From positions 55,614,001-55,678,000 of the forward strand of contig OX597825.1 of NCBI GenBank assembly GCA_951406725.2: a DNA stretch of 64,000 nucleotides, in the 5' to 3' direction. Numbering within the stretch: position 1 is the first letter of the stretch; the number at the start of each line of letters is the position of its first letter. Of the stretch, positions 1 to 64,000 are shown piece after piece. Under the pieces are notes generated by a model, which was given only the letters and a program-made list of their open reading frames with translations, did no database searches and had not been told where the DNA came from. This stretch comes from Octopus vulgaris. Its lineage: Eukaryota. The translations under genes were made by a program, and so were the position numbers.

Positions 1-135
1 TTGATAATGGATCTGTTTGATCAGATCGGACAACAGTGTGAAAGGAAAAAACCTTCAATTCTGAACCAAACATTGCAGTTTTATTGGAGAAGAATTTTTC
101 ACCAAGGGCTACCATCATGTAAAAGTTTAAAAATT

Positions 136-287
136 GCTATATGGTAAGAATTTTGCTTCCCAACCAGATGGTTTTGGGTTCAGTTCCATTGTGTGGCTCT
201 TTGGTCAAGTGTCTTCCACTATAACTTAGACTGCCAAAGCTTTGTGAGTGACCTTGATAGATGGAAACTAAAAGAAACCTGTTATGT
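136..287 (+). mobile_element. tRNA-derived SINE family A, 5' half, decayed
   Basis: Head 'tggtaagaattttgcttcccaaccagatggttttgggttcagttcc', core 'ctttggtcaagtgtcttc', then 'gatggaaactaaaagaa'; matches the other copies in the window. Confidence 0.8.
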
Positions 288-751
288 ATATATATGTTGC
301 TTAAAACGTGAAGATTTAAATAACTCTTATAAATCCTTTAGATTAACTCTGATGAGTGAACTACAGATGATCGTTATGGTTGGAATTAACTCACCCATAC
401 CAACCTATATCTTCTCAAAATGGCCATCAGACTTTGCACCTGCTCAAGATTCCTTTTAAAATCATTTTCATACCAATTTTCTCATCAATTTGGATTACTG
501 CTATATATTCACCATCCTCATACTTTAATATCCTCATTGATTTTAAAACAGACATACAACCTTGCAAGTACATTTCGGTATCTTTTTTATATATATTTAT
601 ATATTTTTATATAATATCTTGTGTATATGAATGCCCCTAAGTATGCTGTGGAGTATTCTGACGCTTTGAAATATATTGAGTGAATTTGAACACTGACCTT
701 TGAAATTTGTTCTCTCTTTCTTGGTTTTATATATATATATATACATATATG

Positions 752-794
<43 letters not shown>

Positions 795-798
<4 letters not shown>

Positions 799-1015
799 CT
801 TGTGCCAGTGTCATGTTAAAAGCATCCACCACATACTATAAAGTGGTTGGCATTAGGGAGGGTATCCATACATAGAAATGAAGCCAAATCAGATTGGAAT
901 CTGGTGCGGCTCTCTGGCTGGCCAGCTCATCAAATTGTCCAAGCCATGCCAGCATAGAAAACAGATGTTTAAGGATGATGATGATGATGATGACGATGAT
1001 GATGATGATGATGAC
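795..1015 (+). mobile_element. RTE-LINE 3' UTR fragment (or SINE sharing it) with (GAT)n tail
   Basis: 'aaaagcatccac...gtggttggcattagggagggtatcca...ccatgccagcatagaaaacagatgtttaa(gat)n'; the same block follows RTE C-terminal coding sequence at 36385-36800. Confidence 0.75.
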
Positions 1016-1039
1016 GATAATGTATGTAATGTATGTCTT

Positions 1040-1236
1040 TATGTTTGTACCAGTTACCCCAACACTTGACAACTGGTTTGGTTTGTTTGTGTTTAAGTAA
1101 CTTAGTAGTTCAGCAAATTAGACTGATGGAATGAGTACCAGACTTTGGGAAAAATTACTACTTTAATAAAACCTTTCAAAGCAGAACTCCAGAATGGCCA
1201 CAGTCCAATGACCAAAACAAGTAAAAGATAAAAGAT
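1040..1236 (+). mobile_element. SINE family A, 3' half
   Basis: 'cttgacaactgg...gtaacttag...ctccagaatggccacagtccaatgaccaaaacaagtaaaagataaaaga' tail shared with the full copies. Confidence 0.75.
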
Positions 1237-1469
1237 ATAAAATAACTGTAAATATTGTGAGTTTGAATAAGTTTTTATGTTGTTGGGGAAGAAACAGAAT
1301 CCTCTGTCTTTTCAATGAAGGATAAATTATGAAATACTTGATTCCATTTCTTCACACATCATACTATAAGCATCAACATTCCTTCAGATTCAGTATTTTT
1401 ACCATCTTCTAATTTCTATTTGTTTTGGTTGTTCAATTGTGCTCATGCTGGGTAGCTCAACAAATAAAA

Positions 1470-1797
1470 CCCAGTATTTATTTGTTAGTCTGGTACTTTT
1501 GCCAAACCACTAAGTTACAAGGATGTAAACAAACCAACATTGGTTGTCAAGTGGTGGTGAGAGACAAACATACTACAACTACAAAGAAACATGCACACAT
1601 ACATACATACATATGTGTGTGTGTGCATATGTGAATATATGACGGGCTTCTTTTCAGTTTCTATCTACCAAATCCACTCACAAGGCTCTGGTCAGCCCAG
1701 GGCTATAGTAAAAGACATTTATCCAAGGTGATGCACAGTGGGACTGATCTCATGACCTCATGGTTGGGAAGCAAGTTTCCGAACCACACAACCATGT
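1470..1797 (-). mobile_element. SINE family A
   Basis: Reverse complement of the family A head/core ('ttcagtttctatctaccaaatccactcacaaggc...gggactga'). Confidence 0.8.
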
Positions 1798-3099
1798 GTT
1801 TCAAACAATCAAGATTTGACTATTTTAATGGCTAAATTTAATTTAATTTAATTTATTTCTTTGAAGAGGTGATTGGCTTTAATTTTAAGGGTTAAAGTTT
1901 GAATAATTAATTAATCTACAATTACTCATTTTTAAGTAGGAGTTTATTGTTTTCTTTAGGGGATGTGTTTTCTGTAGCAAGGCATGTGTGTGTGTATGTG
2001 TGTGGTGTGTGCATCTATTATTTATTAAAGACCACACCACAGACCATTTAGTAAAGGAAGGGCACCGGGTTATAACAGCATATTTCCTAAATGATGTGCA
2101 TGTTGGAATGATTTCCTTCTTGTTTTTTTGTGGCTGTTTTTTGCTAACATTTCGTCAAATTATAAAAAGAATTAGGTGAATAATTATGGGAAATTAAGAG
2201 AAATTATGAGAAATTATGAGAAATTATGACAGTAATAGCAAACACAAAATGTGTTTGTATATGAACAAATATAATTTCTAAGTAAATTTTCCCATGTTAG
2301 ACCAAGTGGGAGGTTTGGGACTGCAAAATACAGACATTCAGATTTTTGCTGGAGCAAATTATTATTTTCTCTTTATGTATGATGGTCCTCCCTACTGGTA
2401 ACTCCTGGAAAGAATGGGAGTGGTGCCTAGTTTGGTTTCATTATTAATGTTGATTGAGAGGTCTAGAGAGAAATATTATCCACATCACGTAATATGTATT
2501 CAGTAAAGAAGCTGCATTTATGCAGCCACATGCACCTACACACACACATAGACATACAGACACCTACACACACATACACACACACACATGCATGCACACA
2601 CAAATGATCCATGCACCCTTTTTCCCCTTATGGCTCTTTCAGGGTTGGTTTTTCAATCTTTCTGTATTTTATTTTGTATACTCTCCTCCTTTTCCTACAC
2701 GTAATTATTTTCTTTGTTGTCATCGTCATCATCATCATCATCATCATCATCATCAATATCGTCATCATTCTCATCATCATCATCATCATCTTTTAAAAGT
2801 CCATGTTCGATGCTGGGAATAGTTAGACAGTTTGTGGTGGACAGTATGATTGTGAATAGATAAACATATTAATAAGATAAATTTCAACTCCGTCTGAATT
2901 TCACATTTTGTTATTTGCAATTTGTACAATTTTACGATAATAGAATATTATATATCTGTTGTGTTAACACTAGTACTTTCATACATTGTTCAATCATCAG
3001 GTTTATGTAGGAGTAACGACAGTCATGATCCACAACAGACAACTGTATGCATACATGCATACATACATACATACATACATACATACATACATACATACA

Positions 3100-3159
<60 letters not shown>

Positions 3160-3384
3160 TACAAACACAATCACATATCTATATATACGTACAGATATAC
3201 ATGTTTTCCTTGCCACCAAACTTTCCCCTTATAAACTTCCTTTGCAAGGAAGTTTGTATTCCAGTTGTTTGAAAGCGCAGTGCCAAGAGATATAATGTTC
3301 ACTAGGGATGTAAACATCAGCCCGATATACTTTGTCTTGTACTCTGACAAATCTGCTGATCCACCATCCTTAATAATTTTTAAT

Positions 3385-3672
3385 GTAGGTGCAACATGCC
3401 TGTGTGGTAGGAAGCTTGCTTCTCAACCACATGGTTCCAGGTTCAGTCCCACTGCATGGCACATTCGGCAAGTATCTTCTACTATAGCCTTAGGCCGACC
3501 AAAGCCTTGGGAGTGGATTTGATAAATGGAAACTGAAAAGAAGCCCGTCATATATATATGTATATGTTTGTGTCTGTGCTTGTTCACCCACCATCACTAG
3601 ACAACTGATGTTGGTGTGCTTACGTCCCTGTAACTTATTGGTTTGTCAAAAGAGACCTATACACTGAGTACC
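3385..3672 (+). mobile_element. SINE family A
   Basis: 'tgtgtggtaggaagcttgcttctcaaccacatggttccaggttcagtccc...ggaaactgaaaagaagcccgtc...gtaactta'. Confidence 0.85.
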
Positions 3673-4167
3673 TTAAGAATGAGAACCCAGGTTTGAAATT
3701 TCCCCAAGAGTATATCAGCCAAAACGTGTTAACAACAAACAAGATGAGGACAAATATCCGGCAAATGTAAATAATGTAAATAATGTATGATATTTAATGT
3801 TGATACAATACCACAAATCGTGGAGAAAACATGTGGTCAATTTAATCAACTCATAGTATATTACTGGTACTTATTTGGTCATTATTGGTTTCAGCTGAAT
3901 TTGAAACCAGGATGGAAGCAACACAAATCCTCTAAGTTAAGTACGTTGCCCTCTCTATTACTCTACAGTTTTCTATATATTGTAATTCGATGCTTTATAA
4001 GACTTAAGCATCAGGTGTGTATGTGTACCTGTTTTAGTATGTTTGTGTGTGTGTATACAATGTAAGGTCATATATATATGTATATATATTCATGTATATA
4101 TATATATATGTATACATATATATATATATGTATATGTATATATATTATATGCATATGTATATGTATA

Positions 4168-4226
<59 letters not shown>

Positions 4227-4329
4227 GTATATATATACATATACATATATACATTTAATGCATTATATATATACACATATATACACATACATATATACAT
4301 AAAATGGACGTTAAACAATGATAAGGATG

Positions 4330-4393
<64 letters not shown>

Positions 4394-5332
4394 CACACAC
4401 GTACATGCATATATATACATCACATTTATGGCAATATAAAGGTCTTATAAATATGTTTACATATATGAATGCATTTGTGTGTCTTGCAAGAGAGAGAGAG
4501 AGAGAAAGGGGGGAGAGAGAGAGAGAGAGAGGCAGAGAGTAAGTCATTATTGTTTGATTTGATATTTTTACTGCATTAATAAAGAATTTGATCTTATGAA
4601 CGGAAGCCTAGTAAAAATGCAGAGCTGCATTAATATAAAGTAGTTAGGGGACACTTCTAAAGACATTGAAAGACAATATCAATAATGCTTGGAGCAGTGG
4701 AAGGGGCAGCAGGAGGGAAGTGGAAGTAAAAGTAAAGAAAAAAAAACAAAGACTATTGTTATGTTTCCATATTCTTACCAAATCCTGAAAGCTTCTAATG
4801 ATATGAAGAACTTATTAAAGTACTGATTCATTCTGTAGAATGGACAGAATCTTTAAAGCACCAGTGAAAATGCCTCTGGTGTATATTAAAAGACTCCTTT
4901 TGTTCTGATTTTAAAACTGGATGAGGTCAACTTTGTCTTTTAACCTTATGGATTTAATGAAATACTGTACCAGTAAAATACTGAGGCTGACCTAATATTC
5001 TGTATTAGGTCAGCCTCATTTGTGGCATCATTTTCTATGAAACACCAAGTGGCACTTTGGTGAGTGTCTTGCAGCATAGCCCTGGGTCAACATGTCTTGT
5101 GATTGTAATTTGGTTGATGGAAACTATGCAGAAGCCTTTTGTATATGTGTATGTGTGACTTTAAAAAGGTAACTTCACTCTTTTAAAGACTAGTGTTATG
5201 AGTTCAATTCACAGAGTAATCAACACTGCTCATAGTCATCCTTGCATACACGGCATGTTTCCTACATCTGTCCTCAGCCGAGTGATCCTAATCTTGCAGG
5301 CTTCTGGCTTCTAGTGCCATGTAAAATGCAAC

Positions 5333-5552
5333 TGTTCCAGTGCCATGTAAAAGCACCCAGTGGGTGCTGCTTTAAAATACCCAGTACACTCTGTAAAGTG
5401 GTTGGCATTAAGTAGGACATTCAGCCATAGAAACCATGCCAAAACAAATATGGAGCCTGTGTAGGTCTTCAGCTGGCCAGCTCTTGTCAAACCATCCATC
5501 CCATGCCAGAATGGAAAATGGACATTAAATGATGTTGATGATGATGCTGATA
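5333..5552 (+). mobile_element. RTE 3' UTR fragment with (GAT)n tail
   Basis: Same block as 795-1015 and 36600-36800. Confidence 0.75.
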
Positions 5553-5956
5553 CCATACTTTGTGGCATACAAGTAAAATATTTTAAGCAAAAATCTACAG
5601 CTCCAAAAGGTAAGACAACTTATATACCAATACCATTTTGTAGGACCAAAGGTTCCTTGTGGAATACAGCTGGATCTGGTAAGATAGTGCTGATGTTTGA
5701 ATGCCTACACTGCATGTTTACACTATATGCTACATCAACTTGTATGCTAGAAAATAAGTCAAATGCTGTTTGAATATGGATAACAAAATAGACATCTGTG
5801 TATCATATTCAATGCTGATATACAAATCAACTGTGGTATTTGTCTGGAGATAATAGCATCCATGGACACACTGAATTTAGAAATCACAAAAATACATCAG
5901 TAGCTGATGATCATAGTCCAAAGGTGGCAGTGAAAATACTAGACATATATTTCTAC

Positions 5957-5988
5957 CTTGTGGGTTTTGTCAGTTGCAATTTATCCAT
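5957..5988 (-). CDS. Candidate alternative first coding segment MDKLQLTKPT(R/S), in exon 6061-5957, phase-2 donor
   Basis: Minus strand: acceptor 'atttttattcag|' at 6062, gcaATGG start, ends ACA AG|gtagaa (weak donor). An upstream donor ag|gtatga at 6128 defines a 67-nt intron with ctaat/cttaac branch candidates. Confidence 0.35.
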
Positions 5989-7209
5989 TGCCAGTCACAT
6001 GCTAATTCCAAATAGGAAAACAGTGACTGAAAAATCACTGATGTTGCAATTAGCTGCCCAGCTGAATAAAAATCCGTTAAGTGCCCCAGAAGCAGTATTA
6101 GTTTAAAATAGTCATCTGTTTATCATACCTAATGCAGATTTAAATTCACTATGTCTCAGTCGTCAATCTATCTTCACTGGAGAAAATGGAATCATGTTCC
6201 CCCATATTAAGGGTTTTATATTTTAATGGAAACACACTGAAAAGCCATTAAATCCTGAAAATTGTGCAATCACTGCTGAGATGTCAACACTTGATCAGAC
6301 AAGCCATCATTTCTTAATTTCATTTCTTGTTACTCAAGATTTCTCTCCGTCTTTATGTCTCTTACAGAAGTTATTTCGTGCAGATCTATTCCCCCGTCTA
6401 ATGTATCTCGTTGTTGTTGCCATCACTGTTGTTCTTGTTGTTGTTGTCGTTACCTTGTTGTTGTTGGGATGTCATTGTTGATGTTGTTGCTGTTGTTGTT
6501 AATGTTGCTGTTTCTTCTTTGTCTTCTATTCCTACTTCTCCATCTTCTTTTCTACTTCTTTCCCCTCTTTCCATCCCTCTCTTCTTCCTCCTCCTGTTCT
6601 TCCTCTCCTACCTCTCCTCCTCCATTCCCCTTCCTCCTCCTCCTCCTCCTTCTTCTTCTTCTACCTCTCTACAAAACCAATCTATTCCCCATCTACATCT
6701 CCACCATCTCCAACTCCAGCATATGTACCTTCTCACACCATAATCTGCCGAAATTTTAAGTCAGAGAGAAACAAAACCCAATCTATTTGATGATGTCAAG
6801 TAAAAACACCAGCAAAGATTCGTTTATCACAACGACCTCTCGTAAGTAAGTACTTCTATCTAACTGTCATACATAAACACTACCAAAGATATAGATTGGC
6901 AAACTGGCACTACTTCCGACAGCCAGACCCATCATCATATGTACGCCGTGTCTTTCACAGTTATTCATTTACCATATTATTAGCTAGTACGCGAGCAACA
7001 TACCGAGACAAAACCGGTCATTTAAATTATTGTTTCCAGACATCTTATACTTGCTGTATTTACTCTTTACGTTATAAACTCACATTAAATATATTTATCG
7101 AAGAACAACTGGGGAAACTGAAAGAAGTAGGAAGAAGACCAAACAATGAGAAACCATTTCAGACTGTTTACACATTTCTTGAGCAAAAAAAAAAGAAATA
7201 CAAAAATAA

Positions 7210-7281
7210 GGCTACTACTACTACTACTGCTGCTACTGTTGTTGCTGCTACTATGACTACTGCTACCATCCCTACTACTAT

Positions 7282-7365
<84 letters not shown>

Positions 7366-7494
7366 TAATAATAATGCTGCTACTACTACTGCTACTACTA
7401 CTATTGTCACCACTACAACTACTACTACCACCACCTTCCCTACTCCCACCACTACTACTACTACTACTACTATTACTACTACTACTACAACTAT

Positions 7495-7528
<34 letters not shown>

Positions 7529-7540
7529 ACTTCTACTGCC
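7210..7540 (+). repeat. Compound (ACT)n/(AAT)n/(GCT)n microsatellite
   Basis: Direct reading; explains the poly-T/N/A part of the 6896-7648 ORF. Confidence 0.95.
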
Positions 7541-7922
7541 AACTGCTATTCAAGATTGAAATATGATGAAAGCATTATGTATATTTATCTATGTGCGTGT
7601 GTGTGTGTGTTTGTCCTCCACCACAATGTGTTGTCACATCTTCCATGAGGGCAGTGACTAAACACTTCACTCCTTGAATTTAGGAAGGTCCCTGGATCGA
7701 GCTAATTTTTTAGGATCATTGCCCTGCTGATTAAGACTGTATTCTTACTACCATTAGTAAAGAGATTATGTGCCTCCACCCAGCAGGTTTGGTAAGTCAC
7801 CTATATTACTAAGAGCAATAATGATTCCGTATTTCAGCATAAGACTAGCAATTTCAGGGAAGAGAGAACTTTAATTGCATATGACCCCAGTTATCAACCC
7901 TGAAAGGATACAAGGCAAATCT

Positions 7923-8072
7923 TGGCAGAGGAGTGGCTGTGTGGTAAGTAGCTTGCTTACCAACCACATGGTTCCGGGTTCAGTCCCACTGTGTGGCACC
8001 TTGGGCAAGTGTCTTCTATTATAGCCTTGTAAGTGGATTTGGTAGATGGAAACTGAAAGAAGCCTGTTGTAT
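7923..8072 (+). mobile_element. SINE family A, 5' half
   Basis: 'ggagtggctgtgtggtaagtagcttgcttaccaaccacatggttccgggttcagtcccactgtgtggcaccttgggcaagtgtc' with A/B-box-like motifs. Confidence 0.9.
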
Positions 8073-8287
8073 ATATATATATATATATATTTGGGGTGTC
8101 CATAAATTACAGACATCACTAAATATATCCCCCAATGGTTGTTATATTTTTTGATAACATAATAGGTTAGATAGAATGATGTCTATATTACAATATTACA
8201 ATAACTAATATGTTGTGCATGTACAGTAATATTATGATCATGGAATTAGCATTAGCTTATATCAGTCTCTCTCTCTCTCTCTCTCTT

Positions 8288-8340
8288 GTGGAACCCCTAG
8301 GAACCTTTTGCGCAATACCAGTTGAGAAACATTGCTCTAA
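8288..8340. mobile_element. hAT/Charlie-type MITE terminus
   Basis: 'ggaacccctaggaacc...ccagttgagaaacattg' resembles the reverse complement of CAGTGTTTCTCAAC TIRs. Confidence 0.45.
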
Positions 8341-8629
8341 AGAATGAACAGTAAATTCTTCCTCTGAGAAATTCGAAATCAGAATGTGAAGCCAAAAGAA
8401 ATACAGCTATCTATTTTTCCTGGTGTGGTCACATTGCTGTCACCTTATTGGATATCTGAATGTTTCAATAATGGATTCTTAGAGAAAGTGGCAGACACAC
8501 ACGCACACACACACACATACATACACACTGCACATGTAAATACATGCGTGTGTGTGTGTGGGTGTGTGCACACGTGTTTTGTACAAACATCTGTCCCTAT
8601 AAGCCAATAATGTACAGATGCCTCCTTAC

Positions 8630-8643
8630 CTCATCTTGCTCAT
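8630..8643 (-). CDS. Candidate start-codon segment MSKM(R/S), in 41-nt exon 8670-8630, phase-2 donor
   Basis: Minus: 'ttttatcttgtcag|...cattaaaATGAGCAAGATGAG|gtaagg'. Canonical acceptor and strong donor; all three frames are closed upstream of the aaaATG. Confidence 0.45.
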
Positions 8644-8713
8644 TTTAATGTATCATGAGATGGCTATCATCTGACAAGATAAAACCATCCTCATCATATA
8701 CATTTGTGTGCAT

Positions 8714-8774
<61 letters not shown>

Positions 8775-9251
8775 TATAAGAGACAGACAGAGAGGGCTCT
8801 TGTGTTTTGTATCCTGTGTAGTATGCATGCATTTGTGGCTTTGATTGCTGTTTTCTTTACTTGAATTAATGCTTCTTTCTGTTCTGTCCCAGCTTTATCC
8901 TTTTCCGATACATTGTTGCGCACCTGAGCACTATATACAATAAGCTCATAATATGTAACATGCGTGTGTATGTGAGTGTACATTTGTATGTGTCTGCATG
9001 TATATAAATATATATATATATATATATATCAGTAGAGACTATGTCAATTTGATGGATGGAGTGAACCAATGTGCATCACAAACATTTGATCACTGTGAAA
9101 AAATCATCTGTGAAGGTTGTTTGGTAAAAAATTACAGAACCCTCATATGTCTTTCTATGACAGGAGAGTCCGTGGAATACATGCACACACATACACACAC
9201 ATTTAGACACACATACATATATAGATATATACACATATATACATGTGTATG

Positions 9252-9307
<56 letters not shown>

Positions 9308-9339
9308 CATATGAAAATATATATGAGTATATATGTATA

Positions 9340-9374
<35 letters not shown>

Positions 9375-9673
9375 GGGTTTGTATGATTGTGTATAGAGGG
9401 ATATATATTATTCAAAGGAATTCCAACTCTGCCTGTTTTTTATGTTTTATTTATATTCTTTATAATATTAATTAGAATATAGAATATATAGTATAAATAG
9501 TATATATAGTAAAATGAAATGAAGTATTGATTGTCTTATTGAATAGATGAAATATTGAACATCAAATATTAAGGGACTAATATTTATGTATATATGAATA
9601 TATATATTTCTAAATATATGTATACACACATATATTTATAAATATACACACACACACATATATTTATAAATAT

Positions 9674-9723
<50 letters not shown>

Positions 9724-10075
9724 ATGCTCACACATACACACATATATATGAATACATGTATATCTCTGTATATGTATATGTGTGTGTGTTTGTTATTTTT
9801 AATCATATGTTTTACAAGATTCCAGATGTGAAATCACGTGCTGAAACAGATATTCTTATATATTAACGACATGCACTATTTACTTGTTCTCCACTTATGC
9901 TTTACTATTGTTATCAAGAGACCTGGGAGGAAGAGTCACTGAAGAGGTCACTGGAGGTGTGATGAAAAGTTTCAGACAAAGCACTCTAAGATAGGAATAA
10001 TAATACAGTCGAAGTGAAGAATAAGTCTATAGTGCATGTGTTTATTTGGCAAAAGAAATATGGATAAACACAGAA

Positions 10076-10122
<47 letters not shown>

Positions 10123-10129
10123 ACACACG

Positions 10130-10159
<30 letters not shown>

Positions 10160-10163
<4 letters not shown>

Positions 10164-10313
10164 ATGAAATTCTTTTAGTTTCTGTCAACCAAATCAACTC
10201 TCAAAGCTTTGGTCAGACTGGAACATGAGTAGAGGACACTTGCTCAGGTGCCATAGAGCCAAACTGAATCTGGAATCATGTGGTTTGGAAGCAAGCTTCT
10301 TACCACACAGTCA
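10160..10313 (-). mobile_element. SINE family A, 5' half, decayed
   Basis: 'ttagtttctgtcaaccaaatc...ggacacttgctcaggtgcc...cttcttaccacacagtcac'. Confidence 0.75.
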
Positions 10314-10649
10314 CGATAATGATGGTGTTAGTGGTGATGTTGTTGATGATGAGGATGATGTCCATGGTGGTGGTGGTGGTGCCAGTTGTAGTGATAATGA
10401 CGATGATGATGATGATGAGAATGAGGTTGATGAGGATAATGATAACAGGGATGATGATTCGGAATAGGAGGAGGAGGACGATGATGGGGGTTGGCAATGA
10501 TGACAAAGACAGTGGTAAAGATGATGTCACAGCTGCAGCCAGCTATCATGACAGAATCTACAATGAAGATGACGATATGAATACTGTTGCTGATGGTGAC
10601 GATGCTATATTGGAAGCCGACAAACTGAGTCTTGAACTACAATGATATT

Positions 10650-10843
10650 CCTTCCTACTTTAGGCACAAGGCCCGAAATTTTTGGGGAGGCAGGGCCAGT
10701 CATATTAGATCAACCCCAGTATACAACTGGCACTTAATTTTTTGACCCCAAAAGGATGAAAGGCAAAGTCGACTTCAGCAGAATTTGAACTCAGAATGTA
10801 AAGACACACATGGCATGCTAACATTTCTGCTAGCTTGCTGTCT
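10650..10843 (-). mobile_element. SINE family B with 18-bp TSD
   Basis: 'aaggatgaaaggcaaagtcgac...gaatttgaactcagaa' core; TSD ttgaactacaatgatatt at 10632-10649 and 10844-10861. Confidence 0.9.
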
Positions 10844-11263
10844 TTGAACTACAATGATATTGATGAGATTGAAAGCTATACCTGGCATAAACATATTACT
10901 GTTTATAAAGGATAAAACTGTAAAGTCCTTCCTTTCTATTAGTGGGTGGGGGGCATGTTTTTACTGCTCTGCTGAGGTAGTTATATGAATATGGACAGCA
11001 TGTAGAATACATATGACCCAACAATATTGAATTAATGTAATACGAATGAGGTGATAAAATGAAAATTAATATTAAACAGGAAATATATTTAATTTACTAT
11101 CCCAAACTCAACATCCTGTGTGAATATAGAGTACATATTTATACACATGTATGAATAAATATATGTTGAATGCTTTAGTTTTACATACATACATACATAT
11201 ATATATATATACATATAATATATAGTTTATACACACACACATATGTGTATATATACATATATA

Positions 11264-11320
<57 letters not shown>

Positions 11321-12307
11321 AATATACATTATTTATATAAGTGCATGTATGTATGTATATAAATATCTGTTTATATCTGTCTGTCTGTCTTTATAGATAT
11401 ATATAGACACACACACGCATGCACACATACACACACACACACACACACATATACATATATATATATGTACGTGTGTATATGTATATATATATATATATAT
11501 ACACATATGTATATATATATATGTGTGTATATACATATATATATATATATACATATATAGCAAGAATGTAAACCAAAGTAAAAGAGTGGAATATAAGTAC
11601 ATTGGTTTTATTGACGGCCTGTCGAAACTAGCATCTACGCCCCCCCACCTGCTCCTTCCACATATTGTTGTTATTGTTATTGTTGCTACCATTGTTGCTC
11701 TTGTTCCTCATGTTGTTGTTTTTGTTGTTGTTGTTGCGTGGTAAGGGAAATATGAACCCATGTTTGAAAGCAATTATTGCAAGCCTAAGAAGATAATCCC
11801 TTTTGCAAGACATGTCTATTTAAAATAATCTGCTAAACAGGATAAATAAAACAACAACAACAACAACAACAACAATAACGACGACGACGACGACCACAAT
11901 AGTAAAAATAATGACGATGATGATGTTGGAGATGGTGTTGGTGATGACGACGACGATGATGATGTTGATGATGGGAAGAAAAAGAAATGGAGAAAATGTT
12001 TTTTTTTGAAACAAGCAAGTAAATCTTTGTACTTTAGTAAAGTGAAATACAGAGATGTGTGTATATATATATACATACTTTTCATATGTACATGCATATG
12101 TATATATGTATATATATACACATTTATATGTACGTATATGCATATGCATATACGTACATATAAATGTGTGTGTATATATATATATGTATATATAAATAGA
12201 TAGATATACATATATATATATATATGTCTCTCTCTCTATATATATGTATATATATATGTATGTATGTATGTATGCTTCTATACTCATGCACGTGTGTAAA
12301 TTTATAT

Positions 12308-12365
<58 letters not shown>

Positions 12366-12799
12366 GTGCATACACACAGATATATATACATATATATTTG
12401 TGTTTCTTGGAGTGTTGTTCATGGAGTGTTGTAAAACTTGTCCAAGTTGCTTAAGTCTGGAAGTCAACATGAAGATACAGATGTGAATGTTGAAAGGGAG
12501 AACTAAGAATGGTAGTGGAGATGAGGTGGAAGATATTTTGGTAAAATGTCAGTGAAGAAAAAAGAAAAGAATAAGCTGTAGCATCATCAGCATCATTGTC
12601 CTCATCACCATCATCATCATCATCATCATCGTCATCATCATTATTATCATTGTCATCATCTTCATCATCACAACTATCATCATTTTCATCATCATCATCA
12701 TTGTCATTACCAATACCATCGTCATCACAACCGCCTCAGCACCACCACCACCATCATCATTGTCGTCATTATCATTATCATCATTATCATCATCACTAC

Positions 12800-13142
12800 T
12801 CTTCGTTAAATGCCATGAAAGATCAGAGACTAGCAAAATTGTGGCGTCTCTATGGTCCCCTGATAAATACGTGTCTCTAAGTTGACAGTAAGAATGGCAA
12901 GAACATATCACTTTTGGGGTAACAGGGTATTCTGCGATTGTATAGGGGTCAATGTCTGCAAATCCCTATATACCAAGTTACCTCTCTTTTCACTTTTTTA
13001 TTGTTTTTGGTGTAGTTATTTTGTTGCATTTTATTGTTTTTGCTATAAAATAATTGTTGATTTCACCCTTTTACTCAACATAAATGTACAGACTTGTATT
13101 GTTCCCAATGTTTTTTGCCCTTGTGGCTAATAAAATAAATCT
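12800..13142 (+). mobile_element. Probable L1/Tx1-like LINE 3' end
   Basis: Short ORF end (...LAKLWRLYGPLINTCL*), T-rich 3' UTR and terminal 'gcccttgtggctaataaaataaatc', similar to the SINE-B tail 'gccccttgtgggcaata..gaaata'. Confidence 0.4.
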
Positions 13143-13312
13143 TTATTTTTCTTTATGTTGTTGCTTTGGTTGTTGTTATGAGCTGTCTTCTTCCTTGTTT
13201 TCAGTTTTCTATTGGCCAACTTAGTGTCATTTTTAATAACTATGTGTCAAATTGATGGGATTCATGTTTGCTATGACTTATATATTGCTGCTTCTGCTAC
13301 TGCTGCTGCTGC

Positions 13313-13346
<34 letters not shown>

Positions 13347-13687
13347 GATGTTGATGTTGTGCAGACTGAAATTGTGTTAGTATATGTGACTGGACTATAA
13401 CTGCAATAAGTATGAATCTTTGCTGGACGGAATGCAAACATGTGTGTCTAACTCATAAATATTTGCATTAAGGTATGCGTGGGCTTGTGTTTATGTGTAT
13501 ATATATACTTGCATCTATGCATCTATTTATGCATGCAAATATGCACAACGCACCACCACAGATGTCTAGTTGAGAGAGTGAAGAACAGACTCATCTGCAA
13601 TTTGTCTTCGCAATAGAAATTATAGTCAAATAACTCACTCTTTTTAAACAACTCATAAAATGATTTAAATTTTGAATTATGCTCTAA

Positions 13688-13905
13688 CCCTTTCACATTT
13701 AGATGATTCTGTCAAATATATTTCTTATTTATTCACATTTGGAATTAATCATGCATTAGCTTATAGCTTGCAGATTTCAAGGATGTGTTTGTATATTTTT
13801 AGAAAGACTTTGTAGGGTTGGTGTGAGAGGTTGAATCTGGTCCATTTTAACATAAAACGGGTCAAATATTTTGGGCCGGGTATGGCCGGATTAAAAGCTA
13901 AAGGA
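13688..13905. mobile_element. piggyBac-like MITE
   Basis: Ends ctaa|ccctttcacattta ... taaaagctaaagga|ttaa: imperfect CCCTTT TIRs with TTAA-like flanks. Confidence 0.6.
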
Positions 13906-14269
13906 TTAAAATCGAAAGATCTGTAATGGTGGTCCTGCATTAAGTGAAATAAGTATATATATGTTTTGATTGAATTGCAGTGAATTCTGTTGCAAGAATA
14001 TGTGTACACACACACACACATACACACACACACACACGCACATATATATATACATCTGTATATATGTATGTATGTATATATATATAAATATATATAACAG
14101 AAGGCGCTGCCCCAACATGGCCACAGTCTAATGACTGATACAAGTAAATGGAAAAACTGATATATATATGTGTGTGTGTATATGTATAAATATTATACAT
14201 ATATAAATATCATCATCACTTATCATCCATTTTCCATGCTAGCATGAGCAAAATTGCAATCATGGCAGA

Positions 14270-14480
14270 TACTGGTGTCATGCAAATGGTACCCTTGCCT
14301 GCGGCATGTAGATGCACGCATTACACTCTCAGAGTGGTTGGGGTTAGGAAGGGCAGCCAGCTTTAGAAAACCATGGCAAATCAGACTGGAGTCTGATGCA
14401 GCCTTCCAGCTTACCAGCCCTGGTCAAAATGTCTGACCCATGCCAGCAAGGGCAACAGACGTTAAATGATGATGATAATG
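14270..14480 (+). mobile_element. RTE 3' UTR fragment with (GAT)n tail
   Basis: 'tacactctcagagtggttggggttaggaagggcagccagc...catgccagc...gacgttaaatgatgatg'. Confidence 0.75.
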
Positions 14481-14567
14481 ATATATATATATATATATAT
14501 ACATATATATGGATATATATGTGTGTGTGTGTGTGTGTGTGTCTGTGTGCTTGTGTTTGTGTGTGTG

Positions 14568-14609
<42 letters not shown>

Positions 14610-14626
14610 TCATATATATATATATA

Positions 14627-15029
14627 TTCTTTTATTCTTTTACTTGTTTGTCTCATTTGATTGTGGCCACACTGGCCTAACATAAGGGTGTTAGTCAAAG
14701 AAAACAATCCCAAGACTTATTGTCTGCAAGCCTTAGTACTTATTCTATCAGTTACTTTTGCCAAACCACTAAGTTACAGGGACATAACCACACCAACATC
14801 AGTTGTCAAGTGATGGTTGTGGGACAAACACACACACAAATATAATATATATATATATATATATATATGACAGGCTTCTTTCAGTTTCTGTCTGACAAAT
14901 CCACTCACAAACTTTGGTTGGCTCAAAGCTATAGCAGAAAACACTTGCCAAAGATGCCACGCAATGGGACTGAACCCAGAACCACATGGTTGGGAAATAA
15001 GCTTCTTACCTCACAGCTATGCCTGCACC
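14627..15029 (-). mobile_element. SINE family A, near full length
   Basis: Tail, internal (CA)/(TA) stretch and head all present in reverse orientation. Confidence 0.85.
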
Positions 15030-15031
15030 TA

Positions 15032-15345
15032 TAGGCATGGATATGTGGTAAGAATCTTGCTTCCCAACCATGTGGTTCCAAGTTCCATTCCAGTGTTGCA
15101 CCTTGTGAGTGGATATAGCAGAAAGAAACTGAAAGAAGCCCATTGTAGATATGTATGTATATATATATTTGTGTGCGTGTCTCCCACCCATAACCACTTG
15201 AGAACTGCTGTTGGTTTGTTTGTGTCCATGATAGTATAAGAACCAGGCTTAAACGTAAGTGCTGACATCAATTCATTCAACTAAAAATTCAAGGTGCTGC
15301 CCCAACATGGCCACAGTCTAATGACTGATACAAGTAAATGGAAAA
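15032..15345 (+). mobile_element. SINE family A with internal deletions, head-to-head with the previous copy
   Basis: 'aggcatggatatgtggtaagaatcttgcttcccaaccatgtggttcc...aaggtgctgccccaacatggccacagtc'. Confidence 0.8.
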
Positions 15346-15457
15346 ATAGATATATATATATGTGTGTGTGTATATGTATAAATATTATATGCATAACATA
15401 TATAAATATCATCATCACTTATCGTCCATTTTCCATGCTAGCATGAGTTGTATAGCT

Positions 15458-15576
<119 letters not shown>

Positions 15577-15665
15577 ACACATACACATATAAGTGTGTTA
15601 TTTGTCTGTCTACTAATCCACGTATTTATATATCCAACCACCTCTCTCTCTCTCTCTTTCTGTTT

Positions 15666-15704
<39 letters not shown>

Positions 15705-15805
15705 CCAATTATCTATATATATCTACCATTTAAAGTAGAAGCACAATTTCCTCAAAGCTTGGCAACTTGTACATTATTCTTAGAGAAGGTCTAAAGGTCT
15801 CTTAC

Positions 15806-15831
15806 GACTTGGCGTTGTCGGAAGTAGCCAT
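15806..15831 (-). CDS. Candidate alternative first coding exon MATSDNAK(S), phase-2 donor
   Basis: Minus: gtaATGGCTACTTCCGACAACGCCAAGTC|gtaaga. Good start context, strong donor, three CpGs retained in CpG-poor surroundings. Confidence 0.5.
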
Positions 15832-16053
15832 TACTTCAATCACTCTCTTATCCTAGCATTCAAATATCCATTTACCATTTCATCTGCTTTATTTTTCTCC
15901 ATTTCCCTCCTTTTTCCTTTGTCTACCACCTTCTACCTTCTCTATCATCTTCATCATCTCCGCCCTGTAAAATGGACTTTAAGCTGGTGGTCATTTAAAA
16001 CTGCCATTCTAAAATGCCATGAAGATTTAAATGACAGCATAATGCAGCTTTAA

Positions 16054-16090
16054 ATTTGCATTCAATCACGTGATCACTTACATCACATGA
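16054..16090. promoter_or_regulatory. Octamer plus two E-boxes upstream of the 15831 ATG
   Basis: ATTTGCAT 16054-16061, TCACGTGA 16066-16073, TCACATGA 16083-16090 in unique sequence. Confidence 0.4.
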
Positions 16091-16473
16091 CCATTTATCT
16101 TTCAAAGTGGATTTGGTGTTACATTTTACACTTAAACCTGAACTACTTCCTCAAGTCATTCCATCGTATCTTTTGATTCCAACAAGCATCTTCCCATCAT
16201 TTCATTGTTTCTTATGACTGTTGTTTGTTGTTGTTGTTGTTGTTGTTGTTTTATATGTGTCTCAGTCCCTTTAGACTTCTGTCTTCATCTGTCACCCTGT
16301 CTGTCTGATTTTCTCTCTCTCTTGCATTGTTCCTTGCTTTTCTTTTTTCTCATTCTTTCCTTCTGGTATTTCTTATGTCTCTGACTGTAACTCTTTCTAC
16401 ACTTCCTCCCTCTTTCTCTTCTATCTCACCACACATCATACACACTAATACACACACACACACACACATACAT

Positions 16474-16550
<77 letters not shown>

Positions 16551-17019
16551 CAGATGAATGTATGTATGTATACATGCACAAATTTGCATGTATATTTGCA
16601 AATATGTGTGCATATGTGTGTGCATGCATACATATATAGAAAGATAGCTATATCAATTAATATATCAAACAATCAATAGTAAGGTAGATAGATCAATAGA
16701 CAGACAGATAGATAGAGAGAAGGAGAGAGAGAGATGCATATAACTCAATATACATATTTTTGTATATATATCTGGCTTCACTCATCCTGTACCTTGAAGA
16801 CTCCCCCAAACATCTCACTACCAGTTTTCTCTTTTCTCACTTCAAGCCTTTCTCTTCTATCCTCTATTCTAAAATCTAAGTAGTCTTGTGGCTCCACTTC
16901 AGCAGGAATCTTGTTTTGGTCTAGCTACTTCTCTCATACTTTAACTCTGCATCTCTTAGAGTAAAACCATTCTGCAGAGCTCCATAGTTTTGTGAGCTAC
17001 ATGGTAACTTTGGTAGTCA

Positions 17020-17215
17020 CTGCCACTGGAGGAAAAAAATACACCCAGTACACAATGTAAGTGGTTGACATTAGGAAGGGCATCCAACCATAGAAACCAT
17101 TCCAAAGTAATTACTGGAACCTGATACAAGTCTTGGACCACTTGGATCCTGTCAAACTGTCCAACTTATGCTAGCATGGAACATAGATATGAAATGGTGA
17201 TGGCAATGATAATAT
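17020..17215 (+). mobile_element. RTE 3' UTR fragment
   Basis: 'cacccagtacaca...gtggttgacattaggaagggcatcca...atgctagcatggaa'. Confidence 0.7.
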
Positions 17216-17221
17216 GATGCT

Positions 17222-17645
17222 GTGCAGATGGGGCTGCTATCCAGCCACATGGTTCCAGACTTAATACCTCTGCATGGTTCCCTGAGCAAGTGTCTCCTAC
17301 TGTAGTCCTGGGTTGACCAAAGACTTGTTAGTGGATTTAGTCGACAGAAACTGAAAGAACCATTCATATATATGTGTGTATGCGTATGTGTTTGCATGAG
17401 TGTGTGTGTTTGTCTTACTGTCTCCTTGCCTTGATTTCATGTGATAGTCATAAGCAAGTGTTACACTCACAATATCTGTATTCTTGATTACTAATCTTGT
17501 GTGAAAGCCATGTCTAGCCACAGGGAAACACTAACTTATTTGGAAAGAGATGGGGACTGGCAAACACCAAGGGCATCTAAACACAGGAAATTAACCTCAA
17601 CAAATTTAGGCTGACTAAATGGAGATGTACAAAAAAAAAACGATG
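17222..17645 (+). mobile_element. SINE with family A head and alternative RTE-like tail
   Basis: A-type head/core followed by 'tgtctccttgccttga...catgtctagccacagggaaa...aagggcatc...cgatgatg'; same layout at 33250 and 40300. Confidence 0.7.
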
Positions 17646-17756
17646 ATGGTATATAAATGTATCCATCTATCTATCTATCTGTCTAGCTGTCTATTTATCT
17701 ATATATAAACATACTCACATACAGATATACATTTGTACATGCATACACACACATAT

Positions 17757-18152
17757 ATTTACTCTTTTACTTGTTTCATTCATTTGACTGCGGCCATGCT
17801 GGAGCGCTGCCTTTAGTCGAGCAAATCGATCCCAGGACTTATTCTTTGTAAGTCTAGTACTTATTCTATCAGTCTCTTATGCTGGACCACTACGTTACGG
17901 GGATGTAAACACACCAGCATCGGTTGTCAAGCAATGTTAGTGGGGGACAAACACAGACACACAAACACACACACACATATATACATATACATATATACGA
18001 CAGGCTTCTTTCAGTTTCCGTCTATCAAATCCACTCACAAGGCTTTGGCCGGCCCCTGAGGCTATAGTAGAAGACACCTGCCCAAGGTGCCACGCTGTGG
18101 GACTGAACCCGGAACCATGGGGCCAGTAAGCGAGCTACTTACCACACAGCCA
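17757..18152 (-). mobile_element. SINE family A, full length, relatively young
   Basis: Complete reverse copy from the 'ttactcttttacttgtttca' tail to the 'cttaccacacagcca' head, many CpGs intact. Confidence 0.9.
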
Positions 18153-19107
18153 TATATATAGCATTTTTCAAATTTGTTGCGCTGTTTTATATATTTTTTA
18201 GTTGCTAGTTTATTTTATGTTTTGTATGCTTGCTTCATTATCATCATCATTCCCTTGCATCCCCCACCTCCTCATCATCACCTCCACCATCACCACTATC
18301 AAGCAACCTGTTGTTCTCTGCACAATACAATATATTTTTGTTTCTTTAAAATCTGTTGTGTTTTCCCTTACAGGCCAAATGGGAAAATGCCGAGAAAATT
18401 TTTCAAGAAAATTGGTAAATATTCTAATGACAATTTTTACTATTGCCATTGTGTTTTCGTTCTGTTCCATTTCACATGTGCTCATGTGTGTGTACTTGTG
18501 CATACGCATACATATATATGTGTATATGTGTGTGCATATGTGTATGGATGTTTGTATCATTTTTATTGTTTTTCATGTTGTTTTTCATTCTTTTCTGCAA
18601 CTCATCTTGTTTACCTTCTTTTGTTTATGTGTTTCTCTTTGTTGCTGTTGTTGTTGTTGTTGGTGGCGTTGGTGGTGGTGGTGGTGGTTAGTTTTACGTT
18701 AATTTCAATTTTCACTAATTATATAAAGTAATTACTTTCACTCCTCCCCCACCACCCACTTCCTCCCCTGCTTCCTCCTTCTCTCATCTACTCCTCCTTA
18801 CACTTCCTCCTACTTCAGCCATCCCCCATCTCCTACCACTACCGCCACTACCACCTCTTCTTTTCTTAATGTTTTTTCTTTTATTATATTTCTGTATTGA
18901 AATTATTATTGTTTTTATTTCATTTTATTTAAATAATTTCATGAGTGCATCTGTATGCATTTGTTTGTGTGCATACATGTGCATATGTATATATATATAT
19001 GTGCATATGTCTTTGTGTGTACATTTGTATGCATATATATATATGTGTGTGTGTGTGTATGTACATATGTGTGTATGGGCATACATGTATGTGTGTAAGT
19101 GCATATA

Positions 19108-19150
<43 letters not shown>

Positions 19151-19456
19151 GGATGTCAGTGAGTATATGACTGTTAATCTAAATGCATCTGTGTGTCTCT
19201 CTCTCTCTCATTCTCCAGGTATACATTATACACACACACACACACACATACACATGTATATAAATTGGCATGAAGAATGTGGAAGTATGTGTATCTGTTT
19301 ATGTTTGCGAGGGAGTGTATATGTGTGCATGTCACTATCTGCCAGAATATTTCTCTGAGTACATCTCTATAACATATGTATATGTCTTATATGTCTTATA
19401 TATATATATATATATATATACATACAGATGTGCGTGTATATATATACATACAGATG

Positions 19457-19496
<40 letters not shown>

Positions 19497-20091
19497 TGTA
19501 TAGATATAAATATACATACCATATAGTGCACAGGTGTATATGCATGGTATATGTGTGCCTTGATGCATATGTGTATATGTTTATGTATGTGTGTGTGTGT
19601 GTTGTTTTTACAAAAGATATAACATGCTCATTTCAAGATTACTTTCTCTGTTGTGTCTCTTCTTCGTACCTCTTCTCTCTCTCTTGTATCTCTCTTTCTC
19701 TCTCTCTTTCTCCCTTTTTCTCTATCTCTCTGTCTTTCTCTCTTTCTCCCCCTCAATCTGTCTCTCTTTTCTCTTTTTTCTTTCACACCTTCATATTGCC
19801 CCTTCTGTCATGTCTTTCTTTCTCTTTTTCTCCTCCTTCCATACTCTTTCTCTCTTTCTTATTGCATTTATTCTTTTTTGCTTTCTCTCTCTCTCTCTAG
19901 CCATCTCTCTCTCTCTCTCTCTCTCTCTTTTGCCCTATTGCTCTATTTCTACCTCTCTAGTTTTCTATTTTTTTCATCTAATTGCTTCCACACCACATTC
20001 TATTTGTTTCCAATGTTCAACATATTTTGCCTGTCTGTTGAACTCTCCTTTTATTTATCCACCCATCCATCCAACCATCTCTCTCTTTCTA

Positions 20092-20131
<40 letters not shown>

Positions 20132-20329
20132 GCTGTTTATCTGTCTTTTGTACCTGTCTATCATTTTATCAATCTATCTATCCATCACCCTGTCTCAATC
20201 ATTATCTCTCTCACAAAGTGTACATACATATGCATACAAGCAAACATACACACACATGCATACACCCAATCATACACACATACACACATACATACATACA
20301 CATATACATATAGGCATACACACATACAT

Positions 20330-20667
20330 ACAAGTGAAAGAGGACATTTATTGGCCATTGATAAGGAGTTTGCAAATCCAGTACCCAAGATACACTTTCA
20401 GCTTCTTACTTATCCTTATCGGAGAAACAGGAAACATACAGACCCATCTGGAGCAAAGTATGGCTGGATTTGATTTCTTAGAGAGAGAATGCAAATCCTT
20501 AATTCATATGTTACAAATGGTTATGATATTTGAGACTACAAAAATCTGCAAAACCTTCATAAGGTTTATAGGACAAGGATTAAAGATGATACTTTTCTTC
20601 ACAACCATGCTACCAAGTAGTTGGCCAGTCAAAATTTACTCTAAAATTAAAAAGATGAAGAGAAGAA
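20330..20667 (+). mobile_element. 5'-truncated RLE non-LTR retrotransposon (R4-like), CATA-associated, subfamily 1
   Basis: Encodes QVKEDIYWPLIRSLQIQYPRYTFSFLLILIGETG...TTKICKTFIRF, homologous to the copy at 20684; flanked by cata repeats. Confidence 0.7.
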
Positions 20668-20683
20668 CATACATACATACATA

Positions 20684-21201
20684 GATGATAGAGAAGAGAA
20701 ACTGTGCACAGTTGTGGGAATTAGCTGCCCAGCGGATGTTAACATAATGCTGAAGATCAGTGAAAAAGAGAACACCTACGCTGAAGTATTGAGAAATCTG
20801 CAGTTACTCTATCCAAATTACAAGTTTGGGTTTATACCTGTAATAATTGAAGCCCTGGGATATGTAACACACTGCCTAAATACCAATCTTGAGAAATTAG
20901 GCTTCTCAAACCAGAAAGGAGAAAGCTGATTTAATGACTACAGATCCAATCAATCACTGGAACTGCAGTAATCTGTAAAACTTTCCAGACGTTTATTATT
21001 TAAATATATATGAACATGTCTAGATATACAACTATACGTATAAGAATACATACATAAAGCAAAACATACAAATCTTCACATATACACACAAACAAAAATA
21101 CCCAGTTGATGTTGAAATTTCAATGAAGGAGCCTTGAATCTAAGTTAGAAACCAGCTTTTTCTCCATTGGCAAGAAATCTTGGAACAAAACTGAACAATG
21201 A
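20684..21201 (+). mobile_element. 5'-truncated RLE non-LTR retrotransposon (R4-like), CATA-associated, subfamily 2
   Basis: With frameshifts DREEK..TVV.ISCPADVNIMLKISEKENTYAEVLRNLQLLYPNYKFGFIPVIIEALGYV...ICKTFQTFII*, the (E/D)xxCP...EK..Y...IPxIIGALG pattern of the RLE domain; 3' UTR ends in gacatac. Confidence 0.8.
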
Positions 21202-21208
21202 CATACGT

Positions 21209-21400
21209 ACATGTCTAGGCATGCAACTATATGCATGAAAATACATGCATAAAACAAAACATACAAATCTGCACATATACATACATACAAAAATATCCTG
21301 TTGATGCTGTTGAAATACCAATGAAGGAGCCTTGGATCTAGATTAGAAACCAACTCTCTCTTTATTGGCAAGAAATCTTGAAATAAAATTGGATAATGAC
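21209..21400 (+). mobile_element. Third tandem piece (3' UTR only) of the same RLE family
   Basis: Diverged direct repeat of 21014-21201, ending in gacatacatacat. Confidence 0.8.
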
Positions 21401-21793
21401 ATACATACATACACTTATATACTTATGTACATATATAGTGGTTAGGGTATTTAGAGTGTTGTACTTCTGATTGCCAGATTACTGCTTCCAGTCTTGGACT
21501 GAGCATTTTGTTCTTGCACATTGTCTGGAGAGAGAGAGAGAGAGAGAGATAGTGATCAAGAGAAGTGGTATGAAGAAAAGATGCAGCAAAGAAAGCAATC
21601 TTGAAAATCACCTCTTGTCCATTATACATTGTACTCCAGTCACAGCCATAGCTGACATGTGGCACACTGTACTCCTGTATAGGCAATATTGATTTGATGG
21701 AAGGAGTTAGCTAACATACATCAATAAACATTTGATCCCTATAAACACATTCCTATAAACCATTGCAGGTTGTTTGGCAAGAAGTTGCAGAAC

Positions 21794-22025
21794 GAGGCGG
21801 CCAGCCTTCAGAAATGTTAACACTCCGGGTGAAATGCTTAGCGGTATTTCAGTTGCCGTTATGTTCTGGGTTCAAATTCCGCCAAGGCCGACTTTGCCTT
21901 TCATCCTTTCGGGGTCGATAAATTAAGTACCAGTTATACACTGTGGTCAATGTAATTGACTTAATCCGTTTGTCTGTCCTTGTCTGTCCTCTCTATGTTT
22001 AGCCCCCTGTGGGCAATAATGAAAT
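21794..22025 (+). mobile_element. SINE family B, full length, with 15-bp TSD
   Basis: B box 'gggttcaaattcc'; TSD aagaagttgcagaac at 21779-21793 and 22026-22040. Confidence 0.92.
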
Positions 22026-22199
22026 AAGAAGTTGCAGAACCCCTGTCTGTCAAATGCAACAAGAGAGTCCACAATATTTATACATGAGTGCATACAAATA
22101 TACAAAAGCTTATAATGATTTCATGAAGTCGTTTAATAAAATTAGAGAACTCATTTAAATGACACAGTGTACATAGGGTATATATATGTATATACATAT

Positions 22200-22252
<53 letters not shown>

Positions 22253-22418
22253 TACATCAATTATACATTGATATAAACTGTCTAATAAAAGCCAGAAACA
22301 TATGTACCGCTAAATCCTTTGCATCATGTTTTTCTTTTGATAAATATACTCTATCACCTACACCACTAACTGGCATATACAGGTGCTTACAATTATCAAG
22401 TATTCACCCTGAATTTTT

Positions 22419-22454
<36 letters not shown>

Positions 22455-23548
22455 CACACGCATATATATATTGTTTGCATTTAGTTCCTATATGTGTGTG
22501 TAAGTGTGTGTATGTGTGTATGTGTGTGTGTATGTGTGTGTATGCATGTACATATGTGTGTGTGTGTGTTTATGCTTCCTTATCTTGTGATTCTTCAATA
22601 ATTTCCAAATGAGTATCACCACCAATGGATACTGTGTCATTTTCTTTCTTTCTTTCTTTCTTTTTTGTTTTTTGCCAATGTTCCATGAAGACATGTCCAT
22701 TTATGGGCAAATATTACCTTTCATGGAAAAAACATTGGTGACAGGGACAGCACCATCACCAGAGAAAATCAGCCTCAGCGAAATAGGGGAAAAACGAACA
22801 TTAAAATCAATGATGATGATGATGATGATGGTATACAGATACTCCGTCTATTCATAGAATTAGAATCTCATTTCCATTATGCTTCAATAAAACTCCAAAT
22901 AGTCCTTAACCATTTTTGAATGTCATCACCATCTCCAATATTATCTTCTTTAAAATATTCATCACTGCCATCATCATCATCATCATCATCATCATCTTCA
23001 TCTTCATCATCAACTCAGTCTCAACACCACCATCATCAATATCATCATGAATACAGCCTATCACAATCACGGATATTTATTACCACACACACACACATAC
23101 ACACACACAACGATGTGTATATATATATACACATATAAATAAATATATACACACTCATCTACATACATGCATATATATTACATATACATATAAATATATA
23201 TATATATACATGTGTGTGTGTGTACATATATACACACATACATATGTGTATATATACATATGCACATAGGCACATACACACACATGCACACACACATGCA
23301 CACACACACACATGCACACACACAGCCATCCCTTTACACTAAATTATATCCATTTCTTCATTTAGGTTAATTAGTTTTTGAAATATTTTTACTTTACAAT
23401 ATTTAAAATAAATAATTTCTAACGTTTTATTGTTTTATTGTCTTGTTTATATTTATTTATTTAGTTGTTTTTAGTTTTTGGAAAATTTCTTCTTCTTCTC
23501 CCCTTTTGTTTTATGTATTTTCTGTTTCCGCTAATATTGAATTACTAT

Positions 23549-23635
23549 ATGATGATGATGATGATGATGTCAATAATGATGATGATGGTGATGATGGTGA
23601 CGTCGATTACGATTATGATGATGATGATGATGGTC

Positions 23636-23677
<42 letters not shown>

Positions 23678-23680
23678 GCA

Positions 23681-23716
<36 letters not shown>

Positions 23717-23728
23717 GTGGTGGTAATG

Positions 23729-23805
<77 letters not shown>

Positions 23806-23806
23806 A

Positions 23807-23842
<36 letters not shown>

Positions 23843-23845
23843 GTA

Positions 23846-23884
<39 letters not shown>

Positions 23885-23990
23885 ATGTCAATGATGATGA
23901 TGGTGACGACGACGATGATTATGATGATGGTGACGAAGACGATGATGATGATGATGATGACAATGATGATGATGTTGACGATAATGATTG
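23549..23990 (+). repeat. Long imperfect (GAT)n microsatellite
   Basis: Direct reading; source of the poly-D and poly-M ORFs. Confidence 0.97.
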
Positions 23991-24112
23991 CAGTGGTCGT
24001 AGTTGTATTGGTGGTTCTGGTGGTGGTGGTAGTTCCATTGATGGTGTCAATGGTGGTAATAGTGTTAGTTATGATGATAATGAAGAACTGATGATAATGA
24101 TGATGGTGGTGG

Positions 24113-24145
<33 letters not shown>

Positions 24146-24649
24146 CGACGATGACAATGGAGATGCTGTTGCTGGTGGTGGTGGTGGTGGTGCTAGTGTT
24201 GACAGTGTACACGGTGGCAACGGTGCTATGATGATAATGACAATATGATGATGATGATGATGACAACGATGATGATGAGAGTGACGATAGAGATAGTGAT
24301 TGTGGTTGTGGTGTTGATGCTGATGCTGCTGCTGCTGCTGGGGTTGGTGCTGGTGCTGGCTGTGTCGTGGTGGTGATGAATTATTGATCTGTAAAGATTT
24401 TTGTTTCCAAAATAGCCAATATAATTTTCTTCTTTCATATCACTTTGTTATTGATTTTTAAATTCAAAAAGAAGTTGTCTGTCAACTCTCTGTGTGTGCG
24501 TATATATATATATATATATAGTATGTATATATGAACATGTGTGTGCGTATGTGTGTATATATATTTGCGTGTGTCTGTGAATGTTTGTATTCATTTGAGT
24601 GTATGTGTGCATATACATATACATGCACACACATACACACATATATATA

Positions 24650-24731
<82 letters not shown>

Positions 24732-24981
24732 CATATTCATATATGTTCAGAGAGAGGGCATCAGGCATGGTATTTAATATCACCCATCAGTGGTTAATAA
24801 GAAAACGAATTACAGCTAAGACGATAATCATTTATTCCAATTGGTAGGTGTAGCCATCTCTATGTGTGTGTAGCACTAAGTTGCTTAATCTACACATCAG
24901 TGAAGATGGCCTTCTGCCTTTGATAGGTTTTGAAATATTGTATGACAAGATAATAATTTTACATATATCTTACTAGGGTCC

Positions 24982-25230
24982 CATGTGGCTGCATGGTAAG
25001 AAGTTTGCCTACTAACCACATGGTTTTGGGTTCAATCTCACTGTGTGGCACCTTGGGCAAGTATCTTCAACTATAGTCTCTCGCCAGTCAAAACCTTGTA
25101 AGTGGATTTGGTAGATGGGAACTGAAAGATGATTATAGTGTGTGTGTGAGGAGTCCACCACCACAACCTCACAACTGCTGTTGTGTTTATGTCCCCATAA
25201 CTTAGCAGTTCATTAAAAGAGACCAGTACT
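24982..25230 (+). mobile_element. SINE family A
   Basis: Head, 'ggcaccttgggcaagtatcttc' core and 'gtccccataacttagcagttc'. Confidence 0.8.
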
Positions 25231-25710
25231 TGTATTCATGTATTTTTGCTTCTAATGAGAACTAGAAGTTCTACGCTATCAGTGGTTCACAGGTTAATTA
25301 CCCATAGTTGGGACCTTAACAGGCGCTGCTATTCCAGGTCAAAGTAGACCTGACAAAAAATAGTGGCTGGGAGATAGTCTCACACTCCTAAAAAGTCTGG
25401 AACTCCCATATTAAAACCCTACAACTAAATGCAGTTTAAAGCCATACTGCGGATGGTAAACTCATAAAAATCCTGAAGACCAGTTGGTTTCTTATTGTCT
25501 TAACTTCTGTTGTGTCACTGGTTTTGTAGCTGATTGCAATGAAAAGTGAGCTTTGTGCTGTGCAACACTTTGTGCAATCAAAACAAATTCATCTTGAGGA
25601 ACTTCTTGTGCTTTTGGACTGTTTAGGAAGTGATCTTACTTGGTTATGATTTGAATTCCGCCATGTATGTATGCATGTATGTAGATATGTACATATATAT
25701 CAAACATATG

Positions 25711-25766
<56 letters not shown>

Positions 25767-26068
25767 TGAAAAATAGGTGTATTGCGTATTGCCTAAGTTT
25801 TCTAAAAGTAGATCATGAATTTCTGGTGATTTGTTTGAAAACCAGTCACTGGACTTACATGATTTAAATCTCACATTTTAAAATCAGAACTTAACTGCAG
25901 CTCTTGGGGGGCCAAATCAGATATGCAATCCATGTGGGTGTCTTTTCAAAACATTGGTTTAAGGAGCCACATCAGATGCCATGATAGATCTAAGGGGTAG
26001 CTACAAGGGGTGGTCAGACTCTGCCTAAGGAGTAAACAACCACCATATATATACATACATACACACAC

Positions 26069-26099
<31 letters not shown>

Positions 26100-26785
26100 C
26101 ATACATGCTTGATATTGGTACCATGATATTTAAAATCATATTGATTCTTCATTTAGAACTGATATGAATAAATATCAACTAAAGTTGGGGTGATTGCAGC
26201 AATGGCAGCAAAAGCAGCAGCAGCAGCAGTAGTAGCAGGAGCAGCAGCTGTAGTATCAATAGCAATAACAACACCTATATATTGGTCTACATAAATTTTA
26301 AGAGTATGGTCGACTAAAACAAATTGGTTTTATGCAAAACAAAATGAAAATCCTGTTCTGCAATTTATTACTGACATTATAGGTTATAGCTGCTTCATTC
26401 AGGGAAAAAAGAAAAGAAAAAAAAAACCTATGGTAGTAAGAAAGTCTTATGGGAGTAGGCAGGGTGGAGTTTTTTGCCCTTGTTTTTTTCAAGGGCTAAA
26501 TACTTAAAACAGCATTTTTCTTTTGTATTTTGGGTTTTTTTTTTCACACAATTTATTAAACATTATTAATAGCTGGATCACAACAACAACAGCGAGTCTT
26601 TTAGACAAAGAATTTTCACCAAAGAAATGAGACAAAAGGAGGTAAAAACCAAAAACAAAATAAATAAATAAATGAAAATAAAAATAAATAAAAATATAAA
26701 AATAAAAAAAGCATGTAAAGAATAAAAATAAACAACAACAAAAGCAGAGAATAAAATAAGGAAAATGTTATTGGAACCGACAAAC

Positions 26786-26922
26786 CTACGATATATTGGT
26801 TGCTGATCGATTGTGTTAACTACTATGAAGGCAGAACGGCTATTGGAATTCCCAACTCTAAATGTTTCATCGATACTTAATTCCCAGAGACATTTAATCA
26901 TATTACTTCCTTGACACAACAT
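26786..26922 (-). CDS. Candidate alternative first coding exon MLCQGSNMIKCLWELSIDETFRVGNSNSRSAFIVVNTIDQQPIYR(R/S)
   Basis: 45 open non-repetitive codons from ATG to CGT AG|gtttgt (phase 2) in a CpG-retaining island (26770-27090). An alternative donor c|gtaggt 4 nt earlier would be phase 1. Confidence 0.4.
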
Positions 26923-27516
26923 TCAACTCATTAAGGCACCATCTGAATGTCTTACATTCTAACTATCGATTCTATATAGTATTTTATACTCAATTATCAA
27001 ACACTTCCTATACTATAATAGTTGATACCAGATTCTTATCAGTAGCATCGCAAAAAGTCGATTTACCGTTGCAGTCTTTTGACGGTTTCTTTTAATTTTA
27101 TTTTTCTTTATGTTATTTCTTTCAGAATTGTTGCTGCTGTTGTTGTTGTTGTTGTTGCATTTGATTTCTTTATAGCGTTTGACAGATTGGTTTGAAACTG
27201 GGTTGTAACATTTGGTTAATGCATGGCAACATCAGTGGTTCCAGGTGAAAAGCTTTTCCTTTCACTCACAGAACAACTTCTTTGTTGAAATACAAACTAC
27301 AATGAGAAAGGAAGACAGCAGAGTCTGTATTTCTGTTTATGTGATGTGTGATGAAGGTGTAACATATGTGTAACACAGGGGTAACAGTTGAACAGTCACA
27401 TAACAGACATGTAACATTTATATACACACAAACACACACGCACATATATATATATGTATATAAATGTGTGTGTGTATATATGTATATATATATATACGAT
27501 CATATATATTTACGTA

Positions 27517-27858
27517 TACTCTCTTTTACTTGTTTCAGTCATTTTACTGTGGCCATGCTGGAGCACCACCTTTATTCTTTGTAAGGCTAGTACTTATTCT
27601 ATCGGTCTCTTTTGCCGAACCGCTAAGTTACGGGGACATAAACACACCAACATCGGACACACAAACACATACACACAAACACATACACACACATATATAT
27701 ACATATATACGACGGGCCTCTTTCAGTTTCCGTCTACCAAATCTACTCGGCCCGAGGCTATAGTAGAAGACACTTGCCCAAGCTGCCATGTAGTGGGACT
27801 GAACCCTGAACCATGTGGTCGGTAAGCAAGCTACTTACCACACAGCCACTCCTACGCA
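27517..27858 (-). mobile_element. SINE family A with internal deletions
   Basis: Reverse copy from tail to head 'cttaccacacagccactcctacgc'. Confidence 0.88.
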
Positions 27859-27952
27859 TATGTATACATAAAAATATATAAGGATATTATTGTTAATAGT
27901 TTATAATAATATCAGTGGCTAGTATGTGTAAAAGAGCCATAAAGGTAAAATT

Positions 27953-28432
27953 ATTAATTAATAATGAAGGGTACTACTTGTAGACTCAGCATGCTAAAAA
28001 TAGCAGTCAAAACAACTCAAAACCATAGTTTTCCCTTGTACCCAAGAGTAAAATCGAGGGAAAAAGTAATAAAATTTTAAGACCCCAAACCATAGACGAA
28101 AAGAATTGAAAATTAAAATCAAACATACTTACATCAGTGATTTCAAACTTTGTGAATGATCACTTTGTTCTCATCAGTGAGTAATACTGACCCAGGGCCA
28201 AAACCATGCTTACTGATGATAAGAGATAATTCACAAAGTTCAAAACCACTGTGATATTAGTATGTCTGATTTTCATTTTTAATACTTTTTGTCTACGGTT
28301 TGGGGTCTTAAAATTTTATTGCTCTTTCCTTAATTTTACCCTTGTGTACAAGGGAAAACTGTGGTTTTGAGTTGTTTTGACTGCTATTTTTAGCATGCTG
28401 GTGCTACAAGTGGTACTCTTCATTATTAATTA

Positions 28433-28434
<2 letters not shown>
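27953..28434. mobile_element. ~480-bp foldback element / MITE (long imperfect palindrome)
   Basis: Left arm 'attaattaataatgaagggtactacttgtag..cagcatgctaaaaatagcagtcaaaacaactcaaaacca' is the reverse complement of the right arm 'tggttttgagttgttttgactgctatttttagcatgctg..ctacaagtggtactcttcattattaattaat'; pairing continues to about 28180/28210. Confidence 0.9.
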
Positions 28435-28478
<44 letters not shown>

Positions 28479-28715
28479 TTTATCATTATCTTTTACTTGT
28501 TTCAGTCATTTGATTGTGGTCATGCTGGGGCACAACATTGAAGGATTTTAATTGAGAAATTAAAATCCTTCAATGTTTATGTGTGTGCGTGTGTGTGTAT
28601 CCAAACACATGTGCAGTGGGCTTCTTTCAGTTTCCCATCTTGGCTCATATCATTTAACTAAATCATCTTCCATCATTGAGGAGATGTACTCAGGAAACAA
28701 ATGCATATATATATA

Positions 28716-28919
28716 TAATGTGACCTCGTGTGTACCGTTGGCGATTTTTTTTCCTCTGTCTTCCCTTCTCTGGATCTTTCCTTCTCCTATGTTTCTGACA
28801 AACAGCTCTGCTCGAAACGTTAAACCCTCCTTCTTTCCTTCTTTCCTGAGCATCCAATAATACTATATTTGTTCCATGTCCTCACGTTGTTGTGTTTTTT
28901 TGTGCTTTCTTGTTTGGAT

Positions 28920-28925
<6 letters not shown>
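28716..28925 (+). mobile_element. Penelope-like / retrozyme-type short repeat in (TA)n with degenerate minimal hammerhead
   Basis: Flanked by (ta)n on both sides; contains gttt-CTGACAA-acagc tct gctc-GAAACGTT-aaac at 28791-28825. Confidence 0.55.
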
Positions 28926-28962
<37 letters not shown>

Positions 28963-28970
28963 ATGTAAGT

Positions 28971-29019
<49 letters not shown>

Positions 29020-29379
29020 ACATACCACACACACACACTCTCTCTCTCTCACATACACACACAAGCACAACTGTATCACTGATTATCAGATGCTGTTTTG
29101 CACAGCTGCCGACAATGCACTTCCAAGTCTTTCTTAATTGCACTTTTGTTTCCCATCTTGGCTCATATCATTTAACTAAATCATCTTCCATCATTGAGGA
29201 GATGCCTTAGATATTTACATTTGTCTATGTATTAAAGTCTACCTTTACAATTTATTGTTCTTACATGTTCTTTATTATTTATGAAACCTCTTAGATTGAT
29301 GTGCCAAACACTTCTGATGCTCACCTTGAACTTACATAGTTGGATGCCTTTAAGAAAAATGTGAGCCATAAGAATCTTC

Positions 29380-29620
29380 CGTGGGATTCAGATTTTGGGG
29401 AGGAAGGATTGTGAAAGGTATTAAATGCAAGGTTTTCAAAGATAGAGCGTGTTAAGGATGATTGGAAATATAGAAGCAGATGGAGGAGAAGTGGTTTGGA
29501 GGGGGTTGGAATAATTACAGATGGATATGAAGAAATCTGCAAAACCTTCGTCAGATGTGCCGAGGAAATGGTAAGTGGTAATGTAGGGTGGGTGGATGTG
29601 ATGTGATGTGATGGAACAAG
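29380..29620 (-). mobile_element. Possible Penelope-like element coding relic (RT-EN linker)
   Basis: Minus translation PPYITTYH...PSASIFP resembles the IPLVxTYHP...IFP linker of PLEs; frameshifted. Confidence 0.3.
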
Positions 29621-30394
29621 TTATGGGTTTGAGAGGAGATAGATGAAGGGAGTTAAGGATCAAAAGGATCAAGGAGTCAAGGGAGTTTGGGACGTAAACA
29701 TATGATTGAGGCAAATAGAGAAATGCAATATTGCTGGTTTCTATGGAAACTACATTAACATGGGATAAAATGGATATTAAAATGTTGTGATGGTGGTGGT
29801 TGTGGTGGTGGTGGTGGTTATGGTGGTAGTGGCAGCGGTGGTGGTGCTAGTGGTGTTTATGATGATTATGATGATGATGATGATGATGATGACAATGATG
29901 ACGACAGCAATAATAATGATGACAATGAGGATTATAGTGATACTGGTGATGGTGGTGGTTGTGGAAGTCGTGGTGATGGTGGTGGTAGGGATGATGTCAA
30001 TAGCAACAAACATTCTCAGATGGGAGAGAGATAGAAAGACAGAGAGAGAGTGAGTGAGAGAGAGACATTGTGAATATAAGATTGAGAGGGAGACATTGTA
30101 AATATGAGAGAGAAAGAGAGAGAGACACTGTGGGTATGAGGGAAAGAGAGAAAAGAAGAGAGAGGGTGATTATAAAAGAGGGAGAGACAGAGGAAAAGAG
30201 GCTATAAATGTTCCATTTTCATGAAGGGCAAACAGCACAAACAACAAAATCAAGGCAACAGAACAGAGAACAGTAATCAGATTTTATCTCAAATAGCAGC
30301 CTCAATTTCTAAAAACTAAGGGTTTTGAGAGAACAACACATACACATTAAATACATACACACATGCATGTATGCACACACACACATACACACAA

Positions 30395-30427
<33 letters not shown>

Positions 30428-30613
30428 CACATATATAATATATTTATCTATTGAGGTACATGTATATATATCAATGTATGTATATATATATATATATGTG
30501 TGTGTCTGTGTATAATATATATGCATTCATATACATACATATATGCACACACATACATATATACATAATATATATATATATATATATATGTATATATGTG
30601 TGTGTGTGTATGA

Positions 30614-30644
<31 letters not shown>

Positions 30645-31565
30645 TACGTGGATTAATATATATACATATAGATATATTAATGTGTGATTAGGTTAGTGTG
30701 TGTGTAGGTATGTATTTGTGTGTTTGCGTGTGTGTGTCTGTGTCTATGTCTGTAAGTGTCTTGAATATACTTATTCTGAAATGGAGCGAAATTGCGAGGA
30801 AAAGAAGGCAATTATAGGGTAAATCGAACTCCTCACCACTCCTGTCCTCCACACACAGACGTACAGCTACCATATTTGTTAAGACATTTATGGAGTAATG
30901 ACGGGAGATAAACAGTGGAGGATAGTGGAAAACAGAGCAAAAGAGAGAGAGAGAGAGAGTAAGTGAGAGAAGCTAAAAGAGAAAGACTATGGGAAGACAA
31001 ATAGAGAGAAAGAGACATATTCAAGAGGGAGAGAAAGAGAGAGAGAGAGAGATGGAGACAGAAAGAGTCATTGAATATATGCTAATATTCAGACAAAATG
31101 TCAGTAAGGTGCAAAAAGGGTTAAGGTGTTCCTGTACTTGCAGCATTAGGACTATGAGCATATGTGTATGCATTTAAACACACACACACACACATAAATA
31201 CATATATACATCTCTGTGTGTGTGAGCATAAATGGACCATTGCATTCGCTATAGAGAAGCTAGTTCAGTCAGTCCAGAATACAAATATTGAAAAAAAAAA
31301 AGGAAAAAAGAAAAATAGAGAATTTGGTTCATTCCACCATCTATAGGGAAACTAATGAACCAATTCCAAAAGAAAATCAAATCAGCCTTATTTACCACCA
31401 CCCAGCACCCCCCCTCACTATACATACATATATATATGTATATATATATTGTCTATTAATGACTTCCTGCCTATATGTGTATCTCTGTCTTTATTTTTCA
31501 TTGACCCTCAGCTTCATCTCTATCTGTCTTTATCTCTCTCTCTCTCTCTCTCTCTCTCATCTTAC

Positions 31566-31601
31566 CTAAATTAATTCTTCTCCTAAACATCTCTTCTTAG
31601 C
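31566..31601 (-). other. Candidate 36-nt internal (probably 5' UTR) exon
   Basis: Minus: 'tctccatcttgtatcttccacctcctcctcctcctgcag|gctaag...atttag|gtaaga'; strong acceptor and donor, stops in all three frames. Confidence 0.5.
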
Positions 31602-31722
31602 CTGCAGGAGGAGGAGGAGGTGGAAGATACAAGATGGAGACTGCACAAGATGTTTTAAAGCTTCACTCTCATTTTTCTTCAAATGGATTTCTGTCACTTT
31701 CTCACCTCATACATATACACGC

Positions 31723-31793
<71 letters not shown>

Positions 31794-31849
31794 AGTATAG
31801 ATATATGTATATGTACAAATATGCACATATATATGTATATATTGTATAC

Positions 31850-31907
<58 letters not shown>

Positions 31908-31940
31908 ATGCACATATATATATGCATATATATATATGTG

Positions 31941-31975
<35 letters not shown>

Positions 31976-31996
31976 ATGTATATTCTGGTTTCATTC

Positions 31997-32116
31997 ACCT
32001 CCGGTATTTTCATTTCCGGTATCTCAACATCCGGTATTGTTTTTTTTTTTAATTTTTGTTTTATTTTCCCCCTTTATTTTATGTTGTTTTTCTTTAACTC
32101 TCCATTGATGTCGTTT

Positions 32117-32193
<77 letters not shown>

Positions 32194-32430
32194 GCTGTTG
32201 TTGCTGTTGTTGATTTCGTTGATGTTGTTGCTGTTGTTGCTCCTTTTCATTAATACGATGCCGTCGGCAAACAACAGTGTTAGCAAAAAGCATGTTCGCT
32301 TTTCCAAACTGCCGCCGGCACTGTGGTAACTCAACGAGAACAGAAACAATTACAATAACAAAAACAACAACAACAACAACAACAGCAGTAACAAAAACAA
32401 TAAGAACAAAAATAATCATGCCGGCAATAA
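31997..32430 (-). promoter_or_regulatory. CpG-retaining candidate promoter / non-coding first exon with three ETS-like sites
   Basis: CpG cluster 32250-32430; minus ataccggatgt, ataccggaaat, ataccggag|gtgaat (donor GT at 31998-31997). Confidence 0.4.
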
Positions 32431-32714
32431 TAGGTTTTTCCTTTTTTTTTTAACTTTGGTACAATGGGTACATGTATTTGTCGGAGAATTAGCTACAGTC
32501 TAATCAATTGACACTATATTACAGCTACTTCTATTATTACCCCTAAAAAGCCCTCAATTTGTGAAAAACAAGAATTTGCTGGCATGTAGGTATGGCTAAG
32601 AAGCTTCTTTCTCAGCCAGGGAACACATGCACACACATATGTATGAATGCATGCATGTATAATGTATGTATGTATGTATGTATGTATGTTTGTATGTATG
32701 TATATGAGAAAGTA

Positions 32715-33160
32715 TGCACATGAGAAAGTAAGGAGGGATGTCAGGAAGGGCATCGCTGTTACACTTCCAGAAGGGAAGGTCCTCCTTTGCTTCTGACATG
32801 CAATGTCTGTGCAAGACCCTGCCTCAGTAAAGCTGGACTCAAGAGTCATCTTTGTAGTCATAAAACGAGACAGATGAGTGACAACCTGGCCACTGGTGGT
32901 GGTGTAACACGCCATACTAATCATATCTGTCGGGTATGTGGAAGAGAGTGTAATTCGGCAGGAGGACTTAAACGACATGCAAAGGTACATGAAGCCCTGT
33001 TACAACTACAGCCGGCTATTACCAGTAAAGGTTTTAGTTGCCAATTTTGTACAAGACATTGTAGATTTTTAGCTGGGCTAAAAAGTCACATTCGATCACA
33101 GCACTAGTAATAGTTAAGCTTCGTGCAATGGCCACACTCAATAATGAGGGGGAAGTCATA
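32715..33160 (+). mobile_element. 5'-truncated RTE-clade LINE 3' end with three C2H2 zinc fingers and (TATG)n tail
   Basis: CNVCARPCLSKAGLKSHLCSH / CRVCGRECNSAGGLKRHAKVH / CQFCTRHCRFLAGLKSHIRSQH* match the CxxCxRxCxSxxGLxSH terminal finger of RTEs; no TGEKP linkers; short 3' UTR then (tatg)n. Confidence 0.75.
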
Positions 33161-33249
33161 ATGTATGTATGTATGTAGGTAGGTATGCATGTAAGTATGT
33201 GTGTATGTATGTATCTGTGTATGTGAGTCTGCATTTGTGTTTGCTTCCT

Positions 33250-33675
33250 ACCTGGTCTCAGATTCAATCTCACAGCACAGCACCTTGGGCCACTGGGCAA
33301 GTATCTTTTGCTAAGACTCCAGGCTGACTAAAATCTTGCGAGTGGATTTGGGAGACGGAAACTGAAAGAAATCTATCATATGTGTTTGTCGGTTTGTGTG
33401 TGTGTGTGTGTGTGTGTGGACAAACCATCGTCTCAACACAATGGGATTATTGTAAATGAGTATCACCATCATACAACCAGTGTTGTTCATTTTCAGCCTT
33501 CTATGAAAATTATATTGGACCTGACCTGTAAGAAACATTTACCTTGCTGGAAAGCAGGAGAGGATTGGTAACAGAAAGGGCATCTGGAAACAGAAAACCT
33601 GCCTCAACAAATTTCATTTTGCCCATGAAAGCATGGAAAAATTGGATATTAAAGAATTATCATGATGTTAATGAC
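33250..33675 (+). mobile_element. SINE with family A head and alternative tail
   Basis: 'caccttgggc...gcgagtggatttgggagacggaaactgaaagaa...aagggcatc...gcatggaaaa'. Confidence 0.7.
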
Positions 33676-33862
33676 ATTCCTCTATCTCTCTCTCTTTCTC
33701 TCTGTATGTGTGTGTGTGTGTGTATGTTTGTATTTATATATATATATATATATATTATATAAATATATTTACAGGGAAAGAGTGTGTGAGAGAGACATCC
33801 ATCCACTAATGTTCAGTATTGTTCATTTTGTCATTTCTTTTTTTGTCAAATAATTATTTCAT

Positions 33863-33915
<53 letters not shown>

Positions 33916-33920
33916 CATGC

Positions 33921-34255
33921 GAAGGTGCATGGCTCAGTGTTTAGAGTGTCGAGCTTACGATCCTGAAGTTGTGAGCTCGAATCCCGGACCGGGCTGCATG
34001 TTGTGTACTTGAGTAAGACACTTTATTTCACATTGCTCCAGTTAACTCAGCTGTAGAAATGAGTTGCGACATCACTGGTGCCAAGCTGCATCAGCCTTTG
34101 TCTTTCCCTTGGATAACATCAGTGGTGTGGAGAGGGAGGCTGGTATGTATGGGCGACTGCTGGCTATCCATAAACAACCTTGCCCGGACTTGTGCCTCGG
34201 AGGGTAACTTTCTAGGTGCAATCCCATGGTCATTAATGACCGAAGGGGGTCTCCC
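33921..34255 (+). mobile_element. tRNA-derived SINE family C, full length
   Basis: A box 'tggctcagtg', B box 'gagctcgaatccc', central 'gtacttgagtaagacactttatttcacattgctccag' domain shared with the 61350 copy. Confidence 0.85.
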
Positions 34256-34349
34256 CATATATGTATCAGAAGGATCAAAATCATTCTCAAGCACTAGGTT
34301 CTTAAGTTCAGTTTCTTAGATTCTGTGATGCATATATTCCTCCTTTGAT

Positions 34350-34510
34350 AGGAGCTGGTCTGTTGTAGGATTACTCAATTTTTGCTGATTGGGTGGATCG
34401 GACGATGGTAAATGAAGGGCTTCACTCAAAGACACAATACATCAACCAGTCCAGGAATTGAAACAATAAGTATATGACGAGTGCAACAGCCTAACCACTA
34501 GGCCATGTGT
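34350..34510 (-). mobile_element. SINE family C, decayed 5' part
   Basis: 'cactcaaagacacaa...ccaggaattgaaac...cctaaccactaggccatg' is a reverse tRNA head. Confidence 0.6.
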
Positions 34511-34562
34511 CTACACACACACACAATATAGATATGTATGTGTGTGTACGTGTGTGTGTGCA

Positions 34563-34604
<42 letters not shown>

Positions 34605-34624
34605 TGTGTGTATATAGATAAATT

Positions 34625-34881
34625 TATAGTATAAAGATAGATATAGATAAGGCTGGTTTATGGGATGACCCTGGGTTTCACATCCAAAAATTGCTTAGCT
34701 TTACAGTGTATCATCAGACCCCCAAACCTATTGGCACATGGTCTCCAGCAAGTGGCATCTCTAGAGAGGTCATGTGCCAACAAGTTTTGAGGTCTGCTGA
34801 TATGCTGTAAAGCTAAGTGCTTTATGGTCATTAAAACCCAGAGTGATCCCATAGACTGTCCATATCTATCTTTATACTATA
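34625..34881. mobile_element. ~257-bp palindromic MITE-like element
   Basis: tatagtataaagatagatat ... atatctatctttatactata termini; internal arms 'gcttagctttacag...cagacc...ttggcacatg' and 'catgtgccaa...ggtctg...ctgtaaagctaagt'. Confidence 0.85.
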
Positions 34882-35825
34882 TTGCTCCATAAATTAGAGT
34901 GTGCTTTCATTTTGGATTTATGATTTACCAACGATCGATATATATATATATACATATACATATATATATAGAGAGAGTGTTGTATTCAAAGCAATGATTA
35001 GTAACTTATGAAACCGGTATGCTTGAATCGCTTTAACAATTCACAATAATGACTTTTATTACTTTTATTCCTACCTCAGTTCATCTAACTGTATATATCT
35101 TTTGCTACTTTTCATAAAAAGCCTTTACTTTTTTTGATTTACAATGTGTATTTTCATTTATTTTTCTTACTTTCCCCTTACATTACCACATGTAGTTTCT
35201 ATTTTCTTTTTGTAACATATTTCTATTATATATATACACTCACAAACTCACATACTTATATATTTGTATGTATACAAATATATGTATGCATACATGAACT
35301 TGTGTATATTTAAATGTGTGTAAATACACACACACAAACACATATATATATATATATATATATATACGTATGTGTATATGTATGTTTGCATATATGCATA
35401 TACATACTTTCCATTTGTATGTTTCTAAAAATCAACAGTACTCCAAATGAAGAGTAAACGAGTGTAACGAGATAAAAGACAAAAAAAGTATCCAAGAATT
35501 TTAAGTGACAGTGTTAATGACAACAACAACAGCAGCTGAGAAACAAACCATTTTCTTGAGAAATTCTTCAAATCTCCATCTAAATTCTTCCTCAATTTTC
35601 GAATGAATTTTTTGCTTCAGTTTGGTGTGTTGGAATGTGGGAATTGTCTTCAAAATTGCTTCTTATATTTTTACATATTCTAATTCCGATCATTTTTATT
35701 GCTTCATCTAAATGCACTGTGTGTGGTGTATGCATGTGTGCATGCATATGTATGTGTTGATGTGTGTGTGTGTGTGTGTATGTATTTGTATGTGTATGTG
35801 TGTACTTGTGCATGTATGCATGTAA

Positions 35826-35856
<31 letters not shown>

Positions 35857-36089
35857 CTCTTTACTCTTTTTACTCTTTTACTTGTTTCAGTGATTTGACT
35901 GTAGCCATGCTGGAGCACCGCCTTTAGTCAAGCAAATCGACTGCAGGACTTATTCTTTGTAAGCCTAGTACTTATTCTATCAGTCTCTTATGCCGAACCG
36001 CTAAGTTATGGGGATGTAAACACACCTCCATTGGTTGTTAAGTGATGTTGATCAGGGGGTGGGAGGACACACACAGATACACAAAACAT

Positions 36090-36121
<32 letters not shown>

Positions 36122-36272
36122 CCATATATACGACAGGCTTCTTTTAGTTTCCGTCAACCAAATCCATTCACAAGGCTTTGGTCGGCCCGAGGCTTTAGTA
36201 GAAGACACTTGCCCAAGGTGTCACGCAGTAGGACTGAACCTGGAACCATGTGGTTGGTAAGCAAGCTACACA
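35857..36272 (-). mobile_element. SINE family A, near full length
   Basis: Tail (tactcttt)x3, body and head in reverse. Confidence 0.9.
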
Positions 36273-36384
36273 CACACAGGTGAGCACATAAGTGCAAAGC
36301 AAGGTGGAAAAAGTAGTACTTGAATACTAAAGGTAGAGTAACACGGTTTTATTAAAGCATCATCATCATTGTCATCATGTGTGT

Positions 36385-36800
36385 CATCCTGCAAATGGAT
36401 GAGGACGGCTGCTGAAAGAAGTGCCAATCTCTAAGACCAAAGGAGACATGGGATGAAGTGGTGAGAGGGCATCTTTGGATGCTGGGCTTCACTGGGGAAA
36501 TGACATGGGGCAGGAAGTTGTGACAAATAGCTGTACTTGAGAAGACATATAAAGCTAAGTAAATTCATGATGACCCATACATACAGGTATGTCCTTTGCA
36601 GGTGCTGGTGGTATATAAAATGCACTCATGTCAGTTCTGCATATATGCAACCATGCTGGTGGCACATGAAAAGCACCCAGTACTCTCTGTAAAGTGGTTG
36701 ATTTTAGGAAGAGTATCCAGCTGTAGAAAGCTAGCCTGCTTCTATCAAACCATTCAATCCATGCCAGCATAGAAAATAGACATTAAACAATGATAATAAT
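36385..36800 (+). mobile_element. RTE LINE 3' end (decayed ORF end plus 3' UTR)
   Basis: MDEDGC*KKCQSL-RPKETWDEVVRGHLWMLGFTGEMT...AVLEKT matches the RTE (GRP)xxTW C-terminus; followed by the UTR block seen five more times in the window. Confidence 0.75.
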
Positions 36801-36834
36801 AATATATATATATAGCACCGCCTTAACTGCTTCT

Positions 36835-37025
36835 GGTGGCATGTAAAAAGCACCAACAGATCGTGGCCACTGCCAGCCTCCCCAGGCACATAAAAAGCAC
36901 CCACTACACTCACGGAGTGGTTGACATTAGGAAGGGCATCCATCTGTGCAGACCCTGGTCGAACCATCCAACCCGTGCTAGCATGGAAAACAGACGTTAA
37001 ACGATGATGATGATGATGATGATGA

Positions 37026-37027
<2 letters not shown>
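36835..37027 (+). mobile_element. Second RTE 3' UTR fragment with (GAT)n tail
   Basis: 'aaaaagcacccactacactcacggagtggttgacattaggaagggcatcc...gacgttaaacgatgatg'. Confidence 0.8.
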
Positions 37028-37068
<41 letters not shown>

Positions 37069-37104
37069 CATGCACATATCTACACATATCCCAGTGTGTT
37101 TATG

Positions 37105-37141
<37 letters not shown>

Positions 37142-38015
37142 CATGTAAACATCTCTACACATAGAGCCATTTATATAGCTCACCCATCTCTCTGGTTACA
37201 TCTATGTGACTGGCTATCAGCAGCTGTTTTTTTTACAGTCTAATACTGTTATTGCTGCCATAGTTATTCTTGTTGTTGTCTGCATTTACTAACCAATCAC
37301 TGCACCTAGATATTTGCAGTGTTCGATCATGGATTATATAGAATCAATGAATGAGAAAGAAATAAAATTTAACTGAGTGTAAAATATATAAAATAAATAA
37401 ATAAACAAATAAATAAAACTCCATTAAAAAAAAGTTCTTCTTTTCATTATTGCCCACCCCCTCCTTCCCTCACATCACCATACCACTTATGGATTTCAAT
37501 TGGTTTTAATGAAGATTAAAGAATATTAGGTGCTTGCATGTTGTTGGTTGTTTAGCTGGTTTGCTGCTGTTGTTGTTGTTGTTGGAGTTAGAGACGGTGG
37601 TGGTGGTGGTGGTGGTGGTGGTGGGGTGTGTGTGTGTGTGTGGGGGGGGGTAGTGTTATTATTGCTTGCCATTGCTGGCGGTGTTGGTGTTAGTGGTGAT
37701 GATGAGGATGGTGATCGTGATATTTGTGGCTGTGTTGCTGCTCTTGTTATTGTTGTTGTTGTAGTTTGTGGTGGTAGTGGTGGTGGTGGTGGTGGTGGTG
37801 ATGGTGGTAGTGTTATTTTTTACTATTGCTGGTGATGTTGGTGTTAATGGTGACAATGATGATGATGGTGATGGTGATGGTGGTGGTAGTGGCGGAGGTG
37901 TTGGTGGTGGTGGTGATGGCACTGGTGATCTTGCTTGTCAATGTGCAATTGATTTTGTTGTTGGTGTGGCTGTAGTTATTAGAGGTAGTGGTAACTGCAG
38001 TAGTGGGTGGTAATG

Positions 38016-38024
<9 letters not shown>

Positions 38025-38082
<58 letters not shown>

Positions 38083-38157
38083 CAGTAGTAGTAGTAGTGG
38101 TAGCAGCAGCAGCAGTAGTAGCAGTTGTAATAGTAGTAGTAGTAGTAGTAGTAGTAA

Positions 38158-38228
<71 letters not shown>
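38025..38228 (+). repeat. (TAG)n microsatellite
   Basis: Direct reading; source of the poly-S/V/Y ORFs. Confidence 0.97.
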
Positions 38229-38841
38229 AGGGTGATGGTGGTGGGGGTGAGTCAAGTTGTGATGTTGTATGTGATGGTGGTGGTTTAGGATGTACTTTTG
38301 GTCTTGTGAGTGGTGGTGGTAGTAGTGATTGTCATGGTGGTAATGGTGATAGTGAAGGTGGTGCAGAAGTGGTAGTGTTTGATGTTGATGCCGGTGGTTG
38401 TTGTTGGTATATTGGCAGTAATGGTGTGGTGGAAGCTGGTTAAGGATGATAAGCTGTTGTTGTTGTTGTTGTTGATGATGATGTTAGAGGTAGTGAAAAA
38501 GAAAGTATAAAAGGGAAATAAAGAGAGAAAGAAAGAACGAAAGAAAGAAGGAAAGAAAGAAAGGGATAAAGTATGGAAGGACAGAATAACAGGAGAGACC
38601 TAAAAAGCCTGCAGATGCATAGAGAAAAAGAGGAAGCATTTAAAAAAAAAATGAAAGAATTGAGAAGAAAAGCGTAAAGAAAATGTGAATAAATATATAA
38701 AGCAAAGGAAGAAAAATACTATAAAACAAAAATAATGGTAAAATGTAAAAAACAGAAACAAGAAATTGGGAGATGGATTTGAACTCAGAAATATAAAATA
38801 GAAGTTTAGCTGTTCTAATGGTTCTTACATTGAGTGCAGAA

Positions 38842-38897
<56 letters not shown>

Positions 38898-38899
<2 letters not shown>

Positions 38900-39100
38900 G
38901 GCAGCAAGCTGGGCAAAATGCATACTGGCATTTCGTCCGTCAGTACAATGAGTTCAAATCCCACCAAGGTTGACGTTACCTTTCATCGTTTCAGGGTCAA
39001 TAAATTAAGTGCCACTGAAACACTGGGGTTCAATGTAATCGACTAGTCCCTTACCCCTAAATTTCAGGCCTTGTGCCTTTAGTAGAAAGGATTATTATAA
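38898..39100 (+). mobile_element. SINE family B next to (TTA)n
   Basis: 'aaggcagcaagctgggc...gagttcaaatccc...tttcatc..ggggttcaatgtaatcgac...gaaaggattattat'. Confidence 0.8.
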
Positions 39101-39316
39101 TTAATAAACATATTACTATTTCTAAGTCTCTCTAACGGAGACTACGGCAGCAGTACTGGATGTTAACAGTTATCACCAAGCTAATATGGCAGTCCATAAA
39201 TATAGGACATAAGCTGCTGTTGATTAACTCCAAGAGGCCATCACCTCTAGCTAGCTATATGACACACAAACTTATGTTCCTTATAACCTTCGAACAGGGG
39301 AGGTCAGCCACTTCCC

Positions 39317-39351
<35 letters not shown>

Positions 39352-39982
39352 GGTTTGGCTCAGGTTCAGTTTTATTCCTGTTAGGAATTATGTGGATACT
39401 GGGTTACTACCTGTAACCTTAGGTGTCCACAAGTTTTTATCAGTCTTTGAAGCACTTAGAACCCTCCTGATAATCCTTGCTGTCCTTAAAAGACAAATTT
39501 TCTGTAGGAGCTCTACCGGGCATTCTCTTTCAATCTCCTCCAGCCATTTGTCTACATCTTCGCTTACTGTCCCCCAGCACACCAATTATTATAGGTATGA
39601 CATTTACTGTTCTCATGCCCCAAATCCTTCTTATTTCAAATATTAAGTGATTGTATTTTTTTTTTTTTGTTTTTCCCCTTCTTTCTTTATGATTCTGGAA
39701 TCAAGCAGGCATGATGGGTCGAAAAGTAAGCATCTTTGCTTTTCCCTATCTATAATCATTATGTCTGGTCTATTATTTTTTAATTTTTTGTCCGTTTTAA
39801 TAGGAAAGTCCCTCAAAATCTTGTATTTCTCTGACTCCAGTACTTTTACAATTCGATGATTATACCATGTGTTTCTAGCTTCAGATCCCCATTTCTAGCA
39901 CAATTTCCAGTGTATAGCTTTTACAACTTGGTCATGCCTCCATTTCTTATATTCTTCCTGTGCCAACTTGAGGCATTCAATG
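39352..39982 (-). mobile_element. 5'-truncated R4/Dong-clade non-LTR retrotransposon (RLE domain) ending in (TAA)n
   Basis: Minus: IECLKLAQEEYKKWRHDQVVKAIHWKL...KILRDFPIKTDKKLKNNRPDIMIIDREKQRCLLFDPSC...KY..L..EIRRIW..VIPIIIG.LGTV...LLQKICLLRTARIIRRVL, with the RPD..D catalytic motif; 3' end runs into (taa)n at 39319-39350. Confidence 0.9.
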
Positions 39983-40299
39983 AAAAATAAAAAAAATGGA
40001 ACTGGCATTTTCTGTAAGTCATACATTTTTATTGACATATCTCAATAAAAAATAGTTTTAAACATGACATTTTTCGACCAAAGATACATTGGTATATAAA
40101 CCACTCTCTACAGTTAAGGGCAATGAAATTTTGATGGGTATATCGAATTTCCATGGTAAAAGAGTTAAAATTTGTCAAACTTATAATTTTGAAGGAAATA
40201 AATAAAGAAAGAAAGAAAGAAAGAAGCTTAAGGATTGGAAGAGAACGTTGTAAGTTTGATGAACCAACTACCAGGATACCAGCCAATATATTAAGAATG

Positions 40300-40830
40300 T
40301 CTGTTTGGTAAGAGGTTAGATTCCAAACCATATGGCTCTAAGTTCAGACTCACTGTGTGACACTTCAGGAAAGTAGCATTTACTATAACCCAGGCTGACC
40401 AAAATCTTGAGAATGGATCTAGTAGACAGAAGCCAAAAGTAGCCCATTGTGTGTGTGTATGTGTGTGTGTATACATATATATGCATATATGAATTTGTAT
40501 ATGTACATGAGACATAATGTGTGTGTGTATATGTGTGTGTGTATATGTGTGTGTGTGTATATGTGTGTGTGTATATGTGTGTGTGTGTTTGTATCTCTTT
40601 GTCTAGACGTCATGTGATAGTTGTAAATGATGGTCGCTGTCATATAAGCAGTGTCATTTATTTCTGATATTCTGAGAGAACATGTCTGGCCAGAGTGTAA
40701 ATATTACTTTTATGAGGAACAGGTGAGCATTAGTGGCAGGAAGAACACCTGGCTGCAGAAAAATCTACTTCAATAAAGTCAGTTTGACGCAAATATGTAT
40801 AAGATAGTGGACATTAAAATGATGGTGATG
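40300..40830 (+). mobile_element. SINE with family A head and alternative tail, decayed
   Basis: Same layout as 17222-17645. Confidence 0.65.
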
Positions 40831-40953
40831 ATGATGACAATGATGATGACAACGACAACGATGATAATGATGATGGTGGTGATTGTGTTGGTGTTGTTGT
40901 TGTTGTTGGTGGTGGTGGTGTTGTTGTTGTTGTTGGTGGTGGTGGTGTTGTTG

Positions 40954-40985
<32 letters not shown>

Positions 40986-41357
40986 GGCAACACCCACATA
41001 CACATCTGTAAGCTTTCTTTTATAATTTAGATTTAAATTACTTAATGAATTGCTAAAAGCAAAAAATGATGACAACGGTGGTATGTTCGAAACGTTTGTT
41101 TGTGCAAAACAACATAAATGAGAAGAATTTAAATTTTAAATAATTAAAGCTCATTTCACAATTATTGGAATTGAAATAAAGTGGTTTAGGAGGAAGGGAA
41201 AAAATGTGTTATATATTTTTTTACTCAAAAATCTCACAAATTGAAGTAGGCTTTCGTGATCATGGAAACTGGCAGTTTTCTGCATCACGCACCATCACTA
41301 TAGCTACATCATACTATCTGTTTATCTATCTGTATAGGACTGTACAGTATCTCTCTT

Positions 41358-41399
<42 letters not shown>

Positions 41400-41404
41400 A
41401 TGTA

Positions 41405-41452
<48 letters not shown>

Positions 41453-41540
41453 TACATGTATACATATATATAAACATGTACATATGTGTGTGTATATATA
41501 TGTATGCATATGTATATATATATATATATCCATTTAGCTA

Positions 41541-41598
<58 letters not shown>

Positions 41599-42734
41599 CC
41601 TGTTGGTCTATTTATCTAGCTATCTCTCTACCTGTCTGTCTGTGTGTCTATCACTTAAATTTAACAGCTAGAAACGATAATTATATCTTCATTAACCTCA
41701 ATTACCACACCTCTTCTCTTCTCTCTCACCACTCCGCACCCCTCTCACCCCCTTTCAAATTCTCCCTCACCCCTCTCACTTCTCTCTCTCCTCTTCCTCC
41801 TCTCACTCCCCCCTCACTCTCTCTCTTTCTCTCCCTTTTCCCTCCCCACTTCTGTCAGTATTATTGTTACAAGACCAAACAGTTATCGTTTGAAAATGTC
41901 TTTTTAATTATATTGTGTTCGTCACACACAGGCAAAAAAAAAAACATTCTTTCTATTGAAGATTACTTTAAATATTTTTTCTTCTTCTAGTTTCTGTTGT
42001 TGTTGTTGTTGTTGTTGTATGGGTGTGGGGTGGCTGTAATTGTTGTTGTTTTTGTGGAAGTTTTATTGTTATTATTTGCTCTTTTTTTCTAACGTTTACG
42101 CATTACAATCTTTGATGCCACCTTCACAGCCAGTTTACTACCACCTTTACCAACGCAACTACTACCACCACAACCACAACTACTACAACACACCTCGCTA
42201 CCGTAAACAGCAATATCACCACCACAAGTACTACCACCTCTACAGTACATCTCTACTACCATAGCTACCATTCCAACAGCAATATACCTCCACTACCATA
42301 AACAACAACACTACCACAACTACCACTACTATGACTATTCCCAGCATTATCACTACTACTACTAGCACTGTACAGGTTATCACTGCTACTACCATAACCA
42401 CTACCACCACCACCACTACCATTTCCACCGTCGCCACCACCATTATCAACTATATTGCATGCTGAGTATTCTGACAACGAAGAATTGACCCAGTGCAGTA
42501 TCATGGACTAGTCTGTATATGCTACAGACTCTCTGCTCTGTGTGTGAGTCTGTTCGGTGCTGATCACAGCAGAAGTGGGCAAAGTTGGACTCTTTTAGAT
42601 CACATAAGTCGCCCTTCTTCAGCGCTTAACTTCAATGATGTGCAGCACTGCACGGAGTTGCAGTTTATGACGCTTATTGATGTTGCTGCATCTGTTATTT
42701 TGTGTGATTGGAGTGAGGGCAAGAGAGAGTGTTT

Positions 42735-43245
42735 TCATTTTTTTTTGTGATGGTATTGTAGAGGTGCTTAAATGCTGTAGCAGGGACTGTTTCAGTTGTA
42801 GTAGCTTTTCCATAGAAGCAGAATTGGACCTGCACCACTGTATGGTCCTGTTTTTTTGTGACAATACAGAGGTATTAGCGTGTAGCAACAGAGATTGCTT
42901 GCATTGTAGTAGCTTTGCTCAGGAAAAAGATACAGCTCTATGCCATTGAATGTTCCTGTTTTTTTGTGATGATAAAAAGTTATTTGTGTGAAGTAGCAGA
43001 GACTGTGTGTGTAGTTGTAGATTTGCTGTGGAAACAGAAATGGCCCCATGCCATTGTATATTCCTAGTTTTTAATGATGATGAGATGATGATGCAGATGT
43101 ATTTGTGTGTAGTTGCAGAGATTGCTTGTGCTGAGGAAACAGAAAGAGCCCTCTGCCAGCACGTTTCTGTTCTTTTTTTCATGATGGCATTGTAAAGGTA
43201 TTTGTGTTGTGTAGCGGAGACTGTTTAGTTGTGGGAAGCTTATGA
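42735..43245. repeat. Diverged tandem repeat, ~108-bp period, ~4.7 copies
   Basis: Recurrent 'ttttt(g/a)tga' anchors at 42747, 42858, 42966, 43074, 43181, each followed by gtatt..gtagcagagactg-like sequence. Confidence 0.75.
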
Positions 43246-43294
43246 TAGTGTGGCTGTATGCTGAACTGTATTCTTTGTTGGATTTTTGTTCATG

Positions 43295-43635
43295 GAAATA
43301 TCAGGATCCCAAGCAGGATTGAAATATTAAGGTCCCAGGCAAGACTAGAATATTAGGGTCTCCGTAGGACTAGAATATTGGAGTTTTACGAAGGACTGAA
43401 ATATTAGGGTTCCAAGTTAGACTGGAATATTAGGTTCCAGGTATGAATGAATTATTGAGGTCCCAGGTAGGACTGAAATCAGGATTCCAAGCAGGACTGA
43501 AATATTGGGGTTCCATGTAGGACCAAAATATTAGGAATTCAAGCAGAACAGAATTATTATGGTCCCAGAGAATACAGTAATATTGGGACCTCAGCACTAG
43601 GACTGAATTATAGGGGCCACAGGTAGGCTTGAATT
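43295..43635. repeat. Diverged minisatellite, ~26-bp unit (gaaatattagggtcccaggtaggact), ~13 copies
   Basis: Direct reading of recurring 'ggactgaaatatt..gg' units. Confidence 0.85.
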
Positions 43636-44990
43636 TTTGGTATTTTGAAATAACTAGGCACAATAGCACTGATTATTATGCTACTGCACACATACATTAT
43701 ATACACCCATTATGTAGATACCTACACTACATCTAGTACACACCTGTACTACTGGATATTTATATTACTACTGTTTTCGACTAACAATAAAATTATCAGT
43801 TAAAAATTGTAACCAATGTTTCTCTAATGATAACCTGCAGTCTTGGGAATAGAGATGACATTATGGATAAAGTAGTTCTATAATACAACTGAAAAGACAG
43901 TGAAGTCATGGTTAGAGTGTCTTTAGTCGTATCTGCTGAATCAGGACTTACCTGAGGCTAAACAGCAATAAAACAAGCTAATGTTGAAACAATCACAGCA
44001 TCACACCTCACAACATCTCACAGCGCCTCACAATGCTACACAACACCACACACCACTAAACAACGACACATGACACCACAGTGTATCATACTACATAGAC
44101 AACACATTACAACACACACACATCACAATACACAGCACAACACAACACTAAAACATTACACAACACCACACATTGCAGTACACTAAACAACATTGCACCA
44201 CATCTCATTTCCCCACACAATACAATATACCACTCCACACCGTACTCCATACTCCATTACATCACAAGACACTGCTCTTCTCTGCACCACACTACACACC
44301 ACAGTTACATTACAACCAATTATGTCCCCCACCACCTTCCATACCAATTAACTGTTCTGCACTAATGAGAGAAATAGTTGTTACAAAAGAAGAGAGTGCT
44401 GAGTGGCATGCCGGCCTAATTGCCTGGTGGTATTTAGTAATATCCGTTTTGCATTATGAGTTCAAACCCCGTTTGGATCGTATTTGACTTCCGTATATCA
44501 GCGGTCGATAAAAGTAGTTGCAAGCATGTTATTAGAATTGATTTCTTCAACTCTATGGCTTCTCTACATGGTTCTAGTCTTTAGGCGATATAAGAAATCA
44601 ATATACATACATATATATACATACACAGACAGACAGACAGAAAGACAGACAGACAGACAGATAAATAGATAGATAAATAGATAGATAGATAAATGGAGAA
44701 GTGTATGTATATGGGCACTGTGTATATATATATGTGTGTGTGTACATATATATATATATATATATAGAAAGACTTAGGATATGTTGAAAGATATGTTGAA
44801 GTACATGTATATATAGAAAGACTTAAGAGAATAAGTTGAAATCATTTGAGCACTACAACGTACTTTTTGATATCAAGCATCTCTGGAGTTCACCTGTCAA
44901 TTCTGTATATACAGTTATGTATACATGTATATATGCATAACTATGATTTTAGTACATGTACTGCTTTGGCAGTACATATATCCTAAAATT

Positions 44991-45500
44991 ATACAGAAGA
45001 GAAACCGTGTACAGTTGTAGAAATCAGCTGCCCAGCGGATGTTGACATAATACTATAGATCTGCGAAAAAGAAAACACCTATATTGAACTATAGCTATTC
45101 TTTCCAGGTTACAAGTTCAGGCTTATACCTGTAATTATTGAGGCACTGGGATATGTAACACACTGTCTAAATACCAATCTTGAGAAATTAGGTTTCTCAA
45201 AACCAGAAAAGAGAAAGCTGATTCAAAGACTACAGATCCAATCCATCACTAGAACTGTAAAAGTCTGTAAAACTTACCAGAAGTTTATTATTTAACTATA
45301 TGTGAGCATGTCTAGATTTGCAACTATATGCATGGGATTGCATACATAAAACAAAATGTACAAATCTGCACATATACATACATACAAAAGTATCTTGTTG
45401 ACGTTGTTGAAATTCCAATGAAGGAGCTTTGGATCTAGGTTAGAAACTGCTTCTTTCTCTATTATTGTCAAGAAATCTTGAAATAAAACTGAATAATGAC
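44991..45500 (+). mobile_element. 5'-truncated RLE non-LTR retrotransposon, CATA-associated subfamily 2
   Basis: Closely similar to 20684-21201 (EEKPCTVVEISCPADVDI...FIPVIIEALGYV...LGFSKPEKRKLIQRLQIQSI); ends gacatacacacattcatacatac. Confidence 0.85.
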
Positions 45501-45532
45501 ATACACACATTCATACATACAGACGGCAGACA

Positions 45533-45660
45533 TCATTTCAGCTTCTTTCTACCAAATCCACTGACAAGGCTTTGGTTAGATCAAGGATAGAGTAGAAATA
45601 CTTTCTCAAGGTACCATGCAGTGAGACTGAACCAAAGACCACATAGTTGGGAAGTAACTT
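45533..45660 (-). mobile_element. SINE family A, 5' fragment
   Basis: 'ctaccaaatccactgacaaggctttgg...caaggtaccatgcagtgagactgaacc'. Confidence 0.7.
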
Positions 45661-45819
45661 GACTTTCTCAAATCACAATTTTCTGGCTTTAAAGAAAGGA
45701 CACATTAGACAGTGTAGTGTCTGAAATGTAAAAAAGATGGGATGGTCACAGATGGAACGCTTCTGTTCATAACGGATTTACTAGATCAGATCTCATTTGG
45801 AAGTAAACAACTGTTTTTA

Positions 45820-46400
45820 ATATAGGTACCAGGTCAGAAAAATGCCTAGGGGCCTGAACATGTGGCCTATATTGTCCCAAGTACTTGATTGTTACTTTAT
45901 TCCATTGACCCCCGAACGGATGAAAGGCATAGGTGACCTAGGTGGGATTTGAACTCGGAAAATAATCATACTGCAATGTATTTATCTACTGAAACAATTC
46001 TGCTAATTCACTATTATTTATTGGTACTTTATTTTTATCGACTCTCCGAAACGATGAAAGGCAAAGGTGACCTAGGTGGGATTTGAACTTGAAACATAAC
46101 CATACTGCAAAGTACTTTGTCCGATGTTGCAGCGATTCTGCCAAGCCACTGCTATTACATACTGGTACTTTATTTTTATCGAACCCCCAAGAAGATGAAA
46201 GGCAAAGTTGAACTTCGTGTGATTCGAACTTGGAACGTAAAAAAGCTTAAGCAAATACGGAAAGATTTTTTGTCCAATGCGTTAATGGTTCTGCCAATCT
46301 ACAGCTCTTCTTGATTGGTACTTTACTTTATCGGCCTCAAAAGGATGAAAGGCAAAGTTTAACCCGAGCGGGATTTGAACCTAGACCGTGAAGTGCCAAC
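45820..46400 (-). mobile_element. Tandem cluster of four partial SINE-B copies
   Basis: Four repeats of '(g/t)tactttat...ga.ccc..gatgaaaggca..g.t...gattt/cgaac'. Confidence 0.8.
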
Positions 46401-46517
46401 CATCATTCTTGGAAGTAAGCAATAAAAAGACAAATACACACACACACAGCAACAACTTAATTTTCTCCCATTGTGGGGTCCTAGGCTGTTAAAGAGCCAG
46501 GGAGTCATTAAGTAAGT

Positions 46518-47140
46518 CAAGGGTCGACAAAGTGGTCAATATTGAACCTTGGGATGCTTGTGCGGCTAATCAAGGGATACAATTTTGAGCATTATATATG
46601 CTGAATTATTAGCAAACGCTTTTTGTTTCCTTTCTAGCATGGATAATATTCGATTTTTAAAAATCTTTCTGATAAAACAAAAAGAAAATTCAAAATGCCT
46701 TAACAGATGCCAGGTCATTGACATACACATAGGAGACATGAAGTGCCAATTGATGCACACCTTTCGTGACAGAGACGCTCGAGATTAGAATGTATTTATT
46801 GCCTATTTACAACAGAGTGATGTCAATGGTTTGATAATTTTGAATTTATTCCTTTTCTTTTCTTATTTAGCACTCATAATGGCAATCCTTGATAATGAGG
46901 ACAAAGACAGGCGGTATTCGTGTGGGTATTCAAAATTTGGATTTATACCATTATTTACCAAAAGAAAAAAAAACAATGCCTACGTGTCTCTTATATGAAA
47001 AACTTTCAGTTATAATGTCTTGAAGCCTACAAAGATGAGAGATCATGTCGTAAAGGTTCGCTTTGATAAGATAAAATTAAAATCGTATTGTTTTTAGGGC
47101 GATGGAAGAAAAGATATGACTTAATTTTTAAATTAAAAGC
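46518..47140 (+). mobile_element. hAT (Buster/Charlie, ZBED5/SCAND3-like) transposon 5' relic
   Basis: TIR-like 'caagggtcgacaaagtggtc' at ~46518; from ATG 46879 with frameshifts MAILDNEDKDRRYSCGYSKFGFIP...MPTCLLYEKTFSYNVLKPTKMRDHVVKV..DK, matching the R.Y..Y.KFGF..P.CLLC..FSN..MKP....HL..H BED-finger start. Confidence 0.7.
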
Positions 47141-47889
47141 TTATATGATGAGGGCTCATAGGTTATTAACAATTCCCTAAATGGATCAATGATATACAGT
47201 ATATTTCAAGTCAGCGGAGCTAGACCCGGTGGACGATAAAAGGCCGGATGGTATGACAATTTTTCCGTTTCGTGGCGGTGGGCTCTTCATCGGGGATGCC
47301 ACATGCTGTGACACCTTCTCCAATGGCAACTTGATGTGGTGAGCTACCAGTCCAGGCTCCGTTGCTTGCCAGGCTGAGAAAAGCAAACTATTAAGGTATC
47401 AGTTACTATCCAATAGATTTATGGTCGAGCCGGAGTCTCCCGGACCATATCCCTGCTCACCATTATCAGGGCGGAGATAGCTGTCCGCAAGTGCCAGCTC
47501 CGTGAATCACAGTGGCTGTTCCAGCGCATCTACCTCGCCATCATCCAGGGTAACACTTTTTCCATTTTGTTTGCCGGGACCATGAGAAATGTTTCTTAAT
47601 GAAGGACCCCCTGATGGAGACGTTGAAAAGATCTGATAGCTAACAGAGACCCATAGATAACCTGTTAAAAGCCCATGAGGATGTAGCAAAGAAGAAGAAA
47701 CACCATCACGACAGCAATAACATCAACAATAATCTTCACTCTCTCAGAATCTCTCTCCATCCTAGTTTATTAGCCAACGCAGTATTTAATGTAAACTGTA
47801 AATTTTGAAAAATTCGATTTGTATACCGGAAAATACGGTAAGAAGTTTGACAACCCTTGAAGTGGGAGGTACGGAGTAAAAAAACAGGT

Positions 47890-47907
47890 GTCGTTGTTAG
47901 CAACGAC
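47890..47907. promoter_or_regulatory. Near-palindromic RFX X-box-like site
   Basis: gtcgttgttagcaacgac; core GTTGTTAGCAAC has a perfect RGYAAC half-site; CpG-rich unique context. Confidence 0.4.
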
Positions 47908-48536
47908 GGTGAGAAACAGACGAAGTATGCTTTGGATTACAATGCAGTTCTCAATTCTACCAGGGTATAAAATAATATTCACTGTAGGCAAGTATCCTGT
48001 CCAATGTAGGAAGAACATTTCTTGCTTATCCGATTAATGCTATTGAAATTTGAGATAAGCAACAAAAGATCTTATTGGAATTCTTGTGATTTCAACGAAA
48101 GGATTAGCTTAGCTTTTTATCCCAGTTCGAAATCTTGCAAGGAAAATGTTTTGTGGTGTTGATCTTGGAAGTTTGGCAAACTGCAGCAAATTATCTTGTG
48201 CTCCAAACACAATAAAACTTATCGATTTTCGATCTAAATTTGATAAAAGCTTAGACAAAAAAAAAGTTAAACAAAAAATAACGTAACAAAAATTAGACAA
48301 AATAAAAACAAATGAAGAGAATCTTCCTAGTTGAATGCCAATACGGTTTCTTCAATTTATGGAGCTTTTTATCTCAAGACGCTTCTCTCTTTCTTTCTCT
48401 CTCTCGCTCTCTCTTTCCACACACAAACACGCGCGCGTACACACACACACACACACCACATGCGATCTACATGAGAACAAGTAAGTTGAAGAAACACTCG
48501 ACGAAAATTCAGAGGGAGAAGGAAATGGAGTGATAA

Positions 48537-48579
<43 letters not shown>

Positions 48580-48782
48580 GGGAGAGAGAGGGAGAGAGAG
48601 GGAGTCAGAGAAATATAATAAAATAAATTTTAAGATAGAAAACAAATTACAAAAAAAATTGTAAATAAAAAAAGAGGGAAAAAATCAGTGAACAAAGAAA
48701 TGCTAAAAAAAATGACGTTTTTTCATTTTTTCCCCCTTTTTGCTGTGATTGATTATGTTAAACTCTCAATCACAGACGAGTT

Positions 48783-48900
48783 TTAAATGATTTTCCAAAT
48801 TTTTATCATTTGATGCCGAAACTCGAATTTTTCCAACCATCCCTCTAATGTATCTGAAATAAGAAATTGGTGAATGCTTCTTGAAGTAAATTCTTCTACA
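48783..48900 (-). mobile_element. pogo/Tigger (CENP-B HTH) transposase relic
   Basis: Minus translation ...EGWLEKFEFRHQM resembles the GWLxxFKxRHxI motif. Confidence 0.5.
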
Positions 48901-49006
48901 ATAACATCACGAAACATTTCGCATTGGAAAGCTAGATTTAATTTAGTACTTTCTCCAACAAGAACATTTACCTTCGTAAAATAGCTGCAGGCCTTATTAT
49001 TATTAC

Positions 49007-49079
<73 letters not shown>

Positions 49080-49275
49080 TATTACTATTATTAGAAGCAG
49101 CACCAACACCAGCTGAATGGAATTGGTGTAGTGGAGAAATGGGGAAGAAAAGAAACTAAAATAAGGTGTGTTGGGATACACACACACGCACGCACACACA
49201 CTTATATGTAATACGCACCTGCATACATTTGTAAATATGTATGTGTACATATATATACATGCATACCTACCTACC

Positions 49276-49329
<54 letters not shown>

Positions 49330-49843
49330 TGTGCGCATATATGTCTGCATGTATACAAAAGGAGAGAGATGGTGATGATGATGATGCTGGTGCTGCTGCT
49401 GCTGCCGATGATGATGATGATGATGACGACGATGACGATGATGTGTGAAGAGATAGCTTAAGCTAGCTAGCCAGATAGACACATAAGCACATGGACTATC
49501 GCCATATAATTTAGGGAGGGTCCGTGTGCCTATGCAAGTGCACGCGTGTGTAAGGGAAGTTAGATTAGATAGATAGACAGATATCTAGAAAGAGAGAGAG
49601 AGAGACCACATTGAGATGCTGTGTAGGTTTATAAACAAGATTAAAGTGATAAACAGATTTATACCAATTTCGAGTCGGGTCTTTTATCAAATAAAGCATT
49701 TGCAACATGCAAAATGAATTTAAAACGATTTCTATCTAAAATGATAGAGCTTGAAGAATGCAGCTACTTTCACACGATTGTTATCATGTGTTTGGAGGTT
49801 TTACAACACTTTGGCGTGTTGGATTGAACATCCTGTATAAATA

Positions 49844-49882
<39 letters not shown>

Positions 49883-50140
49883 TTGAGAAGAAAGGGGGAG
49901 AAAGAAAGAAATGGTGAGTAATTTGACGTGTGTTTGTATTTTTGTGTAGGTATGTCAACAGATGTATGTGTGTATGTACATACATTAGTATGTGTGTAAG
50001 TATATATAAATACATATACACACAAACACTCACACACAGACATATATATATACACACACACGAACTTACCTACGTACATATATACATGCATACATACATA
50101 CATACATACATACATACATACATACATACATAACAAACAG

Positions 50141-50378
50141 ACATACATTGAGTTTTGTTGGGATTTTCAGAAAGAGAAACTGACCGGCTGATTCGTACAT
50201 TAAAGTCCAATTTGTAAGTGGAGCAATAAAAATATGCAAGACACTTATCAAGTTCCAAATGTGAATTTGTCTGTGTTAACTACATCCCAAGGATGGATAC
50301 TTGTATCTTTGTTGGAAACCGGCTTCCTCCTCCTCAGTGGAAGATTTATAATAATTAAAAAGTAGAAGAGACAAACAT
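50141..50378 (+). mobile_element. Short 3' piece of the CATA-associated RLE family (diverged)
   Basis: After (cata)n 50089-50132: LGFSERETDRLIRTL/QFVSGAIKICKTLIKFQM*; UTR contains 'gttggaaaccggct' and ends 'aattaaaaagtagaagagacaaacatacat', like copy 1. Confidence 0.7.
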
Positions 50379-50529
50379 ACATATTTATTTACTTATTTAT
50401 TTATATTTGTAATCGATCGAAGCCCTTCATCGAAATTCGTGGCCTTGGGCCAACATTTGAAACCAATATTTAAGATTGACTTCACACAGTTTGCTAACAG
50501 CTAAGTGGATAAAATGGGACCTTCACTAG

Positions 50530-51290
50530 CGTCAGCAAAGCAGTGGAACGCCACAATTGATTCTTACTGACATTCATACAACAGCTGGACTTTCGAATTG
50601 CAACACTAGTGGTATTATTTTTCGTTCTATACTGACAGGGTTGTTCTGCCGTCTTCAGGAGACATTAGAGCCTGCATGCCTATGCAACATCCACTCAAAT
50701 ATATGCAGTTTCGTGTCACCTCTGTGCGCACTACCTGTTCGTACTGTGTTGTAAAGGTGATGACGAATCAAGGAAGAACGCTGCCACCAATGTCCCGTTC
50801 TGTGACCGTGTCAAGCCGTCCATGTAATACAACATGTGAGAAGTTATGTAATGCACCAAATAGACTTGTCTCGTTCCGTATCGAAAACGCATACATTTTT
50901 ATATAGCCTCTTCCTCTCAATAGGGCAGATGATATGCAATACATCGTCTAGATATTCCTTCAGCTGTTCCTTCGATGGTATGTGAAAATGCCTTGTAGCC
51001 CTGGAAGTGGAAATATGCTCGCTCTTCGATAAATGTATCAGGCAAGGAGGTACACACATTTGCAACGTAACACTTCCACGCCTCTTTGATTGAAACCTCC
51101 ATCACTAAAACCTTCGCTTGTTTGTGATACTAGCAAACGAACTATTGTCTATACATTTGTTAATATCGTACATATCTTCATTGTTTTGATGCCAGTACCC
51201 TTGTTTATGTCGTGCAAATTTGAGTTTTCTGGTGCCAAATATTTACGATTAGTGCCTTTGAGTGGATCTAATTAGTTCATTGTCATTCTT
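50530..51290 (-). pseudogene. Decayed protein-coding relic, probably a DNA transposase
   Basis: Balanced composition and protein-like minus frames broken by stops and frameshifts (EVSIKEAWKCYVANV.., FHIPSKEQLKEYLDDVLHIICP.., KLHIFEWML..IERKIIPL); family not identified. Confidence 0.4.
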
Positions 51291-51737
51291 TTCTGTTTAT
51301 CGTTTATCTTTTTTTTTATTTTTCAACTCTGTTCATTTTATTTTACGCTTTATTTTTCGTTCATTTCATTATATTGTTCTCAGTGTTAGTATCTAATATT
51401 ACATCCTTTCTTGTTAGCACTTACTGAATATAATGGAAGAAACCATATTATGCAAATTCTAGACACACAAAATAGTTTACCGGAAAAAAATTACAATATG
51501 TCTGAAAGACAGACCTTTTGTCCACCCCAGCCATAGGGACAGATGTCAAAAACTTTTAGAAGTCCCTTGTTTACAAAATAATCCACAAAGAAAACTTTCC
51601 CGCCAGTAAAACTTGGTAATAATCCAATTACACTGGAGACGTCCCGAGAGACGTCCGTTCACGCCAAAATACAAATAATAATAATGATGATAATAATAAT
51701 GATGATGACGACGATGATGATGATGATGATGATGATG

Positions 51738-51790
<53 letters not shown>

Positions 51791-52942
51791 TTGATTTACT
51801 TCTGGTTTTTGTTCGGATTTTATGAAAGACTGCTTAAAGTCAGACAATTGAGGTTGTTTTTGTTGTGGTGGTTTGTCTTGTTTATCTAATAAAAAGTATA
51901 TCTCAGGAAAACACACATTCTTCTCTCTCTCTCCTTCTCTCTGTCTTTCTCTCACTCTCCTTCTCTGTCTTTCTCTTTCTCTTTACCCCTCTTTGTCTCT
52001 CTCTCTTTCTCTCTCTTTGCTTGTGTGTGTATATATACATACATACGTATGTTTGCACAGTTATTGTGTATTGTGTATACATGCATATATAAATATATAA
52101 TGCACATTCATGTCTGTGTGTATAGATATGCTTTTCTATGTTTGTGTGTATGTGTGTGTGTGCATATGTATGTAAATATAATATATGTGATACAAATATT
52201 TAATGACGTGTATATATATGCGTGTATGTGTATGTGTGAGCGCTCGTGTATATATGATATAATATGTGGTATATATGTGTGTATCTACGAGTACACATAG
52301 ATATATAGAATGACCATATATTGATGTATGCGCACGTAGTGTATGTCTGCCTGTGAGTGAGTACGCACACATACTCACACATATACATGTACAGATGGAT
52401 GTACATGTAGACTTATTGACAACCAATATGTATATAGGAATGTACAAATATGCATATGTGTAGGTGCATGTGCACATACTTATTTATACACACATATGAT
52501 TAACCGCATATACAGTATACATCCAGTATACACATGGGGAAATGGACGAAAAAATTCTAATAAATAAATAAAACTACTGCTATTTTTGCGTTTATATTTA
52601 AAACCTGGAAACTTCCAGCTAGGCGAGTAATTAATAAAATATTTATTGTGTGTTAAAGTGAAAGAGTATCAAATAGAAAGAAATTGCAAATAAGCATTTG
52701 ATGAGCGAGAAGGAGTAGAGAGTATGCAAATATTGGTGCTAGTAAGATGAGAAACTCTCTTTAAGCAGAACCAGCCTCTAGATAATTAATGCTATATAAT
52801 GGTAAATGTTGATGTTTTCTATTGCACAATCGCTAGAAATTACAATATATTTGAGTACAAGTGAGAGGGGGGAGAGGGAGAGAGAGGGGGGAGAGGAAGA
52901 GAGAGAGAGAGAGAGAGAGAGGACATCTGTGTAAATAGCTAT

Positions 52943-53049
52943 GCCGCCATGGTTATGCTGTTTCTAACGGCATTTTACAGTTGAAGGCACCCGAAACACC
53001 CAACTAAATCTATCCGCCAATCCACCCCCACTCTACCCTGAGTCCGCCC
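52943..53049 (-). promoter_or_regulatory. Candidate core promoter (GC box, CCAAT, YY1-like)
   Basis: tccgccc 53043-53049, ccaat 53017-53021, gccgccatgg 52943-52952 (minus ATGGCGGC). Confidence 0.3.
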
Positions 53050-53226
53050 GTCTGTATGCGAGAAAGTGTAAATGTGATGTGTGAGACTGTATACGTGTAT
53101 GTGTATATGTGTATCTTACGTATGAACCTGGGTACGTATGTACTCTGTACGTGTTCATATACACTTCTATGTATGCCTGAATGCATATGGTGTATATGTA
53201 TATGTATGTATATATACACACTCATT

Positions 53227-53257
<31 letters not shown>

Positions 53258-53426
53258 GCATATATATGTATATATATAACACATATATATATATACACAC
53301 ATATACATATATATATATATATATATGTTTGCATATGTTTGTGCATATGTATATGGATAAATAGAGCTGTGAGTACATGTATACCGTCATTTTCCCGATT
53401 TTTCTCGTACATATACACATATACAA

Positions 53427-53477
<51 letters not shown>

Positions 53478-53699
53478 CACATATATATATACATCCGCGT
53501 ACACACATGTACACAGCTAACATGTTAAGAGTAGCTTGTAAAGGTTAGAAACACAGCTGCAATCCTCCTCACAGAAACTGACATAAAAAAATTCGATTTC
53601 ATTTAATATCCTTAATATATATACACATAAAAAATCTGAAACTCTATAAATATATATGTGCAGAAACACGCACGAAAAACTTACACATACAATCACACA

Positions 53700-53751
<52 letters not shown>

Positions 53752-53956
53752 ATACACGCAATTATATTTATATATTACGGCACAATAAATCATGTATTAC
53801 CATGTACATTTACCGAAATCTGAGGTATCCAGTCAATATGAATATAGCAGCAATCACCACAAAGAACTCACACAAATGCAATGTTTCTAGTTTACTTTGA
53901 ATATTTCTCAATAACGCATATGTGTGCGTGTCTGAATGTGCACGCCTGTGTGTGTG

Positions 53957-54009
<53 letters not shown>

Positions 54010-54437
54010 GTAGCTCTTGTGAAAAATATATAGCTAAGCTTCAAAATCATTTTCTTTAGTAATGTGAGGTTAGTGTCTTAGTAGGTTATTATATAACAGT
54101 ACATTGACGAACAGAGATGGCAATGTGTTACAGTAATCAAATGAAGAATCAAAGGCTATTAATTCTTTGTTTCAATGATTTAGTCCATTAGAGGAATTGA
54201 GCGGGGGAATAAAGTCGTTAGTAATCTGCTATGGTTTACCGTTTCAGTCACACAGGTTCACTGTTGTTGTTGTTGCTTTTGGTGTTGGAGCTGTTGGTAG
54301 TGTTTTATATGTAGTTGTTGTTGTGTGAATTTTAACGGAAGAAACACTGAACATTCAAACAGCCGTAATGGAAATTATAGAAGTGAATGAAATATTCATG
54401 AGAATATATATGTATGTATGTACGCATGCATGCACGC

Positions 54438-54490
<53 letters not shown>

Positions 54491-54566
54491 ATATATATAT
54501 AATTGTACATACACATACACATACATACAAATATGTGTATAAACTTATATGTACATATGTATGTGC

Positions 54567-54601
<35 letters not shown>

Positions 54602-55027
54602 TATATATGTATATGCATACACACATGCAGGCACACATACGCATATATATATATATATATACATACATACATATATATATACATATATATATACATATAT
54701 ATTCATATTCATACATACATACACACTCACATATATGTATGCATATATATATATATCGCATGCATTATCATATGAATTATTATCTGCACAATTTTGCTGT
54801 ATGTTAACAATTAGTGCACTCACTTGTACACATGCACACTGAAATACATCAAATGAATACCCTTTCTCTCTCTCTTTCTCTTTCTCACTCTTAGTCTCTC
54901 TCTATCTAATGCATACAATTACATGCGCACACAAAAACAGCCACACGCACATATATATATGTATGCTTATATATATGTATATATTTATACTTATGTGTAT
55001 ATATATATATATATATATATACATAAG

Positions 55028-55067
<40 letters not shown>

Positions 55068-55071
55068 ATAG

Positions 55072-55103
<32 letters not shown>

Positions 55104-55122
55104 TATGTGTGTGTATGTATAA

Positions 55123-55181
<59 letters not shown>

Positions 55182-55209
55182 ACATATATATATGTGTGTG
55201 TATGTATAA

Positions 55210-55255
<46 letters not shown>

Positions 55256-55388
55256 CTATTCATATTCATATATATGTATGTATATGCATGCATACACTTG
55301 AACAAAAGAATTCATGTGTTTATAAATTACATGTATCTATCTGCAAACATGAATATGCTCGTCTATATACGTGCATGTGTGTGTGTGT

Positions 55389-55435
<47 letters not shown>

Positions 55436-55874
55436 GTGTACGATAATCGAGCCCTTGCTCTCTCCGTTGCGTTCCAACCTGTGACTACAAATGATTGCGT
55501 GTCTTCCTCTATTTGCCAATACCTTAGCTGGTTGAAATGATTTAATTCTTTTATAGGTTTATGCTAATTAAATATCCAAATTATTTTCAGAAGCTTCAAG
55601 AACGAATTGTAGGAAGACGCTGAGGTGGGACGGTGTGAAATGAAATGGAAGCGATGGTGGAGGTGGAGGCGGCGGCGGCGGTGGTGGTGGTTATGGTGGT
55701 GATGGGGTGACGGAGAGAGAGAGAGAGACAGAGACAGAGGAGAGTGAGAAGGAGATTAAGAGAGTGAGAGAGAGATTAATAGGTGGGCGTGATGGGAGAC
55801 GGTTTGGGTTGCGTGGGTCGGTGGTGGGAAGAGGCGGTGGAAAAGAAGGAACTGAAGGAAGAGGAGTAGGAAGA

Positions 55875-55953
55875 GAAGAAGAAGAAGAAGAAGAAGAAGA
55901 AGAAGAAGAAGAAGAAGAAGAAGAAGAAGAAGAAGAAGAAGAAGAAGAAGAAG

Positions 55954-55982
<29 letters not shown>
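55875..55982 (+). repeat. Perfect (GAA)n microsatellite
   Basis: Direct reading. Confidence 0.98.
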
Positions 55983-55984
<2 letters not shown>

Positions 55985-56820
55985 GTAGTGTGTGTATGTG
56001 TGGCTGTGAGAGTCTGAATGTGAGTTTGTGTTTCTTTATGTATACGTTTATGTGCATGTGCGTACATTTGTGGTTCTGTACATGTGTGCGCGTGCTTTTG
56101 AAAGAAAACGGAGGCGGTATGATGGTTGCGATGGTAGTGTGGTGGTGGTGGTGGTGGTGGTGGTGGTAGTAGTGGTAGTGGCGGTGGTGGTGGTGGTGGC
56201 GGTTGGTTGTGGAGAGGGTGACGTTGGTGGGGTGCAGAATAAGAATCGATTTTGTTTAAGGTTATAGAACCACTTAAAAGATATATTCTTGGGACTGGGA
56301 GAATGGAATTGAGTTAGTATGGGCTGTGCTCAATATATATTCAATTAGATATGACATTCAAAGAAATATAATGAAAACCAAAAAGAAGTAAACGAAAAAG
56401 AAAGGAAAAAGAGGAGAGAAAAGCCAAAAGAGAGAGAAGATATGGAGGAGGAAGAAGAAGGTGGAAAAGCAGGGGAGGAGTAGGAAGAGGAAAAGGAAAA
56501 TGTCGAGGAAGGAAAAGAATCTTCACACTGTGAGATTGGTGTTTGCTTTGATAGAAGAACGAGGGAAAAGTATAATTATAAAGATGAGGAGAGAAAGGGA
56601 GTGAGAGAGAAAGAGAGAGAGTGAGAGTGAGGTAGTGAAAGTGAGAGAGAAGGGGGATGTGGGTGATGGGGAAAGTGGGAAAAGAAATAGCACGTGCGAG
56701 AAAGTGAGAGTGAGAAGGAGTGGTGTTGGGTTTGGGTTTGGGAGAGGGGGGTAAATAGCTCCAATTTTACTCTTGGGAGCTTTGCAGAAATAAAAGATAG
56801 TTGTAGAACTCCCTGAGATA

Positions 56821-57960
56821 ATGGTTGAGTTATTAAGAAGTGGAGAACAGAACAACAGCAGCAAATGCAGCAAAAACAGCAACACCAGTGAAGACAGCAA
56901 CAGCAGCAAAAGTAGTAATAAAATCAACAACAATAACAACAGCTACAATTATCGCATCAAAAACAGCACGGAAACAGCAATGACTGCAGTAAAAACAGCA
57001 CGGCGAGCAACAAAAACAGAAACACCAGCAGCAAAGGCAGCGAAAACAGCAACACCAGTGAAAACAGCTACACCAGCGAAAACAGCAACGCCAGTGAAAA
57101 CAGCAACACCAGCAGCAAAGGCAGCGAAAACAGTAACACCGGTGAAAACAGAAACACCAGCAGCAAAGGCAGCGAAAACAGCTACACCAGTGAAAACAGT
57201 AACACCAGTGAAAACAGAAACACCAGCAGCAAAGGCAGCGAAAACAGCTACACCAGCGAAAACAGTAACACCAGTGAAAACAGAAACACCAGCAGCAAAG
57301 GCAGCGAAAACAGCTACACCAGCGAAAACAGTAACACCAGTGAAAACAGAAACACCAGCAGCAAAGGCAGCGAAAACAGCAACACCAGCGAAAACAGAAA
57401 CACCAGCAGCAAAGGCAGCGAAAACAGCAACACCAGTGAAAATAGCAACACCAGCAGCAAAGGCAGCGAAAACAGTAACACCAGTGAAAACAGAAACACC
57501 AGCAGCAAAGGCAGCGAAAACAGCAACACCAGTGAAAACAGAAACACCAGCAGCAAAGGCAGCGAAAACAGCTACACCAGCGAAAACAGTAACACCAGTG
57601 AAAACAGAAACACCAGCAGCAAAGGCAGCGAAAACAGCTACACCAGCGAAAACAGTAACACCAGTGAAAACAGAAACACCAGCAGCAAAGGCAGCGAAAA
57701 CAGCAACACCAGCGAAAACAGAAACACCAGCAGCAAAGGCATCGAAAACAGCTACACCAGCGAAAACAGTAACACCAGTGAAAACAGAAACACCAGCAGC
57801 AAAAGCAGCGAAAACAGCAACATTTGGCGAAAACAGCAATAGCAGCAGTCATAGTAAAACAACAATAGTAACAACTACTCTACAACTATCGCATGAAAAT
57901 GACTGCAGCAAAAACAGCAAAGCCAACAGTAAAAAAGAGAAGCAACAGCATCAAGAATAG
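56821..57960 (+). CDS. Hypothetical K/A/T/P-rich repeat ORF (379 aa); coding status unproven
   Basis: ATG-initiated ORF spanning the minisatellite, with many TP(A/V)K motifs; two antisense frames are also open. Confidence 0.25.
   Translation: MVELLRSGEQNNSSKCSKNSNTSEDSNSSKSSNKINNNNNSYNYRIKNSTETAMTAVKTARRATKTETPAAKAAKTATPVKTATPAKTATPVKTATPAAKAAKTVTPVKTETPAAKAAKTATPVKTVTPVKTETPAAKAAKTATPAKTVTPVKTETPAAKAAKTATPAKTVTPVKTETPAAKAAKTATPAKTETPAAKAAKTATPVKIATPAAKAAKTVTPVKTETPAAKAAKTATPVKTETPAAKAAKTATPAKTVTPVKTETPAAKAAKTATPAKTVTPVKTETPAAKAAKTATPAKTETPAAKASKTATPAKTVTPVKTETPAAKAAKTATFGENSNSSSHSKTTIVTTTLQLSHENDCSKNSKANSKKEKQQHQE
57013..57822 (+). repeat. Minisatellite of 18-bp (aaaacagcaacaccagtg) and 12-bp (gcaaaggcagcg) modules
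   Basis: Direct reading; higher-order 30/48/66-bp blocks. Confidence 0.97.
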
Positions 57961-57999
57961 CGAAATAGCAACAAGTGTATAACTGAGGTTATTAATTTA

Positions 58000-59030
58000 A
58001 AAGAGGTGAGCTGGCAGAATCGGAAGCGCTCTGTATAAAATGCATCGCAGCATTTCTTCCAGCTCTGTAAGCGCTAGGCTTAAATGCCGCCGTGGTTAAC
58101 TTTGCCTTTCACCCCGCTTTTGGGATCGATAAAATAAGTACAAGTTGAGTACTGAGGTCGATGTAATCGATTACCCCATCCAACATAAAAAAATAGAAAT
58201 AAAAGCGAAAATATTCAGGCCTTGCGCTTATAAGTAGATAATTTTCTTTAAAGACGACGAATCGTTAGTACGCCAGACAAAATATTCAATAGCATTTTGT
58301 CAATCTTTGTGTTCTGAGTCCAAATTCCCCCGAGACTGACATTTTCATATTTTTGGGGTCGATAAAATAAGTACCAGTTGAGCACCGAGGTCGATGCAAT
58401 CGGCAACACTCACACTCACCTAAAAAAATTAAAGCTTTGTGCTTGAAAGTGGAAAATATATTTTAAAGGCGACGAGCTGGCAGAAACGTTATCACGTTGG
58501 GAGAAATACTTAGCTGTATTTCGTCTGCCGCTACATTCTGAGTTCAAATTCCGCCGAGGTCCACCTTGCTTTTCATCCTTTCGGGGTTGATAAATTAAGT
58601 ACTAGTTACGCACAGAGGACGATATAATCGACTTTATCCGTCTGTCTGTCCTTGTTTGTACTCTCTGTGTTTAGCCCCTTGTGGGTAGTAAAGAAATAGG
58701 TATTTCGTCTGCCGTTACGTTCTGTGTTCAAATTCCGCCGAGGTCGACTTTGCCTTTCATCTTTTCAGGGTCGATAAATCAGGATCTAATCGACTTAATC
58801 CCTTTGTCTGTCCTTGTTTGCCTCCTCTATGTTTAGCCCCTTGTGGGCAATATAGAAATAAGAATTGTTAGCGCACCTAAGAAAATGCTTCGCCGCATTT
58901 CTTCCAGACCGTTATGTGTTAAGCGCAGATCCCAGAGTCGATAAAATAAAGTTCCCGTCAAGTAAGGGGGATGGGTTGACGTAATCGGCTCCCTCAGCTC
59001 CCAAATTACTGGCTTTGTGCCAAAATTTGA
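58000..59030 (+). mobile_element. Head-to-tail cluster of about five SINE-B copies
   Basis: Heads at ~58003, 58252, 58467, an internal duplication from ~58700, and a fragment from ~58862; repeated 'gtcgataaa(a/t)taagtac'. Confidence 0.88.
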
Positions 59031-59617
59031 AGGTTGTAAGTTACTTCGAAGTTTTGCTGGTCGTTGATTTGATAAGACATTCTAACCAGACTTTAATAAT
59101 GTTGTCAACTTTTCTTTTGTATATACATACACCACACTCATATGTATATATGTATGTATGTATAAATACACACACACACATATATATATAGCTATTTATG
59201 TATGTATATATATACACACACTAATACATATACAAATATATATATATATATGATGATGTATGTATGTATATGTGTTTAGACTCTCATACACAGATATTAG
59301 CATACATGTACACAAGCGTAGTGATATATAAGCCAGTAAGATGGCAATTCTTGGTCTTGATACGATCTGATGTAATTAAACGCTAACATAATTATTGTTG
59401 CCAACAATCCAAACATCGTTATCAAAGATTAAGAATTAAATAAACTAAATCTCCAAATTAATTGATATAACTCATATATCAGCGAAGAGGAAATATTGTC
59501 TGATATGTGTGCGTATGTGGGTGTACATGTATATAACTGTGTGTGTGTGTGTGTGTGAGCGCGTATACATATATCAATATATGTACATACAAATGTACAT
59601 ATGTGTATATGTACATG

Positions 59618-59689
<72 letters not shown>

Positions 59690-60050
59690 CATACATATAT
59701 ATATACATATATATATGAATATAATAAATATATATAGGTAGATTGACAGATAGAAGCTATATATATATTATATATATATATATGTATACATATATGCGCG
59801 CGCGCGTGTGTATAATTTATTTACAGAAATGGTTTTCGAAGTATATATTAAGCTATAAATAATATGTCTGCAGGAGAGGTGTGCGATCGAGTTCCACGGG
59901 CCGCCTCCAACATTTTCTATCGAGAAAGAGTTTTTCAGCCCTATATTTACATGACTAATATGCATAGTAGCTTCTTATATTCTTCGAGAACCAATTTCCA
60001 AAAAGGTTCTTTTGACAGTTTTTAAATTCTTACATTGTAAACTATACATA

Positions 60051-60102
<52 letters not shown>

Positions 60103-60120
60103 CATATATATATAGTATGT

Positions 60121-60181
<61 letters not shown>

Positions 60182-60545
60182 TAAATACCAGCATAAAACT
60201 GCAACTTTTGCTGTTTTCTGTTTCCTTTCGTAGTGTACCTGTTCCAGCTTTACACAGCAAATCTATTAATGTTACACTAAACAATGCTTCGCCAAAACTA
60301 CCTCATATAGTTGAAATTTACAGAAAAATAAAAGACGAATACAGGTGTATGAACAACAAGCAATGACAAGGAGGCGTACAGTAGGGCTAAACTTGGATCC
60401 ACGTAATAGGGAAGCGAACTTCTCACTTACACATTGCACCCAAATGAGTTTATTTATGCATGCCTGTATTTATAAACTCCCATCCATTGCTAAATGACAA
60501 TGTTAAATTATTTTGGAATCACTCTTAAATATGTATCCAAGTACG

Positions 60546-60622
<77 letters not shown>

Positions 60623-61349
60623 CTATGTAACAAATGTTTTATGTATATATGTATGAGCCAAAGAGGGAGCCATGACGTGCTAACTGCACTTAATAGAAAT
60701 TGCAGATGAATCTCTTATTCAAGCTGATCAGACCAATACCTCCATGAAAATATTTTACCTCTTACTCGCATTCAGTGATCTTAGTAACACCGTTCTGATA
60801 TGAATACATTTTAAAGCTGATGGTACAGTACTTGAGTTTACCATCTAGCTCCTCCAGATAGGAAATTAACTTCTCGAAAGAGACTCCGGGGTCTGAACGC
60901 AATTATCCTTTGGCTAAATCCTTCAAATCGAAACAGGAACTAATGTCCAGAATGTTTCCAGACAATCACATCTGAAAATTGTATCTCAATTGAATCTGTA
61001 AACGAGCAAGCCTAGCAACAAAAGATGCTGCTGTTGAACATGTTATTGGAAAATTTATCAAGGAAGAAAACCTGATTCAAAAGCCGAAGACACAATCAGG
61101 TCTTAGGATCAGGCAGTAAATTATCTAATCGAGGTTCTGTATATCCTTCAGCAATTTGGAATTACTCCTCTAGTTCTGATGCTGAATTTTGAAGCCTCGA
61201 TTAGGCCATACCGTCACTTCGATTCTCCAAATCTTTGAAATAGCTCAAAACCCGCCATCAAGAATGTAATGCTCCATGCTTCCTTGGTCAGAATCATGTT
61301 AGAAAAACAAACTCAAAATGATTGTTTAGTTACTTATGGAGCCAATCAG

Positions 61350-61613
61350 TGGAGGTGCGTGGCTTAGTGGTTAGGATGTCAGCACCGTGATCGTAAAATT
61401 GTGGTTTCGATTCCTGGACCGGGTGACGCGTTGTGTTCTTGAGCAAAACACTTCATTTCACGTTGCTCCAGTTCACTCACCTGGCGAAAATGAGTAACGC
61501 TGCGATGGACTGACGTCACATCCAACTGGGGAACACATACGCTATTGAAACCGGGATACCGGGCCTATGAGCCTGGCTGGGCTTTAAAAGGGCGCATTTA
61601 TTATTTTTTTTTA
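61350..61613 (+). mobile_element. tRNA-derived SINE (family C head) with 16-bp TSD
   Basis: A box tggcttagtgg, B box ggtttcgattcc; TSD ttatggagccaatcag at 61334-61349 and 61614-61629. Confidence 0.93.
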
Positions 61614-62077
61614 TTATGGAGCCAATCAGACCAAGTTTGTCATGACCGCCCACTTATAAATCTCAAGGTCACACACTTAAAGTTATAGGGTTAAACAGAG
61701 GATTCCTATCCTTGTGGATGGTCAGTTTAATCTTGGTGCTTCAACATGAACATGATAGTTTCGTAATCAGAAGTAAAAAAAAAGGGGAAAATAATATAAA
61801 AAGTAAAACGACAAAGAAAAAATAGAACCAAACGTACAAGAATATTTTTTATGTTGAAACTTTGGGACAAACAAATAAATATATAAGAAAAATCTATATT
61901 CTATTTCTATATTTTCTATAATATATTATACTTTCTATATTTCATTGGTATAAAAGTTTGTATAGTGAGCCAAAATCATGGTGTTACTTTGATACAATAC
62001 CTCATCAACGCCTGGCTGATATATTTTCTTAATACACACACACATATATATATATTTATATATATATACACACACAC

Positions 62078-62141
<64 letters not shown>

Positions 62142-62663
62142 AACATATTATATATACATATTAGAAGAAATAAGGTACTCAGAAATCTGGATGGTTTTAT
62201 ATTTACAGATATTTATTAATATGTCACATGTTTTTATAAATCATATATTAGCGCTTGCATCCATTCAAATGGAGTCCTCAGATTGAACTTTTTCAGGAAT
62301 TTTGTCTCTTTTTATAGTATTATTGAGTGTGTAAGGGTGCAGAGAGATATAAGATAATACAAAAGTGTGAGGAATGGGGAGAAAGTGAGAGAGTGTGCAT
62401 GCATGTGTGTGTGTGTGTGTGTGTGAAATGAATTCACAGCATATAATGCTTTCAGGAATGCATTTAATATGTATGTTTCAGATTTAGTTTGACTCGTTAT
62501 TATAACTTATATGACTTGATGCCCAGTACAGACTAGTCTGTACAGGTTCCATTTACGCGGATACTCTACCAAGGATTTGAAGCAGTTTGTTATATCTGAT
62601 TCGAGTCGAAAATTCTGGTTTTGTGCATCGCTTCTTGCCACAACACGACACAAAGCACACATG

Positions 62664-62763
62664 NNNNNNNNNNNNNNNNNNNNNNNNNNNNNNNNNNNNN
62701 NNNNNNNNNNNNNNNNNNNNNNNNNNNNNNNNNNNNNNNNNNNNNNNNNNNNNNNNNNNNNNN
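62664..62763. other. Assembly gap (100 N)
   Basis: Run of exactly 100 n. Confidence 0.99.
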
Positions 62764-64000
62764 GGGTGCAGAATAAGAATCGATTTTGTTTAAGGTTATA
62801 GAACCACTTAAAAGATATATTCTTGGGACTGGGAGAATGGAATTGAGTTAGTATGGGCTGTGCTCAATATATATTCAATTAGATATGACATTCAAAGAAA
62901 TATAATGAAAACCAAAAAGAAGTAAACGAAAAAGAAAGGAAAAAGAGGAGAGAAAAGCCAAAAGAGAGAGAAGATATGGAGGAGGAAGAAGAAGGTGGAA
63001 AAGCAGGGGAGGAGTAGGAAGAGGAAAAGGAAAATGTCGAGGAAGGAAAAGAATCTTCACACTGTGAGATTGGTGTTTGCTTTGATAGAAGAACGAGGGA
63101 AAAGTATAATTATAAAGATGAGGAGAGAAAGGGAGTGAGAGAGAAAGAGAGAGAGTGAGAGTGAGGTAGTGAAAGTGAGAGAGAAGGGGGATGTGGGTGA
63201 TGGGGAAAGTGGGAAAAGAAATAGCACGTGCGAGAAAGTGAGAGTGAGAAGGAGTGGTGTTGGGTGTGGGTTTGGGAGAGGGGGGTAAATAGCTCCAATT
63301 TTACTCTTGGGAGCTTTGCAGAAATAAAAGATAGTTGTAGAACTCCCTGAGATAATGGTTGAGTTATTAAGAAGTGGAGAACAGAACAACAGCAGCAAAT
63401 GCAGCAAAAACAGCAACACCAGTGAAGACAGCAACAGCAGCAAAAGTAGTAATAAAATCAACAACAATAACAACAGCTACAATTGTCGCATCAAAAACAG
63501 CACGGAAACAGCAATGACTGCAGTAAAAACAGCACGGCGAGCAACAAAAACAGAAACACCAGCAGCAAAGGCAGCGAAAACAGCAACACCAGTGAAAACA
63601 GCTACACCAGCGAAAACAGCAACGCCAGTGAAAACAGCAACACCAGCAGCAAAGGCAGCGAAAACAGTAACACCGGTGAAAACAGAAACACCAGCAGCAA
63701 AGGCAGCGAAAACAGCTACACCAGTGAAAACAGTAACACCAGTGAAAACAGAAACACCAGCAGCAAAGGCAGCGAAAACAGCTACACCAGCGAAAACAGT
63801 AACACCGTGAAAACAGAAACACCAGCGAAAACAGCAACACCAGTGAAAACAGCTACACCAGCGAAAACAGAAACACCAGCAGCAAAGGCAGCGAAAACAG
63901 TAACACCAGCGAAAACAGAAACACCAGCAGCAAAGGCAGCGAAAACAGCAACACCAGTGAAAACAGTAACACCAGTGAAAACAGAAACACCAGCAGCAAA
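62764..64000 (+). repeat. Near-identical second copy of sequence from 56230 onward (offset 6534 bp)
   Basis: Starts 'gggtgcagaataagaatcg' right after the gap; few differences seen (tttggg/tgtggg, aattat/aattgt, 1-nt deletion near 63807, different module order). Confidence 0.95.

Follow-up and report, generated by a model that had tools for sequence, protein, structure and literature searches.

Pieces of retrotransposon that stand one behind another in the same orientation, with nothing but a short repeat between them, raise the question of which came first, the repeat or the elements, and of what in the elements finds the repeat. Such an arrangement lies in the window analysed here, that is, the whole stretch of 64,000 nucleotides of Octopus vulgaris DNA (GCA_951406725.2, contig OX597825.1, positions 55,614,001 to 55,678,000). 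An earlier note on this DNA had read it as one family of RLE retrotransposons that targets (CATA)n and re-inserts into the regenerated target. The features concerned, lettered A to E where they are element pieces, are as follows:

20221..20332, plus strand: degenerate (TACA)n/(CA)n array upstream of the stack (TRF: 28 TACA copies, 66% matches)
20333..20668, plus strand: piece A, 3' end of family F2 with the end of the RLE domain, stop codon and short 3'UTR (profile, translation)
20667..20683, plus strand: (ACAT)4 array, at once the 3' flank of A and the 5' flank of B (TRF, 4.2 copies)
20687..21201, plus strand: piece B, 5'-truncated copy of family F1 with the C-terminal part of the RLE domain, frameshifted, and the 3'UTR (profile alignment)
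21202..21208, plus strand: CATA-phase linker between B and C, "catacgt", one unit and a degenerate one (sequence)
21209..21399, plus strand: piece C, F1 copy with 3'UTR only (profile match starts at 21203; 83% identical to B)
21400..21411, plus strand: (CATA)3, 3' flank of the stack (sequence)
44991..45499, plus strand: piece D, 5'-truncated F1 copy with CATA-phase 3' flank (profile; 82% to B)
50089..50132, plus strand: (CATA)11 array upstream of piece E (sequence)
50158..50370, plus strand: piece E, 3' end of family F3, then degenerate CATA (profile alignment)

The three consecutive pieces are where the earlier note had placed them, with profile matches at 20328–20668 (A, the opening bases being CATA-like in the profile alignment), 20687–21201 (B) and 21203–21399 (C), and they are indeed split only by CATA repeats, A from B by (ACAT)4.2 and B from C by "catacgt". 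CATA-phase sequence lies directly 3' of all five pieces. The two further copies, D and E, share the plus orientation and this 3' flank as had been claimed, but at the 5' end of D there is "tatac" in place of a CATA array. What did not hold is the single family: B, C, and D belong to F1 and are 82–87% identical to one another at the DNA level (blastn), while A (F2) and E (F3) give no blastn match to B, and A reaches 32% against D in tblastx. Nor does each piece encode a diverged protein, C being essentially 3'UTR without any real protein. C was also considered as a recent tandem duplicate of B; this is ruled out, since the identity of the two (83%) is near the F1 family mean of about 85%. The F1 3'UTR contains an internal CATA block of its own, at about 21046–21095 in piece B and at about 21245–21290 of the window. 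Elsewhere in the window, a block with a tandem array (56230–57850) recurs about 6.5 kb downstream (62764–64000) with 95–100% identity, a recent local duplication, and two self-inverted stretches, 27953–28434 (83%) and 34625–34881 (75%), are possibly MITE-like.

Searches of the 2.80-Gb assembly (227 contigs) gave first-look DNA candidates for B (6338), A (2069) and E (2575), and 40820 first-look protein candidates for the B peptide; none of these figures is a copy number. Mean pairwise identity is 81.6% in F2, 85.3% in F1 and 88.5% in F3; the low value for F2 suggests that piece A is probably the oldest member of the stack. Family copies are frequently truncated at the 5' end and share a fixed 3' end, and a natural F1 copy (L063) spans about 3.93 kb. 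Among the 150 best RT matches in the genome there was no intact ORF of a CATA family, the long frames at L088 and C3:1634055 having proved to be microsatellite read-through. Pieces A–E are decayed, 5'-truncated RLE non-LTR retrotransposons from three families. Several F1 copies carry an (AGT)n array within the 5' coding part (L064, reverse, about 4065–4130; L047; L056).

Junctions were counted with profiles made from natural copies and run over loci L001–L170 and the window. The 597 profile hits reduced to 280 without overlaps, to 256 chains and, after removal of duplicates, to 199 copies, sampled as the 30 best-scoring per search and not as a random draw. Junctions on the 5' side were dropped if they fell within 40 nt of either end of the locus or coincided with the start of the profile, and those on the 3' side entered the count only where the copy extended to the family end. 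A perfect (CATA)n run of 8 nt or more, read on the element strand, scored as positive. On this basis, 109 of 180 5' junctions are positive (F1 71/108, F2 17/33, F3 21/39), and so are 93 of 132 3' junctions (F1 50/69, F2 19/30, F3 24/33). The opposite-strand repeat, (TATG)n, occurs at four of the 180 5' junctions (three in F1, none in F2, one in F3) and at the 3' junctions of one F1 copy, one F2 copy and no F3 copy. The asymmetry of 109 against 4 has a binomial p of 1e-27, and random windows more than 300 nt from elements have CATA in 100/5000 cases (2%) and TATG in 111/5000; chance association was rejected on these two comparisons. CATA of at least 7 nt stands on both sides in 65 of the 120 copies having both junctions. 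The signal falls with distance upstream, from 109/180 at the junction to 9/168 at 360 nt, and the arrays can be long, with at least 12 nt at 54 of 108 F1 5' junctions.

Full-length 5' ends behave like truncated ones. For full-length F1, 22 of 30 loci showed the 5' motif (L184, among them, is a false placement); 13 of the 22 have at least 8 nt of CATA and none has TATG. At the other end the phase of F1 is fixed: CATAC follows 31 copies, the next class four. Other repeats contribute little, TA, CA, and AGAT being little enriched at the junctions and TAA of at least 8 nt being found at 0/180 5' and 2/132 3' junctions of F1–F3. Three unrelated interspersed repeats gave CATA in 3/352 and TATG in 10/352 junction windows. 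There are 71 5' junctions of the 180 without 8 nt of CATA, piece D among them, and these misses include internal deletion breakpoints; for at most six of the positives, the junction divides a single F1 copy at the CATA block inside it, and without them the count would be 103/174. The enrichment on both sides that the earlier note proposed to look for is thus present, and the case it named against itself, with CATA only at the 3' end and random 5' flanks, does not agree with CATA at varied truncation points and at full-length 5' ends.

Whether the repeat was there before the insertion can be read from stacked copies and from host sites. Family pieces within 300 nt of each other form 30 same-strand pairs and one opposite-strand pair. 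Ten of the 30 are splits or deletions of one copy; the other 20 comprise 14 that follow a 3' end (in two of these, L011 and L158, the piece is probably the continuation of a host that had been interrupted), five at the internal CATA block of F1, and one elsewhere. That internal block makes up 3787 of the 126780 F1 bases sampled (3%). A host repeat spanning both flanks was sought for 114 copies and gave pairs in nine, two of them clean. The copy at L136, of family F3, lies within the F1 UTR block, and uninterrupted paralogues hold CATA there; at L093, an F1 copy lies in what uninterrupted paralogues show to be the CA/TA/CATA middle of another interspersed repeat. Where the pre-insertion site can be read from such paralogues, it thus appears to have contained CATA or a CATA-like repeat already. 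Contigs of four related-species runs, compared with positions 19950–21800 of the window, matched so many paralogues that no junction bridging the stack emerged, and no orthologous empty site was obtained from them. The microsatellite target and the re-insertion put forward in the earlier note are supported by strict polarity, same-strand stacking and paralogous host sites with CATA, while the specificity of nicking is something we infer.

The internal block of F1 was seen to expand and to take insertions of F1, F3, and a further element, X. It has grown to long arrays in 11 F1 copies. Of 30 F1 pieces ending at the block, 14 have no remaining UTR within 400–1370 nt downstream, which could mean that priming occurred internally, that the stretch between two arrays was deleted or that something large inserted there later.

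Element X is a 555-bp non-coding repeat (L221–L250, at about 1500–2060 in element orientation) with 2591 first-look candidates at about 90% pairwise identity. Of its ends, 21/26 on the left and 18/26 on the right have at least 8 nt of CATA, and none has TATG. No tRNA gene (four loci), no credible Rfam match and no body sequence shared with F1–F3 or with F4 (see below) was found for it. Diverged X subfamilies occur at L231 and L017, and in the window a minus-strand piece ending near 33158, CATA-flanked on both sides, shares only the first 49 bp with X. The element could be a passenger of the CATA lineage, or a short retroposon of opposite polarity belonging to another LINE.

A search with the relative P0021 brought up a further family in the same genome, F4, which is 32% identical to the query. 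Its copies have open frames of 1235 aa and are about 98.5% identical (loci L201–L220, for example L201:1333–5037). (TAA)n follows 19 of 20 F4 3' ends and, read by eye, stands at 8 of 20 5' truncations; identity between the CATA lineage and F4 is 21–32%. F4 is a young, intact family of Dong type and a candidate active element of this genome. Because F4 carries TAA, and because unrelated repeats rarely have CATA, the flank belongs to the family and not to the genome.

The encoded protein has a single ORF in the order Myb-like N-terminus, RT, CCHC knuckle and RLE. Pfam RVT_1 passes its cut-off in two stretches of F1 as well as in relatives, and downstream of the RT in F1, F2, F3 and relatives lie the motifs CRLC..H..C and RPD..E/D..K, which we take to be the CCHC knuckle and a PD-(D/E)xK-type RLE nuclease, respectively. 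The nuclease itself draws a weak Pfam match (HSDR_N_2, E 0.027), and Pfam gave no match to an APE endonuclease. The predicted fold of the relative P0031 (pLDDT 87) has R2 proteins as its best match (E 1e-34, 15–19% identity). The N-terminus of L254 is modelled as three helices (pLDDT about 95), with SANT/Myb-type domains as top matches, namely ISWI (Z 6.9, rmsd 2.1, 72 aligned) and the DNAJC2 SANT domain (Z 6.0), scores that are moderate and below Z 8; Foldseek returned nothing at E ≤ 1e-3 for the same model. An ESM Atlas search gave generic RT clusters only. A homologous N-terminal stretch is present in 30 of 30 F1 loci, the motif aligns with that of TAA-flanked relatives, and the alignment of the lineage contains no N-terminal cysteine finger motif. 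An R4/Dong-type architecture is supported by the RVT_1 match, the knuckle and nuclease motifs, the R2-like fold and the SANT/Myb-like N-terminus together.

At the 5' ends of L251–L254 and of F1 (L172, about 1108–1215) a short GC hairpin is followed by a possible long stem. Rfam gave no ribozyme family in the 5'UTR of L172 or of seven loci. Folding z-scores of six 5' ends run from 0.13 to −2.36, below −2 in L253 only, and with values this weak we do not claim a conserved 5' structure.

Relatives outside the octopus genome place these families. A search with a natural F1 frame of 298 aa found 13 proteins at 42–51% identity, and one with P0031 found 84 proteins at E ≤ 1e-100, most of them 42–65% identical; the single named close homologue is from Argonauta hians. 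A metagenome scan gave 433 related stretches, of which 78 loci were kept. The closest of these that have a long ORF are L251–L254. Of them, L253 and L254 have (CATA)n on the element strand at both contig ends and are 39–48% identical in amino acids to F1 and F3; L252 has (CTTA)n at both ends, and L251 has (CTTA)n at the 5' end only. No flanking repeat was seen at L255. Further contig searches yielded two distant loci in genome contigs and one in viral contigs, none of them informative. A Streptomyces assembly also holds a Dong-type ORF on one contig of 4 kb (L330), probably eukaryotic contamination.

A quick tree was built from the C-terminal ~410 aa of 42 of 80 public loci (those with at least 250 residues covered), 11 rows from the octopus genome and 11 proteins. 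Unrooted and without named reference or outgroup sequences, it gathers F1, F2, F3, L251–L255 and the proteins in one clade (SH-aLRT 100), in which F2 groups with L253 and L254 and not with F1 and F3. The other clade comprises F4 with 37 loci; 17 of these bear the label TAA-type, and no locus is of CATA or CTTA type. The nearest other group in this unrooted tree is the TAA-flanked Dong type. A second tree of 39 rows has the same split. The family idea of the earlier note stands as regards the link with CATA, but what carries the link is a sub-lineage that comprises three families or more and has relatives in other organisms.

Taken together, the flanks and the conserved domains make it likely that three single-ORF RLE families sit in (CATA)n in one orientation by way of a protein that would recognise and nick the repeat and prime there, although CATA-specific cleavage is the presumed part of this reading. 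In the course of events we propose, the N-terminal Myb/SANT-like module and the RLE would bind to (CATA)n and introduce a nick in the TATG strand; the freed 3' end would prime cDNA at the 3' end of the RNA, probably aided by pairing of read-through (CAUA)n; synthesis would mostly halt early, and the cDNA would join the upstream part of the same array. Since the array would be split but would survive on both sides, further insertions in the same orientation could follow, by whichever family of the lineage. For the stack in the window, A, the older F2 copy, was probably there before two F1 copies inserted into its 3' array.

Site choice might instead lie mainly in base pairing, a loosely specific nick being used wherever the (CAUA)n at the RNA 3' end anneals to TATG, so that CATA pre-exists and the protein does not read it. 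The strict polarity and the fixed 3' phase fit this equally well, the 14 F1 pieces that end at the internal block with no remainder speak for it, and pairing of the RNA tail is described for L1/Alu priming in PMC3812793. However, the protein tree has flanks of TAA type, CTTA, and CATA on different branches (tails would be inherited likewise), the lineage retains the Myb-like module that passages of PMC7998251 argue directs Dong specificity, and the long 5' arrays exceed what a short tail would need; we think pairing unlikely as the main determinant. That the elements make the repeats, through a short CATA tail and a small target duplication at near-random sites with later expansion by slippage, appears improbable. 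CATA blocks do expand, as in the 11 F1 copies with long internal arrays, and some junctions have few CATA-like bases, yet 5' arrays at arbitrary truncation points match the 3' arrays in frequency and length, insertions into F1 cluster at an existing CATA block, and uninterrupted host paralogues contain the repeat.

That the elements accumulated passively or by chance, the genome being rich in microsatellites, is hardly credible: the window does have 467 TRF rows, and passive accumulation near CA repeats has been suggested for Drosophila Waldo-A/B (PMC3812793), but the strand asymmetry contradicts it, as do the slight enrichment of TA, CA, and AGAT, the 3/352 of unrelated repeats and the presence of F4 in TAA. 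Returning to recognition by the protein, we would extend it only tentatively, to a scenario we find possible but doubtful: a large, undescribed, intact RLE lineage would have left the TAA of Dong for four-base repeats, would switch between CATA and CTTA via the Myb-like module of about 70 residues, and would here have mobilised the 555-bp passenger X into the same target, so that it both uses and multiplies host CATA arrays.

The general picture of target-primed retrotransposition is unchanged by these results. They explain part of the repeat layout of this genome, with thousands of copies of several families piled in CATA arrays, and they supply natural pairs: the CATA and CTTA relatives are 43–46% identical, have long open ORFs and have targets one base per unit apart. 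With such pairs it is testable whether the Myb-like module, the nuclease or the RNA tail reads the site, a question that bears on retargeting R2-type insertion tools.

In O. vulgaris, 51 Dong-R4 families covering 92.7 Mb, five of them recently active, are reported in PMC13282606, whose main text and supplement, as searched, describe no target site for them; other octopus papers list Dong-R4 without a target in the portions consulted (PMC8967140, PMC9115989). F1–F3 may be among these annotated families, and F4 would fit the recently active ones. A search confined to the open literature, and so apart from Repbase, Dfam, subscription journals and Fell et al. (2025), whose screen of 4464 genomes is mentioned in parts of PMC5753468 and PMC13586686, found no CATA or CTTA target for R4/Dong. 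The earlier note's suggestion of an undescribed CATA-specific RLE element holds to that extent, but an ACAT-type target is known from the unrelated Waldo elements: the R1-clade WaldoAg1, WaldoAg2, and WaldoFs1 target ACAY repeats (PMC3812793), and ACAT is a rotation of CATA. Waldo elements are insect elements of the R1 clade with an APE endonuclease and two ORFs, in contrast to the single ORF and C-terminal RLE found here; with a different nuclease and clade, a shared target would be convergent.

Among RLE elements, the NeSL-related Togen targets (TG)n and, with some HERO families, is microsatellite-specific (PMC4640811); from their descriptions, these belong to other lineages and use other repeat units. 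R2 provides the best structural and profile matches, at the 15–19% identity given above, but targets 28S rDNA and has N-terminal zinc fingers, of which there are none here. Closest is Dong. For R4/Dong a Myb-like domain is reported, and in most insects, molluscs, and cnidarians Dong elements use TAA as their target (both PMC7998251); Bombyx Dong, DongAg, the snail DongBg and the ostracod Dong are like the present lineage in having a single ORF with RT and RLE, a Myb/SANT-like N-terminus without zinc fingers, and insertion in microsatellites (PMC7998251, PMC3812793). Unlike Dong with its (TAA)n, the lineage here probably targets (CATA)n and its sister rows (CTTA)n, and it forms a separate clade. 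Microsatellite targeting itself is known; the association with CATA is real and well supported, and the lineage is likely a tetranucleotide-targeting sister of Dong.
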